NCBI GenBank assembly: GCA_015484945.1 | Contig: WFUO01000035.1 | Coordinates: forward strand, 60,096 to 124,095 | Length of the DNA: 64,000 nt | Source of the DNA: Gammaproteobacteria bacterium | GTDB lineage: Bacteria; Pseudomonadota; Gammaproteobacteria; WFUO01 | Reading direction: 5' to 3' | Shown: positions 1 to 64,000 of the stretch, in pieces | Layout of the letters: every line of letters starts with the position of its first letter | Numbering within the stretch: the stretch's first letter is position 1 | Notes under the pieces: generated by a model | Seen by the model: only the letters and a program-made list of their open reading frames with translations | Database searches by the model: none | Told to the model about the DNA's origin: nothing | Position numbers and translations under genes: made by a program

Positions 1-205
1 CAGTGGCGTCAGCAGCATTGCCGCGAGAAAGAACCATCCAAGTCTTGTTGTCATGATGCGCCCTGTTCCAGTGAATGTGGCGATTATATATAGAATACTG
101 TGCGTGGCACACGGTTTTTGCCGCCGTTAAACTGCAGCCGAACCGCCTGAAGATGATAGAATAGCGCCTGCAGCCACAGCCTACACGCCAGCATGAGGAC
201 AGGAC

Positions 206-1261
206 GTGACTAAAGTTTCAGATTCCACCGGCCGGCCGTCACTCAGTTATCGTGACGCGGGGGTCGATATCGACGCCGGCAACGCCCTGGTCGAACGCAT
301 TGCGCCGATCGCCAGCAAGACCCATCGTCCAGGTGTGCTCGGCGGTCTGGGCGGGTTCGGCGCACTGTTCGAGCTGCCGCTGGATCGCTACCGGCAACCA
401 GTGCTGGTCTCAGGCACCGATGGTGTGGGCACCAAGTTGCGCCTGGCGATGATGCTTGAGCGCCACGACACCATCGGCATCGATCTCGTGGCGATGTGTG
501 TCAACGATCTGATCGTGCAAGGCGCGGAGCCCCTGTTCTTTCTCGACTACTACGCCACCGGCCATCTGAATGTGGATATGGCCGCCGACGTGGTGCGCGG
601 CATCGGCCGTGGCTGCGAGCTGGCCGGCGCCGCGCTCGTGGGCGGCGAGACGGCCGAAATGCCCGGCATGTACGAGGGTGACGACTACGACCTGGCCGGC
701 TTCTGTGTCGGTATTGTGGAAAAGGAACGCATCATCGATGGCAGCAAAGTCGCTGCCGGCGATGTGCTCATCGGCCTGGCGTCTTCCGGACCGCACTCCA
801 ACGGCTATTCACTGATCCGCAAGATCATCGAGGTCAGCCACGCCGATCTCGATGACGACTGCGGTGGTGTGCCGCTGGGCGAAGCCCTGCTGGCGCCGAC
901 GCGCATCTACGTCAAGCCCCTGCTCGCACTGATGCAGGAGATCGACATCCATGCCCTGGCGCACATCACCGGCGGCGGACTGCTGGAAAACCTGCCGCGG
1001 GTAATGCCCAATGGCACCCGCGCACGCATCGACCAGCAGGCCTGGCGGATGCCACCGGTCTTCGACTGGTTGCGCGAACAGGGCAACATAGAGGCACAGG
1101 AAATGTACCGCACATTCAACTGCGGCATCGGCATGGTCCTGTGTGTCGCCGAACGGGATGCCGACAGCGCAATCTCCTGCCTCGAAGGCATGGGTGAAAA
1201 TGCCATGATCCTGGGACGCATCGAGCAGGCAGGTGACGGTCGCGAAGTCGTCATCGAATGA
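206..1261 (+). CDS. purM: phosphoribosylformylglycinamidine cyclo-ligase (AIR synthetase)
   Basis: 351 aa; N-terminus [21 protein letters not shown] and length match PurM; GTG start preceded by GAGGA; purN follows. Confidence 0.93.
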
Positions 1262-1283
1262 TGGTCAATCTGGTCTCCCGCTC

Positions 1284-1961
1284 ATGCCGCAAGTCCGCAA
1301 GCTTCCTGTCGTCATCCTGATCTCCGGGAGCGGCAGCAACCTGCAGGCCTTCATCGACGCCTGCCGCGATCCCGGCTACCCGGTCACCATCCGGGCCGTG
1401 ATCAGCAATCGCGCCGATGCCTATGGCCTGACACGGGCCCGCGAGGCCGGCATCGATACCATGGTCGTGGACCACCGCGAGCATGACAGCCGCAATGCCT
1501 TCGATCGGGTGCTGATGCAACACATCGACCGTTACCACCCGGAACTGGTGATACTGGCCGGCTTCATGCGTATTCTCACCGACGAATTCGTCGAACACTA
1601 TGCCGGACGCATGCTCAACATCCACCCGTCGCTGCTGCCCGACTACACCGGCCTGCACACCCACCGGCGGGTTCTCGAGGATGGCCGTGACGAACATGGC
1701 GCCAGTGTCCATTTCGTCACCGCCGAACTCGACGGCGGACCCGTTGTCCTACAGGCAAGGGTGCCGGTGAAACCGGGTGATACACCGGAGCGCCTCGCCA
1801 CGCGTGTGCTGGAAAAGGAACATATCATCTATCCTTTGGTGGTGCGCTGGTTCGCGGAGGGACGCCTGAAGTTGCGCAATGGCAAGGTAATGCTCGATGG
1901 CAGAACCCTGGAACAACCCTGCCAGCTGGAAGATGGGAACCGAACATCATGCGACCACTGA
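1284..1961 (+). CDS. purN: phosphoribosylglycinamide formyltransferase
   Basis: VVILISGSGSNLQAFIDAC and NIHPSLLP motifs; ATG at 1284 gives ~225 aa (the track ORF starts earlier at GTG 1233 and overlaps the purM end). Confidence 0.9.
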   Translation: MPQVRKLPVVILISGSGSNLQAFIDACRDPGYPVTIRAVISNRADAYGLTRAREAGIDTMVVDHREHDSRNAFDRVLMQHIDRYHPELVILAGFMRILTDEFVEHYAGRMLNIHPSLLPDYTGLHTHRRVLEDGRDEHGASVHFVTAELDGGPVVLQARVPVKPGDTPERLATRVLEKEHIIYPLVVRWFAEGRLKLRNGKVMLDGRTLEQPCQLEDGNRTSCDH

Positions 1962-2647
1962 TCACGCTGTTGCTTTTGCTTACGGCAATGCCAGCCATGG
2001 CGCTGCCCGATTTCGATGCCTGGTACACGGCCTACAAGGGCAGTTTCAAAGCCGCCACGTCGCACATCAGTTTTCGCTCGCAATCCGGCAGGTACGAGTA
2101 CCGCAACCAGGCGCGGGCCGCCGGAGTGATCGCCATCTTCCGTTCCGACAGGATCAATGAAATCTCACGCGGCCGCCTGATCGATGGCCGGCCGCAACCG
2201 GAGGAATACCACTACCTGCACCGCAACGGCAAGCGGGTGAAGAAAGAGATGCGGGTGACGTTTCGGCGCAGCGAGGGCCTGGCAATCAGTACCTACAAGG
2301 GCCATACCTACCGAATAGCGATACCCGATGGCGCGATCGACCGTTTCAGTGTGCAGATCACGTTGATGCACGATTTCTCAACCAAGGGCATCGGGACACG
2401 CGAATACGCGGTGGCCGACAAGTCCAAGCTCAAACATTACCGCTTCGTTGTTTCGGGCAGGCACACCATCGAAACCACCGCCGGACGATTCGATACCATC
2501 CGCGTCAGCCGTGCGCACCGTAACGGCAAGCGCACGACCTACATGTATTTCGCTCCGTCGCTGGGCTACCTGATGGTACGCATGGAACATGTAGAGAAGG
2601 ACGGCAGCCGTTACCGCATGGATCTCACGCGAGTGAGCGGGCTGTAA
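1949..2647 (+). CDS. DUF3108-like secreted hypothetical protein
   Basis: 232 aa with N-terminal signal peptide (LLLLLTAMPAMA); position immediately after purN is where DUF3108 proteins commonly sit in proteobacteria; family recalled, not searched. Confidence 0.55.
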   Translation: MRPLITLLLLLTAMPAMALPDFDAWYTAYKGSFKAATSHISFRSQSGRYEYRNQARAAGVIAIFRSDRINEISRGRLIDGRPQPEEYHYLHRNGKRVKKEMRVTFRRSEGLAISTYKGHTYRIAIPDGAIDRFSVQITLMHDFSTKGIGTREYAVADKSKLKHYRFVVSGRHTIETTAGRFDTIRVSRAHRNGKRTTYMYFAPSLGYLMVRMEHVEKDGSRYRMDLTRVSGL

Positions 2648-2651
2648 TCAT

Positions 2652-3218
2652 TCACGCCTTGGGCAGCGTCACGCCGGTCTGTCCCTGATACTTGCCGCCC
2701 CGGTCGCGGTAGGAGGTCTCGCATACTTCGTCGGATTCGTAGAACAACATCTGCGCCACGCCCTCGTTGGCGTAGATCTTGGCCGGAAGCGGCGTTGTAT
2801 TGGAAAATTCCAGGGTCACATGACCTTCCCATTCCGGCTCCAGCGGCGTGACGTTGACGATGATACCGCAGCGCGCATAGGTCGATTTGCCCAGACAGAT
2901 GGTCAACACGCTGCGCGGGATGCGGAAATACTCCACCGTGCGTGCCAGCGCAAACGAGTTGGGCGGTATGATGCACACATCGGACTGAACGTCCACGAAA
3001 CTGTCGTCGTCGAAATTCTTCGGATCGACGATGGCGGAATTGATGTTGGTGAAGATCTTGAATTCGTCCGCGCAACGCACATCATAACCATAACTGGACG
3101 TGCCATAGGAGATGATGCGTCCGTTCCCGGCTTCGCGCACCTGTCCGGGCTCGAACGGGTCGATCATGCCTTCGTTCTCCGCCATGCGGCGAATCCACTT
3201 GTCGGATTTGATGCTCAT
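2652..3218 (-). CDS. dcd: dCTP deaminase
   Basis: [23 protein letters not shown]... ~188 aa matches Dcd; internal Met chosen as start (track ORF extends to 3284). Confidence 0.92.
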
Positions 3219-3368
3219 CGTCTCCCCGTACCCGGCTGTGTCGTCAATGAGGCCCGATTCTACCGGAACCGGCCCGGCATGCAAAACCGCTCACAACGAC
3301 ATCCGTGGCCGTAAACGAAAACGCCGCGGCATCTGCCACGGCGTTTTGGATGGGGATTCCGGCAGCCG

Positions 3369-4460
3369 TCAGTTGTTCTGGATGACGATCTGCGGAAACT
3401 TGGCGGCGTGGTTCTTGGCCTGCATCGACAGGCGGCCGGCGGCACGGCGCGCGATCTCGCGGTAGATCTGCGCGATGCGGCTGTCCGGCTCGGCGACCAC
3501 TGTGGGCTTGCCACTGTCGGTCTCCTCGCGGATGCGGATGTCCAGTGGCAGGGCTCCAAGGAAATCGACGTCATACTGCTCGGACATGCTCTGGCCACCG
3601 CCCTGGCCGAAGATATGCTCTTCATGACCGCACTTGCTGCAGATGTGAATGCTCATGTTCTCGATGATGCCCAGCACCGGCACCTCGACCTTCTGGAACA
3701 TCTTGAGACCCTTCTTGGCATCCAGCAGGGCGATGTCCTGCGGCGTGGTGACGATGACCGCACCGCTGACCGGCACCTTCTGCGCCAGTGTCAGCTGGGT
3801 GTCCCCCGTGCCTGGCGGCAGGTCGATAATCAGGTAATCCAGATCCTTCCATGCGGTATCCTTGAGCAACTGCTCCAGCGCCTGGGTGACCATCGGGCCG
3901 CGCCAGATCATTGGCGTGTCCTCGTCGATCAGATAGCCGATGGACATGGACTGGATATGGTAGCTGTTCATCGGCTCCAGGCTCTGACCATCGGGCGATT
4001 CCGGCTTGCCGCTCACACCCAGCATGCGCGGCTGGCTGGGCCCGTAGATGTCGGCATCGAGGATCCCCACATTGGCGCCCTCGGCCGACAGCGCCAGGGC
4101 CAGGTTGACGGCCGTGGTGGACTTGCCGACCCCGCCCTTGCCCGAGGCCACGGCAATGATGTTCTTGACACCGTCGATGGTCTTGACGTTCTTCTGCGTG
4201 ATATGAGCTTCGATCTTCCACGAAATGTCCACATCGACGGATTCCACACCATCGATGGCGCTGATCTTTTCGCTCACCTGCTGCGCGAGCTGGTCAGCGT
4301 AGCCCTTGGCCGGATAACCCAGCACGATCCGGACCGATACCTTGCCCCCGTCGATATCGATATCCTTGACGACCTTGGCCGATACGAGATCCGTATCGAG
4401 GTTCGGGTCGATAAGCGTCTTCAGGGCTTCCTTGACCTGATCCTGGGTAACGTTTGCCAT
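3369..4460 (-). CDS. apbC: iron-sulfur cluster carrier ATPase ApbC/Mrp
   Basis: P-loop AVASGKGGVGKSTTAVNLALAL, CxxC (HICSKCGH), ~363 aa; divergent from metG as in E. coli. Confidence 0.9.
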   Translation of the reverse strand: MANVTQDQVKEALKTLIDPNLDTDLVSAKVVKDIDIDGGKVSVRIVLGYPAKGYADQLAQQVSEKISAIDGVESVDVDISWKIEAHITQKNVKTIDGVKNIIAVASGKGGVGKSTTAVNLALALSAEGANVGILDADIYGPSQPRMLGVSGKPESPDGQSLEPMNSYHIQSMSIGYLIDEDTPMIWRGPMVTQALEQLLKDTAWKDLDYLIIDLPPGTGDTQLTLAQKVPVSGAVIVTTPQDIALLDAKKGLKMFQKVEVPVLGIIENMSIHICSKCGHEEHIFGQGGGQSMSEQYDVDFLGALPLDIRIREETDSGKPTVVAEPDSRIAQIYREIARRAAGRLSMQAKNHAAKFPQIVIQNN

Positions 4461-4730
4461 GAATGCAACCTCCACGTCTGCCCGGCATGACCGGCACAGA
4501 GCAAATGCTAATACTTTAGAAAATCAGTCGGGTATTATACATGAATTTTCCAGACTGTGTAGTATTTCATAATTTGCCGATAAACTCGACATCCCCGCCG
4601 CGTCGCGGGCAGCCTTGTTGACCCCGGTCAAGGCCGAAATCCAGGCCACTGGCCGCGCGCAAGATGAACCCATGACCGGATTCCGCTACAATGCCTGATT
4701 TTACAGGCAATTTTCCGGAACCCCACGCCC

Positions 4731-6803
4731 ATGAGCCAAACCAAGCGACAGATCCTGGTCACCAGCGCCCTGCCCTACGCCAACGGACACATCCATCTCG
4801 GCCATCTGGTCGAATACATCCAGACCGACATCTGGGTCCGGTTCCAGAAGATGCGCGGCCACGAATGCTACTACGTCTGCGCCGACGACACCCACGGCAC
4901 GCCGGTGATGCTGCGCGCCGAGCAGGAAGGGATCAGCCCCGATGAGCTGATCGCGCGCATGCAAGACGCGCACCTGGCGGATTTCGAGGCCTTCCACATC
5001 GCCTTCGACAATTACTATTCGACCAACTCGGAAGAAAACCGTGAGCTCGCGCTGGGCATGTTCGGCAAACTGCGCGAGGCCGGGCTGATCGTCAAACGCG
5101 AGACCGAGCACTATTACGACCCGGAACGCAAGATGTTCCTGCCCGACCGCTATATCAAAGGCGAATGCCCGAAATGCCATGCCCAGGACCAGTATGGTGA
5201 CGGCTGCGAGGTGTGTGGCGCGACCTATTCGACCACCGATCTGATCAACCCGCGCTCTGCCGTATCCGGCGCACGGCCGGAACGCAGAAAGACCGAACAC
5301 TTCTTCTTTCGTCTGAACGAGTGCGCGGCATTTCTGCAGGACTGGATGCGCAACGGGCGTGATGGCCATGGTTCACCGTTGCAGGCAGAGATGCTGCACA
5401 AGCTGCAGGAATGGTTCGAGACCGGCCTCATGGACTGGGAGGTCTCGCGTGACGCGCCCTACTTCGGCTTCGAGATCCCAGGTGCACCGGGCAAGTACCT
5501 GTATGTATGGCTCGATGCACCGGTCGGCTACATGGCCAGCTTCAAGAACCTGTGCACGCGGAAAGACATCGACTTCGATGCGTGGTGGAATCCGCACAGC
5601 GAAACCGAGCTGTATCACTTCATCGGCAAGGATATCCTCAACTTCCACGCCCTGTTCTGGCCCGCCACGCTGCACTTCTCCGGCTACCGCACGCCGGACC
5701 GCATCTGTGTACACGGCTTCCTGACCGTCAACGGGCAGAAGATGTCCAAGTCGCGCGGCACCTTCATCATGGCACGCACTTACCTGCAGCACCTGCCGCC
5801 CGAATACCTGCGCTACTACTTTGCCGCCAAGCTCAACGACCGGGTCGAGGATATCGACCTCAATCTAGAAGACTTCATGGCGCGCGTAAACAGCAATCTG
5901 GTGGGCAAGTACATCAACATCGCCAGCCGCAGCGCGGGCTTCATCAGCAAGCGCTTCGAAGGCCGGCTGTGCAGTGAACTGCCGAACGAAGAGATCGTAC
6001 TGCTCGGCAAGCTGCAGGCCGCCGCCGATGAAATCGCAGATCTGTACGAGAACCGCCGCTTTAGCGAGGCCATCCGCCGCATCATGGCGCTGGCCGACAT
6101 GGCCAACGAATTCATCAATGAAACCCGGCCATGGGAAGTGGCCAAACAGGAAGGTGGTGAACAACGCCTGCACGAACTGTGCACCGCCAACATCAACATG
6201 TTCCGCCTGCTGACCTTGTATCTGAAACCGGTATTGCCGCAACTGGCTGCAAAGGTAGAGGATTTTCTGAATATCGAGCCACTGGACTGGTCGTCGAGCA
6301 AGAATCTACTGCTCGACCATCTCATCAACCGCTATCAGCATCTGGCCAAACGCATCGAGCAAAAACAGATCGATGCCATGCTGGCCGACAGCCGCCAGAC
6401 CATGCAGGCGGACAAGGACGCGCAGTCACCGGCCAGGCATGCGGACAGGCAGCAACACGCGCATCCTCCCATCGCCGAGACGATCGGAATCGACGATTTC
6501 GCCAGGATCGACCTGCGCGTAGCGCGTATCGTCGAAGCCCGCCCGGTGGAAGGCGCCGACAAGCTGTTGCAGCTGACACTGGATATCGGTGGAGAGACCC
6601 GCAACGTGTTCGCCGGCATCAAGAGCGCCTATACCCCGGAACAACTGCAGGGGCGCCTGACCGTGATGGTCGCCAACCTGGCGCCGCGCAAGATGCGGTT
6701 CGGCGTCTCCGAAGGCATGGTGTTGGCCGCCGGTCCGGGCGGCAAGGAACTGTTCATCCTTGAGCCGGATCAAGGCGCCCAGCCCGGCATGAAAATAAAA
6801 TAA
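4731..6803 (+). CDS. metG: methionine--tRNA ligase
   Basis: 690 aa; HIGH motif ([12 protein letters not shown]), KMSKS, Zn knuckle CPKCH...CEVCG, C-terminal tRNA-binding domain. Confidence 0.95.
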
Positions 6804-6917
6804 TCTTCGAAACGGGACATGCCCGCATATCCCATAGCTTTATAAACCATGGGGTTACGCTTGTGCACAGGCTGGCCAGCCAGTAAAGTAGCCTGATATT
6901 CCTGACTGAATGGAACG

Positions 6918-7508
6918 ATGACTCCAATGAGCGATTTCGCCCTCATTCTCGTCAGCACGATCCTGGTCAACAACTTCGTGCTGGTCAAATTCCTCGGGCT
7001 GTGCCCGTTCATGGGGGTGTCGCGCAAGCTGGAAACAGCTACCGGAATGTCACTGGCGACCACCTTCGTACTGACGATGTCGTCGATCTGCAGCTATCTG
7101 GTCAACGAATACCTGCTTGCCCCGCTGGGGCTGGAGTACCTGCGCACGATCGCCTTCATTCTGGTCATCGCCTTCGTGGTCCAGTTCACCGAGATGGTGG
7201 TGCACAAGACCAGCCCGTTGCTGTACCAGGTGCTCGGTATCTTCCTGCCGCTGATCACCACCAACTGCGCGGTGCTTGGCGTGGCGCTGCTCAATGTGCA
7301 GACCAAACATGGCTTCCTCGAATCCACCTTCTATGGCTTTGGCGCCGCGGTGGGTTTCTCGCTGGTGCTGATCCTGTTCAGCGCCATGCGTGAGCGCATC
7401 CTCGTCGCCGATGTCCCCGAGGTCTTCAAGGGCAATGCCATCGCCCTGATCACGGCCGGACTGATGTCACTGGCCTTCATGGGCTTCACCGGACTGGTGA
7501 AGGGCTGA
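6918..7508 (+). CDS. rnfA: electron transport complex subunit A
   Basis: [18 protein letters not shown]...[14 protein letters not shown]; near-identical architecture to RsxA; start may be Met at 6927. Confidence 0.92.
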
Positions 7509-8065
7509 TGCTGAGTGCGATTCTCGTCATCGTCGGGCTATCGGTGGTGTTTGGTGTCATCCTCGGCTATTCGGCGATCCGTTTCCATGTGGACAGCGAC
7601 CCGGTGGTCGATCAGATCGACGCCCTGCTGCCTCAAACCCAATGTGGTCAGTGCGGCTACGCCGGCTGCCGGCCGTACGCGGAGGCCATTGCCAGTGGCG
7701 AGGCCGACATCAACCAGTGTCCGCCCGGCGGCGACACCACGATCCGGGCGCTTGCGGATCTGCTCGGCGTCGATCCGAAACCGCTCAATGCCGAACATGG
7801 CACGACCAAGGACATCAAGACCGTGGCCTGGATCGACGAGACCATCTGCATCGGCTGCACCCTGTGCATACAGGCCTGTCCGGTTGACGCCATCCTCGGC
7901 GCAGCCAAGCAGATGCATACCGTGATCGTGGACGAATGCACCGGATGTGAACTGTGCATCCCGCCCTGCCCGGTGGAGTGCATCTTCATGGTGCCGGTCA
8001 AGGAAACCATCGAGACCTGGCGCTGGCCCAATCCCGACGAGGCCAGCCTGGAGAACGCCTCATGA
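7508..8065 (+). CDS. rnfB: electron transport complex subunit B (ferredoxin)
   Basis: N-terminal [11 protein letters not shown] cluster and two 4Fe-4S Cx2Cx2Cx3CP motifs; overlaps rnfA stop. Confidence 0.92.
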
Positions 8066-9621
8066 GCCTGCTGCATCCCGGCACAGTCGGCCATTTCCAT
8101 GGCGGCCTGAAACTGGAACGCCACAAGCGTGAATCCTGCGATCGCCCCATTGGTACCTGCCCGCTGGCCGACGAGCTCACCCTGCCGTTGCAACAACACA
8201 TCGGCGAACCGGCCGAACCGCTGGTCAGGGTCGGTGACCAGGTGCGCAAGGGGCAGATGATCGCGCGTGCCAGCGACTACGTCAGCGCACCGGTGCACGC
8301 CCCGACCTCGGGCACGGTCACACGTATCGAGGCGCTGATGGTACCCCACCCTTCGGGCCTGTCGGCACCCTGCATCGTCATCGAACCCGATGGCGAGGAC
8401 CGCTGGATAGACGAATTGCCGGTAGTGAATGACTATCGCAGTCTCGATCCCAGTGCGCTGCGCAACCGTATCCGCGAGGCCGGCATCGTCGGTCTTGGCG
8501 GCGCCGGTTTTCCGTCCTACATCAAGCTCAATCCGGGCAGGGCGGGCCAGATAGACACCCTGATACTCAATGCTGCCGAATGTGAACCTTGGATCACCTG
8601 TGACGACCGGCTGATCCGTGAACGCGCCGGACGCATCGTCGCCGGTGCCGAAATCATGATCCACGCCCTGCAGGCGCGCCAGTGCGTGATCGGCATCGAG
8701 GACGAGATGCACGAGGCCATCGCCGCACTGCGCCAGGCTGTGGAAGGCACCGGTATCGAAGTGATACCGGTACCCACCCGTTATCCGGCCGGTGGCGAGA
8801 AACAGCTCATCCAGGTGCTCACCGGACTGGAGGTGCCGGTCAACGGGCTGCCACTGGACATCGGCATTACCTGTCACAATGTCGGCACCGCAGCGGCCAT
8901 CGCCGACGCGGTGCACGAAGGCCGGCCGCTGATCTCGCGTATCGTCACCGTCACCGGCCAGGTTGGTGAACCACGCAACCTCGATACCCTGATCGGCACC
9001 CCGGTACGCACGCTGATCGAACACTGCGGCGGCTATGCCGGCACCCCCGGCCGCCTGATCATGGGTGGACCGATGATGGGCTTCACACTGCGCAACGACA
9101 CGGTGCCGGTCATCAAGACCACCAACTGCCTGCTGGTCATGGATCCTCCCGCCCGCCACGAAACGCCCATGCCCTGCATCCGCTGCGGCGAATGCGCAAC
9201 CGTATGCCCGGCACGGCTGCTGCCGCAGCAGCTTTACTGGTACGCTCATGCCAAGAACTTCGACCGCATCCAGGACTACGACCTGTTCGAATGTATCGAG
9301 TGCGGCTGCTGTGCCCATGTCTGCCCCAGCCACATCCCGCTGGTACAGTACTACCGCTATGCCAAAACCGAGATCTGGAACATGGAACGCGAAAAGGAAC
9401 GCGCCGACCTGGCGCGTGAACGCCATGAATTCCGCCTCGAGCGTCTGGAACGCGAGAAACGTGAGCGCGAGGAGCGCATGCGCAAGAAGAAAGAAGCGCT
9501 GAGCAAAAGCAACAAGGGCAAGGACGACCCCAAAAAGGCCGCCATCGAAGCGGCGCTCAAACGCGTTCGCGAGAAGCAGGCGCGCGCCGCGCAAGGTAGT
9601 GACAAGGAGAACGACGCATGA
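8062..9621 (+). CDS. rnfC: electron transport complex subunit C
   Basis: ATG at 8062 (ATGA overlap with rnfB); NADH/FMN-binding and 2x [4Fe-4S] motifs ([24 protein letters not shown]); KE-rich C-terminal tail typical of RnfC. Confidence 0.92.
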
Positions 9622-10658
9622 GCGGGGTCTTCATCCAGGAAAGCTCGCCGCACTTGATGCCCGGCAACTCGGTTGAGCGCATGATGCGCCATGTGCTCTA
9701 CGCGCTGGTGCCTGGCTACCTCGTCTGTGTAGTCATCTTTGGTTGGGGCGTGATCATCAATGCCGTTATTGCCACTGTCACGGCATTGGGTTGCGAGGCG
9801 CTGATGCTGTACTGGCGCAAACGGCCGGTCGGCCGTTTCCTGTCCGACCACAGTGCCGTCGTCACGGCACTGCTGCTGGCCATCTGCCTGCCGCCCCTGG
9901 CGCCATGGTGGCTGACCGTCCTGGCCACAGGTTTCGCCATCGTCGTGGCCAAACATCTGTATGGCGGATTGGGCTACAACCCGTTCAATCCGGCCATGAT
10001 CGGCTATGTGGTCGCGATCATCTCGTTTCCACGCGAGATGACCCTATGGGTCATGCCGCTGGCCGAACAACCGTTGAGCCTGCTACAGTCACTGCAATAC
10101 CAGCTCGGCGGCAGTCTGCCGGCGGGTCTGTCGATCGACGCCATTACCGCCGCCACGCCCCTCGATGCCATCAAACAGGCGCTGGGGCGCAGCCTGACCA
10201 TCCATGAGCTCGGCGGGCAGCGGGTATTCGGGCTGTTCGGAGGCAACGGCTGGGAATGGATTTCGCTGGCCTTCCTCGCCGGTGGTGTATGGCTGTTGAT
10301 CACACGCACCATCCGCTGGCAGATTCCTGTTGCCATGCTCGGCGGCATGGCGCTGATGGCGTTGCTGTTCCAGTTCATCGACGCCGACCAGTATCCCTCG
10401 CCGCTGTTCCACCTGTTCACCGGCGGCACCATGCTGGGCGCCTTCTTCATCGCCACCGACCCGGTTACGGCCAGCACCACACCCAGGGGGAGGATCATCT
10501 ATGGTGCCGGTATCGGCATCATCACCTGGATCATACGCACCTGGGGCGGTTATCCCGACGGGGTGGCGTTCTCGGTCTTGCTGATGAACATGGCCGTGCC
10601 GACCATCGACTACTATACGCGTCCGCGGGTCTATGGCGAAAAGGGACGCGGCGAATGA
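9618..10658 (+). CDS. rnfD: electron transport complex subunit D
   Basis: 346 aa polytopic membrane protein, NqrB/RnfD family; TGA/ATG overlaps within operon. Confidence 0.92.
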   Translation: MSGVFIQESSPHLMPGNSVERMMRHVLYALVPGYLVCVVIFGWGVIINAVIATVTALGCEALMLYWRKRPVGRFLSDHSAVVTALLLAICLPPLAPWWLTVLATGFAIVVAKHLYGGLGYNPFNPAMIGYVVAIISFPREMTLWVMPLAEQPLSLLQSLQYQLGGSLPAGLSIDAITAATPLDAIKQALGRSLTIHELGGQRVFGLFGGNGWEWISLAFLAGGVWLLITRTIRWQIPVAMLGGMALMALLFQFIDADQYPSPLFHLFTGGTMLGAFFIATDPVTASTTPRGRIIYGAGIGIITWIIRTWGGYPDGVAFSVLLMNMAVPTIDYYTRPRVYGEKGRGE

Positions 10659-11302
10659 AGGGCTACCGCGAACACATCGGCATGGCGGCATTGTTGCTGG
10701 GTGTTTTCGCCCTGCTCGGCACTGCCCTGGTCGCCTTTACCTATGAAAGAACGGCGGAACGTATCCGCGCCAACGAACGTGCGGTGCTGTTGCGCAACCT
10801 GCATCAGATCATCCCGCCCGAACGCCATGACAACGACATCTTTCATGACCGCATCCAGGTACACTCGGCCGATCTGCTCATGAGTAACGAACCGGTAACC
10901 GTCTATCGCGCGCGAAAAGGTGGCCGTCCAGTGGCACTGGCACTGACGACCATCGCCCCGGATGGATACAACGGCAAGATCAAGATCCTGGTCGGCATCA
11001 ACCACGATGGCAGCCTGAGCGGTATCCGCATCGTCACCCATCACGAGACCCCGGGACTGGGAGATGCCATCGAAAAGGCGCGGAGCGACTGGGTCGATCA
11101 GTTCGTCGGACGCTCACTGAAAAACCCGGCCGAATCCAAATGGAAGGTGCGCAAGGATGGCGGCGTATTCGACCAGTTTACCGGCGCTACGATCACCCCG
11201 CGTGCGGTGGTCAAGGCCGTTCACCGGGCTCTGCTATACTACAGGGCGAACCGGAAGATGTTGTTTGACAAGCCACCTGAACACAAACGAAGACAGCACT
11301 GA
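10655..11302 (+). CDS. rnfG: electron transport complex subunit G
   Basis: ATG at 10655 overlapping rnfD stop; 215 aa; N-terminal TM then FMN-binding domain (HHETPGLGD). Confidence 0.88.
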
Positions 11303-11303
11303 C

Positions 11304-12002
11304 ATGGCAGAGACACCAACCTACCGCAGCGTAGCCATGGACGGGCTATGGCACAACAATCCGGCCCTGGTGCAACTGTTGGGGCTGTGTCCCCTGCTGG
11401 CCGTCACCGGTACCGCAATCAACGGCCTGGGCATGGGCCTGGCTACCACCGTGGTACTGGCCGGTTCCAATGTCATCGTCTCGGTCATTCGCAACCTGGT
11501 CCGGCCCGAGATACGTATCGCCGTGTTCATGCTGGTCATCGCCTCGCTGGTCACCGCTGTCGAGCTGTCCATGAACGCCTGGTTTCATGACCTTTACAAG
11601 ATACTCGGCATCTTCATACCACTGATCGTCACCAATTGCTCGATCATCGGCCGTGCCGAGTCGTTCGCCTCGCGCAACACCGTTTCACGGTCACTGGTCG
11701 ATGGCTTGAGCATGGGGATAGGTTTCACCCTGGTACTGGTGCTGCTGGGCGCGGTACGCGAGATCATTGGTTCCGGCACCCTGTTGTCGGGCGCGCACCT
11801 GATGTTCGGTGAGAGCGCGCGTGACTGGGTCATCCATTTCAACCCCGACTACCCCGGCTTCCTGCTGGCCATCATGCCACCGGGTGCGTTCATCGGCCTG
11901 GGGCTGATCATCGCAGTGAAGAATGTCATCGACCGGCGCATTGCCCGCAGGCAGGGTGTGGCCCTGCCCGATCTCGCCACCCAGGGTGGTGGCTGTCACT
12001 GA
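11304..12002 (+). CDS. rnfE: electron transport complex subunit E
   Basis: ATG at 11304; 232 aa; [17 protein letters not shown] and [12 protein letters not shown] motifs (RnfE/NqrD family). Confidence 0.9.
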
Positions 12003-12020
12003 TCTGCCCGATCATCCGAA

Positions 12021-12653
12021 ATGAACCGTAACAAACGCATCGAGATCTTCGAGCGCCTCAAGGCGCACATCCCCGAACCACGCACCGAACTGGAATACGA
12101 AAATACCTTCCAGCTGCTGGTGGCCGTCATGCTTTCGGCACAGGCCACCGATGTCAGTGTCAACAAGGCCATGCGCCCGGTATTCCGCAAAATCAAGACA
12201 CCACAGCAGATGCTGGATTTTGGTGAAGAACGTCTGCGCGAGGCCATCAAGACCATCGGTCTGTTCAACACCAAGGCGGCCAATGTCATCAAGACCTGCC
12301 GTATCCTGGTGGAGAAACACGACGGTCAGGTCCCTGACGACCGCAAGGCGCTCGAGGCCCTGCCAGGCGTGGGGCGCAAGACGGCCAATGTGATCCTCAA
12401 CACCGCCTTCGGCCGCCCCACCATCGCCGTCGATACCCATATCTTCCGGGTCGCCAACCGCACCGGCATCGCACCTGGCCGCAACGTTCGCGAGGTCGAG
12501 GCACGCCTGCAACGGCTGGTGCCTGATGAATACAAGCAGGACGCCCACCACTGGCTGATCCTGCACGGGCGCTATACCTGTGTCGCGCGCCGGCCACGCT
12601 GCGGGTCATGTGTCATCGAGGACCTGTGCGAATACCGTCACAAGAGCGAGTAG
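12021..12653 (+). CDS. nth: endonuclease III
   Basis: HhH-GPD (LPGVGRKTANVIL) and C-terminal 4Fe-4S Cx6Cx2Cx5C; classic position after rsxE. Confidence 0.93.
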   Translation: MNRNKRIEIFERLKAHIPEPRTELEYENTFQLLVAVMLSAQATDVSVNKAMRPVFRKIKTPQQMLDFGEERLREAIKTIGLFNTKAANVIKTCRILVEKHDGQVPDDRKALEALPGVGRKTANVILNTAFGRPTIAVDTHIFRVANRTGIAPGRNVREVEARLQRLVPDEYKQDAHHWLILHGRYTCVARRPRCGSCVIEDLCEYRHKSE

Positions 12654-12660
12654 GCCCGGC

Positions 12661-13095
12661 ATGTTCACCACTGATCGCAACCAATTACGTACCTTCTATC
12701 GCGAGGCCTGGCAAAAACACCGTGAATCCCGGCCCATGGAGCCGCTGGAAAGCCAGATCGTCGATGTCATTCTCATGCATCCCGAATACCATGATCTGCT
12801 CGAAGGCCCGCAAGACAACCTCTCACGCGACTACCACCCCGAAGACGGCCGGGAAAACCCCTTCCTGCACATGGGCCTGCACCTGGCTCTGCGCGAACAA
12901 CTGGCTACAGGACGCCCTGCACTGTGCCGCAAGATCTTTGACCAGCTGCTCGGCATCAATGGCGATGCCCACCGCACCGAACACGCGATGATGGAGTGTC
13001 TCGCCGAGGCCCTCTATCAGGCACAGCGCCAGGGCGGCATGCCTGATGAAAGGGCCTACACGACCTGTTTGCGGCACCTGCTGATCAAAAAATAG
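12661..13095 (+). CDS. hypothetical protein (DUF1841-like)
   Basis: ATG at 12661 gives 144 aa (track ORF starts earlier and overlaps nth); family assignment from memory only. Confidence 0.45.
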   Translation: MFTTDRNQLRTFYREAWQKHRESRPMEPLESQIVDVILMHPEYHDLLEGPQDNLSRDYHPEDGRENPFLHMGLHLALREQLATGRPALCRKIFDQLLGINGDAHRTEHAMMECLAEALYQAQRQGGMPDERAYTTCLRHLLIKK

Positions 13096-13267
13096 ACAGC
13101 GTGCTTGCCAAGCGGCTGAATTTCACCCTATTCTGTGATGGATTTTGAAACTTTTACAGACCAGGCCTGTCTATTCCAGCGGTTCAGTGCATAATGATGT
13201 CAGCCGGCATCCTGCCGCACACAACCAGACAACATTGATTTTGACCATTCAGATGGAGAGAAAACCC

Positions 13268-13678
13268 ATGTCCAGGAAACCAGTCAAGAAAACCCTCGCG
13301 GCCGCCATGGGCGCAGCGTTTGCCACCAGTCTCGCCACCAACCCGGTTCAGGCTGCGGAGAACCCGTTTGCGATGACCGAATTGTCCAGTGGCTACAAGC
13401 TCGCCGCCATGGAGGGCAAATGTGGTGAAGGCAAGTGCGGCGAAGGAAAATGCGGCGGCAAGATGAAGCCCAAGCCAAAGCCCAAGATGGAAGGTAAGTG
13501 CGGCGAAGGAAAATGCGGCGGCAAGATGATGGAAGGCAACAAGATGAAGCCCAAGCCAAAGCCCAAGATGGAAGGCAAGTGCGGCGAAGGAAAATGCGGC
13601 GGCAAGATGATGGAAGGCAACAAGATGAAAGCCAAGCCCAAGTCAAAAATGGAAGGCAAGTGCGGCGGCATGATGTAA
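13268..13678 (+). CDS. secreted Cys-repeat RiPP precursor (bufferin/HvfA-like metallophore precursor, EGKCG-repeat type)
   Basis: Sec signal peptide [29 protein letters not shown]|AENPF; core carries 8 EGKCG motifs separated by KPKPKPK spacers; immediately followed by DUF692 and DUF2063 genes; alternative ATG at 13253. Confidence 0.75.
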
Positions 13679-13680
13679 GG
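13390..13680 (+). repeat. in-frame tandem repeat (81-nt unit x2 plus partial units) encoding [27 protein letters not shown]
   Basis: near-identical 81-nt units visible at 13486-13566 and 13567-13647 with shorter related units on both sides. Confidence 0.8.
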
Positions 13681-13691
13681 AGCCGGACCTC

Positions 13692-14546
13692 ATGACAACC
13701 ACCTACCCCGTTCAGGGTGCCGGTCTCGGCCTGCGGCGATCCATGCTGGAGTCGCTGGCTGATGCGCCGGAGACAGCGATCGACTTCATGGAAGTCGCGC
13801 CCGAAAACTGGATGGGCGTAGGTGGCGCCTTTGGGCGCCAGTTTCGCGCCTTCACAGAGCGTTATCCGTTCGTCACCCATGGCCTGTCGCTGTCAATCGG
13901 CAGCCCATCGCCTTTGGATATGGATTTTCTCCATCGGCTCAGGAACTTCCTGTGCGAACATGATATCCGCCTGTATTCCGAGCATCTGAGCTATTGCAGT
14001 GACGATGGTCACCTGTACGACCTGATGCCCATTCCTTTCACCGAAGAGGCCGTGCATTACGTGGCCGGGCGTATCCGTCAGGTACAGGACGTACTGGAAC
14101 AACGCATCGCCATTGAAAACGTTTCCTACTACGCGGCCCCCGGCAAGGAAATGGAAGAGATCGATTTCATCAATGCCGTACTCGAAGAGGCAGACTGCGG
14201 CTTGTTGCTCGATGTAAACAACATCTATGTCAACAGCGTCAATCATGGATACGACGCCGAGAGCTTCCTGTGTGCCCTGCCCGGCGAACGCATCGACTAT
14301 TTCCATATCGCGGGTCACTACAACGAGGATGTCGATCTGATCGTGGACACCCACGGGGCCGATGTCATCGATCCGGTCTGGGCGCTGCTCGACAAGGCCT
14401 ATGCGCATTTTGGCGTCGTGCCCACGTTGCTGGAACGGGACTTCAACATTCCGCCACTGGCTGATCTGATGATCGAGGTGGAAAGGATCCGCCACATACA
14501 GAAACTTCACGAAAACGATCATGAACAGCGTATCGCCCAAGGCTGA
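13692..14546 (+). CDS. DUF692 / MNIO (MbnB-like multinuclear non-heme iron oxidative) RiPP maturase
   Basis: 284 aa TIM-barrel-type DUF692 sequence ([11 protein letters not shown]...HLSYCS...IENVSYY...HIAGH); 14 bp after precursor stop. Confidence 0.85.
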
Positions 14547-15291
14547 AAAACCGGCCTTCATTCGCAAACAGCTTGAGTTTGCCGCGCATATCCGTCACCC
14601 CGGGATCAATCCCGCGCCACAGGACATCGAACCACGGCGCATGAATATCTATACCGAGCTGTTCTACAACAACATCGAAAATTTCGTCAGTACGGCGTTT
14701 CCGGTACTGCGCGAAATCACCGCCGACGATGACTGGCATGCCATGGTGCGTGACTTCATGTACCGGCATCGTTGTCAGACACCCTACTTTCTGGAGATTC
14801 CCGAGGAATTCCTCGACTATCTACAAAATGAACGCAAAGAGATGGACGACCCACCCTGGCTGGTCGAACTGGCCCATTATGAATGGGTGGAGCTGGCCCT
14901 GTCGGTGTTCGACGAGGATACAGACGACCAGGCATTCAATCCTGACGGTCACCTGCTGGAAAGTGTGCCACGCCTCTCACCATTGGCATGGCCACTGGCC
15001 TACCGCTATGCCGTTCACCGTATCGGGCCTGATCAGCTGCCTGAAAAAGAGGAACCGACCCAGTTCGTCGTTTACCGTGACGACAATGATGAAATCCACT
15101 TCCTCGAGATCAATCCGGTTACCTACCGGCTGCTTGAGCTGCTCAATCAAGACAATACATTGAATGGCCGTCAGCTGCTGTTACGTATCGCCGAAGAAAT
15201 CGGACATCCCGATCCAGACGCCGTCGTCGATGCCGGGCATGAGATCATGCAAGACCTGCGCGAGCGCGGCATTCTCGACATTGCCCGCTAA
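14521..15291 (+). CDS. DUF2063 family partner protein (BufC/HvfC/MbnC-like)
   Basis: 256 aa; start overlaps DUF692 gene end by 26 nt (translational coupling); N-terminal YNNIENF-type region typical of DUF2063 partners of DUF692 enzymes. Confidence 0.75.
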
Positions 15292-15532
15292 CTATCACGA
15301 TACATGCAGGCGTCAGCATTCCCCCTGCCTGCACGGGGAACTTTACTAGCCAGACCGGGTCTATTGGCTACCACCATTGACAAGACGAAAAATCAGCCGA
15401 TACGACAGGTCGTGGCGTGTCATTTTGCCACGAGATGGCATGCCAGCCCTGAAGACACCGGCAACGGCCCGTTACTCGTGATAAAAATTCGAATAGTTCA
15501 ATTGGCTGCCAGGTCACCAAGGAGAACCCGAT

Positions 15533-16243
15533 ATGTCACTGAAGCAATCGTTTGGCAAGACAGCGTGCCTGTTGAACCACCTGATGGAAAAAACCAGAGC
15601 GGCCGACTTCACAGCATCCCTGCTGTTGCGCCTCTACCTGGCTCCCATCTTTCTGATGGCGGCAATCAACAAATTCAAGCTCACCGATGACAGGCTTTTT
15701 GGTATTCCGGTACCGGAAACCGTGCTGGGCCTGTTCCCCGTGGTGGACCCGAATATCATCAACTGGTTCGGCAACAGTCAGTGGGGGCTGGGCATGCCAG
15801 CCCCGGAGCTGATGGCCTACCTTTCGGCCTATACGGAATTTTTTGGCGCCATTTTACTGTTGCTTGGGCTTGCGACCCGCTGGATCAGTATCCCGCTGAT
15901 GGTCACCATGCTCGTCGCCGCACTGACTGTACACATAAAAAATGGCTGGCTCGCGATCGCCGATGGAAAGATGTTCCTGTTTGCCAATGAACGGGTCATG
16001 GACGCGCTGGAGAGAAAGGCGCGCGCGATCAGCATCCTCAAGGAACACGGCAATTGGCAGTGGTTGACCAATAATGGCGAGTATTCCTACGTGGTTCTCA
16101 ACAATGGCATCGAGTTTGCCGCCACCTATTTCGTGATGCTGCTGGCGCTGTTCTTTCTTGGCGGCGGCAGGTATGTATCGGCCGACTACTGGATCAGGCG
16201 GCGTTTCCGGTGTGAAGTGGACAAACTCGCCAGCCAGGGCTAG
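15533..16243 (+). CDS. DoxX family membrane protein
   Basis: 236 aa, 4 predicted TM helices; DoxX is the usual fourth gene of DUF692/DUF2063 metallophore operons. Confidence 0.8.
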   Translation: MSLKQSFGKTACLLNHLMEKTRAADFTASLLLRLYLAPIFLMAAINKFKLTDDRLFGIPVPETVLGLFPVVDPNIINWFGNSQWGLGMPAPELMAYLSAYTEFFGAILLLLGLATRWISIPLMVTMLVAALTVHIKNGWLAIADGKMFLFANERVMDALERKARAISILKEHGNWQWLTNNGEYSYVVLNNGIEFAATYFVMLLALFFLGGGRYVSADYWIRRRFRCEVDKLASQG

Positions 16244-16320
16244 CAGCCCGGGCACGGCAAAACGGGTCCCGGGGTAACCTGTCGGTATCAAGCAGCGGTA
16301 TTCGATACGGCGCGCACAAT

Positions 16321-16510
16321 GGCGCGGAGCCACGGAGAAAATGTAGGTGTTCAAACAGGCCTTTCAATCAACCCCTCTGTGGCTCCGTGGCTCTGTGATC
16401 TCCGTGTTTATTCACGCCACCTGCCAGCGTCACCCCGGATTACGGCCTGCGGCCTTGCATCCGGGTTACGCTACTTTGTGTTCTCCGCGTTGACCCACGA
16501 TCTGTGATAT
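16321..16510. repeat. MITE-like intergenic repeat, CACGGAGAAAATGT type
   Basis: GAGCCACGGAGAAAATGT...CTCTGTGGCTCCGTGGCTCTGTGATCTCCGTG hairpin ends; internal GGATTACGGCCTGCGGCC and TTCTCCGCGTTGA segments shared with copies at 23088 and 29881. Confidence 0.5.
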
Positions 16511-16522
16511 TACCCATCACAT

Positions 16523-16915
16523 TCAGGACGCCATCTTGGGCGCCAGCAGTTCGATTTGATAACCATCGGGGTCCTCGACGAAGGCAATGATGGTACTACC
16601 GGCATTCATTGGCCCGGGCTCGCGGATGATCTTGCCGCCCTTTTCCCTGATCTTCTCCGCGGCCGCATAGACATCATCGACCTCGATGGCCAGGTGACCA
16701 AAACCGTCACCCAGGTCATAATGATCGGTATCCCAGTTCCAGGTCAGCTCGATCACGGTATTTTCCGATTCTTCTCCATAGCCTACGAAGGCAAGGGTAA
16801 ACCGCCCGTCTGGATAATCCTTGCGCCGTAGCAGGCGCATGCCCAGTACCTGGGTATAGAAATCGATGGAACGCTCGAGATCACCGACGCGTATCATGGT
16901 GTGCAGCAGGCGCAT
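16523..16915 (-). CDS. gloA: lactoylglutathione lyase (glyoxalase I)
   Basis: 130 aa [21 protein letters not shown]...; VOC fold with metal ligands. Confidence 0.9.
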
Positions 16916-16945
16916 ACTGTTCTCCTTGCAAGGTTCCCGCGTGCA

Positions 16946-19900
16946 TTATGCCGCGCCCTCATGCTTGCAAACAAGCGGCTGTGGCCGTCCGATCGCATAA
17001 CCCTGTACATAGTCTATGCCAATCATCCGCAGGCGCTCGAGAACGATATCATTCTCGACGAACTCGGCCACAGTACGCACCCCCATGATGTGACCCACCT
17101 GGTTGATTGCCACCACCATGGCATGATCGACTGGGTCGTCGATGATATCACGGATGAAACTGCCATCTATCTTGAGATAATCCACCTGCAGATTCTTCAG
17201 ATACGAGAAGGAACTCAGGCCGCTGCCAAAATCGTCCAGCGAAAAGCTGCATCCAGTTTCCCGCATCCTGTGAATGAACTCATTGGCACTGGTGAGGTTG
17301 GATACCGCCGCAGTCTCGGTGATCTCGAAACATATCCGCGTGGTGTCGATATCATGAGCATCGATGGATTCTATGACAAAATCACAAAACCCCTGATCTC
17401 CCAGTGACTGCCCGGACAGGTTGATGGTAATACTGAGCCTTTCACCCTGCTTCTGGTACTGCTCGACCTGCCTGAATGCATTACTGATTACCCAGCGATC
17501 TATATCAGGCATCAGATGGTAGCGTTCAGCAGCAGGAATAAAACTTGCCGGCAAAACGATATCACCGTCATCATCGAGCATGCGTAACAGGATCTCGAAA
17601 TGACTGCCATCGGCCTCGGTATTGAGCGGCCTGATCTCCTGATAGTACAGACACAGCTTGTTTTCCTTCAGGCACTGCTTGATACGCTGCACCCATTCAA
17701 GCTCGGTATGATGCCTGGCCAGTTCCGTATCGTCCGGTGAATAACAATGGATACGGTTTCGCCCCAGATCCTTGGCGACATAGCAGGCCGCGTCCGCGGC
17801 GCCGAGAATATCGCTCATAGACCCACTATGCGCATGTATTGGCACCAGACCGATGCTGACGCCGGTATCGAACTGACGATCCTCCCAACTGAAACGGTAT
17901 TCCGAGATCTCTGCGCGTATCTTTTCTGCTATCTTCATCGCGTCATCGAGCGAACAATGCTCCAACAGCAAGCCAAACTCGTCACCACCCAGACGCGCCA
18001 GGGTATCACCCTCCCTGATACTGCCTTGTAGAAGTGTTGCCAGCTGCTGAAGGAGCTGATCGCCCGCCACATGGCCACAACTATCATTGACGATCTTGAA
18101 CTGATCCAGATCCATATAACACAGGGCATGAGGCACATTGTCATTACGCGCACTCTGCAGACATTTCTCCAGTTTGCGTTCGAACTCACGCCGGTTTATC
18201 AGCCCGGTCAATGGGTCGTGATTGGCCTGAAAGCTGAGACGTTGGGCCATGTCCCACATCTCGCTGACATCATGTATGACCATGACCACGCCATCGATAT
18301 CGCCCATGTCTCCTCTGATCGGGGCTGCTGTCAGCTTGACCGCATACTCCCTGCCATCATTGCGCACAGCGATACAATTGTCGCTATAGTTGACCAGCTC
18401 GCCTGTCGTTGAGCATTGTGAAACAGGGTCCGGCATGGGCTCACGCGTTTCCGCATTCATGAAGCACAAGATCTCCTTTACCCTTCTCCCCCTGGCGGTG
18501 TTGTTGTCAATGCCGGCCAGCTGTTCCGCAACCGGATTGATATAGTGGATCCTGAGATAACGGTTTGTGGTAATGACACCATCACCGATAGACTGTAGTG
18601 TGATCAGTGCACGCTCCTTTTGCTTCCTCAGGGCTTCTTCGACGAGCTTGATACTGCTGATGTCTCGCGTGGTTCCCTCTATACCGACTATCTTTCCACT
18701 GTCGTCGTAGCAGGCCTGGGCATTGGTCGATACCCAAATGATACGTCCATCCTTGCGCCGCAGGCGTACCTGGTAGTCAACCACGCTCATGTCGTTCTCT
18801 TCCATGGCCTTGAGAAAACGCTCACGGTCTGCTTGATTGACGTAATAATCCGCCATCCTGCTGCCCAGCATCTCGTCCATTGTATAACCGAGCAATTTTT
18901 CTGCTGATCTCGAGATATGCGTTACAATCCCGTCCATATCCACCCGATAGTAAGTATCCTGCATATTGTTGAGAATACTGGCCAATTCCTTTTGCGATTT
19001 TCGTAACGAGATCTCGGTATTGATCCGTTCGATGGCTTCGTCTTCCAGTTGCTGACGCAACTGTTTTTCGTGACGAATGACACGCATCAGGTAGATGCCG
19101 AATATCAGCAACAACAGCATCAGCACACCAGCTGCGATCAATGGCAACCGGTAGCGTTGCAGCGCCTCATTCAGGGAAAAATACTCTGTTCCAGCATATG
19201 GGCCGACACGAATTTCGCGCATCAAATCATGCACCGGACGATAACTCAACGGCGTATCCCAGCCAAAGCTCATGGCCGCGCTCGCGGCAGGCGAATCGGG
19301 TGGCAAACGCAACAGTTCCACCGCAACCTGACGCGCAAGTTGGTCTGACACATGAGGCAGACGCGCAAAGGGCCACTCGGGGTACAACTGTGTACTCAAC
19401 GCAAACGGAAAGCCTTTGACCTTTCTGAGATTGATGATTTTCAGTACGCCCTGTTTGATCTTACCCTCTGCGATCATGCGTTCGAGTGAATCGGTCCGGA
19501 AGGTGCCTGCATCGACCAGGCCATCACGAACCGCATACGCAACCGCATCCTGGGGAAAGCCGCTGAAACGCAATGCCCTAAAATCCCTGAACGGATCGAT
19601 ACCATGATGCTTGAGTTCCCGCCAGGCCATCTGAAACCCGCCGAACCCATCGCGTTTGACGCCCATGAAGGTTTTGCCCTTCAGATCGGCAAGGGTACGA
19701 ATATCGTCTCGGTCGGCACGCACGAATATCACTGCGCCAAAACGGCTGTATGGCCTTCCGCGGCGACGGTTGCGCAGCGTGGCCAGCGCACTGAGACGGT
19801 AGCGTGCCTCCAGGGTGACGAAATTGCCGGTATTGGTGAGCAGGAAATCGATGTGGCGGTTGGCTACGGCCGGTCCGGTTTCTGCGAGATCAAGGGGTAC

Positions 19901-20095
19901 GATGATGAATCGATGACCTGGTATCCTGCGGCTCAGATAGCGCGCGGTCGGCTCCCACATGCGCAGGGCCATGTCGCCTCCACGATAGGCAAGCACACCG
20001 ATGCGCACGATACGCTGTTCCTGTGCCTGAACATAAAACGGCAGCAGTAACACGGTCAGCAGATAGAGTGACAAACAGCCCGGAATTCTTTTCAT
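16946..20095 (-). CDS. sensor diguanylate cyclase/phosphodiesterase (periplasmic SBP-like domain, TM, PAS, GGDEF, EAL)
   Basis: 1049 aa; signal peptide plus PhnD/SsuA-like binding domain, TM, PAS (DGIVTHISRSAEKLLGYT), intact GGDEF (RLGGDEFG), EAL domain (EILLRM...DDFGSG...KID). Confidence 0.88.
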   Translation of the reverse strand: MKRIPGCLSLYLLTVLLLPFYVQAQEQRIVRIGVLAYRGGDMALRMWEPTARYLSRRIPGHRFIIVPLDLAETGPAVANRHIDFLLTNTGNFVTLEARYRLSALATLRNRRRGRPYSRFGAVIFVRADRDDIRTLADLKGKTFMGVKRDGFGGFQMAWRELKHHGIDPFRDFRALRFSGFPQDAVAYAVRDGLVDAGTFRTDSLERMIAEGKIKQGVLKIINLRKVKGFPFALSTQLYPEWPFARLPHVSDQLARQVAVELLRLPPDSPAASAAMSFGWDTPLSYRPVHDLMREIRVGPYAGTEYFSLNEALQRYRLPLIAAGVLMLLLLIFGIYLMRVIRHEKQLRQQLEDEAIERINTEISLRKSQKELASILNNMQDTYYRVDMDGIVTHISRSAEKLLGYTMDEMLGSRMADYYVNQADRERFLKAMEENDMSVVDYQVRLRRKDGRIIWVSTNAQACYDDSGKIVGIEGTTRDISSIKLVEEALRKQKERALITLQSIGDGVITTNRYLRIHYINPVAEQLAGIDNNTARGRRVKEILCFMNAETREPMPDPVSQCSTTGELVNYSDNCIAVRNDGREYAVKLTAAPIRGDMGDIDGVVMVIHDVSEMWDMAQRLSFQANHDPLTGLINRREFERKLEKCLQSARNDNVPHALCYMDLDQFKIVNDSCGHVAGDQLLQQLATLLQGSIREGDTLARLGGDEFGLLLEHCSLDDAMKIAEKIRAEISEYRFSWEDRQFDTGVSIGLVPIHAHSGSMSDILGAADAACYVAKDLGRNRIHCYSPDDTELARHHTELEWVQRIKQCLKENKLCLYYQEIRPLNTEADGSHFEILLRMLDDDGDIVLPASFIPAAERYHLMPDIDRWVISNAFRQVEQYQKQGERLSITINLSGQSLGDQGFCDFVIESIDAHDIDTTRICFEITETAAVSNLTSANEFIHRMRETGCSFSLDDFGSGLSSFSYLKNLQVDYLKIDGSFIRDIIDDPVDHAMVVAINQVGHIMGVRTVAEFVENDIVLERLRMIGIDYVQGYAIGRPQPLVCKHEGAA

Positions 20096-20216
20096 GCCAA
20101 TACGGGAAGATGAGCCTTCTGGCTGCCAGGGTACATGCAGCCTGTAACGGCAGGCAGCAGGGTACCTTTAATATATACCTGCTACAATGAAGGGCTTATA
20201 GGTGATACAGGCCGAC

Positions 20217-21434
20217 TCACTCCTGTAGCCGGCGTGCGCCGATACGCAGACGCAGAGCATTGAGACGGATGAAGCCTTGTGCGTCCTTCTGGTCATAAGC
20301 GCCTGCATCGTCTTCGAACGTGGCAATATTTTCGTCGAACAGACTGTCTTTTTCCGACCTGCGGCCAACAACGACAACATTGCCCTTGTACAGCTTCAGA
20401 CGTACTTCACCATTGACGTGCCGCTGGGACTCATCGATCAGGCGCTGCAACATTTCTCGTTCAGGGCTCCACCAGTAGCCGTTGTAGATCAGGGTCGCAT
20501 AGCGCGGCATCAACTCGTCTTTCAGATGCGCGGCCTCGCGATCCAGCGTCAGGGATTCGATGGCGCGGTGCGCCTTGAGCATGACCGTGCCCGCAGGGGT
20601 CTCGTAGCAGCCACGGGACTTCATCCCCACGTAGCGATTCTCGACGATGTCGTCACGGCCAATGCCGTTCGCACCGGCGATGCGATTGAGTGTCTCCATG
20701 ACCGTAGCGGGACTCATGGACTCCCCGTCGATGGCGACGATGTCTCCATGTTCATAGGTCAGGGTGATATAGGTCGGCTCATCAGGCGCCTTTTCGGGTG
20801 ACACCGTCCAGCGCCACATGGATTCCTCGGGCTCGGCCCAGGGATCTTCCAGAATGCCACCTTCGTAGGAGATGTGCAGCAGGTTGGCATCCATCGAATA
20901 GGGTGATTTGCCACCCTGTTTCTGCTCGATGGCAATGCCCTGCTGCTCGGCGTAGGCCATGAGCTTTTCGCGCGAGTTCAGGTCCCATTCACGCCAGGGC
21001 GCGATAACACGGATTCCCGGCTTGAGGGCATAGGCCCCCAGTTCGAAGCGGACCTGGTCGTTGCCCTTGCCGGTGGCGCCATGCGAGATCGCATCGGCAC
21101 CGGTCTCGTTGGCGATTTCGACCAGCCGCCTGGCGATGAGCGGGCGCGCAATCGAGGTGCCAAGCAGATACTCGCCCTCATAGACGGCATTGGCACGAAG
21201 CATCGGAAACACATAGTCGCGTGCGAAGTCCTCGCGCAGATCCTCGATGTAGATTTCGCGTATGCCCAGTGCCTCGGCCTTGGCGCGCGCCGGTTCCACT
21301 TCCTCGCCCTGACCGATATCAGCGGTAAAGGTCACGACCTCGCAATCATAGACATCCTGCAACCACTTGAGGATGACCGAGGTATCGAGACCGCCGGAAT
21401 AGGCCAGCACGACCTTGTTGATCTTGTCACTCAT
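20217..21434 (-). CDS. argG: argininosuccinate synthase
   Basis: [25 protein letters not shown]...; ~405 aa; start chosen at internal Met. Confidence 0.93.
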
Positions 21435-22020
21435 GATGCCGCTCTCCACCACGGGCGGCATGCCCGTCGATTACCGGAAAACGGCATTATACCCGAATAT
21501 CCCGATGCCGTGCATGCCGGATGCCATACAGTACGAAGTCAAACAGAGAACACGGAAGATATTGAACCAACGTGAGATGAATCCACCTGACCGAAGTTTC
21601 CTAGCCCGGATATTGCATCAGCATCCCGGGAACCGGCGGCACTCGCAGCCGCTGTGGCGCCGGTTTGGAACGAAAGCCATAGCCGCTCTATGGCTTGAGT
21701 GAAAACCCGGCCACAGCGAGTGAGAAATCGCCGGAATCGGGATAGAACCGTACGGTGAACAAGCGGTTACCGGTGACAATCTGCGGTTTTGATCCATTTT
21801 GTACCCTGTTTCAGTTGGTTATGTTCTCAGTACGGTTCGGCAGGTGCAATATTCGGGCTAGACCGCCACTGAACGCCATGACAAAAGATATTCGCAACGG
21901 GGCACAGGGCTCGAACGGATTATGAGGAATAACCGTGAACTATTGTCATTCCCATGTTCCACAAAAAATGGCAAGTATGGACCTTGATATCCTGTCGGAA
22001 AACTTCGGGGTGAATCAGCC

Positions 22021-22085
22021 TGCCGGCGCCACATGTATTCCCCTCCGTGGCTCTGTGTCTCCGTGACCTCCGTGCAGAACTCGGC
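22021..22085. repeat. solo end fragment of the CTCCGTG repeat family
   Basis: CCTGCCGGCGCCACATGTATTCCCCTCCGTGGCTCTGTGTCTCCGTGACCTCCGTG resembles the right end of the 29881 copy (CCTGCCGGCACACCCACAAGGATTTTCTCCGTGGCTCCGTG). Confidence 0.35.
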
Positions 22086-22103
22086 TAACAAACCGTTACG
22101 GCT

Positions 22104-22964
22104 TCAGCCGCTGACGAGGACCAGCACGCGACGGTTGGCGGCGCGTCCCTTGGCGGTGCGGTTGCTCTTCCAGGGCATGCGTTCACCAAAATACCGGACG
22201 CTGATGCGTGACGGCTTGATCCCCTTGCTGACCAGATAGCGTTTGACCGCCAGCGCACGCCGCTGCGAGAGCAGGAAATTGTAGCGTTTGCGTCCACGGC
22301 TGTCGGTGTGTCCATCGACTCGCAGACGCAGACGCTTGTCGAAACGCAGATAGGTGGCAATGGCATCCAGCTTGCGTCGCGCACGTTTTGAAAGCGCGTG
22401 TCGTGCAGTGGCGAAATAGATACGGCTACGGCGCAAACTGGCCAGACTGTACGGAATCAACGCACGCGTGCATACCTGAAAGCGCCGCAGTGCCGGCTGG
22501 AAATTGATCGCCGACAGGGATACCCGGATCTGCTGATTGTGATCCAGCCAGTCCTGGTAATGGAAGGTGGGGAAATAACCCTCGGCCAGTGCGTCGAGCA
22601 GGCGCAGGGCATCACGCCGCCCGGTGCGAATCGGCCAGGTCCCCGGGCGCAGTTGCAGTCCTGTTATCTCGCGGCTGGCGACATTGTGTTTCCACTGTGG
22701 CGGCACCGCCCAGACCTGTACCGGTATCTTGCGCTCGGGACGCACATGAACACGAATATGAAACTGCAGGCGGCCACCGGCACGCTGTGAAAAAACCGCC
22801 GTGCCATAAAACGGGATCTTCTGGCTCAGACTGCAGTACAACGGGGATGAACGGGTCGTCCATCTGGACTCGTGCCACGGCGACTGGTAGTGATGCACAC
22901 GCGCCCCAACCGGGGCCATTGCGGCCAGCAGGATGACAACGGTGATGACTCGTACGACTGACAC
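22104..22964 (-). CDS. motY: sodium-type flagellar stator-associated protein MotY (OmpA-like C-terminal domain)
   Basis: signal peptide; N-domain with YFPTFHYQDWLDHNQQIRV resembling Vibrio MotY (YPTFSYQDW...); C-terminal OmpA peptidoglycan-binding motif (DGHTDSRG...YNFLLSQRRA). Confidence 0.7.
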   Translation of the reverse strand: MSVVRVITVVILLAAMAPVGARVHHYQSPWHESRWTTRSSPLYCSLSQKIPFYGTAVFSQRAGGRLQFHIRVHVRPERKIPVQVWAVPPQWKHNVASREITGLQLRPGTWPIRTGRRDALRLLDALAEGYFPTFHYQDWLDHNQQIRVSLSAINFQPALRRFQVCTRALIPYSLASLRRSRIYFATARHALSKRARRKLDAIATYLRFDKRLRLRVDGHTDSRGRKRYNFLLSQRRALAVKRYLVSKGIKPSRISVRYFGERMPWKSNRTAKGRAANRRVLVLVSG

Positions 22965-23087
22965 GCGGATACCCTCGTTTCCCGGCCGATACTCATGATA
23001 GCGGACTGAGGCGCATAAACTTTAGAGCAAGAAAGTATGGGTATCCGCGTAATCGCACGGTAATGACTTCCGGTTGATCACACGAGA

Positions 23088-23332
23088 TCGACACGGAGGT
23101 ACGGTGTCACGGAGAAAATGTGAGTGTTTACCCAGGATTACAGCCTGCAGCCCTCATCCAGACTACGTTTCTGCCAGTGACCTGCTCATTGAACCCTCTG
23201 CACCTTGGCATTCTTTGCATTGATGCCATGCTGCCAGCGGGTGACACGCCATCACTGATTATCAGTGACACTCACGGATCACCCCTGATTTACCCTTAGT
23301 GGCTCCGTGCGTCCGTGATCTCCGTACAGGAT
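23088..23332. repeat. MITE-like intergenic repeat, CACGGAGAAAATGT type
   Basis: left GACACGGAGGTACGGTGTCACGGAGAAAATGTGAGTG, right GTGGCTCCGTGCGTCCGTGATCTCCGTAC; internal GGATTACAGCCTGCAGCC and CTTGGCATTCTTTGCATTGATGCCATGCTGCCAGCGGGTGACA shared with other copies. Confidence 0.5.
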
Positions 23333-23367
23333 ATCTGCCGTTCGTACGGAGTTTCCCCGAACCCCGG

Positions 23368-26300
23368 CTACCGCTTGCTGCGGCGCAGGCGCGACAACAA
23401 ACGGCGCGCCATTTCGCCGAACATCTCGGTCTGGGTCGGATGCGGATGGATCGCGTGCGCAACCTGTTCCAGGGTCATCTCGCCCGCCACCATCATCACG
23501 CCCTCACCAATCAGGGTATCGGCATGGTCTGCCAGATAGTGCACGCCGACGATGCGATGGGTCTTCTTGTCGGCGACAATCTTGATCATGCCGTGGGTCT
23601 CGTTGGTGATCATGGCCTTTGCGTCGATGCTCATCGGCATCTTGACCTCAACCGCGTCTATACCCCTGGCCCTGGCCTGTTCGACAGACAGGCCGACGAA
23701 GGCAGCCTCGGGCCGGGTGAAGATCACACCGCTGTCCTTGTCCTGGTCATAGGTCATGTCTTCACCGAGAATGGTTGCGGCGGCCACCCTGCCCTGCTGT
23801 CCGGCGGTATGCGCCAGCATCAGGCCCCCGATGACATCACCGACGGCGAAGATGTGCGGCACGCTGGTGCGGCAACGCGTATCGGCCTTGATCACACCAT
23901 TGTCGATGGCCACGCCCGCCTTGTCGAGCTGCAACGGCTCGAGCACCGGACGCTTGCCGGTAGCCATGAGCAGGTAGTCGCAGGTGAAACTGCGCGCCTT
24001 GCCGTCGGCATCCTCGTACGCGACCTTGACGGCCCCCGGCTCACCCTTGACGGACTTGATCTTGACCGAGGTCTTGATGTCCAGGCGTGGATCATCGTTG
24101 AGAACCGCCGTGAGATGTCTGGCGATCTCGGGTTCCACCTCGGCCAGAATACGATCACGCCCTTCCAGCAGGGTGACCTTGCTGCCGAAGTCCTGGAAGA
24201 TCTGCGCCATCTCCATGCCAATCGCGCCGCCGCCAACGACCCCCAGACGTCTTGGTGGCGCATCGAGCTGCCAGACGGTATCCGAAGTCAGCACGCTGCC
24301 ATTGTCGAGCCCCTCCGCGGCACCCGGAATCGGCGGCACGTACGGCGGCGCGCCAGTGGCGATGACCGCGCAACCGAAACGGATCTGCCGGCCCTCGGGT
24401 TTGCCGCCCGGCTGCTGGCGGCGGTGCGGGTCCTTGCTGTTGCCGCTGGTATCGATGAACAGCGTGTGTTGATCGACGAAGGATGCAAACCCCTGGATGA
24501 CCTCGATCCTGACGCCCTTGTCTGTCTTGAGCGCCATCTCGCCGCGTGTTTCTAGCACATGCCGGCGGGTCTTTTCGAGCTTGTCCCAATCCAGTTTCGC
24601 GCGCGTGGTGCCGGTAACACCCAGGTGCTCGTCATGGGCGCGGTCCCGGATCCGGTCGGCCGCCGCGCGCCAGGCCTTGGACGGGATGCAGCCACGCCAC
24701 AGGCATTCCCCCCCGGGAAACGGCGCGTCGTTGATCATGGCCACCTTGACGCCATGTTCGGCCAGATCCCGGGCGCAGTCCTCGCCACCAGGTCCGCCGC
24801 CGATGACGACCACGTCATAGTCCCAGTCGCCTTCGGGAATCGCCGGGCCGGTCGGGCCCATCCAGCTTTCGGGCTGCTCGATCAGACCCTTCAGGGTATT
24901 CAGATACATGGCCACTTCGGCCCCGTTGACGACCCGGTGATCGGCGGTAATCGTCATTGGCATGCCCTGTTCACCGGCCGTTGCCAGCGCCAGGATGGCG
25001 GCGATGCCGGGCGTGACGATAGCATCGAACTGACTCACGCCCAGCATGCCCATGTTCGAAATCATGAACGTCGGGTTGGCGTACTCCTCGGGCTTGAGGC
25101 GACGGCTGCGCGCACGCTCAACCAGGTCTTTCCAGTCGGCGCCCAGTTCCTCGAGACTGCGGCGATCGCAGGCGCGCAACACAGGCACCACCAGACCGCC
25201 GCCTTCTGCAGCCACCGCCATGCCGATATCGACCTGGCTGCGCTCGACCAGCCGGTCGGTGGGCTGATAGCACCAGTTCATGCTCGGATGTTTCTCCATC
25301 GCCAGCGCACAGGCCTTGGCAATCGCCACGGTAACCGATGTCCCCTTGGCTTTGGCTGCCTTGATCAGTGCCGCCGGACTGGCGTGCACGGTGACATGGA
25401 AGGTCGGTATCGTGATCGATGCCGACATCGAGTGGCTGACGGCCTTCTCCATCGCGTTCATCGGCCTGCCGTCGCCGGCCACCTCGGGTTCGGCGAACAC
25501 CGTGGTGGCGGCGGCGCTGCCGACGGGCTGGGCATTGAGCACGTCGGCCGCGGTAATCACACTGCCCGGGCCGGTACCCTGCACCTGGTTCAGATCCACC
25601 TGTTGCTGTCCGGCCAGCTTGCGCGCATACGGCGTGGCATACCGGGTGGCGGGACGGGGCGCCGGGGCAGCGGCGGTGCGGGACGGCACGCGTGCCACGG
25701 AATCGTCGCTTGCCGGCGTGGCCGCGGATGGCGCAGGTGTCTGCGCGCTGTCGGCGGACGGTGCCGCGGCTTCGACCCGCTGCTTCTCGTCCACGACCTG
25801 ATCAGCGGACTCAACCAGCCAGGCCATGACACCACCCACGGGCACCACGCTGTCAACCTCGACCATCGGACCGGACAGATAACCTTCGCGGAACACCTCG
25901 ACATCCATGATGGCCTTGTCGGTCTCGACCTGGGCGACGATGTCGCCCCGGCTGATCCTGTCGCCGGGGGCCTTCTCCCAGCTAACGACGATGCCCTCGG
26001 TCATGGTGTCGGAGAGCTGCGGCATCTTGATCGCGTGCACGGCGCCCTCCGGCTCGGCCAGGTCATTGCCTCCACCAGCCGCAGCGGGAGCCGGATCAGG
26101 TTCCGGTGCGGTTTCCGCCGCCGGATCCTCGTCCACCGGCGTTGCCGGCGCGGCGGCAGGCGCTCCGTCGTGATGCACCTCGTCGGCACTGGCGACGATA
26201 TAGGCGATCGGCTCTCCAACCGGTACGGTGCTATCCACCGGCGCCAGCGGCCCCGACAGATAGCCCTCACGGAATACCTCGACATCCATGATGGCCTTGT

Positions 26301-26430
26301 CGGTCTCGACCGTGGCGACGATGTCGCCGCGCTCGAGCCTGTCGCCGACATTCTTCTCCCAGCTCACGATGACACCTTCGGTCATGGTGTCGGAGAGCTG
26401 GGGCATTTTGATGACATAAGGATCTGCCAT
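23368..26430 (-). CDS. fused dihydrolipoamide acyltransferase (E2: 2 lipoyl domains, PSBD, catalytic) and dihydrolipoyl dehydrogenase (E3)
   Basis: 1020 aa; two lipoyl motifs (ETDKAIMDVEV x2), E3-binding segment, E2 catalytic DHRVVNGAE, then E3 FAD motif DYDVVVIGGGPGG, redox CLWRGCIPSK, NAD motif, C-terminal HAHPTQTE. Confidence 0.85.
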   Translation of the reverse strand: MADPYVIKMPQLSDTMTEGVIVSWEKNVGDRLERGDIVATVETDKAIMDVEVFREGYLSGPLAPVDSTVPVGEPIAYIVASADEVHHDGAPAAAPATPVDEDPAAETAPEPDPAPAAAGGGNDLAEPEGAVHAIKMPQLSDTMTEGIVVSWEKAPGDRISRGDIVAQVETDKAIMDVEVFREGYLSGPMVEVDSVVPVGGVMAWLVESADQVVDEKQRVEAAAPSADSAQTPAPSAATPASDDSVARVPSRTAAAPAPRPATRYATPYARKLAGQQQVDLNQVQGTGPGSVITAADVLNAQPVGSAAATTVFAEPEVAGDGRPMNAMEKAVSHSMSASITIPTFHVTVHASPAALIKAAKAKGTSVTVAIAKACALAMEKHPSMNWCYQPTDRLVERSQVDIGMAVAAEGGGLVVPVLRACDRRSLEELGADWKDLVERARSRRLKPEEYANPTFMISNMGMLGVSQFDAIVTPGIAAILALATAGEQGMPMTITADHRVVNGAEVAMYLNTLKGLIEQPESWMGPTGPAIPEGDWDYDVVVIGGGPGGEDCARDLAEHGVKVAMINDAPFPGGECLWRGCIPSKAWRAAADRIRDRAHDEHLGVTGTTRAKLDWDKLEKTRRHVLETRGEMALKTDKGVRIEVIQGFASFVDQHTLFIDTSGNSKDPHRRQQPGGKPEGRQIRFGCAVIATGAPPYVPPIPGAAEGLDNGSVLTSDTVWQLDAPPRRLGVVGGGAIGMEMAQIFQDFGSKVTLLEGRDRILAEVEPEIARHLTAVLNDDPRLDIKTSVKIKSVKGEPGAVKVAYEDADGKARSFTCDYLLMATGKRPVLEPLQLDKAGVAIDNGVIKADTRCRTSVPHIFAVGDVIGGLMLAHTAGQQGRVAAATILGEDMTYDQDKDSGVIFTRPEAAFVGLSVEQARARGIDAVEVKMPMSIDAKAMITNETHGMIKIVADKKTHRIVGVHYLADHADTLIGEGVMMVAGEMTLEQVAHAIHPHPTQTEMFGEMARRLLSRLRRSKR

Positions 26431-26511
26431 GTGACTCCCTGAATTTCCGGGACCCGACGCACGCCATGCACGCCGGGTCGGGCCGCACGCACGCGGCAGG
26501 ACGATTGAACG

Positions 26512-27489
26512 CTACTTGCCGAACATCTTCAGAACCGCGCGCACGACGTCGTCGGGGCTCGGAATGGCGGCTTTCTCCAGCTTGTGGTTGTACGGTATTG
26601 GTACATTTTTCGCCGACACCCGTACCGGCGGCGCATCAAGCTCGAAGAAACACTCCTCATTGATGATGGCCATGACCTCGGAACCCACGCCGACCGGCGG
26701 CTCCGCTTCCTCGACGATCACGGCCCGGTGGGTCTTGCTCACCGACTGGCGTATCCCCTCGCGGTCGATCGGGTTCAGCGCGAACAGGTCGACGACCTCG
26801 GCCTCGATGCCATGCTTTGCCAGCACATCGGCCGCCTGCAGGGCCCAGTGCACCGAGATGTTATAACCGAACAGGGTCACGTCACGACCCTCGCGCGCGA
26901 TCTCGGACCCTTCCAGCGGCATGAAGTATTCCTCGTCCGGCACCTCGCCCTTGAGGTTGTACATCAGCTCATGCTCGTTGATGAACACCGGATCGTCGCA
27001 ACGCACGGCGGACTTGAGCAGGCCATAGGCCTGACGTGGATTGGACGGTGTCACCACGCGCAGACCGGCGATACCCATGAACACCTTCTCCATGCGCGCC
27101 GAATGCTGGGCGCCGAGCTGGTGCGCGGTCCCCCCGGGTGAACGCACGACCACCGGGGCGCGCAACTGGCCGCCGGACATGTAGTGCACCTTGGCCGCCG
27201 AATTGAACAGCTGGTCCATTGCCAGCCAGGCAAAGTTGACCGACATGATCTCGACGATCGGCCGCACGCCGATGAAGGAGGCGCCGATCGCCAGACCGGT
27301 AAAACCGTTCTCGGAAATCGGCGTGTCGATGACCCGCTCCGGCCCATACTTGTCGTACAGACCCTTGGTGGCCTTGTAGGTGCCACCGGCGACACCGATA
27401 TCCTCACCCATGCAGATCACCATCGGATCGCGGGCCATTTCCTCGTCGTGCGCACGGCGCACGGCTTCCCAGAACATCATCTCGGCCAT
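26512..27489 (-). CDS. pdhB: 2-oxoacid (pyruvate/acetoin-type) dehydrogenase E1 beta subunit
   Basis: MAEMMFWEAVRRAHDEEMARDPMVICMGEDIG... transketolase-like pyrimidine-binding and C-terminal domains; start overlaps pdhA stop. Confidence 0.9.
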   Translation of the reverse strand: MAEMMFWEAVRRAHDEEMARDPMVICMGEDIGVAGGTYKATKGLYDKYGPERVIDTPISENGFTGLAIGASFIGVRPIVEIMSVNFAWLAMDQLFNSAAKVHYMSGGQLRAPVVVRSPGGTAHQLGAQHSARMEKVFMGIAGLRVVTPSNPRQAYGLLKSAVRCDDPVFINEHELMYNLKGEVPDEEYFMPLEGSEIAREGRDVTLFGYNISVHWALQAADVLAKHGIEAEVVDLFALNPIDREGIRQSVSKTHRAVIVEEAEPPVGVGSEVMAIINEECFFELDAPPVRVSAKNVPIPYNHKLEKAAIPSPDDVVRAVLKMFGK

Positions 27490-28505
27490 CAGCCTGCACC
27501 TCCCCTGACCCACGGATCGTTCTCAACGAGCACATATTTCTCCAGCATCTCGAGTGGCGGTTCGGGCGATTCCTCGGCAAAGCGGATGATCTCATCCTCG
27601 ATCTGCTCGAGGATCTCGTGATCGAGTTTCTTGTAATCGTCGAGCGTCATCTCGCCGGCCTCGATCAGCCGGTCGCGCAGGATAATGACCGGGTCGCGCT
27701 CACCCCAGCGCCGTTCCTCGGCCTTTTCACGATAGGCGTTGGAATCCGACATCGAATGACCCCGGTAGCGGTAGGTCATCAGTTCAAGGAAATATGGTCC
27801 CTTGCCGGAACGCACATGCTCGATGGCATCGACGGCGGCATCATAAACCACATCGATATCCTGGCCATCGACCTGACGCGAGGGAATATTATAGGCGCTG
27901 ACGCGCTTGTACTGATCGACCACAGCCGTGGAGCGGTCGATACGGGTGCCAATGCCGTACAGATTGTTCTCGCACACATACAGCACCGGCAGCTCCCACA
28001 GAGCCGCCATGTTCAGGGATTCGTGGAAGGTTCCCTGGTTGTTGGCCGCATCACCGAGAAAACAGATACAAATCTCGTCACCACCCTTCATCTTGATGCC
28101 CTTGGCGATCCCCGCCGCAAGTGGAAACGGCCCGCCGACCAGGGCATAGCCACCCATGAAGCGGTGATCGACGCCAAAGATGTGCATCGAGCCACCGAGC
28201 CCCTTGCAGGTGCCGGTGACCTTGGCGAACAGTTCGGCCATCACGGCCTTGGGATCAACACCGGACTTGATGGCGTGGATATGGTCGCGGTAACTGGTGA
28301 TGATGTAGTCATGACCGGGCCGGGCCGCCTCGATGACACCATGGGCGCAGGCCTCTTCGCCGCAGTACAGATGCAGGAAACCGCCAATCTTGCGTTCCAC
28401 ATAGGCTTCGTAGCAGCGCTCTTCGAAGCGCCGGGCAAACAGCATTTCGCGCAGAAGTCGCTTGTGGCTCTCTACGCTGAGGGTATTCTTGAGTGAGGAG
28501 TTCAT
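27489..28505 (-). CDS. pdhA: 2-oxoacid dehydrogenase E1 alpha subunit (TPP-binding)
   Basis: 338 aa; TPP motif GDAANNQGTFHESLNMAALWELPVLYVCENN; YRYRGHSMSD. Confidence 0.9.
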   Translation of the reverse strand: MNSSLKNTLSVESHKRLLREMLFARRFEERCYEAYVERKIGGFLHLYCGEEACAHGVIEAARPGHDYIITSYRDHIHAIKSGVDPKAVMAELFAKVTGTCKGLGGSMHIFGVDHRFMGGYALVGGPFPLAAGIAKGIKMKGGDEICICFLGDAANNQGTFHESLNMAALWELPVLYVCENNLYGIGTRIDRSTAVVDQYKRVSAYNIPSRQVDGQDIDVVYDAAVDAIEHVRSGKGPYFLELMTYRYRGHSMSDSNAYREKAEERRWGERDPVIILRDRLIEAGEMTLDDYKKLDHEILEQIEDEIIRFAEESPEPPLEMLEKYVLVENDPWVRGGAG

Positions 28506-28812
28506 AAGGCCCCTTGAGCTTTTTTGTTAGCCGAATCAGGCCGCGTCTCGTGTGACAAGACCGCAAACCCGGGTAATGAACGGCGTATGATCGGCGTTTT
28601 GCCCCGGCAGGTCAAGAAAAAGGCACTCGACCGACTTCGCGTATGTGGTTATTTTTTTAATACTATCATGTAGTTGAATAATTTTTGGACATCTGAAGAC
28701 AAGGTTGGAAAAAACCGTCAAAGCCATCCGGCCAGGCCTGGCGAGACTGTATCGGCCTGACGAATCCCCCTATAATGGACGGAATTGGCACCAGCGCCCC
28801 GGAATTCGCATT

Positions 28813-29868
28813 ATGAGCACACCTGCACGTCTGACTCTCACCCGTCCCGACGACTGGCATCTGCATCTGCGGGACGGCCCGGCCATGCAGGCGGTGGTCA
28901 TGCACACGGCACAGCGTTTCGCCCGCGCCATCATCATGCCCAACCTGAAACCGCCGGTGACCAGTGTGGCCCAGGCGCAGGCCTACCGCCGGCGTATTCT
29001 CGACGCGCTGCCGGCCGACAGCGGCTTCGAGCCACTGATGACCCTCTATTTGACTCCACAGACCGATCCTGACGAAATCCGCGCCGCGCGCGACAGCGGC
29101 ATCGTCCACGCAGTCAAACTCTACCCTGCCGGGGCCACGACCAACGCCGAGGCCGGCGTGAACGATCTGAAGGCCATCTACCCGATACTCGAGGTCATGC
29201 AACAGGTGGATCTGCCGCTGCTTGTACACGGCGAGTCCACCGACTCATCAGTGGATGTATTCGACCGGGAGGCGGCGTTCATCAACCACCATCTGGGGCC
29301 GATCTGCGAGACCTTTGCGTCCCTGCGTGTGGTGCTCGAACACATCACCACCCGTGAAGCCGTGGCATTCGTGCGCGAGGCCCGTCCCGGCGTTGCGGCC
29401 ACGATCACCGCCCATCACCTGCTGCTCAACCGCAACGCCATGTTCGAAAGCGGGATACGACCGCATCACTACTGCCTCCCGGTACTCAAGCGTGAACGCC
29501 ACAGGCAGGCCCTGGTCGAAGCCGCCACCAGCGGCGATCCGCGCTTCTTCCTTGGCACCGACAGCGCCCCGCACCCGCGCCGCGCCAAGGAATCCGCCTG
29601 CGGCTGCGCCGGCATCTATACCGCGCATGCCGCGATCGAACTGTATGCCGAGGTCTTCGAAGCCGCCGGGGCACTGGATCGCCTCGAAGCCTTCGCCAGC
29701 TTCCACGGGCCCGATTTCTATGGTCTGCCACGCAACCGCGACAGCATCACAGTGGAGAAAGCGAGCTGGAAGGTACCCGCCAGCTATCCGCTCGACGGCG
29801 ACGAAGTGGTGCCGCTGCGCGCCGGGCAGGATGTGGGCTGGCGGATTGCCGGCGAGTCATCTGTTTAG
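28813..29868 (+). CDS. pyrC: dihydroorotase (class II, E. coli type)
   Basis: [22 protein letters not shown]... ~351 aa; HxH metal motif, carboxylated-Lys region AVKLYPAG; ATG at 28813. Confidence 0.9.
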
Positions 29869-29880
29869 GTATTGAGTTCA

Positions 29881-30241
29881 ACACGGAGCACACAGAGGAG
29901 GCACAGAGACCACAAAGGTGGACAATGGTTTATCCGCGGGGACATGGATAACATGGGAAAATCTGGCTGCACGACCCTTCATGCAGATGACCTGGACACC
30001 CAGCACGCCCGTAGTTCAACCATCGCTGTCTTTGCGTCCTCCGCGCCTTGGCGTTCTTTGCGTTACCTCACGCCCTCAGCAGCAGTGGCGCGGCCCGGAT
30101 GCAGGCCACAGGCCGGAATCCGTGGATCTTCGTACGGATGGCATGCGGTCAACACGGTGATACAAAGGCGAGGATTGAAAGGCCTGCCGGCACACCCACA
30201 AGGATTTTCTCCGTGGCTCCGTGCCTCTGTGTGCTCCGTGT
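29881..30241. repeat. MITE-like element with perfect 18-bp terminal inverted repeats
   Basis: 5' ACACGGAGCACACAGAGG at 29881 and its exact reverse complement CCTCTGTGTGCTCCGTGT at 30224-30241; internal TTTGCGTCCTCCGCGCCTTGGCGTTCTTTGCGTT segment shared with 53825 and 23088 copies. Confidence 0.6.
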
Positions 30242-30265
30242 CAAGTTCATGCCGTATTGCATCAA

Positions 30266-30649
30266 TCAGTTCTGCACCGGATCCACACCATACAGCGTGC
30301 GTACCGGATCGGTGGCCAGGTAGCCGCGCACGCCGATGAGGTAGAACACCAGCACGAAATACAGCAACAGGCTGAGCGGCACCTTGAACAGGCCGCCATC
30401 GACCAGCAGCAGGACTGCCCATACGGCGATAGTCAGCGCCAGAACATAGATCAGCGCCCGGGCGACCTTCCAGACGATACGCTGTCGCCATGGCAACAGT
30501 ATCGCGCTCAATGTGAATCCGATACCGATGATCGGCGCCACTCCCGGACCCAGGGCCTGTTTGCGCTGGTAAAAGGTCAGCGCGACATAGAGATAATACA
30601 GCCCCAGCAAGGCATTGACGATGACGATATTGCGTATGCCTCTAGGCAT
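30266..30649 (-). CDS. small hypothetical membrane protein
   Basis: 127 aa, 3-4 hydrophobic helices; no recognisable motif. Confidence 0.45.
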   Translation of the reverse strand: MPRGIRNIVIVNALLGLYYLYVALTFYQRKQALGPGVAPIIGIGFTLSAILLPWRQRIVWKVARALIYVLALTIAVWAVLLLVDGGLFKVPLSLLLYFVLVFYLIGVRGYLATDPVRTLYGVDPVQN

Positions 30650-30658
30650 GTGATGTCC

Positions 30659-31579
30659 TCAGTACAGGCGTGTCACGCGGTAGCCGCTGCCCTCGAGCAG
30701 ACGCAGCAGCCCCAGGCGCCCGGTCAGGTGCAGGGTGCCAACGGCGAAGAAGGTATTGCCCCTGCGCAGCCACGGTTGCATGCGACGGTGCATGATACGG
30801 TTGCGGCGCACGATCAGCCAGTCAACCAGTTTTTTCGCCGATGCCAGGTCACCGGTCCAGTTGCTGCGCGCGCCGACCGTGACCATGGCCTTCAGGTCAC
30901 GATCGAGCCAGGCCTGCAACAGACGGCGGAACGACGCATGCACCTGTTCGATGTTGTTGACGGTCTGACGCAGCATGTTCACCTGCTCCCGCATGTCAAG
31001 AAAATCGAAGGCCGCGCCATGCTCCGCGGCTGTTTCCAGTCCGCAGACCTGCTTGTTGCGGCTGATCGCGCTGGTGTAGAGACGCATGTCCAGCATCTGC
31101 GCGCCCACGTAACGCGGCGGGATGTTGAGCAGATAGGCCACCGCAAAGGGTTTCATGCGATCGAAGCTGCCTGACTGCAACCCATAGCGCTTCATCAGGC
31201 GCGCCGTGGCCTGATACAGCCGCTTGGGCAACAGGGTCTTCAGGCTGCGTCCGTCCTGAAAATACATGCTCTTGAGCTCCATCTCCAACATGCGGAAATC
31301 CATCTTCACTTCGGTACACACGGTTTGCGCGCCATCAAAAGCGCGCTGGATAACAGGTGGCAGACGTGTCACGCGCGGATCATCGACATGGATGGTACCA
31401 AGCAGGTAACTGGGCCGCAGGCCGGGTTTCTCGATCTTCCAGAAAATGCCGCGGGTGTACTTGCGCGGCACGATGTCGGCAAACACCCGCATCAGGTCGT
31501 CCCGTGACGCGGCCAGACCGGACCCCGGAAGGGCCAGGATCAGCAACAGCACATGGATGAGAAGACGCGATGTTCGCAT
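30659..31579 (-). CDS. TraB/GumN family protein
   Basis: signal peptide (LLIHVLLLILALPGSGLAA) then YLLGTIHVDD hallmark of TraB/GumN; start taken at MRTSRLL. Confidence 0.7.
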   Translation of the reverse strand: MRTSRLLIHVLLLILALPGSGLAASRDDLMRVFADIVPRKYTRGIFWKIEKPGLRPSYLLGTIHVDDPRVTRLPPVIQRAFDGAQTVCTEVKMDFRMLEMELKSMYFQDGRSLKTLLPKRLYQATARLMKRYGLQSGSFDRMKPFAVAYLLNIPPRYVGAQMLDMRLYTSAISRNKQVCGLETAAEHGAAFDFLDMREQVNMLRQTVNNIEQVHASFRRLLQAWLDRDLKAMVTVGARSNWTGDLASAKKLVDWLIVRRNRIMHRRMQPWLRRGNTFFAVGTLHLTGRLGLLRLLEGSGYRVTRLY

Positions 31580-31725
31580 AACCGGAGTATAACCCGAATG
31601 TCGCAGCAGCCGAACCAGCCTGTGCACACGGACCAGATCAGCATTCAAATCAACTGACACCAACCGGGTGCCCCCCTGACGGATACGCCTGTATTTTGCA
31701 CCACGCTTCCGTTATGCTGTGACCC

Positions 31726-32388
31726 ATGCAGGAACAGCACAGCAAACCGGCCATTGCCGACCGCTTTCGGGGCTATCTGCCGGTGATCGTTGATGTCGAG
31801 ACCGGCGGATTCAACGCCACCACTGATGCCCTGCTGGAGATCGCGGCCGTGATTCCGGAAATGGACGAACAAGGCCTGTTGCATCCGGGTGATACCGTAC
31901 ATGCCCACGTGGTGCCGTTCGAGGGCGCCAACCTGGACCCCGCGGCGCTGGAATTCACCGGCATCGACCCGTGGCATCCGCTACGCCTGGCCAAGTCCGA
32001 ACACGAGGCCATGTCATCGGTGTTCAAGACCGTGCGCACCGCGGTCAAGAACAGCGGCTGCACACGCGCCATCCTGGTCGGTCACAACGCGTTCTTCGAC
32101 CTGGGTTTCGTCAACGCCGCGGCCGAGCGCTGCGGCATCAAGCGCAACCCGTTTCATCCGTTCAGCTGTTTCGACACCGCCACACTGTCGGGCCTGGTGT
32201 ACGGCCAGACGGTACTGGCGCGCGCGGCCCAGGCCGCCGGCATCGAATGGGATGACAACGAGGCGCACTCGGCGCGTTACGACGCCATGCAGACGGCCAG
32301 ACTGTTCTGCACCATCGTCAATCGCTGGAAAGAACTCTCTGACAGGGAAAAGGCCTGCATGGAAGCAGGCCTTCTGCAGGATTCCTGA
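31726..32388 (+). CDS. rnt: ribonuclease T
   Basis: [29 protein letters not shown]...[15 protein letters not shown]; DEDDh exonuclease, close match to E. coli RNase T. Confidence 0.92.
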
Positions 32389-32450
32389 ACCGGTCATTCC
32401 TGATCCGGGTACTGCGGTCGCAAGGGATCCCGCCGTCAGCGGGATACCGG

Positions 32451-32777
32451 TCAGCCCTCGACGTTGGCCGTGGCCTCCTCGACCATCTTCTTCAACTCAC
32501 CCTTCTCATGCAGTTCCAGGGTGATATCACATCCGCCGATCAGCTCGCCGTTGATGTAGATCTGCGGAAATGTCGGCCAGTTGGCGAAGCGTGGCAGATT
32601 CTGGAAGATCTCCGGGTCGGCCAGAACGTTTACATAGGCGAAGGGCCTGCCACAGGCCTGCAGGGCCGCAGCCGCGCGGCTGGAGAAACCGCACTGCGGC
32701 ATCTTCGGAGTCCCCTTCATGTAGATGATGACCGGGTTTTCCTCGACTTGCTGTTTGATTCTTTCCAGAACATCCAT
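32451..32777 (-). CDS. grxD: monothiol glutaredoxin Grx4 family
   Basis: 108 aa from internal Met; CGFS active site (MPQCGFSSRA); conserved neighbour of rnt. Confidence 0.9.
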   Translation of the reverse strand: MDVLERIKQQVEENPVIIYMKGTPKMPQCGFSSRAAAALQACGRPFAYVNVLADPEIFQNLPRFANWPTFPQIYINGELIGGCDITLELHEKGELKKMVEEATANVEG

Positions 32778-32964
32778 AGCTTGAAACCTCTTTGCATTGG
32801 CTGCCGCCCGAAGCGCAGATGCGCTCCGGACACGGCAGGCGAGTGTACGTATCACACCGGCGTATAACAACCACCAGTTAGCGTGGATATTGCGTCAGTA
32901 ATTGTCGATGATGGCGTTATTCGAAGCCGGATTATCGTTGACATGGGGGTGTACGCGAACGTAA

Positions 32965-34755
32965 TCAAGCCCCGGCAGACAGTGGATCGACATGCGTCTG
33001 CAGCCAGAATTCCAGCAATGCCAGATGCCAGAGCTTGCTGCCCTGGATACGGGTGAAGTGACGCTCCGGTTCACTCAGCAGCCTGCTCACGTAGGCCGGA
33101 TTGTACAAACCACGCTGACGGCAGGCATCGGAGGTCAGTATCTCGCGCATGAAATCGAGAAACTCGCCTTCCACATACTTGAGCGCTGGCACCGGAAAAT
33201 AACCCTTGGGCCGGTCGATGACCGCATCCGGGATACGCCCGCGCGCGATGGTGCGTAATACATGCTTGCCACCACTGCGCAACTTCAGCTCGGGCGGCAT
33301 CTGCGCCGCCAGCTCGACCAGCTCGTGATCGAGAAACGGTACCCGCGCCTCCAGTCCCCAGGCCATGGTCATGTTATCGACCCGCTTGACCGGATCATCG
33401 ACAATCAGCGTGGTGACATCGAAACGCAGCACCTGGTCGATGAACTCGTCGGCATCCGCCATACCAAGATGTTCCTCGACCAATGCCGAGGTGTAGTCGA
33501 TACCACAGTCATCGACATTGATCATCTCGCAAAACTCGTCGTGGTCGCGGTCGAAGTAGTGACGCGCAAAACGCGCCAGCGGTGGACCGCTGTCGTCATG
33601 CATGCGCGGATACCAGAAATAACCACCGAACACCTCGTCGGCACCCTGCCCGCTCTGGACCACCTTGACGTGTCGCGACACCTGCTCCGCCAACAGGTAG
33701 AAGGCCACCGCATCCTGGCCCACCATCGGCTCGGCCATTGCGCGCACAGCCTCCGGCAGCCGTTTCAGCACCTCGCTGTTCGGGATCACGAACTTGTGAT
33801 GGTCGGTGTGATAACGCGCCACCACCTGATCCGAATATTCGAACTCCGATCCTTTCTCCTCGGGCTTGTCCTCGAAACCGACCGAAAAGGTCTTCAGGTC
33901 ATCGACGCCGGCCTCGGCCAGCAGCGCCACCAGCAAACTGGAATCCAGCCCGCCGGACAGCAACACGCCCACCGGAACATCGGCAATCTGCTTGCGTTTC
34001 TCGACCGCGCTGCGCAGCGCATCGTGTATGGCCTCGGTCCACTCCCATTCGGTGCGCGCCACCGCCGGGCGTGTCGCTCGCAGACGCCACCAGACATCGA
34101 CCGTTACCCCGCCGTCGGTATCGATACACAGGCGTGTGGCGGGCGCGACCTTTCGCACCCCCTTGAGGATGGTACGTGGCGCGGGCACCACGGCGTGCAG
34201 GGTGAAGTGATGATGCAGCGCCACATTGTCGATGGTGGTATCGATGCCACCGGCGGCCAGCAGCGCAGGCAGGCTGGAGGCGAACAACACCCGGTGATCG
34301 TCGATACTGTAATACAGCGGCTTGATGCCAAAGCGGTCACGCACCAGATACAGGCGTTGCGCGCGGCTGTCCCAGACGGCGATGGCGAACATGCCATGCA
34401 GGCGTTCGACACACGCCGGCCCCCATTCGGCCCAGGCCCTGAGGATTACCTCGGTATCGCTGTGACCATGAAAGACATGACCCCTGTCGCGCAGCGTGCG
34501 CTGCAGCGCGGGGTAGTTGTAGATGGTACCGTTGAACACCAGCGTCAGCCCGCTGGCCTGGTCGTGCATGGGCTGGTGGCCGGCCTCGCTCAGGTCGATG
34601 ATGGCCAGACGCCGGTGCCCCATGGCCAGCGGGCCTGACTGCCAATGCCCTTCATCATCGGGTCCGCGTGGCGCGAGCACGCGCAGCATGGCGTCGATAC
34701 GTTTCCGCCCGGGCGCCTCGCCGTCGAGACGCAGCTCACCACAGATGCCGCACAT
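32965..34755 (-). CDS. asnB: asparagine synthase (glutamine-hydrolysing)
   Basis: 596 aa; N-terminal MCGI class-II amidotransferase nucleophile; PP-loop SGGLDSS. Confidence 0.9.
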   Translation of the reverse strand: MCGICGELRLDGEAPGRKRIDAMLRVLAPRGPDDEGHWQSGPLAMGHRRLAIIDLSEAGHQPMHDQASGLTLVFNGTIYNYPALQRTLRDRGHVFHGHSDTEVILRAWAEWGPACVERLHGMFAIAVWDSRAQRLYLVRDRFGIKPLYYSIDDHRVLFASSLPALLAAGGIDTTIDNVALHHHFTLHAVVPAPRTILKGVRKVAPATRLCIDTDGGVTVDVWWRLRATRPAVARTEWEWTEAIHDALRSAVEKRKQIADVPVGVLLSGGLDSSLLVALLAEAGVDDLKTFSVGFEDKPEEKGSEFEYSDQVVARYHTDHHKFVIPNSEVLKRLPEAVRAMAEPMVGQDAVAFYLLAEQVSRHVKVVQSGQGADEVFGGYFWYPRMHDDSGPPLARFARHYFDRDHDEFCEMINVDDCGIDYTSALVEEHLGMADADEFIDQVLRFDVTTLIVDDPVKRVDNMTMAWGLEARVPFLDHELVELAAQMPPELKLRSGGKHVLRTIARGRIPDAVIDRPKGYFPVPALKYVEGEFLDFMREILTSDACRQRGLYNPAYVSRLLSEPERHFTRIQGSKLWHLALLEFWLQTHVDPLSAGA

Positions 34756-34758
34756 AGG

Positions 34759-35088
34759 TTATCGCTGGATCACGGTAAGGAAGTTGCGTACACGCTTCAC
34801 CCCCGGAATGCGCCGTGTAATCTCACTGGCACGCACGATGGCGCGGGTGCTGCCCACGGTGCCGCGCAGGGTCACCACGCCCCTCACGGTGGTGACGCGG
34901 ATACCGGTGGCGCGCACATCGCTGGCCTTTACCAGCGCGGTGTTGACATCACGCGTAATCAACTGATCGCTGCGCGACGGCGCCGGCGCGGCACTCCCGC
35001 CTCCACTGGCGATGATGGCCGATGCGCAGCCCTGCAGGCCGGTGGCAACGGTTATAGCGAGAATCATGGCCGCCAAAGACTTCATCAT
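34759..35088 (-). CDS. BON domain-containing lipoprotein (OsmY-like)
   Basis: 109 aa; lipobox LQGCAS; BON-like VTLRGTVGS pattern. Confidence 0.65.
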   Translation of the reverse strand: MMKSLAAMILAITVATGLQGCASAIIASGGGSAAPAPSRSDQLITRDVNTALVKASDVRATGIRVTTVRGVVTLRGTVGSTRAIVRASEITRRIPGVKRVRNFLTVIQR

Positions 35089-36656
35089 GCACTCCTGTCA
35101 GCCGTATGGCTGTCTGCGTTTTCTTCCGTCCTGCCCCAGCCACCGCCACCCGGCGTCTCGATCCGGACACGATCGCCCTTGCGGGCCTGAAAACTGCACT
35201 TGCCGGGCAGAGGTTCGTCATTGAGCAGGTTTCGTCCGGCCGCGCCGGACGCACCGCCTGCCAACCCCCAGGGCTGGTGACGCCGCCTTTCCGCTAGAAT
35301 AGTGACATGCGCGTCGGCCAGCAAGCCGTATTCCCGCACGATGCCATCGCCGCCACGATGCACGCCCGCGCCACCGGAACCCCGCCGGATCGCGTAACGC
35401 AGCACCCGCACCGGATAACGCATCTCCAGCGCCTCGATCGGTGTATTGAGGGTGTTGGTCATGTGGGTCTGCACTGCCGACAGGCCGTCGTAGCGCGGGC
35501 CGGCGCCCATCCCCCCGCCAATGGTCTCATAGTAATCCCATTCCCTGCCTGGCTCACGCGAACCCATGGCGAGATTGTTCATGCTCCCGTGACTGGCCGC
35601 CGGCATACCATCGATGGCCTGCGCCAGCGCGCCGATCACCGCATCGACGATGCGCGTGCTGGTCTCCACGTTGCCCGCGGCCACCGCGGCCGGCCGGCGC
35701 GCATTGAGCAGGCAGCCCGCAGGGGCACGGATGGAGATGCTGCGGAAACTGCCGGCACAGGCCGGTGTCCGGGACGGCATCAGGCAGCGGAACACGTAGT
35801 AAACCGCCGCCGCGGCCACCGACAGCGGACAATTGACATTGCCCGCCACCTGCGGCGCCGTGCCGTCGAAATCCACCGTCACCGCGTGCCCGCTGACACG
35901 CAGGGTCACGGCAATCGGCAGGTCGAGCTGGCCCTGACCGTCGTCGTCGAGCATATCGGTGAAACGGTAACAGCCATCCGGAATCGCTTTCAGGCTGCTG
36001 GCGGCCAGGCGCGCGGCATAGTCGTTCAGGGCCGCCAGCGCCGTACGCCATTCCGCCGGCGTCATCGGTACCAGCAGATCCTGCAGGCGGCGGATCCCGG
36101 TCAGGTTGGCGCTGATCTGGGCGGCGAAATCACCCCGCGACTCGGCCTGGTTGCGGGTTGCGGCCACCAGCGCCTCCAGTTGCGCCTCGTCGGTCCTGCC
36201 GGCCACCACCAGCCGGGTCGGCGGAATCACCAGCCCCTCCTCGTCAAGACTGCGCGAGACGGGCATGGATCCCGGCGTTTCGGCGCCGATGTCCGCATGA
36301 TGGGCGCGGTTGACGACAAATGCAACCAGTTCCTGATGGTGATAAACCGGCGCGACAAGGGTCACGTCGGGCAGATGGGTGCCGCCCAGATAGGGATCGT
36401 TGAGAATGACCATGTCGCCAGGCTGCCAGTCGATGTTGCCAACGATGTCGCGCATCGCATAGGCCATGCTGCCCAGATGCACCGGGATGTGCGCGGCCTG
36501 GGCGCACAGCAGGCCATCGGCATCGAAAACCGCGCATGAGTAATCCAGACGATCACGGATATTGGCCGAAAATGCCGTGCGTTGCAGCACCGCACCCATT
36601 TCCTCGCACACAGCCGCGATACGGCTGGAAAATACGCTCAGATCGATGGCATCCAT
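35085..36656 (-). CDS. hyuB: hydantoinase B/oxoprolinase family protein
   Basis: 523 aa; HyuB-type N-terminus (AVCEEMGAVLQRTAFSANIRDRLDYSCAVFD...VHLGSM). Confidence 0.85.
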   Translation of the reverse strand: MDAIDLSVFSSRIAAVCEEMGAVLQRTAFSANIRDRLDYSCAVFDADGLLCAQAAHIPVHLGSMAYAMRDIVGNIDWQPGDMVILNDPYLGGTHLPDVTLVAPVYHHQELVAFVVNRAHHADIGAETPGSMPVSRSLDEEGLVIPPTRLVVAGRTDEAQLEALVAATRNQAESRGDFAAQISANLTGIRRLQDLLVPMTPAEWRTALAALNDYAARLAASSLKAIPDGCYRFTDMLDDDGQGQLDLPIAVTLRVSGHAVTVDFDGTAPQVAGNVNCPLSVAAAAVYYVFRCLMPSRTPACAGSFRSISIRAPAGCLLNARRPAAVAAGNVETSTRIVDAVIGALAQAIDGMPAASHGSMNNLAMGSREPGREWDYYETIGGGMGAGPRYDGLSAVQTHMTNTLNTPIEALEMRYPVRVLRYAIRRGSGGAGVHRGGDGIVREYGLLADAHVTILAERRRHQPWGLAGGASGAAGRNLLNDEPLPGKCSFQARKGDRVRIETPGGGGWGRTEENADSHTADRSA

Positions 36657-36708
36657 GAAGCGGCAGTGTAGCAGACCCGCGCGCCTGCGTGATCCCCGAC
36701 GATATACA

Positions 36709-36738
36709 TTGCAATCAAGGGCGGCTGGTCACTATAAT
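36709..36738 (+). promoter_or_regulatory. candidate sigma70 promoter (TTGCAA-18 nt-TATAAT) for the downstream membrane-protein gene
   Basis: TTGCAA at 36709-36714 and TATAAT at 36733-36738, ~80 nt upstream of ATG 36817; sequence-only prediction. Confidence 0.3.
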
Positions 36739-36816
36739 TGCCGCAGAGATTCAGTCGGGTATGCTGCCTGAGACAGGCCATACTTTCTTAATATATAACA
36801 ACACAGGGGGAGACCC

Positions 36817-37428
36817 ATGAACCCATTGAAATCCATTGTTGGTACCATCGTCACCGGCTTCGTGCTGGCCGGCATCATGATTTTTGCCTTCAAGAGCGGC
36901 AATGGCAACCCCAAGGAATGGACCATCTGGCTGCACGCCATTTTCGGTGTGCTGTGGATCGGGCTGCTCTATTATTTCAACTTTGTTCAGGTTCCGGCCG
37001 TGGCCAAGGCGCTTGGCGAGGCCGACAGCGGCGGCCCCGGTCCGGCGGCAATCAACAAGTACGTGGCACCGCGCGCCCTGGCCTGGTTCCGCTACGCAGC
37101 CTTGCTGACCTGGCTGACCGGTGCCGCAGCACTGTGGAAATACGGTGTTCTGAAACAGGCCTTCATGCTTGAAGGTCTGAGCACGGGCGCCACCACTGCC
37201 ATCATCGGCATCGGCGCGTGGCTGGGCACCATCATGTTGTTCAACGTCTGGGTATTGATCTGGCCCAACCAGAAGAAGATCCTCGGCCTGACCGAAGCGA
37301 CCCCGGAACAGGTTGCCAAGGCCAAGGTCGTCGCCCTGATGGCCTCGCGCACCAACACCGTGCTGTCGATTCCGATGCTGCTGGCCATGACCGCCAGCCA
37401 GATCCACAATGGCGGCATGCCACTGTAA
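36817..37428 (+). CDS. hypothetical polytopic membrane protein
   Basis: 203 aa, 4-5 TM helices, conserved His in TM2 (WLHAIFGVLWIG); possible HemJ/CopD-like relation is speculative. Confidence 0.5.
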   Translation: MNPLKSIVGTIVTGFVLAGIMIFAFKSGNGNPKEWTIWLHAIFGVLWIGLLYYFNFVQVPAVAKALGEADSGGPGPAAINKYVAPRALAWFRYAALLTWLTGAAALWKYGVLKQAFMLEGLSTGATTAIIGIGAWLGTIMLFNVWVLIWPNQKKILGLTEATPEQVAKAKVVALMASRTNTVLSIPMLLAMTASQIHNGGMPL

Positions 37429-37452
37429 AAGGAATCTTTCCGTTCCTGAAGA

Positions 37453-37479
37453 AACCCGGCCTTGCGCCGGGTTTTTTCG
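37453..37479 (+). terminator. rho-independent terminator
   Basis: AAACCCGGC-CTTGCG-CCGGGTTTTTT: GC stem plus T-run 25 nt after the stop at 37428. Confidence 0.7.
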
Positions 37480-37577
37480 TCACCGCCCTTGTTGAACGGG
37501 ACGTTCCTGATTTATGATTCAGGCAACGGGCGTCACCCAGCGGTGCCGCTCTTTTTTGTTTTGTGGACGATGCGACG

Positions 37578-38755
<1,178 letters not shown>

Positions 38756-38759
<4 letters not shown>

Positions 38760-39658
38760 AACCCCGGCATTTCCTCACCCTGCTGGATCTGGACAGCGGC
38801 GAACTGCAGGCACTGATCGACCGCGCGCGTGAACTCAAGGCATTGCAGAAAAACGGCGTGGCGCACCGGACACGGCCTGGCAAGGTCATGGCCATGGTGT
38901 TTGAAAAATCATCGACACGTACCCGCGTATCGTTCGAAACCGGCATGATCCAGCTCGGTGGCCAGGCACTGTTTCTTTCGCCACGCGATACCCAGCTCGG
39001 CCGTGGCGAACCCATCGAGGACAGCGCGCGGGTGCTGTCACGCATGGTGGATATCATCATGATTCGCACCTTCGAGCACGAAAAGATCGAACGCTTTGCC
39101 GAATTTTCCGATGTCCCGGTCATCAATGCGCTGACCGACATGTACCACCCCTGTCAGTTGCTGGCCGACATCATGACCTGGCAGGAACACCGCGACGACA
39201 TCCGTGGAAAGAAAGCCGCCTGGATAGGTGACGGCAACAACATGTGTCATTCGTGGATCAATGCCGCACGCCGCTTCGATTTCCACCTCGCCATCGCCAC
39301 ACCCGAGGGCTTCGACCCTGATCCTAACGTACTCGCGGCCGCCGGCGATCGGGTAGCGCTGTTCCGTCAGCCCGCCGACGCCGCCGCAGACGCCGACCTG
39401 GTGGTTACCGACGTGTGGACCAGCATGGGTCAGGAAGATGAACAGAAACGTCGCGAACGGGCGTTCGCCGGCTATATCGTCGATGACGATCTGATGGCCT
39501 GCGCCAATGAAGACGCCCTGTTCATGCACTGCCTGCCGGCCCATCGCGGTGAAGAAGTCAGTGCCAGTGTCATCGACGGCCCGCACAGCGTGGTCTGGGA
39601 CGAAGCCGAAAACCGCCTGCATGCGCAAAAGGCACTGATCGAGCTGTTGCTGGCCTAG
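38756..39658 (+). CDS. argF: ornithine carbamoyltransferase
   Basis: STRTR carbamoyl-phosphate motif, HPCQ, HCLP; 300 aa; ATGA overlap with argD. Confidence 0.92.
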
Positions 39659-39838
39659 CCCGGATATCGCACCGGCCGAACCGTACTTAGAACATCATCA
39701 ACTGAAACAGTATGCAAGCTAGCCCGGATCATGCTTTTTGGGTTCCGTTCATGCATACTTGAAGTAAGCGCCGATCGACTCATGTGTATTTGCTGAGCCA
39801 AACAAAGACGACGCGACAGGATTTGGAAACCGTTCAAG

Positions 39839-41812
39839 ATGCATCAAGACCTCCTGCAACAGATCGTCCTGCTGCTCGCTGTCGCCGTCGTGGCCGTGGT
39901 GATTTTCAGGCGTTTCCATCTACCCCCCATCCTTGCCTACCTGAGTGTCGGTGTACTGATCGGCCCGCATGGCCTGAAACTGATCGAAGACAGCAGTGAC
40001 ACGCGCTTCCTCGCCGAATTCGGTGTCGTGTTCCTGCTGTTTACCGTTGGCCTGGAATTCTCTCTGCGCCAGCTCAAGGCCATGAAAAACATCGTCATCG
40101 GCCTGGGTGGCGCACAGGTCATCATCAGCCTGCTGTTTTTCGGCGGCATTGGCTGGCTCATGGGCCTGAGAACCGACAGCGCCATCATCCTCGGCGGTAT
40201 CCTCGCCCTGTCGTCCACGGCCATTGTCATCAAACAGCTCAATGAACAGCTGGAATTGAACTCGCGTCACGGCCGCCTGGCACTCGGCATCCTGATCTTC
40301 CAGGATCTGGCTGTGATCCCGTTGCTGATCCTCATCAATCTGATGTCGCAAGACAGCGGCGGATCGTTCATGCAATCGGTTTTGCTGGCGCTGTTCAAGG
40401 GCGTGCTGGCCTTCGTGATCCTGCTCGCCATCGGCCATTGGTTCCTGCGCCCGTTGTTTCGTCTCATCGCACGCGCACATTCGTCCGAACTGTTCATCCT
40501 GACGGTGCTGCTGGTCAGTCTTGCCGCCGCCAGCCTCACAGACGCTGCCGGTCTGTCTCTGGCCCTGGGTGGTTTCCTTGCCGGCGCCATGCTCGGTGAA
40601 ACCGAGTTCCGTCACCAGATCGAATCGGACATCAAGCCATTCCGAGACGTGCTGCTGGGCCTTTTCTTCATCACCATCGGCATGCTGCTCAACATACACG
40701 GGCTGCCCGCCATCTGGCACTGGCTGGCGCTCACAGTGACAGTCTATGTCCTGTTCAAACTCGGACTCGTGTACCTGCTTGCCAGGCTTGCGCATCACGA
40801 ACCCGGGGTCTCGTTCCGTACCGGCCTGGTACTGGCCCAGGGTGGTGAATTCGGTTTCGCCCTGCTCAGCCTGGCACTGACCGGCAAGCTATTCGACGAC
40901 CAGACCGGTCAGATACTGCTCGCCACCATGTTCATCAGCATGGCCATTGCGCCATTGCTGATCCGTTACAACGGCGTGTTGGCCAAGCGCCTGTTCGCCT
41001 CAAGCTACCTGGCCAACCGTGCCGAACAGGAAGAGATGATCGCCAGCCGCACCGAAGGCCTGCAGGATCATGTCATCATCTGCGGTTACGGCCGTATCGG
41101 CCAGAACATCTCACGTTTTCTCGACCAGGAGGGTTTCGACTATGTGGCGCTGGATCTGGATCCGGTCATCACCCGCGAGGCCAATGAAGCCGGTGATCCC
41201 GTCTTCTATGGTGATGCCACGCACCGCGAGAATCTCAAGGCCGCCGGCCTGATGCACGCACGCGTACTGGTGATCAGCTTCGACGCCCCCAAGGCCGCCG
41301 TCCGCATCCTGGCCGAAACCCGCGCCCTGCGCCCGGACATCCCGATACTGGTACGCACGCGAGACGACACCTGGCTGGATGCCCTGCAGGAACAGGGGGC
41401 CACCGAGGTCGTACCCGAAACACTGGAAGCCAGCCTGATGCTCGCCTCGCATCTGTTGTTCCTGCTCGACGTACCGGTATCCAACATCATCCGCTATGTG
41501 CGCAACGTGCGCGAAGACCGTTACCGCCTGCTACGCGGTTTCTTCCACGGCGACGAGGCACTGCCCCTGGATGGCGAGCACCCCGGGCGTGAGGGTCTGC
41601 ATGCGGTGACCCTGCAAAAGGGCAGCAAGGCAATCGGCAAGACGCTCAACGAACTCGACCTGGAGTCACATCACATTACCGTCACCGCGTTGCGCCGGGG
41701 AGAAGAAAAGAATACCGCCCCGCGTCATGACATCATACTGCAGGAAAACGACGTTCTGGTTTTGTATGGCACCCCGGAAGACATCGAACATGCCGAATCG
41801 TTGCTGCTGTAA
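39839..41812 (+). CDS. monovalent cation:proton antiporter-2 (KefB/KefC-type) with RCK/TrkA-N and TrkA-C domains
   Basis: 657 aa; ~12 TM Na+/H+ exchanger domain, then Rossmann motif IICGYGRIGQ, then C-terminal TrkA-C. Confidence 0.88.
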   Translation: MHQDLLQQIVLLLAVAVVAVVIFRRFHLPPILAYLSVGVLIGPHGLKLIEDSSDTRFLAEFGVVFLLFTVGLEFSLRQLKAMKNIVIGLGGAQVIISLLFFGGIGWLMGLRTDSAIILGGILALSSTAIVIKQLNEQLELNSRHGRLALGILIFQDLAVIPLLILINLMSQDSGGSFMQSVLLALFKGVLAFVILLAIGHWFLRPLFRLIARAHSSELFILTVLLVSLAAASLTDAAGLSLALGGFLAGAMLGETEFRHQIESDIKPFRDVLLGLFFITIGMLLNIHGLPAIWHWLALTVTVYVLFKLGLVYLLARLAHHEPGVSFRTGLVLAQGGEFGFALLSLALTGKLFDDQTGQILLATMFISMAIAPLLIRYNGVLAKRLFASSYLANRAEQEEMIASRTEGLQDHVIICGYGRIGQNISRFLDQEGFDYVALDLDPVITREANEAGDPVFYGDATHRENLKAAGLMHARVLVISFDAPKAAVRILAETRALRPDIPILVRTRDDTWLDALQEQGATEVVPETLEASLMLASHLLFLLDVPVSNIIRYVRNVREDRYRLLRGFFHGDEALPLDGEHPGREGLHAVTLQKGSKAIGKTLNELDLESHHITVTALRRGEEKNTAPRHDIILQENDVLVLYGTPEDIEHAESLLL

Positions 41813-41836
41813 ACACAGCCATGGGATAATGCCCCG

Positions 41837-42352
41837 ATGAGTGAACCCGGCAACCAAACCGAACGCATGGGCGCCCACATGTCACTGATCGCCTGGGTTC
41901 TGGGCATCGGTCTGCTGACATGGCTGTTCAACGGCTACCTCAATCGCCAGAACAGTCCCGAGCCCGATGTACAGCGCAGTGGCGATGTGCGCCAGATCGT
42001 GCTCAGACGCAACCGCCAGGGACACTACCTGCTGGCGGGACGTGTCAATGGGCGCAGGGTCGTGTTCCTGCTCGATACCGGGGCCACGTCGATCACCATA
42101 CCGGGCCCGGTTGCCGCGCGTATCGGCCTCGAACGTGGCCGCCCGTACCGGGCACGCACCGCCAACGGCGTCATCACGGTCTATGCCACGCGTATCCGTG
42201 AACTGCGCCTGGGCAATATCGTACTCCACAACGTGCGTGCCAGCATCAATCCGCACATGCGCGGCCAGGAGGCGCTGCTTGGCATGTCGGCAATCAAGCG
42301 CCTTGAGATGATACAGCGTGGCAACAAACTGATACTGAGACAGCGTCGCTGA
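41837..42352 (+). CDS. retropepsin-like (clan AA) aspartic protease, membrane-anchored
   Basis: N-terminal TM; VVFLLDTGATSITIP catalytic D-T/S-G-A; TIGR02281-like architecture (recalled). Confidence 0.65.
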   Translation: MSEPGNQTERMGAHMSLIAWVLGIGLLTWLFNGYLNRQNSPEPDVQRSGDVRQIVLRRNRQGHYLLAGRVNGRRVVFLLDTGATSITIPGPVAARIGLERGRPYRARTANGVITVYATRIRELRLGNIVLHNVRASINPHMRGQEALLGMSAIKRLEMIQRGNKLILRQRR

Positions 42353-42364
42353 AGGAGCATAACA

Positions 42365-42706
42365 GTGAGTGATTCATCCGAACTCGGCATCGAAGACATC
42401 AAGACCGGCGAAGGCGCCGAAGTGACCGGGCGCGGCCAGACCGTGATCGTTCACTACACCGGTTGGCTGGAAGACGGCACCCAATTCGATTCAAGCCGGG
42501 ACCGCAACGATCCGTTCAGCTTTCCGGTCGATGTTGGCTATGTCATCAAGGGGTGGGACGAGGGCGTCAAGGGAATGAAGGTTGGTGGCGTACGCAAGCT
42601 GACGGTACCGCCCGAACTGGGTTACGGCAAGGCAGGTGCCGGCGGCGTGATCCCGCCCAACGCCACACTGATATTCGAGATCGAGTTGCTGGAAATCAGT
42701 GAATAG
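42365..42706 (+). CDS. FKBP-type peptidyl-prolyl cis-trans isomerase
   Basis: 113 aa FKBP12-like ([41 protein letters not shown]). Confidence 0.88.
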
Positions 42707-43550
42707 TCCTTACACACTGCCACCGCAGGATGTCATTGCGGCCAACGTGCGCATGGCACTGGATGAGGACATCGGCAGCGGTGATGTCACGGCGCAACTC
42801 ATCGCCGCGCACAGCCGTTCAACGGGACGGGTGATCGCGCGTGAATCGGCCGTACTGTGCGGTACGGCCTGGTTCGATGAAGTCTTCCGCCAGATCGATC
42901 ATACCGTGCATGTGAACTGGCAGCGTCACGATGGCGACCGTATCGCGCCAGATGAGGTACTGTGCACTGTGGAAGGGCCGTCACGCGCGCTGCTGAGCGG
43001 TGAACGCGCGGCGCTGAACCTGCTGCAGACCCTGTCCGGCACAGCAACCACAGCGTCGCGCTGGGCCAATGCCGTATCCGGCCTGGCGGTACGCATCCTC
43101 GATACACGCAAGACCCTGCCGGGTCTGCGACTGGCACAAAAATACGCAGTAACATGTGGCGGCTGCCATAACCACCGTACCGGCCTGTACGATGCCATCC
43201 TGATAAAGGAAAACCACATCACCGCCTGTGGCGGCATCACCGCGGCCATCGAGCAGGCCCGCCAACGACACTCCGGTCTGCCGCTGATGGTCGAGGTCGA
43301 GAACATGGATCAGCTGCGCGAGGCGCTGGATGCCGGCGCGCCACACCTGTTGCTGGACAATTTCACTCCCGAGGCACTGCGTGAAGCAGTGGCCGTCAAT
43401 GCCGGCCGTGCCGAACTCGAGGCCTCGGGCAGCATTACGCTCGACAACATTCGCGACTACGCCCTGACCGGCGTGGACTACATCTCCACCGGGGCACTGA
43501 CCAAGCATCTGCGCGCCATCGATTTCTCGCTGCGCTTCGAAACCGCCTGA
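42699..43550 (+). CDS. nadC: nicotinate-nucleotide pyrophosphorylase (carboxylating)
   Basis: 283 aa; QPRTase N and C domains ([12 protein letters not shown]...AILIKENH...LLLDNF). Confidence 0.92.
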
Positions 43551-44339
43551 TCAACCGATCAGACCGGCGATCACCCGGAGGGTGATGAATACGATGATCA
43601 GCGACAACAGGATACGCAACCAGCGGCCGGGCACTCGCTGGCTGAAACGGGCGCCAAGCTGGGCACCGGCGATCGCGCCCACGACAACGACCACGGATTC
43701 CAGCCATGGCACCTGGAAGGTGCCAATCCGCCCCAGCATGACCGAAAACGAAGACAGTATCCCGACCAGCAGAGCCGAACCGACCGCGATCCGGGTCGGG
43801 ATATGCAGCAGATGCAACATCACCGGCACGAACAGAAATCCCCCGCCCTGTCCGACGATGCCGGACAAAAGGCCCAGCAAGCCACCCCAACCAACTGCAG
43901 CGCGATGATGAAAGCGGGTTGTCGCGCCGTGTACGTCATCGCTGTCGTCCACCGGCCTGCGCGGTAACAGCATCAATAGCGATGCACAGATTGCCATCCC
44001 GGCAAAGACCAGCATGATCAGCAGTTCAGGCACTCGGGCAGACAACCAGGAACCAAGCAATGCGGTCAGTGACATGCTGCCGCCGAAACACCATACCAGC
44101 GGCCCGCTGATGCGTCCAAAACGATGATGTCCCAAGGCGCCGGACAACGCGCCCGCAAAGCTCTGCACCGATGTGATCGCGGCCGCCGTTTTGATACCAA
44201 ACGCCGCCATACCCAACAAAGGCGGCACCTCGAGCAACAGCGGAAACATGACGATGCCGCCACCTATGCCGAGCAGCCCCGAAAGCAGACCACCGCCCAT
44301 GCCGAGCAGGAACAACACCGTCAGCGCAAAAACATCCAC
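43551..44339 (-). CDS. TauE/SafE (TSUP) family sulfite/anion exporter
   Basis: 262 aa; two TSUP repeats each with GxGGG (LGIGGGIVMFP, IVGQGGGFLFVP). Confidence 0.85.
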   Translation of the reverse strand: MDVFALTVLFLLGMGGGLLSGLLGIGGGIVMFPLLLEVPPLLGMAAFGIKTAAAITSVQSFAGALSGALGHHRFGRISGPLVWCFGGSMSLTALLGSWLSARVPELLIMLVFAGMAICASLLMLLPRRPVDDSDDVHGATTRFHHRAAVGWGGLLGLLSGIVGQGGGFLFVPVMLHLLHIPTRIAVGSALLVGILSSFSVMLGRIGTFQVPWLESVVVVVGAIAGAQLGARFSQRVPGRWLRILLSLIIVFITLRVIAGLIG

Positions 44340-44344
44340 CTCGA

Positions 44345-45397
44345 TCAGGTACGAATCACGACCGGTGTGGCGCCATGCGATTCACGCACCTCGCCGATGA
44401 CAGCGATGTCACCGAACCCCAACCCGGTCAGTTCCTCCATGATGCCATCCACGGCCTCTGGCGCCACCGATACCAACAAGCCGCCGCTCGTCTGTGGATC
44501 GGTGTAGATCAATTCGAAATCCGGGTCAAGATCACCCTCGAAGGCAATCGAATCACCATAGGCGCCAAGATTGCGGTAGGCGCCACCGGGAACGACCCCT
44601 TCCCGGGCCAGGTCATGGACACCTTCCATGACCGGGATCCTTTTCGTATCGACCTGGATCTCGACATCCGCGCCCTCGGCCATTTCCAGCAGATGACCGG
44701 CGAGGCCAAAGCCCGTGATATCCGTAATCGCATGCACGGCCTTTTGCTGCCCCAGCCACGCACCCGGTTTGTTCAGGCGCGACATGACATCGACCACCCG
44801 CGCACGGCCCGCATCGTCCAGCATCTTGATCTTGATCGCCGTGGTCATGATGCCGATCCCCAACGGCTTGGTCAGCAACAGCACATCGCCCGGCCTTGCG
44901 CCAGCATTGGTCTTGATGTTTTCCGGGTGCACGACACCGACGGCGCAAAGACCGAACAACGGCTCCTCGTTGTCGATACTGTGCCCGCCGGCAAGCGGAA
45001 TACCCGCTTCCTTGCACACATCGACGCCACCGCGCATGATCTCCTGCATTGCGTCCAGTGGCAACTTGTTGACCGGGAAGCCGACAATCGAGGTTGCCAG
45101 GATCGGCTGCCCACCCATCGCATAGACATCACTCAGCGCATTGGCTGAAGCGATACGACCAAACGCATAGGGATCATCGACGATGGGCATGAAGAAGTCG
45201 TTGGTCACGATCACGCATTGCGAGTCATTGATCCGGTACACAGCCGCATCATCACTCGACTCTATCCCGACCAGCAGGTCGTTATCACCTGACAGTTTGG
45301 GCACGTTGGAAAGAATCTCATGCAACGCAGCGGGGTCGATCTTGCAGCCACAGCCACCGCCGTGAGAGTGCTGGGTCAGACATACCTGTTCCATCAT
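44345..45397 (-). CDS. selD: selenide, water dikinase (Cys-type)
   Basis: LTQHSHGGGCGCKI N-terminal motif with Cys (not Sec) at the active position; AIR-synthase-related fold. Confidence 0.92.
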   Translation of the reverse strand: MMEQVCLTQHSHGGGCGCKIDPAALHEILSNVPKLSGDNDLLVGIESSDDAAVYRINDSQCVIVTNDFFMPIVDDPYAFGRIASANALSDVYAMGGQPILATSIVGFPVNKLPLDAMQEIMRGGVDVCKEAGIPLAGGHSIDNEEPLFGLCAVGVVHPENIKTNAGARPGDVLLLTKPLGIGIMTTAIKIKMLDDAGRARVVDVMSRLNKPGAWLGQQKAVHAITDITGFGLAGHLLEMAEGADVEIQVDTKRIPVMEGVHDLAREGVVPGGAYRNLGAYGDSIAFEGDLDPDFELIYTDPQTSGGLLVSVAPEAVDGIMEELTGLGFGDIAVIGEVRESHGATPVVIRT

Positions 45398-45625
45398 GTT
45401 TACCTCCCGGTAAATTCCTTATTCCGCTATCGTCGGATTTGCGGTTTTCTTTACATTATCTGAAAGTCGTTTACATTTCGGATTAAAGTAAATGACCGAC
45501 CGAACGATCTAACTGGCTGAATGATGAAGATTCCGGCCAATGCATGGAAACATCACTGACCAATGAACAGATCGGTGTTTAACCGGGCTTAAGCCATCGG
45601 TTCAATCGAAAACAGGGAAACCATC

Positions 45626-46012
45626 ATGCTCGAATGCAACACAATCAAAGAGGAGCGGGAGCTGGATGCCCGCGTGGCCGAGGCCGTGTTCGGCCATGAA
45701 ATCGAATGGGATGGGTCGAATCCGGTCATCGCGGGAAAGGACAAGCGCGCAGGCAACCCGGTCCCGCATTACTGCACCAATATCGGCGCCTCCTTCATGG
45801 TGGCGCTGGAGTTGCGCCGTCAGGGACATGTGGTCGATATCCATCTCGACAGCAGCGGCATCAGTCTGCGGGTCTGCGACGCACAGGGCAACGAACTGAT
45901 CGAGCACCGCAATATCATCAGCCAGTTCGCCAACCACATGTGTCACGCAGCCCTGGTAGCGGTTGGTGCGGAACGCAGACTTGGTGGAGACCGGCGCAAG
46001 GCCCGCTATTGA
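45626..46012 (+). CDS. hypothetical protein, phage ABA-sandwich-domain-like
   Basis: 128 aa; pattern LDARVAEAVFG...PHYCTNIGASFMVALELRRQG...HMCHAALVA resembles standalone phage ABA sandwich domain proteins (from memory). Confidence 0.4.
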   Translation: MLECNTIKEERELDARVAEAVFGHEIEWDGSNPVIAGKDKRAGNPVPHYCTNIGASFMVALELRRQGHVVDIHLDSSGISLRVCDAQGNELIEHRNIISQFANHMCHAALVAVGAERRLGGDRRKARY

Positions 46013-46626
46013 CCCGGCACCGGCGCCGGGCCACGTAGCCAGGCATGGCGCCACGGACCCGCACCCAGCGCCGTCAGCCGCTCGAGCAGGATATTGCCCG
46101 GAACAGCCTCGTGTGGATAGACCTGCCAGATCTCGACGAACAGGCGGCCGAAGGCCAGCGTCCGCCGCCAGCCCAGCGTCAATGGATCCACCTCGCTGTC
46201 GCAGTTCCGGCAAGGCCACAAGGCAGGATACACCCACGACTGTGCCAGCCATTCGGTCAGGCCATGCAGCGGCTCGCTGCAATGCGGACAGCCCGGCAAT
46301 CGGGTATTGTCCCCCGTCTGGACGATGACATCCGGACATTCCCGCACGACAACATGGGTGACCCGTGAGACATCGATACGCCCGCCGGCATCGGCCGCGA
46401 GTTCGATCGCGGGTGAACAACCCAAAAACACGATGTGATTGAGAAACGCCTCCCCGGCCAGAAAGCGGGCTGGCGAACCGGCATCAAAGCAGGCGCCGAC
46501 CAGCCCGATCTCCTGCAACAGCCCAGTCAGCACTGACGCCGAGAGAGAACCCGCCGGCGTGGCGGGAAACAGGATCAGGCGCGGAATATCATGCATCCGT
46601 GCATGATACGCAAAAGCGTGACAAAA
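46006..46626 (-). CDS. hypothetical Cys-rich protein
   Basis: ~206 aa from internal Met (track ORF to 47025 overlaps the fklB start region); contains CPHC...CRNC zinc-ribbon-like pairs; start uncertain. Confidence 0.35.
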   Translation of the reverse strand, partial: FCHAFAYHARMHDIPRLILFPATPAGSLSASVLTGLLQEIGLVGACFDAGSPARFLAGEAFLNHIVFLGCSPAIELAADAGGRIDVSRVTHVVVRECPDVIVQTGDNTRLPGCPHCSEPLHGLTEWLAQSWVYPALWPCRNCDSEVDPLTLGWRRTLAFGRLFVEIWQVYPHEAVPGNILLERLTALGAGPWRHAWLRGPAPVPGQ

Positions 46627-46725
46627 AACATGCGTCCGACCGGATAGCATGATATTTGGCTTGGAACACCCGCTAAAATATGGGACGATTGGTCTCCACA
46701 CATGTCCAGAAAGGCAAGCAATCCC

Positions 46726-47463
46726 ATGAAACGACTGACGATCATTCTCTCCCTGGCCGGCGCCATCACTCTTGCCGGCTGCAAGGACAAACAGGCCGGC
46801 AAAGACGCACAGGCAGAAAAACCGGGGGCCGCGTTCAAGCTCGACAGTGACAAGCGCAGGCTCAGCTATGCCATCGGCTACAGCCTTGGCAGGCGCATGG
46901 TGGCGGATGGCGTACCGATGGATCCCGATGCCCTCGCGCTTGCCATCAGACACGCTGCCACAAAGCAAAAACCGATCATGTCGCCCAAGGAAATGATGGG
47001 CGCCATTCGCAAGTTCCAGAAGCAACGCATCGAGCGGATGCGAAAGGCCATGCTCGAGCGCAACCGCAACGCCATCGCACGCAAGAAGCTGGGGGAGGAT
47101 TTTCTCGCCGCCAACAGCAAGAAGAAGGGTGTCGTTACGTTGAAAAGCGGGCTGCAGTACCGTGTCATCAAGGCCGGCACCGGTAAATCACCCAAACCGA
47201 CCGATACCGTGGTCGTCCACTACACCGGCCGGCTCGTCGATGGCAAGGTGTTCGACAGTTCGATAAAACGCCAGACCCCCGCGGTATTCCGCGTCAACGG
47301 CGTGATCAAGGGCTGGCAGGAGATTCTGCCACTGATGAAGGAAGGCGCGCGCTGGGAGGTCTTCATTCCCTACCAACTCGCCTATGGCGCGCGTGGCGCC
47401 GGGAGCGCCATTGGTCCGTACGAGGCCCTGGTATTCGAGATCAACCTGATCAAGGTGAAATAA
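46726..47463 (+). CDS. fklB: FKBP-type peptidyl-prolyl isomerase FklB/FkpA-like lipoprotein
   Basis: lipobox LAGC; N-terminal dimerisation helices; C-terminal FKBP domain (VVVHYTGRLVDGKVFDSS...GVIKGWQE). Confidence 0.85.
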   Translation: MKRLTIILSLAGAITLAGCKDKQAGKDAQAEKPGAAFKLDSDKRRLSYAIGYSLGRRMVADGVPMDPDALALAIRHAATKQKPIMSPKEMMGAIRKFQKQRIERMRKAMLERNRNAIARKKLGEDFLAANSKKKGVVTLKSGLQYRVIKAGTGKSPKPTDTVVVHYTGRLVDGKVFDSSIKRQTPAVFRVNGVIKGWQEILPLMKEGARWEVFIPYQLAYGARGAGSAIGPYEALVFEINLIKVK

Positions 47464-47527
47464 TGCCGGGCCGGCAGGGTGCACTTGCCCTGCCGGCAGG
47501 CTTCACGCGCTGGCGTAATAAGACCCG

Positions 47528-49963
47528 GTGAAACTGACCGCCCCGCACCGTTTCAAGATTCTCATCCTGGGTATCGCCCTGGTAATGCTGGCACTGAGCT
47601 ATCGTCCTTCCGGACAATGGCTGGACGACATCATGTACGATTTTGCCATTGGCCTGATGCCAAAGGGGTCAATGGCACACAACAAACTCGTCATCATCGC
47701 CATCACACCGCACGACGAACGTCGTTTCGGCCCCTGGCCCTGGCCACGTCAGCGGGTTGCGCGCATGATCGATGTGCTGGGCAAACATCGGGTGCAGCGT
47801 ATCGGCCTGTTACTGGATCTCGACACACCACAGACACCGGCGATGCTGCCGCGCCTGCGTGAAGAGCTGCGCGCCATCCTGCCCGATGCAGAACTGGTGC
47901 AACGCCTGACCCGGCTGATCGACAGTGATGCCGCGATGACCGATGCCATCAGCGGGCATCCCGAAGTCTATATCGCCATGCGATGGCAATCGGCTTCCAA
48001 TACCCCCCGTATCGACGAGCGCCTGGTGCGGCTCGCGATCGGCAGTGTGCCACCGACGGATGATCTGCTGTCGATTCTGGGACGCCATCCAGTCGAGGAC
48101 AATGCCCGACTGCGCCTCCCCCTGCCCGCCTTCATCCAGGCTGCCCGCGCAACAGGCGTCAGCGAGTGGCCACGGCCGGGTCAGTCTGCGCGCAGCATCC
48201 GCCTGGCCTATAGGATCGACCGTTACCTGCTGCCATCCTTCGCACTGCTGATGGCCAGGGGCAGGCGCCCGGACAACATCCATTTCCTGCGCGAGCTCAG
48301 ACCGCACAACTATCGCATTCGCCCGCAACCCGCCGGCGTTACCGTTCAGCAGCGGCCCTTCTACCGCTACACTGCCAGCGAACTCCTGCAAGGCAAGATC
48401 CGCACAAGCCTGTTGCGAGGCAGTATCGTCATCATCGGCACCGAACTGCCGCAGCGTGACAATTGGTGGCTTGCGCCAGGCGGCACCCATGCCACACCCC
48501 TGTTCGTTGAAGCGATGGCCACGGCCACCGTGCTCAACAACAACCGGATACATTTGCCGGCCTGGTTCCATCCTGCCCAACGCGGGCTGCTGTTACTGCT
48601 TGCCGTGTACCTGATACTGATACCCGCGCGACTGCATGGCCGCACCATGCTCATCATCAATGGCCTGCTCGGTATCGGCATGCTCAATGCGTCGGTCATC
48701 GTTCTGCTGGCACAGAAAACCTGGCTGCCGCTCGCGTTGCCTGCCTTCTATCTGCTGGGCATGCAGGTGCTGATCAGCTGGCGCCACCGTATCCGGCGCG
48801 CCCTCGAAGAGCTCGCACACGAAGCCGGGCATGTACGTTACCAACTGGCCATCAACCTGCAATCCCAGGGACAACTGGACATGGCGTTCGACCAACTGCG
48901 TCAGGCACCGGCCGACGCAGACAGCCTGGCGGCCATGTACCAATTGGGTCTGGATTTCGAACGCCGCAGGCAGTACAGCAAGGCGCTCGAGGCCTACCAT
49001 CACATCTTCAAACACGACAGCCACTGGCGTGATACGGGTGAACGCATACAACGCCTGAAAAAACTCTCCGCCCCGGCCAGCACTGTGGCAGGAACCACTC
49101 ACGCGGCCACGATCGTGGTCGATGACCCGGCCATCGAAACCCCGCGTATCGGCCGTTTCGACATTCAGCACGAGCTCGGACGCGGCGCCATGGGCATGGT
49201 GTATCTTGCCATCGACCCGGAAATCGAGCGCCAGGTCGCAATCAAAACCCTGGCGCTGACGCACGAATTTGAAGGCAAGGCCCTGGAAGATGCGCGTGAA
49301 CGTTTCCGGCGTGAGGCCGCCGCCGCTGGCCGGCTGGAACACCCTAATATCGTCGGCGTGCATGATATCGGCGAGGAACACGATATCGCCTATATCGCCA
49401 TGGACTATGCCCCCGGCAAGAGCCTGGACAACTATACCGATCCCGACCGTCTGCTGCCGGTAGAGGAGGTACTGGAAATAGGCATTCAGGTTGCTGATGC
49501 ACTTGACTACGCACACCGTAACAAGGTCGTGCACCGCGACATCAAGCCTGCCAACCTGATCTACGATCACAGCGATCACCGTATCCGGATCACTGATTTC
49601 GGTGTGGCCTCCATGGTCGATGACTCGCGCACCCGTACCGGCACCGTGCTGGGCAGTCCCTCATACATGTCACCGGAACAGGTCAGGGGACAGAAACTGG
49701 ATGGCCGCACCGACCTCTACTCGCTTGGTGTCACGCTCTACCAGTTACTGACCGGCAGACTGCCCTTCACCGGCGACTCGCTCGCCAACCTGATGCACCG
49801 GATCATCAATGACAGGCACAAGGGCATTGGCACGATCAGAAAGGGGCTACCGGGCTGCGCCAGCCGTATCGTCAACAAGGCCCTGCAGAAAGACCGTGAC
49901 AAACGCTTCCAGACCGGCGCAGAAATGAAGGAAGCGCTGCAACGCTGCCTGAAAAAACTGTAG
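47528..49963 (+). CDS. CHASE2 sensor domain-containing Ser/Thr protein kinase (with TPR-like linker)
   Basis: 811 aa; N-terminal TM, extracytoplasmic CHASE2, three TM helices, then Hanks kinase (GRGAMGMVY, AIKTL, HRDIKPANL, DFGVA, SPSYMSPE). Confidence 0.85.
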   Translation: MKLTAPHRFKILILGIALVMLALSYRPSGQWLDDIMYDFAIGLMPKGSMAHNKLVIIAITPHDERRFGPWPWPRQRVARMIDVLGKHRVQRIGLLLDLDTPQTPAMLPRLREELRAILPDAELVQRLTRLIDSDAAMTDAISGHPEVYIAMRWQSASNTPRIDERLVRLAIGSVPPTDDLLSILGRHPVEDNARLRLPLPAFIQAARATGVSEWPRPGQSARSIRLAYRIDRYLLPSFALLMARGRRPDNIHFLRELRPHNYRIRPQPAGVTVQQRPFYRYTASELLQGKIRTSLLRGSIVIIGTELPQRDNWWLAPGGTHATPLFVEAMATATVLNNNRIHLPAWFHPAQRGLLLLLAVYLILIPARLHGRTMLIINGLLGIGMLNASVIVLLAQKTWLPLALPAFYLLGMQVLISWRHRIRRALEELAHEAGHVRYQLAINLQSQGQLDMAFDQLRQAPADADSLAAMYQLGLDFERRRQYSKALEAYHHIFKHDSHWRDTGERIQRLKKLSAPASTVAGTTHAATIVVDDPAIETPRIGRFDIQHELGRGAMGMVYLAIDPEIERQVAIKTLALTHEFEGKALEDARERFRREAAAAGRLEHPNIVGVHDIGEEHDIAYIAMDYAPGKSLDNYTDPDRLLPVEEVLEIGIQVADALDYAHRNKVVHRDIKPANLIYDHSDHRIRITDFGVASMVDDSRTRTGTVLGSPSYMSPEQVRGQKLDGRTDLYSLGVTLYQLLTGRLPFTGDSLANLMHRIINDRHKGIGTIRKGLPGCASRIVNKALQKDRDKRFQTGAEMKEALQRCLKKL

Positions 49964-50071
49964 AAAGCCCAACAGGCATGGAGCGATGGCCGGAACGTGG
50001 CATATCCCGGTTCATTGCATTCAGACCAATTGAATGCCCGGCATACCGGCTTCACTGCCGCAAAGTCCGTC

Positions 50072-50440
50072 TCAGCCACCCTGTTCCGGATCGTCGGGCA
50101 GGAAGATACGCGTACTGTCGTACGGTTGGGTCTGTTCATCGAAATAGCGCAGGCTCAGACTGCCGATCTGGATCAGATCATCGTGCTTGAGGCGGTGACG
50201 ATCGATCCGGCGGCCATTGATACGCGTACCATTGGTGCTGTCCAGATCCTCGATGACGGCCTCTATCTGTCCTTCCAGGTAGGGGCTGGGTCGAACATGG
50301 ATCACGGCATGTTCGCCGCTCACAGTGCCATCGTCCACGTGCAGGGTATTTCCCGGATTGCGGCCGACAGTGAAATCGCCCACGTTCAGGGGATATTCCC
50401 TGACGACGATATCTTCCTGAATATGAAACAACTTGGGCAT
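50072..50440 (-). CDS. FHA domain-containing protein
   Basis: ~122 aa; FHA signature FTVGR...VSGEHAVI...EDLDSTNGTRINGRRI. Confidence 0.75.
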   Translation of the reverse strand: MPKLFHIQEDIVVREYPLNVGDFTVGRNPGNTLHVDDGTVSGEHAVIHVRPSPYLEGQIEAVIEDLDSTNGTRINGRRIDRHRLKHDDLIQIGSLSLRYFDEQTQPYDSTRIFLPDDPEQGG

Positions 50441-50546
50441 GCCATTGAATCCGTCTGGTTGTATCACTCACGCTCCGGAAGACCCGGCTGCGAAGAATTA
50501 TACAACAACCTGACGGCAATGACCGATTGGAATGACAGCATGCTAG

Positions 50547-53009
50547 CTAGATCGCCTGTCTGGTCACATCCACGATATCACCGACGGCAATCACCTGTTC
50601 GAACATCTGCCGCACCCGCGTGGCATGGTGAGGTGAACGGTTGTGCAACCTTTCAAGCGCGGTATTCACTTCGACGGATTCCGGCGCCACAGATCTGCCG
50701 GCGATCAGCTTGACCACACAGTACTCATGCCGCAGTGCCTCGTCGATGAAACGCTTTCTGTCAGACTCCGAGTCGAAATCGTCGCTGCTTGCCACGAAGA
50801 TATCGAAACGCGCCCTTCCCGGGCACTGCTTGCGGAACATATACAGCAACAGACTGGCGGTATCGTTCCCCCTGCGCAACTGGCTGGTGAGTGACAGCAA
50901 CCGTGATGGCAGACTCATGGCGCTGAAATCATGATAGCCGGGTTCGATCTCGAAAAACGCGGACAGGGCGTTCCCGGATCGTGGAAGGGCAACAAACACA
51001 TCCCGCTCGCCATCGTCTCCACGGGTGACGAAAAACGGTATGGTAGCAGTATTGTCGGCGACATAGGTCTGGTAGATTCGCGCCCTTGCCGCGTCGATGG
51101 TATCCATCATCTCGAGTTTCATCTTTTCGCGGTTTTGATTGATGAGCATACGGAAGAAGGCACTGTAGTCGTCACTCGCCGTGGACCCCAATCGGTACAG
51201 TCCCATCCTTGGCTGCTCGCCGGCATGAATATTCTTTATCTCGTATCTCATGTTCTTGAGCTTTATGCGCGACTGCACCTTCTTTTGCAAGGTTGGGAAT
51301 GAAACCAGCACGCGTTCTCCCGCCTTCAGCGATTCAGGCAGGTGATCGAAGCTGTTGATGTCCAGGCAAAGTCCGCGCGTTGAGATATCCATGGACTCGG
51401 CATGCAGTATCTGGCCATTGTAATCAAGCTCTACCCGTACCCGCACCATGTACCTGTCTTCCACCCGGCTTTCGACATGATTCATGCTGACCGTACAGGC
51501 CTCGATATCGCCACAATTCGGGCTGTCGGCCTTTGCCAGCCCATCACCCTCACGGATCAGACCACCCTCGGCCGCTGCGATATTGTCGAAATCATAACCT
51601 GCGAGGATATCGGTAACATCGGCCATGCTGCCGACCGCAAGCACCGAATCGAGCCGCTGCACGAGTGCGCTGGCGGCTTCGCGTGACTTGTTCTTCAGCC
51701 TGCTGGTCTTGAAATCCAGCTTGGCGGCATCGAGCCTGCCGGGCGGTCTGGCCGAAAGACGGAATATCCGTGTATTTTTCTTGTGAACATGTAATCCCGC
51801 CAGTGCCAGCCATTCGGCATCGCTTTTCATGTCACAATCACACACAGTGGCCGGACGTCCATCGTCTTCATAGATCATCATCAACGGACTGGCGCGCCCT
51901 TCCAATTCCTTGCGCTGCAACAATGTCTCGATGATCGCCGATGAAAACAGGTTGCGCACGCCATGACCACCCCCACTGCCGGAGAAAACCGTCAGCAGAT
52001 CCTGGTTGCCCTGATTGACGGGAATCTCCACATGATTGGGCCTGCCATGCTCATCACCATAAACAATGAATGGTATGACACGGGTTGCCGCACTGTAGTA
52101 GATCTCGGCCAGCAGGGATTCACTGGTCTCGATCTCGTCCTCGTGATCCAGTCTGCGTCTGCCGCGCGAATGTTTAAGCTCGCTTTCCATGAGCTTGCCA
52201 ATGAAGCTCTCGACACGCACGATAGCGGGATCGGTACACATCATGCGCACCCGGTAATCATTCTTGACCCGCTCCATACCCAGGATCCGGTACTGAACAT
52301 TGACCAGGTTGGCGCCCTTCTCCTCGTTGAAATCGGTGAACGTGACCAGCACGGTCATATCGGCAGCCAGGTCCAGTGGATGGCGTGAATAGACCTGCAG
52401 GCCACGCCGGGAGATGTCATAGGTCTTGAGCGGCAGCACCATGTCGTCGGCCATGATCTGCACCCGGGTGGTGTATTGCAGACGCTCGTCACGGCGCTTG
52501 CGGAAAAAACCCAGTGATATGACCTCCGGCCTCTTGCCGCCTTGCAAATAGACGGAAAATGGTTCGCTCTCGTCCTGTTGCTCGCGCATCTCGTCGTCGA
52601 AACGATACAGTTCATCACTCTGTGAGAGCGCCTGGCGTCGGGCCTCCTCGATTGCGCGATTGGTATGACTGGCGTTCATGATGGTCTCGAACAGACCAAC
52701 CGTATAGACACCGCCGTTCTCTTTCAGCCCGCGAGAGAAGATGTCATAGGTGATATCATCCATCCAGAACACCTGGTTACGGAATGAATAACTCTTGCAC
52801 TCGTAGGGCACCTTGCCGCGCATATCGATGGCGATCATGCACTCGCGATTGCGACGCAATTCATCCATGCGTTTGATGAAGTCATAGGAAAACGATCCCA
52901 CACGCACTTTTTCGACCACCAGCTCCTTCTCACTGGCATCGGCCGACTTGCGCATGTAATGCTTCAGCTCCGTCAATACCTCATCGTCATGAATATCGTC
53001 TCCGGTCAT
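50547..53009 (-). CDS. large twin PilZ-domain protein (putative c-di-GMP receptor)
   Basis: 820 aa; two RxxxR...D-I-S-x-R-G PilZ signatures (RRDER...YDISRRGLQV and RVEDR...MDISTRGLCL); rest without recognisable domains; 80 nt upstream of the FHA gene on the same strand. Confidence 0.65.
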   Translation of the reverse strand: MTGDDIHDDEVLTELKHYMRKSADASEKELVVEKVRVGSFSYDFIKRMDELRRNRECMIAIDMRGKVPYECKSYSFRNQVFWMDDITYDIFSRGLKENGGVYTVGLFETIMNASHTNRAIEEARRQALSQSDELYRFDDEMREQQDESEPFSVYLQGGKRPEVISLGFFRKRRDERLQYTTRVQIMADDMVLPLKTYDISRRGLQVYSRHPLDLAADMTVLVTFTDFNEEKGANLVNVQYRILGMERVKNDYRVRMMCTDPAIVRVESFIGKLMESELKHSRGRRRLDHEDEIETSESLLAEIYYSAATRVIPFIVYGDEHGRPNHVEIPVNQGNQDLLTVFSGSGGGHGVRNLFSSAIIETLLQRKELEGRASPLMMIYEDDGRPATVCDCDMKSDAEWLALAGLHVHKKNTRIFRLSARPPGRLDAAKLDFKTSRLKNKSREAASALVQRLDSVLAVGSMADVTDILAGYDFDNIAAAEGGLIREGDGLAKADSPNCGDIEACTVSMNHVESRVEDRYMVRVRVELDYNGQILHAESMDISTRGLCLDINSFDHLPESLKAGERVLVSFPTLQKKVQSRIKLKNMRYEIKNIHAGEQPRMGLYRLGSTASDDYSAFFRMLINQNREKMKLEMMDTIDAARARIYQTYVADNTATIPFFVTRGDDGERDVFVALPRSGNALSAFFEIEPGYHDFSAMSLPSRLLSLTSQLRRGNDTASLLLYMFRKQCPGRARFDIFVASSDDFDSESDRKRFIDEALRHEYCVVKLIAGRSVAPESVEVNTALERLHNRSPHHATRVRQMFEQVIAVGDIVDVTRQAI

Positions 53010-53319
53010 TACACAGCCCGTTCGTTATGGTCTCGATAAAAATGATCGCGCATACCACATGCCCGACAGACTCACTGCATTGGAGAAGTTATGACTGATC
53101 CCGGGTGGCGTCATGAGCGAGAAAATGGCCGGATTCCAGGGCGTATCGCGATCAACCGCCGAAACATCGCCGGGATCCGCTACACAGAAGCCGGACATTT
53201 CAAGCGCTCGGCAACAGCGCGGGCCAATCAGAGCCTCCCCCCAGCTTATCGGCAAAACGGGAAAATGCTTGAAATATTCGTGAAATGGGTGAGGAGTTTA
53301 TTGAAGGAGTCCGTGTGGA

Positions 53320-53712
53320 TCAGGCGGTCTGTTCCCACGCAAACGAACAATCCAGCTGGGCGCGTACCATCATCAGACCACGCAGCCCCTTGCTGACGAT
53401 GACTGCGGTCGGGCTCATGCCGTCGAAACGCTTGTGTGGGCTCAGCATCCATTGTGAGGCCATGCGGTAGTTGCGCGGGAAGGTGGTACGCAGGGCGTCG
53501 GCGATACCGACGATGTGCTCGAGACGCTCCATCACCTCATCGGTCTCGGGCAGTGGTGTGTTGTCACGATACTTGCGTATCGCCCGGGTGCGGGTGCCGG
53601 CAGGCAGTCCCAGCACGCCGATCTGGTCGGAATCGCTGATCCCCCATTCATCGAGCAGGCCGATGACCGCGCGGCTCAGGGCGATACGTGCCTCCAGATC
53701 CGTTTCCTGCAT
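53320..53712 (-). CDS. DUF2384 (Xre/MbcA/ParS-type) antitoxin-like protein
   Basis: 130 aa; C-terminal W-x-x-P-x-x-F-x-G-x-SP...G...V...L pattern of the RES-toxin-binding antitoxin domain. Confidence 0.6.
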   Translation of the reverse strand: MQETDLEARIALSRAVIGLLDEWGISDSDQIGVLGLPAGTRTRAIRKYRDNTPLPETDEVMERLEHIVGIADALRTTFPRNYRMASQWMLSPHKRFDGMSPTAVIVSKGLRGLMMVRAQLDCSFAWEQTA

Positions 53713-53824
53713 GGTTTCTCTCCTGCCCGTGGGGCATCATCATATAGTTCGAGTATACACCATCAGCGTGGCGCTTTGACCGGACAAAGCACAAGGTTAC
53801 CGGGGCTCCCCCAGGCAAGGGTGA

Positions 53825-54135
53825 AATCCACACAGCGCACACGGAGACTCGAAGGCATTCGAATATGCTGGCAAGGCCACCCCATGCCACCTCTCGCAAA
53901 ACCTGGCCGCGCACGGCCGTCTGTTTACCTCTGCGTTCTCCGCGTCTTGGCGTTCTTCGCGTTGATGACATGCCGTTGGCAGGTGACATGCCAGCGCTGC
54001 CCGGAACCTATGACCTGACCGATTCCGGGTAGATGATGGCTAGGCGCAGAACCGCGAGGAAAGCGCAGTTTACATACAGTAAATGAGCATTTCCGAGACG
54101 GTTCTGCAACACCGCCAGCGCTGCCCGGAATCGGT
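53825..54135. repeat. variant copy of the intergenic repeat family
   Basis: CACACAGCGCACACGGAGACTCG left end; internal GTTCTCCGCGTCTTGGCGTTCTTCGCGTTGATGACATGCCGTTGGCAGGTGACA parallels the 29881 and 23088 copies; internal direct repeat GCCAGCGCTGCCCGGAA x2. Confidence 0.45.
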
Positions 54136-56255
54136 CAGGGGCGGATCAGCCAGCAGTGATGTATAACCCCCCTGTGCCGTTCGAAATCCCTCGGAATGCT
54201 TTGCCGGGTGTAGTCCTTGATCGAAAACTGCTCGTGCAGCGAGGCGTCGAGACGAAAACGACGAAGGTTGCATGAGAATACCAGCAGGCCGTTGTCTGCG
54301 AGCAGGCGCATGGCATGGCGGATCAGTCGCGCGTGGTCGCGCTGGATGTCCAGCGTGCCTCGCATGTTGCTGGAGTTGGAGAATGATGGCGGATCGAGAA
54401 ACACCAGATCGAAACGCCGCTTGCCTTGCTCGTCGCGCAGCCATTGCATGGCATCGGCACGGATGAAACGATGGGCGCTGTCCTTGAAGCCGTTCAGGGC
54501 CATGTTGCGCCGCGCCCAGTCCAGATAGGTGCGCGAAAGGTCGATGGTGGTGGTCTCCACGGCACCACCGGCAGCGGCGTGCACGGTGGCGGCGCCGGTA
54601 TAGGCAAACAGATTGAGAAAACGCTTTCCCAAAGCATGTTCCTGCAGGTAGCGCCTGACCAGGCGATGATCCAGAAACAGGCCTGTGTCGAGATAGTCGG
54701 CCAGGTTGACGAGCAGGCGAACGCCATATTCGTTGATCTCGAAAAATTCACCGGTCTGCGCCTGACGCTGATATTGCCGGTTTCCCTTTTGAGACTGGCG
54801 CACCTTGAAGTACAGGTCGCCGGGATCTGTCTCCAGCGCTTCGGGCAGCTCGGCCAGCGCGGTCAACAGTCGGTGACGCGCCTGATCCGCATCTACGCTG
54901 CGCGGCGGCGCGTATTCCTGTACATGCACGCGCTTGCGGTCACTCTCGTAGATGTCGATGGCCAGCGCGTATTCGGGCAGGTCGGCATCATAGACCCTGT
55001 AGCAACTGATCCCTTCCCGTTCGCGCCAGCGGCGCAGGTTTCTGAGATTCTTGCGCAGCCGGTTGATGAACATATCGACCGGACGCTCCCGTCTCTGCGT
55101 GCCCGTTGCCTGTTCGTTGATATGGAAGTGCAGCAGTTCACAGGCAATGGCGCCGTTGATGACCTTGTGCTTGCGGTGGGCGCGCATCTCAAGCAGTTGT
55201 CCCATTTCGGGCACCGCTGTCAGCACGCTGGCGTTCCATCCTGGCAGGCAGCGTTTTATCCAGCGTCCCAGGTCACGGTACAGGGCTGGCAGCCGCGCAT
55301 ATTCGCCCAGGCGCTCGCCCCAGGGCGGGTTGACCACCATCAGACCCGGCCCCTTGCCGGATTCCGGACCACACTCGCCCAGCGCCTTTCGCTCGATATG
55401 CACGTGTCCGGACAGGCCCGCGCGAGCCACATTGTCCATGGCCAGGCGCACGGCGCGCGGATCACTGTCGTAGCCGCGAATCATCGGCAACCTGCGCAGT
55501 CCGGCCTCGCGCCTGGCGGTTGCCTCGTCCAGCAATGTCTGCCAGATCTGTTCCCGATGGCCGCGCCAGCCGTGGAAACCCCAGTATTCGCGTTGCAGGC
55601 CGGGGGCGATGTCGGCGGCCATCAACGCCGCTTCGATCGGCAATGTACCGGAGCCGCACATCGGATCGACAAAGACCGCGTGCGGCGTGTCCGTCTGCAT
55701 CCAGCCGGCACGCATCAATACGGCCGCGGCCAGGTTCTCCTTCATCGGCGCGTTGACGCCCGCCAGCCGGTAACCGCGCCGGTGCAGGCTCTCGCCGGAC
55801 AGGTCCAGCGCCACGCTGACCCGCCCCCGGTGCAACCAGACGCTGATGCGTACGTCCGGACGCGTGGTCGAGACATCGGGCCGTGTGCCGTTGCGTTCCC
55901 GGAAACCATCGACGATGGCATCCTTGATCCGGTGAACGGCATAGCGGCTGTGACCTACCGCCTTGCCGGACTGACGAAAATCAACCGCGAAGCTGGCCCC
56001 GCCACGCATATGCCACGACCAGTCGATATGCCGGATTCCGGCATGGATGGCTTCGAGATCCCGGGCATCGAACTGCGCGATCTGCAACAGTATCCGGTTG
56101 GCCACCCGCGACCACAGGCAGGCCCGGTAGATGCCGGTGATGTCACCGCTGAAGGCGACGCCTGAACGCCCCTCACGCACGTCGTCCAGATCCAATGCCG
56201 TCAGTTCCCGCGCCAGCAGTGACTCGAGACCGCGTGGCGCGGTGGCGAAACACAT
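54135..56255 (-). CDS. rlmL: bifunctional 23S rRNA (G2445-N2)/(G2069-N7) methyltransferase RlmKL
   Basis: ~705 aa; THUMP plus two SAM-MTase domains (DPMCGSGT...VVNPPWGER; NLFAYTGAATVHAA...FLDPP); start near 56255-56270 uncertain. Confidence 0.9.
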   Translation of the reverse strand: MCFATAPRGLESLLARELTALDLDDVREGRSGVAFSGDITGIYRACLWSRVANRILLQIAQFDARDLEAIHAGIRHIDWSWHMRGGASFAVDFRQSGKAVGHSRYAVHRIKDAIVDGFRERNGTRPDVSTTRPDVRISVWLHRGRVSVALDLSGESLHRRGYRLAGVNAPMKENLAAAVLMRAGWMQTDTPHAVFVDPMCGSGTLPIEAALMAADIAPGLQREYWGFHGWRGHREQIWQTLLDEATARREAGLRRLPMIRGYDSDPRAVRLAMDNVARAGLSGHVHIERKALGECGPESGKGPGLMVVNPPWGERLGEYARLPALYRDLGRWIKRCLPGWNASVLTAVPEMGQLLEMRAHRKHKVINGAIACELLHFHINEQATGTQRRERPVDMFINRLRKNLRNLRRWREREGISCYRVYDADLPEYALAIDIYESDRKRVHVQEYAPPRSVDADQARHRLLTALAELPEALETDPGDLYFKVRQSQKGNRQYQRQAQTGEFFEINEYGVRLLVNLADYLDTGLFLDHRLVRRYLQEHALGKRFLNLFAYTGAATVHAAAGGAVETTTIDLSRTYLDWARRNMALNGFKDSAHRFIRADAMQWLRDEQGKRRFDLVFLDPPSFSNSSNMRGTLDIQRDHARLIRHAMRLLADNGLLVFSCNLRRFRLDASLHEQFSIKDYTRQSIPRDFERHRGVIHHCWLIRP

Positions 56256-56320
56256 CAACAGATCGGCGTTGACATGCGGCCGATCCGGGTGTTCGCCACC
56301 GTGCTGTGACCGGACATTGC

Positions 56321-58465
56321 TCACTTGCACCTGCCTGGGCCACGGCGCCCGCGATTGGCCCTGTGATGCCGGCGCCCGCCGGGCTCGCCGGCATGACGGG
56401 TGGCAAACACGCCCTTGCGTGCATCCCGTGCCGGATGCTTGCCGGTACCGGCCGGCTGCCACGCCGGAATCAGATGCCGCTTGCCGTTACCGATCAGATC
56501 ACTGCGACCCATGCGCCGCAGGGCATCGCGCAACAACGGCCAGTTGTCGGGATCGTGATAACGCAGAAAGGCCTTGTGCAGGCGCCGTTGGCGCATGCCG
56601 CGGGCCGAGAACACCCGTTCACCATCGCGCCGCACGCGTCTGAGTGGATTGCGCCCGCTGTGGTACATGGCCGTAGCCAGCGCCATCGGCGAGGGCAGGA
56701 AGTTCTGCACCTGGTCGGCGCGAAAACCGTGCCGCTTGAGCCACACGGCCAGGTTCATCATGTCCTCGTCGGTGGTACCCGGATGTGCGGAAATGAAATA
56801 CGGAATCAGGTACTGCTCCTTGCCCGCCTGTTTCGAGAAACGGTCGAACATCTCCTTGAAGCGGTCATAGGTGCCGATCCCGGGCTTCATCATCTTCGAT
56901 AGCGGCCCCGTCTCAGTGTGTTCCGGCGCGATCTTCAGGTAACCACCGACATGATGGGTTACCAGTTCGCGCACATACTCCGGTGATTCCACCGCCAGAT
57001 CGTAACGCAAACCCGAAGCGATGAAGATCTTTTTGATGCCGTCGATCTTGCGCGCCTTGCGGTAGAGATCGATCAGGTGACGATGATTGGTATCCAGATT
57101 CTTGCAAATGCCGGGATACACGCATGACAGGCGCCGGCACACCGACTCGATCTCACGGCTCTTGCAGGCCAGCCGGTACATGTTGGCCGTGGGGCCACCG
57201 AGATCGGAGATATGCCCGGTAAAGCCTGGCACTGTATCGCGGATGATCTCGATCTCACGCAGGATGGATGCCTGCGACCGGCTCTGGATGATGCGCCCTT
57301 CGTGCTCGGTGATGGAACAGAAGGTACAACCGCCGAAACAGCCTCGCATGATGTTGACTGAAAAACGGATCATCTCCCAGGCAGGTATGCGGCGATCGCC
57401 ATAGGCGCTATGGGGGCGCCGCGTGTAAGGCAGCTCGTACACCCGGTCCAGCTCACGGGTCGTCAAGGGTATCGGCGGCGGATTCAGCCATACTTCGCGG
57501 TCGCCGTGACGCTGCACCAGTGCCCGCGCATTGCCCGGGTTGGTCTCGAGGTGCAGGATGCGCGAGGCGTGCGCATACAACACCGGATCGGCGCGCACGT
57601 CCTCGAAGGCGGGCAGGCGCACGGCGGTACGCTCACGGCGCGCGACCCGGTCGATGGTTACTGTCTGTTGCGTCCCCTGTGTCCGCGTAGCGCAGGCGGG
57701 CGCACGGGTGTCGAGGTAGGGATCGACCGGACTGTCCACCCTGCCCGGTGTATCCACACTGGTCGAATCGACGATCTCCCAGCCGCCCGGCAGTGACTTG
57801 CACACCCACGCGGTGCCACGGATATCCCTCAGTGCCGTAACCGGCTCGCCGGCCGCGAGACGATGGGCTATCTCGACGATCTGACGCTCGGCATTGCCGT
57901 ACACCAACAGGTCGGCGCGCGCATCCAGCAGCACCGAGCGCCGAACCTTGTCAGACCAGTAGTCGTAGTGGGCGATACGCCGCAGGCTGGCCTCGATGCC
58001 ACCGATGATCAGCGGCACGTCGCGCCATGCCTCGCGGCATCGCTGCGAATAGACGATCACCGAACGGTCCGGACGCGCGCCACCCTTGCCGTCCGGGGTA
58101 TAGGCATCGTCGGACCGGATCTTGCGGTCCGAGGTATAGCGGTTGACCATGGAATCCATGTTGCCGGCGGTAATGCCAAAGAACAGGTTGGGCCGGCCGA
58201 GTCGGCGGAAGTCGTCCACCGACCGCCAGTCGGGCTGGGCGATGATACCCACACGAAAACCCTGCGCCTCGAGCAGACGCCCGATCAGCGCCATGCCGAA
58301 ACTCGGATGATCGACATAGGCGTCACCGGTCACGAGAATGATGTCACAACTGTCCCAGCCCAGCGCCTCCATTTCGGCGCGGGTCATCGGCAGCTCGGGG
58401 CTGACACCAAAACGCCTGGCCCAGAATTTCCGGTAACTGAAGATATCGCGGGCTGTCTGCATCAT
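56321..58465 (-). CDS. ygiQ: YgiQ family radical SAM protein (UPF0313)
   Basis: 714 aa; radical-SAM CFGGCTFC; YgiQ N- and C-terminal extensions. Confidence 0.9.
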
Positions 58466-58603
58466 GGAAAGGGGCCGGGAATGGTTCGGGACGCGGACAG
58501 CTGCGCCCGCATCCCGTCAGTATAACACCGAATACCGCCGCGATGCGCTCCGGCAGGCGGAAAAAGAGGTATCATACCGCTTCCCGGTATTTGGAAACAC
58601 CTC

Positions 58604-60508
<1,905 letters not shown>

Positions 60509-60925
60509 AACACGGCCCGCGAGATGGACAGGAAAGAACCTCATGCGCATAGCCGTCGCACCCGCCTGATCTTGCACATGGCCTTTCAGACTGTATCGAA
60601 TCGAATAAAGATCGAAACCCGGTTCGAGTGCCGGGTTGTCGGCCAACACCGCCTGCCCGGATGTCCGCGGGCGCGGCACAAGGACACGGGCCATTCAGCC
60701 GCCGGCCTGCCAAACCTGAGCCAGGTGAAGGCCGGTGAATCCGGACGGCCAGATCCGACGCAGGCGGATCAAGCGATCGTTGTGCAACCGCGCGTTATTT
60801 GTACTAGTTCAGACCAGATCTGACAAAGTTAAGAATAAAACCCGGCTCGAATGCCAGCCCGATACGGTATCAGGCCTGCAAGTTCTGAGACAGGTACTGT
60901 CAGACCAAGTCTGAACTACTACACG

Positions 60926-61135
60926 TTATTGCTGAACGGGGTTGACGGCTACCGCCTGCAACCCCTTCGGGCCACGCTCGACCTCGAAGCTGACCTGCTG
61001 ACCCTCGCTCAGGGTACGAAATCCCTCGGTATTGACCGCGGAATAGTGCACGAACACATCGTCCCCGCCCCCGGCGGGTGCGATGAAACCGTAACCCTTG
61101 GCGTTATTGAACCATTTGACTGTGCCGGTTTGCAT
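60926..61135 (-). CDS. cspA: cold-shock protein CspA family
   Basis: 69 aa [18 protein letters not shown]...[11 protein letters not shown]1/RNP2 motifs. Confidence 0.92.
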
Positions 61136-61336
61136 GTTGCTGTGATCTCCCTGGTGGTCGTCGTTTCCCGTTGTCCTGCCTGGGAATACCGGACAAGTAT
61201 AGTCCAGCAGGCACAGGCTTCCAGCCTTTTACATGATTTTTGAAAGGTTATCGGGCTTGCGCGTGATCAGGTAAAACTGCCAGCGAGGAAAAAATACGGT
61301 ATCATGCCCGGGATCGCTGCGAGGTTGATAATCGGT

Positions 61337-61672
61337 ATGGAAATCAAGGACTACGAACACGTTTACGTCAAGAACTCACCGATCCACGGCAAGGGGCTGT
61401 ATGCCGCCGAACCCATCGAGGCCGGCAGCTTTATCGGCACCTACCATGGCGATGAAACCGACGAGGACGGCACCTATGTCCTGTGGCTGTTCGAGGACGG
61501 CAATCAGACCGGGCGCGACGGCAAGAACGAACTGCGCTATCTCAATCACAGCCACGAACCCAACGCCGAGTTCGACGGCTACGATCTCTACGCCCTGCGC
61601 GACATCGCCCCGGACGAGGAGATCACCATCTGCTACGACCCCGAAAACCCCACCGCCTGGGAAGACATGTAG
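61337..61672 (+). CDS. SET domain-containing protein (putative protein lysine methyltransferase)
   Basis: ~111 aa; NHSHEPN (SET NHSCxPN-like) and post-SET-like ITICYD; start at internal Met (track ORF from 61304). Confidence 0.7.
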   Translation: MEIKDYEHVYVKNSPIHGKGLYAAEPIEAGSFIGTYHGDETDEDGTYVLWLFEDGNQTGRDGKNELRYLNHSHEPNAEFDGYDLYALRDIAPDEEITICYDPENPTAWEDM

Positions 61673-61912
61673 GCGCAATCGGCAATATTCCTCAAGTATT
61701 CTGCGGGAGTGCCGTTTACCCACGTAGATCGCACCAGAATGGAAGCGGGCGAAGTGGAAACACGTTGCCAGGCAGCTACTAGCGTACAACACGACGCCGA
61801 TCACCCTGGCCGCCATCCCTACCCGCCCGTTACCTGCTGTTGCCCTGTCCATACCCGGTAAAACACCGGATGGGCAGAACGGTTGTCAACCACCTGAACC
61901 GGTTGGGGATAT

Positions 61913-63802
61913 ATGCGTCCATACCAGCGAATGCTTCTGGCCCTGTTGCTGACGGTACTTGCCGTACAGGCGGCGTTCGCGCGCGCCAGGACCGAACCGG
62001 TACCGGATATTCGCATCCTCATCGATGTTTCCGGCAGCATGAAACAAAACGACCCGAAACGCCTGCGCGGGCCCGCGCTGCGCCTGCTGGTCGGCCTGTT
62101 GCCCCGCAATGCCCGTTCGGGCGTGTGGACCTTCGGACAGTGGGTCAACATGCAGGTCAAGCTCGGACAGGTCACCGAACGCTGGAAGGCGCTGGCCCAG
62201 CGCGAATCCTACAAGATCCACTCACGCGGCCTGCGCACCAACATCGAAGAGGCCATCAAACGCGCCACTTTCGACTGGAAGCGCCCCGATCCACGTTACC
62301 GCCGCAGCCTGATCCTGCTCACTGACGGCATGGTGGACATATCAAGCGATCAGCGTCTCAACCAGGCCTCACGCCAGCGCATCCTGACCAGGCTGTTGCC
62401 GCGCCTGCGCCACGCAAAGGTCAGCATACACACCATCGCCCTGTCTCCCAACGCCGATCACAAACTGCTAAAGGCATTGTCGCGCTCGACCGGTGGCTGG
62501 TACGAATATGCGCGCTCGGCCGGGATGTTGCACAGGATCTTTCTGCGCATGTTCGAAAAATCCACCAACACACAGAGCGTGCCACTCAAGGGCAACCGTT
62601 TCGTCATTGACAAGTCGGTCACCGACATGACCCTGCTGGTGTTCACCGAAAAGGACAGCCGGCCGGTGGTGGTGCATACCCCCGACGGAAAACGCTGGCG
62701 CATGAAACACCGCCCGGCCCGGGTCAAGTGGTTCCAGGAAAAGGGTTATACACTGATCACCGTACCACGTCCCCCGCCCGGCAAATGGTTCATCGAAGCG
62801 CCGGTCAGTCGCGACAACCGCGTCATGGTGGTAACAAACCTGCGCCTGCATGTCAGCAAACTGCCCAACTTCATGCTCAGAGGCGAAAAACTGGTGTTAC
62901 GCAGCCATTTGCTCAAAAAGGGCAAACCGATCCGTGACAAACGCTTCCTTGGTCTTGCGCGTTTCCTGCTCGACGTTCAAATGGACGAGGACAGCCGCCA
63001 GTCGTTCCCGATCCATGATGACGGCAAGGCACCGGATGCGAAGGCCGGCGACGGCATCTACACCATTGCCCAGCCACTCAATGAAACAGGCCGCTATCAG
63101 CTCACGATCATTGCGCGCGGGCCAACCTTCCAGCGCCAGAAGATCCATCATGTCCAGGTCTATGGCAGCCCGGTCGTCACCAACGTATCCCAGGATGAGA
63201 CGGGCAAACCGGTAAGCATCGACATCCATGCCAAGGAAGGCGTCATGGTACCAAAGTACACACTCATCAGTATTCGTATCGACACCGGTGAAAAACCCTT
63301 CGTCAAGGCAACCAATGGCAACCGGCTCAAGACCCAGGCCCCGGCCAGCCTGGCCGGTCACACGATGACGGTCATCGTGCATGGCAAACGCTTCAGTGGC
63401 GAAACCATCAAATGGAAACGCCGCATCAAATTGCCGGGCACGCCGCCAGCCGCGGCACCTGCCGGGAAACCGCACAAGCCGGCGAAAAAGGCGGAAAAGA
63501 CCGTTCATGAAAAGCCGCGCACGAAAGCGCATGCCAAACCGGACGAGCACGCAAAATCAGACAAGCACGCCGCAAAAGACGGGCATGCCAAAAACAGCAA
63601 AAAAACCGCTCACGGAAAACCACACAAGGAGAAAAAGAAGAAAAAGAAAAAACGTAAAAAGAAGCGCAACTGGCTCAAGATCATATTGATGATCGTACTC
63701 ATCAATGGCCTGTTGATCGGCGCGGCCGTGGGTGGATGGATCTGGTGGAAGAAACGTTCGGCAAGGAGTGCGATAGACGAAATGGACAAAGACGATGAAT
63801 GA
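61913..63802 (+). CDS. membrane-anchored von Willebrand factor A domain protein with His/Lys-rich tail
   Basis: 629 aa; signal peptide; MIDAS DVSGSM; long beta-rich region; HxK-rich low-complexity segment ending KKKKKKKRKKKR; C-terminal TM (ILMIVLINGLLIGAAVGGWIWW). Confidence 0.8.
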   Translation: MRPYQRMLLALLLTVLAVQAAFARARTEPVPDIRILIDVSGSMKQNDPKRLRGPALRLLVGLLPRNARSGVWTFGQWVNMQVKLGQVTERWKALAQRESYKIHSRGLRTNIEEAIKRATFDWKRPDPRYRRSLILLTDGMVDISSDQRLNQASRQRILTRLLPRLRHAKVSIHTIALSPNADHKLLKALSRSTGGWYEYARSAGMLHRIFLRMFEKSTNTQSVPLKGNRFVIDKSVTDMTLLVFTEKDSRPVVVHTPDGKRWRMKHRPARVKWFQEKGYTLITVPRPPPGKWFIEAPVSRDNRVMVVTNLRLHVSKLPNFMLRGEKLVLRSHLLKKGKPIRDKRFLGLARFLLDVQMDEDSRQSFPIHDDGKAPDAKAGDGIYTIAQPLNETGRYQLTIIARGPTFQRQKIHHVQVYGSPVVTNVSQDETGKPVSIDIHAKEGVMVPKYTLISIRIDTGEKPFVKATNGNRLKTQAPASLAGHTMTVIVHGKRFSGETIKWKRRIKLPGTPPAAAPAGKPHKPAKKAEKTVHEKPRTKAHAKPDEHAKSDKHAAKDGHAKNSKKTAHGKPHKEKKKKKKKRKKKRNWLKIILMIVLINGLLIGAAVGGWIWWKKRSARSAIDEMDKDDE

Positions 63803-64000
63803 TGACTTCTCCACAACCATGTTGTTCATCACTTCCGAGATCGCGCTCGCGCTTGGCATCATCGTCGCGATCATCAGCATCCTGACACTCAAGCGCCGAA
63901 AGAAAAAGGAAGGCGTCGCACGCGACCTGGTTCGCAACTACAAGGCCGGTGAGGAACAGAAACGCGAGACCCTCAGACTTCTTCTCAAGGAAGTCTTCCA
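63795..64000 (+). CDS. hypothetical membrane protein (5' part, runs off window)
   Basis: ATG at 63795 overlaps VWA stop by 8 nt; TM helix then KR-rich segment; truncated by window end. Confidence 0.4.
   Translation, partial: MNDDFSTTMLFITSEIALALGIIVAIISILTLKRRKKKEGVARDLVRNYKAGEEQKRETLRLLLKEVF

Follow-up and report, generated by a model that had tools for sequence, protein, structure and literature searches.

The window, the whole 64-kb stretch analysed here from an uncultured gammaproteobacterium, carries four co-directional genes of the hvfABCX type on its forward strand, spanning positions 13268–16243 (Table 1). In order, these encode a small precursor of the HvfA family, an MNIO (DUF692) peptide maturase, its DUF2063 and RRE-type partner and a DoxX-family membrane protein. 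The first-pass annotation of this DNA had compared the arrangement to that of HvfA-type systems, and all four proteins indeed pass the curated cut-offs of the respective NCBI models. Its gene spacing was exact for the 26-nt overlap of the second and third genes, whereas the gaps after the first and before the fourth gene are 13 and 241 nt rather than 14 and 240. Gene calls also bear out the presence of rnfB/C/D/G/E-nth upstream, nth being the last gene of an rnfABCDGE-nth array that forms a conserved upstream context outside the cluster. The proposal that the operon lies directly downstream of nth has to be corrected, as a DUF1841 gene sits between nth and the precursor. Of 63 related loci with enough flank, 30 have nth ahead of the cluster in the same orientation and 18 have the DUF1841 gene in the same position (it is called as a 144-aa product in locus L081).

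Table 1. Coordinates of the genes and predicted features in and next to the hvfABCX-type cluster.
Feature	Position	Strand	Basis or remark
nth (endonuclease III)	12021–12653	+	TIGR01083, 276.9 bits (cut-off, 211.7)
DUF1841 gene	12661–13095	+	PF08897, E = 1.2e-50; 7 nt after nth
P1, predicted ECF sigma (RpoE/AlgU-type) promoter for hvfA	13147–13174	+	motif match
hvfA-family precursor, 136 aa	13268–13678	+	NF050137, 45.1 against 19.5 bits
Tandem repeat, 81 nt (27 aa), inside the precursor gene	13459–13667	+	Tandem Repeats Finder
hvfB, MNIO (DUF692) peptide maturase, 284 aa	13692–14546	+	PF05114, NF003818
hvfC, DUF2063 + RRE-type partner, 256 aa	14521–15291	+	overlaps hvfB by 26 nt
P2, predicted second ECF sigma (RpoE/AlgU-type) promoter	15337–15365	+	hvfC–hvfX gap
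Hairpin, 15 bp, four G-U pairs	15413–15445	+	predicted hvfX 5′UTR; no U-run after it
hvfX, DoxX-family membrane protein, 236 aa	15533–16243	+	PF07681, 63 bits; NF050144

An assembly artefact is ruled out by three further assemblies, namely a metagenome scaffold from ENA, a Logan run and the MAG GCA_027076455.1 at NCBI, which carry the locus at 99.5–99.8% identity and encode the very same precursor. The best match of its HvfB (78%) is to a Thiogranum MAG, and the gene order is shared by 80 related loci and by dozens of gammaproteobacterial genomes. No copper-homeostasis genes (cop, cus, cue) were found within the 64-kb window and no sigma-factor gene in or near the cluster; the rpoE gene of the host lies outside the window.

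The precursor had initially been taken to start at 13253 (137 aa); however, this upstream in-frame ATG lacks a Shine-Dalgarno sequence. The likely start is the ATG at 13268, since it is preceded by GGAG 9 nt upstream; this start is also picked by gene callers in two other assemblies, and the homologues begin at the equivalent position (‘MSxK...’). Residues 1–29 of the resulting protein have the features of a Sec-type signal peptide, as the first-pass annotation held: by a heuristic check of hydropathy, charge and cleavage motif, there is a positively charged, K/R-rich n-region, a hydrophobic h-region at residues 10–24 and VQA at −3 to −1 of the predicted cleavage site (VQA|AE), with neither a twin-arginine motif nor a lipobox Cys. 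This is followed by a conserved NPFxMxELSSGY motif (residues 32–43) and a core (residues 49–136) that bears all the EGKCG motifs, whose count of eight proved exact. The predicted mature product of 107 aa is polycationic (pI 9.5) and has no Cys other than those of the EGKCG motifs. The NCBIfam model NF050137 (‘HvfA family ... RiPP metallophore’, KCGExKCG_twice) matches the precursor in three stretches, whereas the H. influenzae HvfA equivalog model NF050188 is not reached (42.8 against 95 bits), so that the precursor is assigned at the level of the family and not as an HvfA equivalog. A Pfam search of the precursor returned no match. Far from being a degraded reading frame, the precursor has at least 6802 homologues, some already labelled ‘HvfA family’ by NCBI, with conserved sequences: N32, P33, F34, G42 and Y43 are invariant in 41 aligned sequences, the NPF..GY motif is present in 119 of the 120 best homologues and the EGKCG columns are invariant across the aligned family. 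An AF2 model of the precursor has a helix only at residues 8–23 and no strands and, at a pLDDT of 48, lends no structural support to an ordered metal site.

The 27-residue repeating unit described earlier is a true 81-nt tandem repeat (period 81, 2.6 copies, 94% matches, score 369), made up of two copies and a further, degenerate and partial one. Each unit combines two EGKCG motifs with a 17-aa spacer rich in Lys, Pro and Met; of the KPKPKPK spacers reported, two are exact and the third is the degenerate KAKPKSK. The precursor is not unusually regular, as had been thought, given that five or six perfect repeats are present in relatives such as L013, L022 and L032. Only the length and composition of its spacer stand out: no 27-aa unit with KPKPKPK/Met-rich spacers occurs among the 120 best homologues, and the Met content of the core (15%) exceeds the maximum among them.

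The maturase belongs, as proposed, to the MNIO family that includes HvfB (PF05114, 361 bits; NF003818 HvfB, 453.6 against 360 bits); it falls short of the BufB model NF050167 (275.7 against 310 bits) and far short of the MbnB model TIGR04159 (52.1 against 325 bits). Its closest solved structure is PDB 3BWW (8e-76). All nine metal ligands are kept (H63, H98, E142, D174, N177, H205, D219, H221 and E248) and match those of methanobactin MbnB position by position (respectively H54, H90, E133, D163, N166, H192, D208, H210 and E239), the counterpart of MbnB His54 having been assigned by motif and the 3BWW alignment and not by the 7TCR alignment. The retained residues include the N/D/H triad; H. influenzae HvfB is inactive when this triad is mutated. 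The DUF2063 partner was likewise correctly recognised (PF09836, 90.8 bits; PF22106, 111.7 bits; NF050145 HvfC, 320.3 against 142 bits), with NGO1945 (PDB 3DEE, 3e-13) as its closest solved structure. The DoxX assignment of the fourth gene also holds (NF050144 HvfX, 206 against 80 bits): the product has four TM-like segments by hydropathy, and its ATG is preceded by AGGAG 7 nt upstream. In 73 related loci, hvfX lies directly 3′ of hvfC in 45 and 5′ of hvfB in seven. The hvfC–hvfX spacing recorded for the window in the locus comparison, 319 nt, is the longest of 46 loci (median 110). The RNA of this gap (15292–15532) folds with z = −2.36, 4 of 200 shuffles folding equally well; for the hairpin region within it, an Rfam search returned no match and no DNA similarity was found among the related loci.

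Two predicted promoters of the RpoE/AlgU type precede genes of the cluster. P1, upstream of hvfA, consists of a −35 element GAAACTT (13147–13153), a 16-nt spacer to the TC and a −10 element GTCTAT (13169–13174), which would place the transcription start at ~13180 and leave a 5′UTR of ~87 nt. P2, in the hvfC–hvfX gap, combines GGAACTT (15337–15343) with GTCTAT(T) from 15359. Both fit a −35 of GGAACTT/GAACTT and a −10 of (G)TCnnA, ~16 nt apart, on the strand of the gene; RpoE promoters of Shewanella have the same form (e.g., rpoH, GAACTT-N15-GTCTAT; PMC4336711). Across the 64 kb of the window, the pattern RAACTT-N15-GTC matches only at these two sites, each of which falls in an intergenic stretch of the hvf cluster. 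Besides the window, 26 of 56 relatives carry the bipartite motif GAAACTTT-N14-GTCnTA ahead of hvfA, with invariant spacing and, in those relatives, at a distance of 87–175 nt from the gene. In 1.2 Mb of related loci, 31 of its 38 matches are just upstream of hvfA, and shuffled sequences give 8–13 matches. Within the hvfC–hvfX gap, the motif is seen among relatives in L018 only, which has the next-longest gap. A generic sigma-70 scan returned a weak promoter-like site (13105–13134) that is within chance expectation. Together, P1 and P2 suggest that the cluster responds to envelope stress and that hvfX can be transcribed separately, the sigma factor that reads them being probably of the RpoE/AlgU type. 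The Neisseria sigma-E that controls the homologous cluster there, a relative of H. influenzae RpoE2, uses a different −35 (GTAAGGTT), so the sigma assignment is not transferable from that system. We found no statement in the searchable literature that ties EGKCG peptides to the envelope-stress response in this way.

We then compared the cluster with characterised systems. The hvfXABC/oxazolin locus of H. influenzae (NTHI1440–1444; PMC11252979) encodes the same four protein families, and the NCBIfam equivalog cut-offs are passed by HvfB, HvfC and HvfX of the window. That cluster depends on, and is HOCl-induced through, the ECF sigma factor RpoE2, which is of the ZAS type; an ECF-type promoter is likewise predicted in the window. 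The doxX gene comes first in H. influenzae, whereas hvfX comes last in the window and has its own predicted promoter. H. influenzae HvfA is a 95-aa protein with three 11-residue units and two disulfide Cys in its N-region, in contrast to the 136-aa precursor with eight EGKCG motifs, no extra Cys and Lys/Pro/Met-rich 27-aa repeats. Fontiphorin, from the fonABC genes of Fontimonas thermophila, also derives from an EGKCG-repeat precursor and shares an MNIO + PME1 architecture with the ngo/gonophorin system of N. gonorrhoeae and with the window; the products of both these ‘captophorins’ are copper-binding 5-thiooxazoles (bioRxiv 10.1101/2025.11.18.689057). Captophorins have been proposed to bind copper stochastically, without an ordered fold (same source), and the disordered AF2 model of our precursor agrees with this. 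They differ from the window in repeat number and spacers, and the Neisseria cluster shares its transcript with sigma and anti-sigma genes of its own, whereas that of the window has no sigma gene. In a survey of the Buf_EGKCG/oxazolin class (~2,000 members, mostly Pseudomonadota; Microb Genom 2025, PMC12452194), the core set of precursor, MNIO, DUF2063 and DoxX proteins with Sec signal peptides on the precursors is matched by the window; the type 1 description given there differs from the 27-aa unit of our precursor, whose AF2 model shows no confident fold.

Two more distant relatives were rejected as identities for the locus. The bufferins Buf1/Buf2 (Caulobacter BufABC; PMC11626156) share the MNIO and DUF2063/RRE pair and a precursor with a Sec signal; they carry a thiooxazole modification and protect against copper, DoxX genes are common among them and ECF sigma control is known. 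Their precursors are DUF2282 or 6/12-Cys proteins, i.e., of another family, and bufferin identity was dismissed on the lack of a Pfam match for the precursor and the sub-threshold BufB score. In the methanobactin system (MbnABC), an MNIO also oxidises Cys to a copper-binding heterocycle; however, it has an MbnC partner, a leader peptide, dedicated export and uptake genes, an oxazolone/thioamide product and a role in copper acquisition. The HvfC-type partner, the signal peptide of the precursor and the low MbnB score exclude that identity.

Taken together, we consider it probable that the locus is an hvfABCX-type cluster of the Buf_EGKCG/oxazolin/‘captophorin’ class that functions as follows. 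HvfA would be translated with its Sec signal peptide and modified ahead of export by an HvfB–HvfC complex, in which HvfB is predicted to act as a diiron/triiron MNIO and HvfC, the partner with DUF2063 and RRE parts, to bind the precursor. With O2, this complex would oxidise each of the eight EGKCG Cys by four electrons to a Cu(I)-binding heterocycle, putatively a 5-thiooxazole, at −4 Da per Cys; in H. influenzae, each of the six Cys in the EGKCG motifs is modified by HvfBC, which lowers the mass by 24 Da and creates a chromophore at 302 nm, and HvfA is bound by HvfC (PMC11252979). The modified peptide of ~107 aa would then be exported, cut after VQA and sequester copper in the periplasm, with HvfX as an accompanying, co-conserved membrane protein. 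Transcription of hvfA would start at an RpoE/AlgU-type ECF-sigma promoter, a second copy of which would lie upstream of hvfX, and we propose that these promoters tie production to envelope or oxidative stress. Copper binding has been demonstrated for fontiphorin, oxazolin and gonophorin, and it is homology to such systems that suggests copper buffering as the function here.

A tentative alternative, to which we give a real but minor chance, retains the cluster and its chemistry but assigns it a main role other than copper buffering, namely protection against oxidative, hypochlorite or envelope stress, or the handling of other soft metals such as Ag, Au, Hg and Cd, which are abundant at hydrothermal sites. 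Protection would come from the thiol-bearing heterocycles and DoxX, and the Met-rich spacers would supply extra thioether ligands. The HOCl induction of the H. influenzae cluster, the response of a DUF692 RiPP iModulon of P. aeruginosa to NaOCl and the predicted RpoE-type promoter all point to stress; neither copper genes nor copper regulators are nearby. The exceptional Met content of the core, published ties of related clusters to gold, mercury and other metals, and the metagenomic provenance of the related assemblies, with sulfur-oxidiser MAGs as relatives, also count in favour of this alternative. Against it, Cu(I) binding is a trait of every characterised member, and bufferins confer protection from copper. 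Moreover, stress induction is compatible with copper binding, since copper itself causes oxidative and envelope stress, and this role is not exclusive of periplasmic copper buffering.

Conversion of the Cys to oxazolone/thioamide pairs, as in methanobactin, instead of 5-thiooxazoles appears improbable. The first-pass annotation had listed both types of ligand for related systems, and oxazolone/thioamide was the first assignment for HvfA (PMC11252979), with the wording persisting in NCBIfam model names. However, HMBC with the help of alkylation, applied to fontiphorin, oxazolin and gonophorin, is incompatible with that assignment, which the original authors themselves have revised; of the two ligand types listed, thiooxazole thus stands, as the literature now gives 5-thiooxazole for the family (bioRxiv 10.1101/2025.11.18.689057; 10.64898/2026.07.17.739211). 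The enzyme of the window is moreover of the HvfB type and far from MbnB. We hold it very improbable that the peptide is a chalkophore secreted for copper acquisition: although, like methanobactin, it is secreted and belongs to the MNIO chemistry family, the window lacks a TonB-dependent receptor, a MATE exporter and an MbnC-type partner, export would use a Sec signal peptide in place of a leader with its own exporter, the predicted product is large and polycationic, and it is metal excess and not starvation that induces related clusters. That the precursor is an unmodified metallothionein-like periplasmic protein or a decayed low-complexity frame, with the enzymes inactive or acting elsewhere, is hardly credible despite the frequent annotation of such proteins as ‘uncharacterized low-complexity protein’ (COG3767) and the lack of a fold in AF2, in view of the intact HvfB metal site, the tight operon coupling by the 13-nt gap and 26-nt overlap, the identical precursor in three other assemblies, the family-wide invariance of the NPF..GY and EGKCG columns and published data in which very few such precursors lack MNIO and partner genes.

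The cluster is thus an unremarkable addition to the HvfA/“EGKCG” family of secreted, Cys-modified copper-binding peptides. That family is already well described, with models curated by NCBI, several members characterised biochemically and ~2,000 to >20,000 members reported, and the gene cluster as such contributes little to it. Its unreported features are limited to the Lys/Pro/Met-rich spacer and the two sigma-E-type promoters. A more far-reaching reading, which we regard as speculative and rather unlikely, is that the EGKCG metallophore of this lineage was rewired to the RpoE/AlgU regulon and remodelled, with hvfX under its own promoter and a structured 5′UTR and with spacers that have a second function. 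If so, the peptide would belong to the canonical RpoE/AlgU envelope-stress regulon instead of a dedicated ZAS-type or copper-responsive ECF regulon, and the DoxX protein could be produced independently of the peptide. The Met thioethers could then be added Cu(I)/Ag(I) sites or, alternatively, the polycationic (KP)n arms could tether the peptide to the anionic envelope. The separate hvfX promoter could help dissect the role of the DoxX component, and the spacer offers a natural variant with which to ask if the sequence between motifs affects metal binding. More broadly, the sharply conserved predicted RpoE/AlgU-type promoter ahead of hvfA, present in many marine and sulfur-oxidising Gammaproteobacteria, offers a testable link between these peptides and envelope stress.

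We searched the four products of the cluster against sequence profiles, as the first-pass annotation had suggested, and all of these checks came out positive (see table), with all four family models supporting its interpretation as a Cys-modified metallophore cluster. The MNIO enzyme falls under the cut-off of the model for BufB, the bufferin MNIO (275.7 vs 310 bits), and far under that for MbnB, the methanobactin MNIO (52.1 vs 325 bits); as judged from sequence, it is of the HvfB type, not of the bufferin or methanobactin type. The closest solved structures are 3BWW for the enzyme (8e-76) and 3DEE/NGO1945 for the DUF2063 partner (3e-13). MbnB builds its three iron sites from nine ligands, H54, H90, E133, D163, N166, H192, D208, H210 and E239 (PMC9060507), all of which are kept in the window enzyme as H63, H98, E142, D174, N177, H205, D219, H221 and E248. 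Among them is the N/D/H triad, at which substitutions abolish the activity of HvfB from H. influenzae.

Features of the hvf locus and of the rest of the window
Feature	Coordinates	Strand	Remarks
DUF1841 gene	12661-13095		between nth and hvfA
Predicted promoter P1	13148-13171	+	upstream of hvfA
Precursor (hvfA)	ATG 13268, end 13678	+	136 aa; NF050137 'HvfA family oxazolone/thioamide-modified RiPP metallophore', 45.1 vs cut-off 19.5 bits
Tandem repeat in hvfA	13459-13667		81-nt unit, 2.6 copies, 94% matches
MNIO gene (hvfB)	13692-14546	+	PF05114, 361 bits; NF003818 'HvfB family MNIO-type RiPP peptide maturase', 453.6 vs cut-off 360 bits
DUF2063 gene (hvfC)	14521-15291	+	PF09836 and PF22106, match to both; NF050145 'HvfC family', 320.3 vs cut-off 142 bits
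Predicted promoter P2	15338-15361	+	within hvfC-hvfX gap
Hairpin	15413-15445	+	predicted hvfX 5'UTR; 15 bp, four G-U pairs
DoxX gene (hvfX)	15533-16243	+	NF050144 'HvfX family', 206 vs cut-off 80 bits
Dispersed repeat	16327-16337	-	hvfX-gloA intergenic region (copies checked at 16327-16393)
Dispersed repeat	16375-16393	+	hvfX-gloA intergenic region
Dispersed repeat	22043-22053	+	
Dispersed repeat	30209-30227	+	
Apparent E2-E3 fusion	23368-26430	-	1020 aa
AIR-synthase-family gene	206-1258	+	AIRS/AIRS_C
AIR-synthase-family gene	44345-45397	-	AIRS/AIRS_C

The family has been well characterised in published work. HvfABC of H. influenzae makes oxazolin by oxidising all six EGKCG cysteines (-24 Da, 302 nm); there HvfA is bound by HvfC, and HvfX is of unknown function (PMC11252979). 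A survey found the same four-gene core with about 2,000 Buf_EGKCG precursors (PMC12452194). Fontiphorin, oxazolin and gonophorin, for which the class name captophorins has been given, bind copper and have been shown to contain 5-thiooxazoles, not oxazolone/thioamides, a reassignment accepted by the original group. The first-pass annotation had allowed for oxazolone/thioamide or thiooxazole ligands; with the reassignment in homologues the thiooxazole is to be retained and the oxazolone/thioamide dropped. For the products of this locus, chemistry, copper binding and localisation are extrapolated from these homologues. Without its signal peptide and unmodified, the precursor has a predicted average mass of 11,247.5 Da, which eight modifications would lower by about 32.3 Da, to about 11,215 Da.

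The four ORFs lie on the + strand as had been claimed, and the MNIO and DUF2063 genes overlap by exactly 26 nt; the two intergenic gaps measure 13 nt and 241 nt rather than the 14 nt and 240 nt first given. The precursor had been started at 13253, an in-frame upstream ATG without a ribosome-binding site. The ATG at 13268 has a GGAG 9 nt upstream, was chosen by the gene callers in two other assemblies, and coincides with the start of all homologues. Upstream, the rnfB/C/D/G/E-nth array is verified, but the cluster does not directly follow nth: a DUF1841 gene sits in between, and since its start is only 7 nt past the end of nth, it is probably part of the rnf-nth operon. The locus recurs with 99.5-99.8% identity and an identical precursor in three further assemblies, one a metagenome scaffold from ENA, one from Logan and one the NCBI MAG GCA_027076455.1; hence, the repeats are not an assembly artefact. 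The exact 136-aa precursor (13268-13675) was reported absent by a look-up in a 15-billion-protein collection, yet is called with identical sequence on two other assemblies of the locus (L081, L083); the collection seems to be without this short low-complexity product.

The neighbourhood is one of housekeeping genes, with purM, purN, apbC, metG, rnf, nth and DUF1841 upstream and gloA, a GGDEF-EAL protein gene and argG downstream; copper genes of the cop, cus or cue type are absent from the window, as are genes for TonB receptors and sigma factors. A horizontal transfer island was considered and rejected: the GC content is only mildly lower (0.53-0.57 vs 0.60-0.63 in the rnf genes), and the nth-(DUF1841)-hvf arrangement is found again in the retrieved MAGs and genomes of relatives, which argues for an ancestral rather than a recently acquired locus. 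A scan with one genome per species gave >589 relatives of HvfB; the top match (78% identity) is from a Thiogranum MAG, and next come Thiohalophilus, Thiohalobacter and further MAGs of sulfur oxidisers or marine Gammaproteobacteria. Synteny was counted on 80 retained loci. The usual order is hvfA-hvfB-hvfC, with hvfX after hvfC in 45/73 loci and before hvfB in 7; nth is found upstream on the same strand in 30/63 and DUF1841 in 18/63. The hvf genes come straight after rnfABCDGE-nth(-DUF1841) in 30/63 loci, in MAGs that bear the labels of various groups of Gammaproteobacteria, and this linkage could be either functional (redox or oxidative damage) or merely inherited. One such locus (L010, CAVYIJ010000003.1) is labelled 'uncultured Halobacteria archaeon' and has a typical gammaproteobacterial nth-hvfABCX arrangement, its nth and HvfB being 76% and 72% identical to those of the window; mis-binning or a wrong label of this MAG is probable. 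The precursor has at least 6802 homologues, which most sources label 'uncharacterized low-complexity protein' (COG3767) and some of which are already 'HvfA family ... RiPP metallophore' at NCBI.

The precursor begins with Sec-type features, namely a K/R-rich start, a hydrophobic stretch (residues 10-24) and, just ahead of the predicted cleavage site, VQA. These are followed by an 'NPFxMxELSSGY' segment, present in 119/120 top homologues, in which N32, P33, F34, G42 and Y43 are invariant in a 41-sequence alignment. The EGKCG motif occurs exactly eight times and the KPKPKPK spacer twice, and the 27-residue unit noted earlier is a true tandem repeat at the DNA level. The precursor had been called unusually regular, a description that fails against relatives such as L013, L022, L032 and L061 with five or six perfect repeats; what sets it apart is the unusual length and composition of its spacers. 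The unit has 27 residues as opposed to the 17-residue repeats of the published Buf_EGKCG type (PMC12452194). Lys makes up 28% of the core, Met 15% and Pro 8%, the maxima among the 120 best homologues being 12% Met and 4% Pro, and KPKPK occurs in none of these 120. When JGI metagenomes were scanned twice with degenerate DNA patterns for the KPKPK(M)EGKCG spacer, no other true example emerged: there were 0 hits at first, and then a single chance one (L086), which is not a precursor. An AF2 model from 41 aligned homologues is too unconfident to be usable (pLDDT 48); it comprises only the signal-peptide helix, without the published beta-helix. A disordered peptide here would fit the published proposal of stochastic copper binding by EGKCG peptides. 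Many relatives (L010, L016, L028, L031, L033, L034; proteins P0007, P0011, P0012, P0022 and others) have a pair of EF-hand Ca-binding motifs between EGKCG blocks, behind a normal signal peptide. This differs from the published EF-hand type, where a TM helix is followed by a short EGKCG domain lacking repeats, and the EF-hands lie C-terminal to that domain.

In the 220-nt stretches preceding hvfA, k-mer enrichment recovered GAAACTTT in 23/57 loci (shuffle maximum 6). The sites align as GAAACTTT-N14-GTC(A/G)TA, 87-175 nt upstream of the start codon, with the AACTT-GTC spacing invariant at 15 nt in 26/56 relatives; outside the two boxes no column is conserved and the information content is flat. 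Searching both strands of the 80 loci (1.2 Mb), we found that 31 of 38 matches to RAACTT-N15-GTC lie just upstream of hvfA and on its strand, as against 8-13 matches in total in shuffles of these loci. The 64-kb window has exactly two, P1 and P2, where 0.49 are expected by chance, both ending in GTCTAT; transcripts from them would start near 13180 and 15371. A chance recurrence of the GTCTATT heptamer in both intergenic regions is accordingly rejected, the heptamer corresponding to the -10 element of two predicted ECF-type promoters. A possible palindromic operator around this element, judged by eye, is not conserved; a generic sigma-70 scan gave nothing above chance, and a terminator scan found no + strand terminator within or after the operon. 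The window sites have the same form as Shewanella RpoE/AlgU-type promoters, e.g., rpoH GAACTT-N15-GTCTAT (PMC4336711), and depart at -35 from the consensus for sigma-E of Neisseria, a ZAS-type factor (GTAAGGTT / CGTCTAA; PMC2893595). Precedents for ECF control are the HOCl-induced RpoE2 in H. influenzae, sigma-E in Neisseria and sigma-F in Caulobacter; in the literature that could be searched, we found no paper tying MNIO clusters to RpoE/AlgU-type promoters. The promoters are a sequence-based prediction with strong comparative support, and the identity of the sigma factor reading them is an inference.

Measured from the stop codon of hvfC to where conservation of HvfX sets in, the spacing is 319 nt, more than in any other of the 46 loci compared (median 110), and the predicted P2 inside the gap accounts for its unusual length; L018, the only relative with the motif in this gap, has the next-longest at 310 nt. 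The 241-nt gap has no second copy in the window, no DNA or translated similarity among the 80 related loci and no credible ORF, and contains a single short inverted repeat. It folds better than shuffles (z = -2.36), and the hairpin in the predicted hvfX 5'UTR, with no U-run after it, has neither an Rfam match nor conservation in relatives; an Rfam scan of 12500-17000 at E <= 1 gave no matches. The fold of the hvfA 5'UTR is not unusual (z = -0.56). In one subclade (L010, L014, L029, L031) this leader has a conserved small stem-loop, CAGGTCG-TGGCAAA-CGACC, some 25-45 nt past the -10 box, with variants in L026 and in L030, where the loop is altered and the stem retained. The 12-mer ACAGGTCGTGGC of the window's hvfX leader (about 15404-15415) is common to it, with different pairing.

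Elsewhere in the window, a short dispersed repeat with the core CTCCGTGGCTC has 7 copies (<=1 mismatch) against 1.5 expected, a number reached in 0/100 shuffles, and looks like a REP-type element. In the 1020-aa ORF, a complete dihydrolipoyl dehydrogenase (E3: Pyr_redox_2 and Pyr_redox_dim) is joined to a 2-oxoacid dehydrogenase acyltransferase (E2) core, an E3-binding domain and two lipoyl domains; the product is apparently an E2-E3 fusion, and the genes for E1 alpha and beta lie upstream. As for the two AIR-synthase-family genes, the one adjoining purN is presumably purM, and the other adjoins a TauE-family gene.

Together, the four genes are a new and uncharacterised example of a family that is known and has curated models already, and their value for follow-up lies specifically in the spacer variant and the predicted RpoE-type dual promoters.

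What the first reader, a model, noticed from the sequence alone, without database searches (positions are those of the whole stretch)
50547..53009. 820-aa twin-PilZ protein of otherwise unknown architecture, co-oriented with an FHA gene and facing a CHASE2 Ser/Thr kinase
Two complete PilZ c-di-GMP-binding signatures (RxxxR ~20 aa before D-I-S-x-R-G) lie at roughly residues 170-270 and 480-590. The remaining ~600 residues have no recognisable motif. The gene is 80 nt upstream of an FHA (phospho-Thr-binding) gene. The pair converges on a sensor STK, suggesting a node integrating c-di-GMP and Ser/Thr phosphorylation.
Basis: partly seen in the sequence, partly recalled or inferred. Interest (0 to 1): 0.6.

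Follow-up and report, generated by a model that had tools for sequence, protein, structure and literature searches.

The report
PlzC-family twin-PilZ c-di-GMP receptor
The 820-residue gene is a distant but full-length relative of PlzC, a two-site cyclic-di-GMP receptor recently characterised in Vibrio cholerae, so its architecture is a known family, and its proposed link to the neighbouring FHA and kinase genes rests only on gene order in one bacterial lineage.

Summary
ORF 50547-53009(-) encodes 820 aa with two canonical PilZ domains: R172xxxR176...D198ISRRG and R515xxxR519...D541ISTRG. A stand-alone FHA gene follows it, and a CHASE2-TPR Ser/Thr kinase gene converges on the pair.

The architecture is not unknown. 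The protein is collinear over residues 41-820 with V. cholerae PlzC (VC2344): BLASTP E 3e-27, hhalign probability 100%. PlzC's two PilZ domains each bind c-di-GMP at about 0.15 uM, and PlzC inhibits the CheY phosphatase CheX (PNAS 2026).

An exhaustive HMM search finds 530 cluster representatives, 275 at E<=1e-30. Those listed are nearly all 750-890 aa and keep both motif pairs.

I resolve the layout as a conserved N-terminal domain plus a duplicated module of PilZ and a ~190-aa alpha/beta domain (X1 vs X2, hhalign E 4e-33). Neither extra domain matches Pfam or PDB.

The PilZ+FHA+kinase trio recurs only in the one 64%-identical relative, where the FHA gene is inverted. FHA alone stays nearby in a 33%-identical sister clade with inherited synteny. 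Other clades place the gene between parE and parC, beside radA, or beside rnhB, without FHA or kinase.

Verdict: new member of a known kind. The phosphorylation link is unproven.

The parts
50547..53009 (-). PlzC-family gene, 820 aa
   Evidence: ORF. It is collinear with V. cholerae PlzC (P0278): BLASTP E 3e-27 over residues 41-820, hhalign probability 100%, E 6e-40.
52662..52904 (-). Conserved N-terminal domain (residues ~36-116). It includes helix 40-52, which aligns with the PlzC helix predicted to contact CheX.
   Evidence: This is the most conserved part of the family. F44, E49 (D in the window protein), R52, D62, R64, C71, D84, T103 and E108 are >=85% conserved in 136 representatives. 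PlzC L39/K42/M43/N46 align with F44/R47/M48/L51. No Pfam or PDB sequence match. It is unrelated to PilZ or X by hhalign. The AF2 model is poor here.
52530..52661 (-). Variable linker (residues ~117-160)
   Evidence: Column identity is 0.12-0.15 and pLDDT is below 50.
52224..52517 (-). PilZ domain 1 (residues ~165-262; R172xxxR176, D198xSxxG203)
   Evidence: Pfam PF07238 stretch 171-260. The motif residues are 97-99% conserved family-wide, D198 82%. They align with PlzC R145/R149.
51594..52163 (-). X1: ~190-aa alpha/beta domain following PilZ1 (residues ~283-472)
   Evidence: Homologous to X2 by hhalign, probability 99.9%, E 4e-33. pLDDT is about 80-90 for most of the domain.
51180..51488 (-). 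PilZ domain 2 (residues ~508-610; R515xxxR519, D541xSxxG546)
   Evidence: Second Pfam PilZ stretch. The motifs are 96-100% conserved. They align with PlzC R470/R474.
50550..51128 (-). X2: second copy of the alpha/beta domain (residues ~628-820)
   Evidence: The AF2 model of this domain has pLDDT 89.5 and pTM 0.81. The best Foldseek hit in PDB is E 0.1 with TM <=0.2, so there is no significant match. No PDB sequence match.
50072..50440 (-). Stand-alone FHA-domain gene (122 aa from the conserved ATG)
   Evidence: PF00498, E 1.5e-17. The G-R, S-x-x-H and N-G phosphothreonine-binding signatures are present in the translation. Orthologues at 33-39% identity lie next to the PlzC-like gene in the sister clade.
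47528..49963 (+). CHASE2-TPR-Ser/Thr kinase gene, convergent with the FHA gene
   Evidence: Pfam CHASE2 E 2.5e-21 and Pkinase E 1.8e-52. The VAIK, HRDIKPxN and DFG motifs are present in the translation. A kinase neighbour is shared only with the P0002 contig.
53320..53712 (-). Xre/MbcA/ParS-type antitoxin-like gene upstream (130 aa)
   Evidence: Pfam Xre-like-HTH and Xre_MbcA_ParS_C. Orthologues at 52-57% identity lie next to the PlzC-like gene in the sister clade.

Best explanation
The gene encodes a cytoplasmic c-di-GMP receptor/adaptor of the PlzC family. Shown here: it has a conserved ~80-residue N-terminal domain, a variable linker, and two tandem copies of a module made of a canonical PilZ barrel plus a ~190-residue alpha/beta domain ('X'). 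It is collinear with V. cholerae PlzC. Known from the literature for PlzC: each PilZ domain binds c-di-GMP independently (Kd about 0.13-0.16 uM). The protein inhibits the CheY-3 phosphatase CheX without needing c-di-GMP. An N-terminal helix is predicted to make that contact. Its biofilm role needs c-di-GMP binding. Inferred for this protein: both sites bind c-di-GMP. Each RxxxR arm sits in the segment that links a PilZ barrel to the preceding domain (N-terminal domain to PilZ1, X1 to PilZ2). Ligand binding would therefore fix the inter-domain geometry and change which partners the N-terminal and X domains can engage. The partner in this organism is unknown. It could be a CheX-type phosphatase, as in Vibrio. 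The FHA and CHASE2-kinase genes most likely form a phosphothreonine signalling pair of their own that sits in the same conserved chromosomal block. A direct link to the PilZ protein is possible but not shown.
For: Two PilZ domains. Motifs invariant in the 11 nearest relatives. Motifs present in nearly all of about 150 listed family representatives and 96-100% conserved in 136 full-length ones. P0278 from V. cholerae carries exactly the residues named for PlzC in PMC12799141 (L39, K42, M43, N46, R145, R149, R470, R474). Window protein versus P0278: BLASTP E 3e-27 over residues 41-820, hhalign probability 100%, E 6e-40, 734 columns. Internal duplication: BLASTP E 5e-9; profile-profile X1/X2 E 4e-33 and PilZ1/PilZ2 E 3.5e-31. 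Foldseek of the full model hits only PilZ structures, including BcsA, MapZ, MotI, Alg44, PlzD, MrkH and YcgR. The N-terminal domain is the most conserved segment family-wide, as expected for a partner-binding surface.
Against: Identity to PlzC is only 21%, so this may be a paralogous subfamily with another partner. The family has paralogues, for example two tandem copies in Planctobacterium. Of the four PlzC residues predicted to touch CheX, only M43 is identical here, K42 becomes R, and L39 and N46 differ. The Vibrio gene context (radA / plzC / serB) is not shared. Whether this genome has cheX or flagella cannot be seen from 64 kb. No binding or activity was measured.
Confidence: 0.85

Rival explanations
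1. One reading: the twin-PilZ protein, the FHA protein and the CHASE2 kinase form one signalling node. The kinase phosphorylates the PilZ protein or a partner on threonine. The FHA protein docks on that phosphothreonine. In this way an extracytoplasmic signal is combined with the c-di-GMP level.
For: An FHA gene lies within one or two genes of the PlzC-like gene in the window, in the 64%-identical relative, and in every sister-clade locus with enough flank: about 15 loci, several nearly identical. A kinase is adjacent in the window and in the P0002 contig. The FHA and kinase both keep their catalytic or binding signatures. No terminator-like site lies between the PilZ and FHA genes.
Against: The operon structure is not conserved. 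The FHA gene is co-oriented with the PilZ gene in the window, with the kinase in P0002, and is on the opposite strand upstream (back-to-back with it or with an intervening cNMP-HDOD gene) in the sister clade. There is no kinase within 7-10 kb in the sister clade. No FHA or kinase was found in any locus examined from the parE/parC clade (about 20 loci), the radA clade (Vibrio, Idiomarina, Planctobacterium) or the rnhB context. The loci with FHA share a larger inherited block (VWA, ygiQ, Xre, p196, FKBP; YgiQ 66-71% identical), so they amount to about one evolutionary observation. No threonine is conserved only in the FHA-linked clade; T103 and T466 are conserved family-wide.
Confidence: 0.2
2. 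The family acts on chromosome or DNA transactions rather than motility. The protein would couple c-di-GMP to topoisomerase IV, RadA or replication proteins.
For: The gene lies between parE and parC in every locus examined (about 20, some duplicates) from Thiogranum, Thiohalobacter and unnamed gammaproteobacterial MAGs and metagenome contigs. It is divergent from radA in Vibrio, Idiomarina and Planctobacterium. It sits between rnhB and mltC/dnaE in another clade.
Against: These are housekeeping neighbours that differ between clades, and no single DNA-related partner recurs. The parE/parC loci come from closely related genomes (ParE 86-97% identical). The window has no such gene within 64 kb. 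The experimental data for PlzC point to CheX and biofilm (PMC12799141).
Confidence: 0.07
3. The PilZ signatures are degenerate or non-functional, and the protein is a c-di-GMP-independent scaffold.
For: [quoted passage not shown]
Against: Both RxxxR and D/NxSxxG pairs are intact here and 96-100% conserved across the family. Such purifying selection is hard to explain without ligand binding. Both PlzC sites bind at about 0.15 uM.
Confidence: 0.03

Closest known systems
Vibrio cholerae PlzC (VC2344), 779 aa; PMC12799141
   Same: It is collinear over almost the whole length. Both have two canonical PilZ domains at equivalent positions, R145/R149 with R172/R176 and R470/R474 with R515/R519. Both have a homologous N-terminal domain with an aligned helix, and the same duplicated PilZ+X module.
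   Different: Identity is only 21%. The linker after the N-terminal domain is about 20 residues longer. Three of the four predicted CheX-contact residues differ. The gene context differs: Vibrio has radA/serB, while the window has Xre / FHA / kinase. The partner and phenotype are unknown here.
YcgR / PlzD / MotI-type PilZ proteins (PilZN-PilZ)
   Same: They have a canonical c-di-GMP-binding PilZ barrel. The RxxxR arm lies in an inter-domain linker, so ligand binding resets the domain arrangement. Foldseek hits: 5y6f, 2rde, 5vx6.
   Different: There is no YcgR-N/PilZN domain. There are two ligand sites instead of one. The protein is four times larger and has different accessory domains.
MrkH-type tandem PilZ proteins
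   Same: Two PilZ-fold domains in one chain.
   Different: In MrkH-type proteins the two barrels are adjacent and typically only one is canonical (10.1101/2020.02.11.943704). Here both are canonical and are separated by a ~190-residue domain and linkers, with the two RxxxR motifs 343 residues apart.
Bdellovibrio DgcB (FHA-GGDEF), a known link between phosphothreonine and c-di-GMP signalling (PMC6733907, title and abstract listed; domain description from my own knowledge)
   Same: It would be a precedent for Ser/Thr-phosphorylation input into c-di-GMP signalling.
   Different: In DgcB the FHA domain is fused to the cyclase, so the link is on the synthesis side. Here FHA is a separate gene next to a receptor, and no interaction is shown.

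Membership tests
PlzC family (V. cholerae VC2344-like twin-PilZ proteins) | Two PilZ domains, each with RxxxR and (D/N)xSxxG | tested here: met
   Pfam PilZ with two stretches. The motifs sit at 172-176/198-203 and 515-519/541-546 and are conserved in relatives.
PlzC family (V. cholerae VC2344-like twin-PilZ proteins) | Full-length collinear homology to PlzC itself | tested here: met
   P0278 was identified as PlzC by the eight residues named in PMC12799141. BLASTP E 3e-27 for residues 41-820 versus 36-773. hhalign probability 100%, E 6e-40. The Vibrio orthologue P0159 was recovered by the family profile at E 1.8e-59.
PlzC family (V. cholerae VC2344-like twin-PilZ proteins) | Conserved N-terminal domain carrying the helix predicted to bind CheX | tested here: inconclusive
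   The domain and helix align and are conserved family-wide. For the contact residues, M43 is kept, K42 becomes R, L39 becomes F and N46 becomes L.
PlzC family (V. cholerae VC2344-like twin-PilZ proteins) | Sub-micromolar c-di-GMP binding at both sites | not testable with these tools
   Needs BLI, ITC or DRaCALA. Only motif conservation is available.
PlzC family (V. cholerae VC2344-like twin-PilZ proteins) | Inhibition of a CheX phosphatase, and presence of cheX in the genome | not testable with these tools
   Only 64 kb of the genome is available. The genes I annotated in the window, which is not all of them, include no che or flagellar genes.
PlzC family (V. cholerae VC2344-like twin-PilZ proteins) | Orthologous gene position (radA / plzC / serB as in Vibrio) | tested here: not met
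   The window context is ygiQ-rlmL-Xre-plzC-like-FHA / kinase-FKBP, while Vibrio has radA and serB. Position is not a defining feature of the family but bears on strict orthology.
PilZ domain (Pfam PF07238) | Score above the Pfam gathering threshold, and a PilZ beta-barrel fold | tested here: met
   51.6 bits against a cut-off of 22.5. Foldseek probability 1.00 to solved PilZ domains, for example 4rt1 (TMt 0.73) and 8u0i (TMt 0.74).
YcgR-like (PilZN + PilZ) | N-terminal YcgR/PilZN domain | tested here: not met
   No PilZN/YcgR family hit at E<=1. The N-terminal domain has no Pfam match.
FHA / Hanks-kinase signalling pair (neighbouring genes) | FHA phosphothreonine-binding residues and kinase catalytic motifs | tested here: met
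   FHA PF00498 E 1.5e-17 with GR, SxxH and NG motifs. Pkinase E 1.8e-52 with VAIK, HRD and DFG motifs.
FHA / Hanks-kinase signalling pair (neighbouring genes) | Conserved co-occurrence of all three genes with the PilZ gene in related genomes | tested here: not met
   The trio occurs only in the window and the P0002 contig. FHA without a kinase occurs in the sister clade. Neither occurs elsewhere.

The most novel reading that the evidence does not exclude
In this uncultured gammaproteobacterial lineage a PlzC-type two-site c-di-GMP receptor has been wired to Ser/Thr phosphorylation. A dedicated stand-alone FHA protein, kept beside the gene across relatives down to 33% identity, docks on a phosphothreonine of the receptor or of its partner. 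In the window's sub-lineage a CHASE2 sensor kinase supplies that mark. This would be the first PilZ-receptor/FHA coupling. Separately, the N-terminal and 'X' domains of the PlzC family may be folds with no solved relative.
Probability: 0.15. Interest if true: 0.6.

Novelty: new member of a known kind. Interest (0 to 1): 0.3.

Why it matters
The result places an unannotated 'PilZ domain-containing protein' in the PlzC family, which now has experimental data. It shows that the family is large: 530 cluster representatives, in every member whose organism I could see a gammaproteobacterium (Vibrio, Idiomarina, Planctobacterium, Aliagarivorans, Thiogranum, Thiohalobacter and uncultured lineages). 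It also has a fixed plan, a conserved N-terminal domain plus a duplicated PilZ+X module. The parts of the PlzC paper and of the PilZ survey that I read describe only the PilZ domains, but I could not read the main PilZ-domain review. This gives PlzC researchers family-wide invariant residues to mutate, such as F44, R52, D62, R64, C71, D84, T103 and E108 in window numbering. It also flags two domains with no Pfam model and no PDB match. For the scan itself, the finding is largely explained. The c-di-GMP/phosphothreonine integration idea remains a lineage-specific hypothesis, not a discovery.

Tried and rejected
1. The word-indexed protein search returned only 11 homologues, which suggested a very rare family. 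The exhaustive HMM search showed this was a sensitivity artefact.
2. I asked whether the N-terminal domain is a third, degenerate PilZ, because 'IDMRG' resembles DxSxxG. hhalign against both PilZ profiles gives probability <=0.2%, so I rejected this.
4. The N-terminal domain gave no hit against Pfam or PDB sequences, and its AF2 model was poor with 11 sequences.
5. I checked for a regulatory RNA or c-di-GMP riboswitch in the 310-nt leader and around the genes. Rfam found nothing at the gathering threshold or at E<=1.
6. I scanned for a promoter or terminator between the PilZ and FHA genes. Nothing lies in the gap, which is uninformative.
7. The parE/parC link seen in other clades is absent from the window.
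8. I considered the Xre gene as part of a toxin-antitoxin pair. No RES-type toxin is nearby, and the conserved 191/196-aa partner has no Pfam family. I did not pursue this further.
9. Two further nearest representatives (P0013, P0014) sit on ~3-kb contigs and gave no context.
10. The Pratt 2007 and Galperin & Chou 2020 papers are not held in the library.
Full report
**Observation.** The minus-strand ORF 50547-53009 starts with ATG and encodes 820 aa. Pfam finds PilZ (PF07238) at 51.6 bits, E 1.3e-13, with two matched stretches and nothing else at E<=1. NCBIfam gives only a weak match of the second PilZ to the PilZ part of cellulose synthase. The translation shows R172-x3-R176 followed 22 residues later by D198-I-S-R-R-G, and R515-x3-R519 followed 22 residues later by D541-I-S-T-R-G. 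The next gene on the same strand is a stand-alone FHA domain (PF00498, E 1.5e-17). Comparison with orthologues puts its start at the ATG at 50440 (MPKL...), giving a 106-nt gap. The convergent gene 47528-49963(+) is a CHASE2-TPR-Hanks kinase with intact VAIK/HRD/DFG motifs.

**Source and surroundings.** The window is part of a metagenome scaffold (ENA ERZ23495147, REYS20-1 scaffold_42). It has about 60% G+C and carries ordinary chromosomal genes: metG, argG, asnB, ygiQ, rlmL and an ABC-F ATPase. Rfam finds nothing in the window.

**How big is the family?** The word-indexed search found only 11 relatives. An exhaustive HMM search with their alignment found 530 cluster representatives at E<=1e-3 and 275 at E<=1e-30. 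Among the best 150 listed, about 136 are 740-900 aa and most match end to end. A motif scan shows both RxxxR...[DN]xSxxG pairs in almost all of them. Named members are all 'PilZ domain-containing protein' from Gammaproteobacteria. The genera are Idiomarina, Planctobacterium, Aliagarivorans and Vibrio, plus MAGs of Thiogranum and Thiohalobacter and unnamed lineages.

**Identification as PlzC family.**
- One representative, P0159 (Vibrio diabolicus/alginolyticus, 782 aa), has its two RxxxR motifs at 146 and 471. It lies between radA and a serB-like gene.
- Searching with it recovered the V. cholerae protein P0278 (779 aa, 768 member sequences).
- P0278 has L39, K42, M43, N46, R145, R149, R470 and R474. 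These are exactly the residues that Park et al. (PNAS 2026, PMC12799141) name in PlzC.
- The window protein aligns with P0278 from residue 41 to 820 (36-773 in PlzC) at 21% identity, BLASTP E 3e-27.
- The profile of the window's clade aligns with P0278 over 734 columns, hhalign probability 100%, E 6e-40.
- R172/R176 align with R145/R149, and R515/R519 with R470/R474.

The paper reports three things about PlzC. Each PilZ domain binds c-di-GMP with a Kd of 0.13-0.16 uM. PlzC inhibits the CheY-3 phosphatase CheX independently of c-di-GMP, with an N-terminal helix predicted to make the contact. Its role in biofilm maturation requires c-di-GMP binding.

**Anatomy.**
- The two halves of the protein are homologous: residues ~160-470 against ~500-820, BLASTP E 5e-9.
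- With family profiles, PilZ1 against PilZ2 gives E 3.5e-31. The ~190-residue regions after each PilZ (X1, 283-472; X2, 628-820) give probability 99.9%, E 4e-33.
- The plan is therefore an N-terminal domain (~36-116), a variable linker (~117-160), PilZ1-X1, a linker, and PilZ2-X2.
- AlphaFold2 models both PilZ+X modules with reasonable confidence (pLDDT about 80-90 over most of the two PilZ+X modules), but not the N-terminal domain.
- X2 modelled alone, with 16 X1/X2 sequences, reaches pLDDT 89.5 and pTM 0.81 as a mixed alpha/beta domain.
- Foldseek against the PDB finds no significant match for X. For the whole model it finds only PilZ structures.
- Neither X nor the N-terminal domain matches Pfam or PDB sequences.
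- The N-terminal domain is unrelated to PilZ or X.
- In a 136-sequence family alignment the PilZ motif residues are 96-100% conserved. The N-terminal domain is the most conserved segment. F44, E49 (D in the window protein), R52, D62, R64, C71, D84, T103 and E108 are >=85% conserved. Its helix 40-52 aligns with the PlzC helix, with L39/K42/M43/N46 matching F44/R47/M48/L51.

**Gene neighbourhoods.**

| Clade | Gene order around the PlzC-like gene | FHA | Kinase |
|---|---|---|---|
| Window | ygiQ - rlmL - Xre-like - PlzC-like - FHA, then convergent CHASE2 kinase - FKBP | adjacent, same strand as PilZ gene | adjacent |
| 64%-identical relative (P0002, 5-kb contig) | Xre - PlzC-like, then convergent FHA and kinase | adjacent, on the kinase's strand | adjacent |
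| 33%-identity sister clade, ~15 loci (several near-identical) | VWA - ygiQ - FHA (opposite strand) - [cNMP-HDOD] - PlzC-like - Xre - 191-aa protein - FKBP | one or two genes away | none within 7-10 kb |
| Thiogranum/Thiohalobacter-type, ~20 loci | parE - PlzC-like - parC | none | none |
| Vibrio, Idiomarina, Planctobacterium | divergent from radA | none | none |
| P0012 lineage | follows rnhB | none | none |

YgiQ is 66-71% identical between the window and the sister clade. VWA, FKBP, Xre and the 191/196-aa protein are also shared, so this is one inherited block with rearrangements. The FHA gene alone persists within one lineage.

**Mechanism.** Shown: homology to PlzC, two intact ligand-binding signatures under strong conservation, a duplicated PilZ+X module, and a highly conserved N-terminal domain. 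Inferred: both sites bind c-di-GMP. Each RxxxR arm lies in the segment joining a PilZ barrel to the preceding domain, as in YcgR/PlzD-type proteins. Ligand binding would therefore fix the inter-domain geometry and gate partner binding by the N-terminal and X domains. The partner here is unknown, and a CheX-type phosphatase is the only experimentally supported candidate in the family. The FHA/kinase pair is best read as a neighbouring phosphothreonine module. I give a direct link to the PilZ protein about 0.2.

**Novelty and verdict.** The feature is real and correctly described, but the protein belongs to a known, recently characterised family. What my analysis adds is the family's size, its duplicated module, the conserved unannotated domains, and the lineage-restricted FHA adjacency. 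Interest 0.3, new member of a known kind.

Noticed in passing
L009-L022 and L042-L050 (for example L013:8010-14854): In the Thiogranum/Thiohalobacter-type genomes the PlzC-like gene sits exactly between parE and parC (topoisomerase IV), all co-oriented with ~80-100-nt gaps. A REC-PAS-GGDEF-EAL gene lies ~5 kb downstream. This holds in every locus examined, about 20 in all, some of them duplicates.
   Followed up: partly
window 53320-53712 (-); window 46006-46596 (-); L004:10553-11536: An Xre/MbcA/ParS-type antitoxin-like gene is kept next to the PlzC-like gene at 52-57% identity, much higher than the PlzC-like protein itself (33%). In the sister clade a Cys-rich 191-aa protein of no known family follows it after a 3-nt gap. 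In the window that protein's homologue (196 aa, 27% identity) lies four genes away. No RES toxin is present.
   Followed up: partly
window 23368-26430 (-): A 1020-aa ORF fuses a complete 2-oxoacid dehydrogenase E2 (two lipoyl domains, an E3-binding domain and the catalytic domain) to a complete dihydrolipoamide dehydrogenase E3 (Pyr_redox_2 plus its dimerisation domain). This is an unusual single-chain E2-E3.
   Followed up: no
window 16946-20095 (-): A 1049-aa protein combines a periplasmic phosphonate-binding-like domain, PAS domains, GGDEF and EAL. It is a c-di-GMP turnover enzyme 32 kb from the PlzC-like gene.
   Followed up: no
L024:8001-13002 (Planctobacterium marinum AP027272.1): Two tandem PlzC-family paralogues (820 and 836 aa) lie divergent from radA, so the family can duplicate within a genome.
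   Followed up: no
L002/L004/L005:6418-7770; L023:8885-9913: A cyclic-nucleotide-binding gene lies immediately upstream of the PlzC-like gene in two separate clades: cNMP-HDOD in the sister clade, and cNMP x2 plus rhodanese in L023. A second HDOD-HD gene lies a few kb further upstream in the sister clade.
   Followed up: no
window 7657-9594 (-): A 645-aa ORF with no Pfam family at E<=1e-5.
   Followed up: no
window 61427-61795 (+): A small bacterial SET-domain protein (122 aa, PF00856 in the ENA gene call) lies beside a 629-aa VWA protein. That VWA protein is conserved at 33-43% identity in the sister clade's syntenic block.
   Followed up: no
window 50072-50440 versus the P0002 contig (JGI 3300042731): The FHA gene lies on opposite strands in two relatives whose PlzC-like proteins are 64% identical. 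It is co-oriented with the PilZ gene in the window and with the kinase in the relative.
   Followed up: partly
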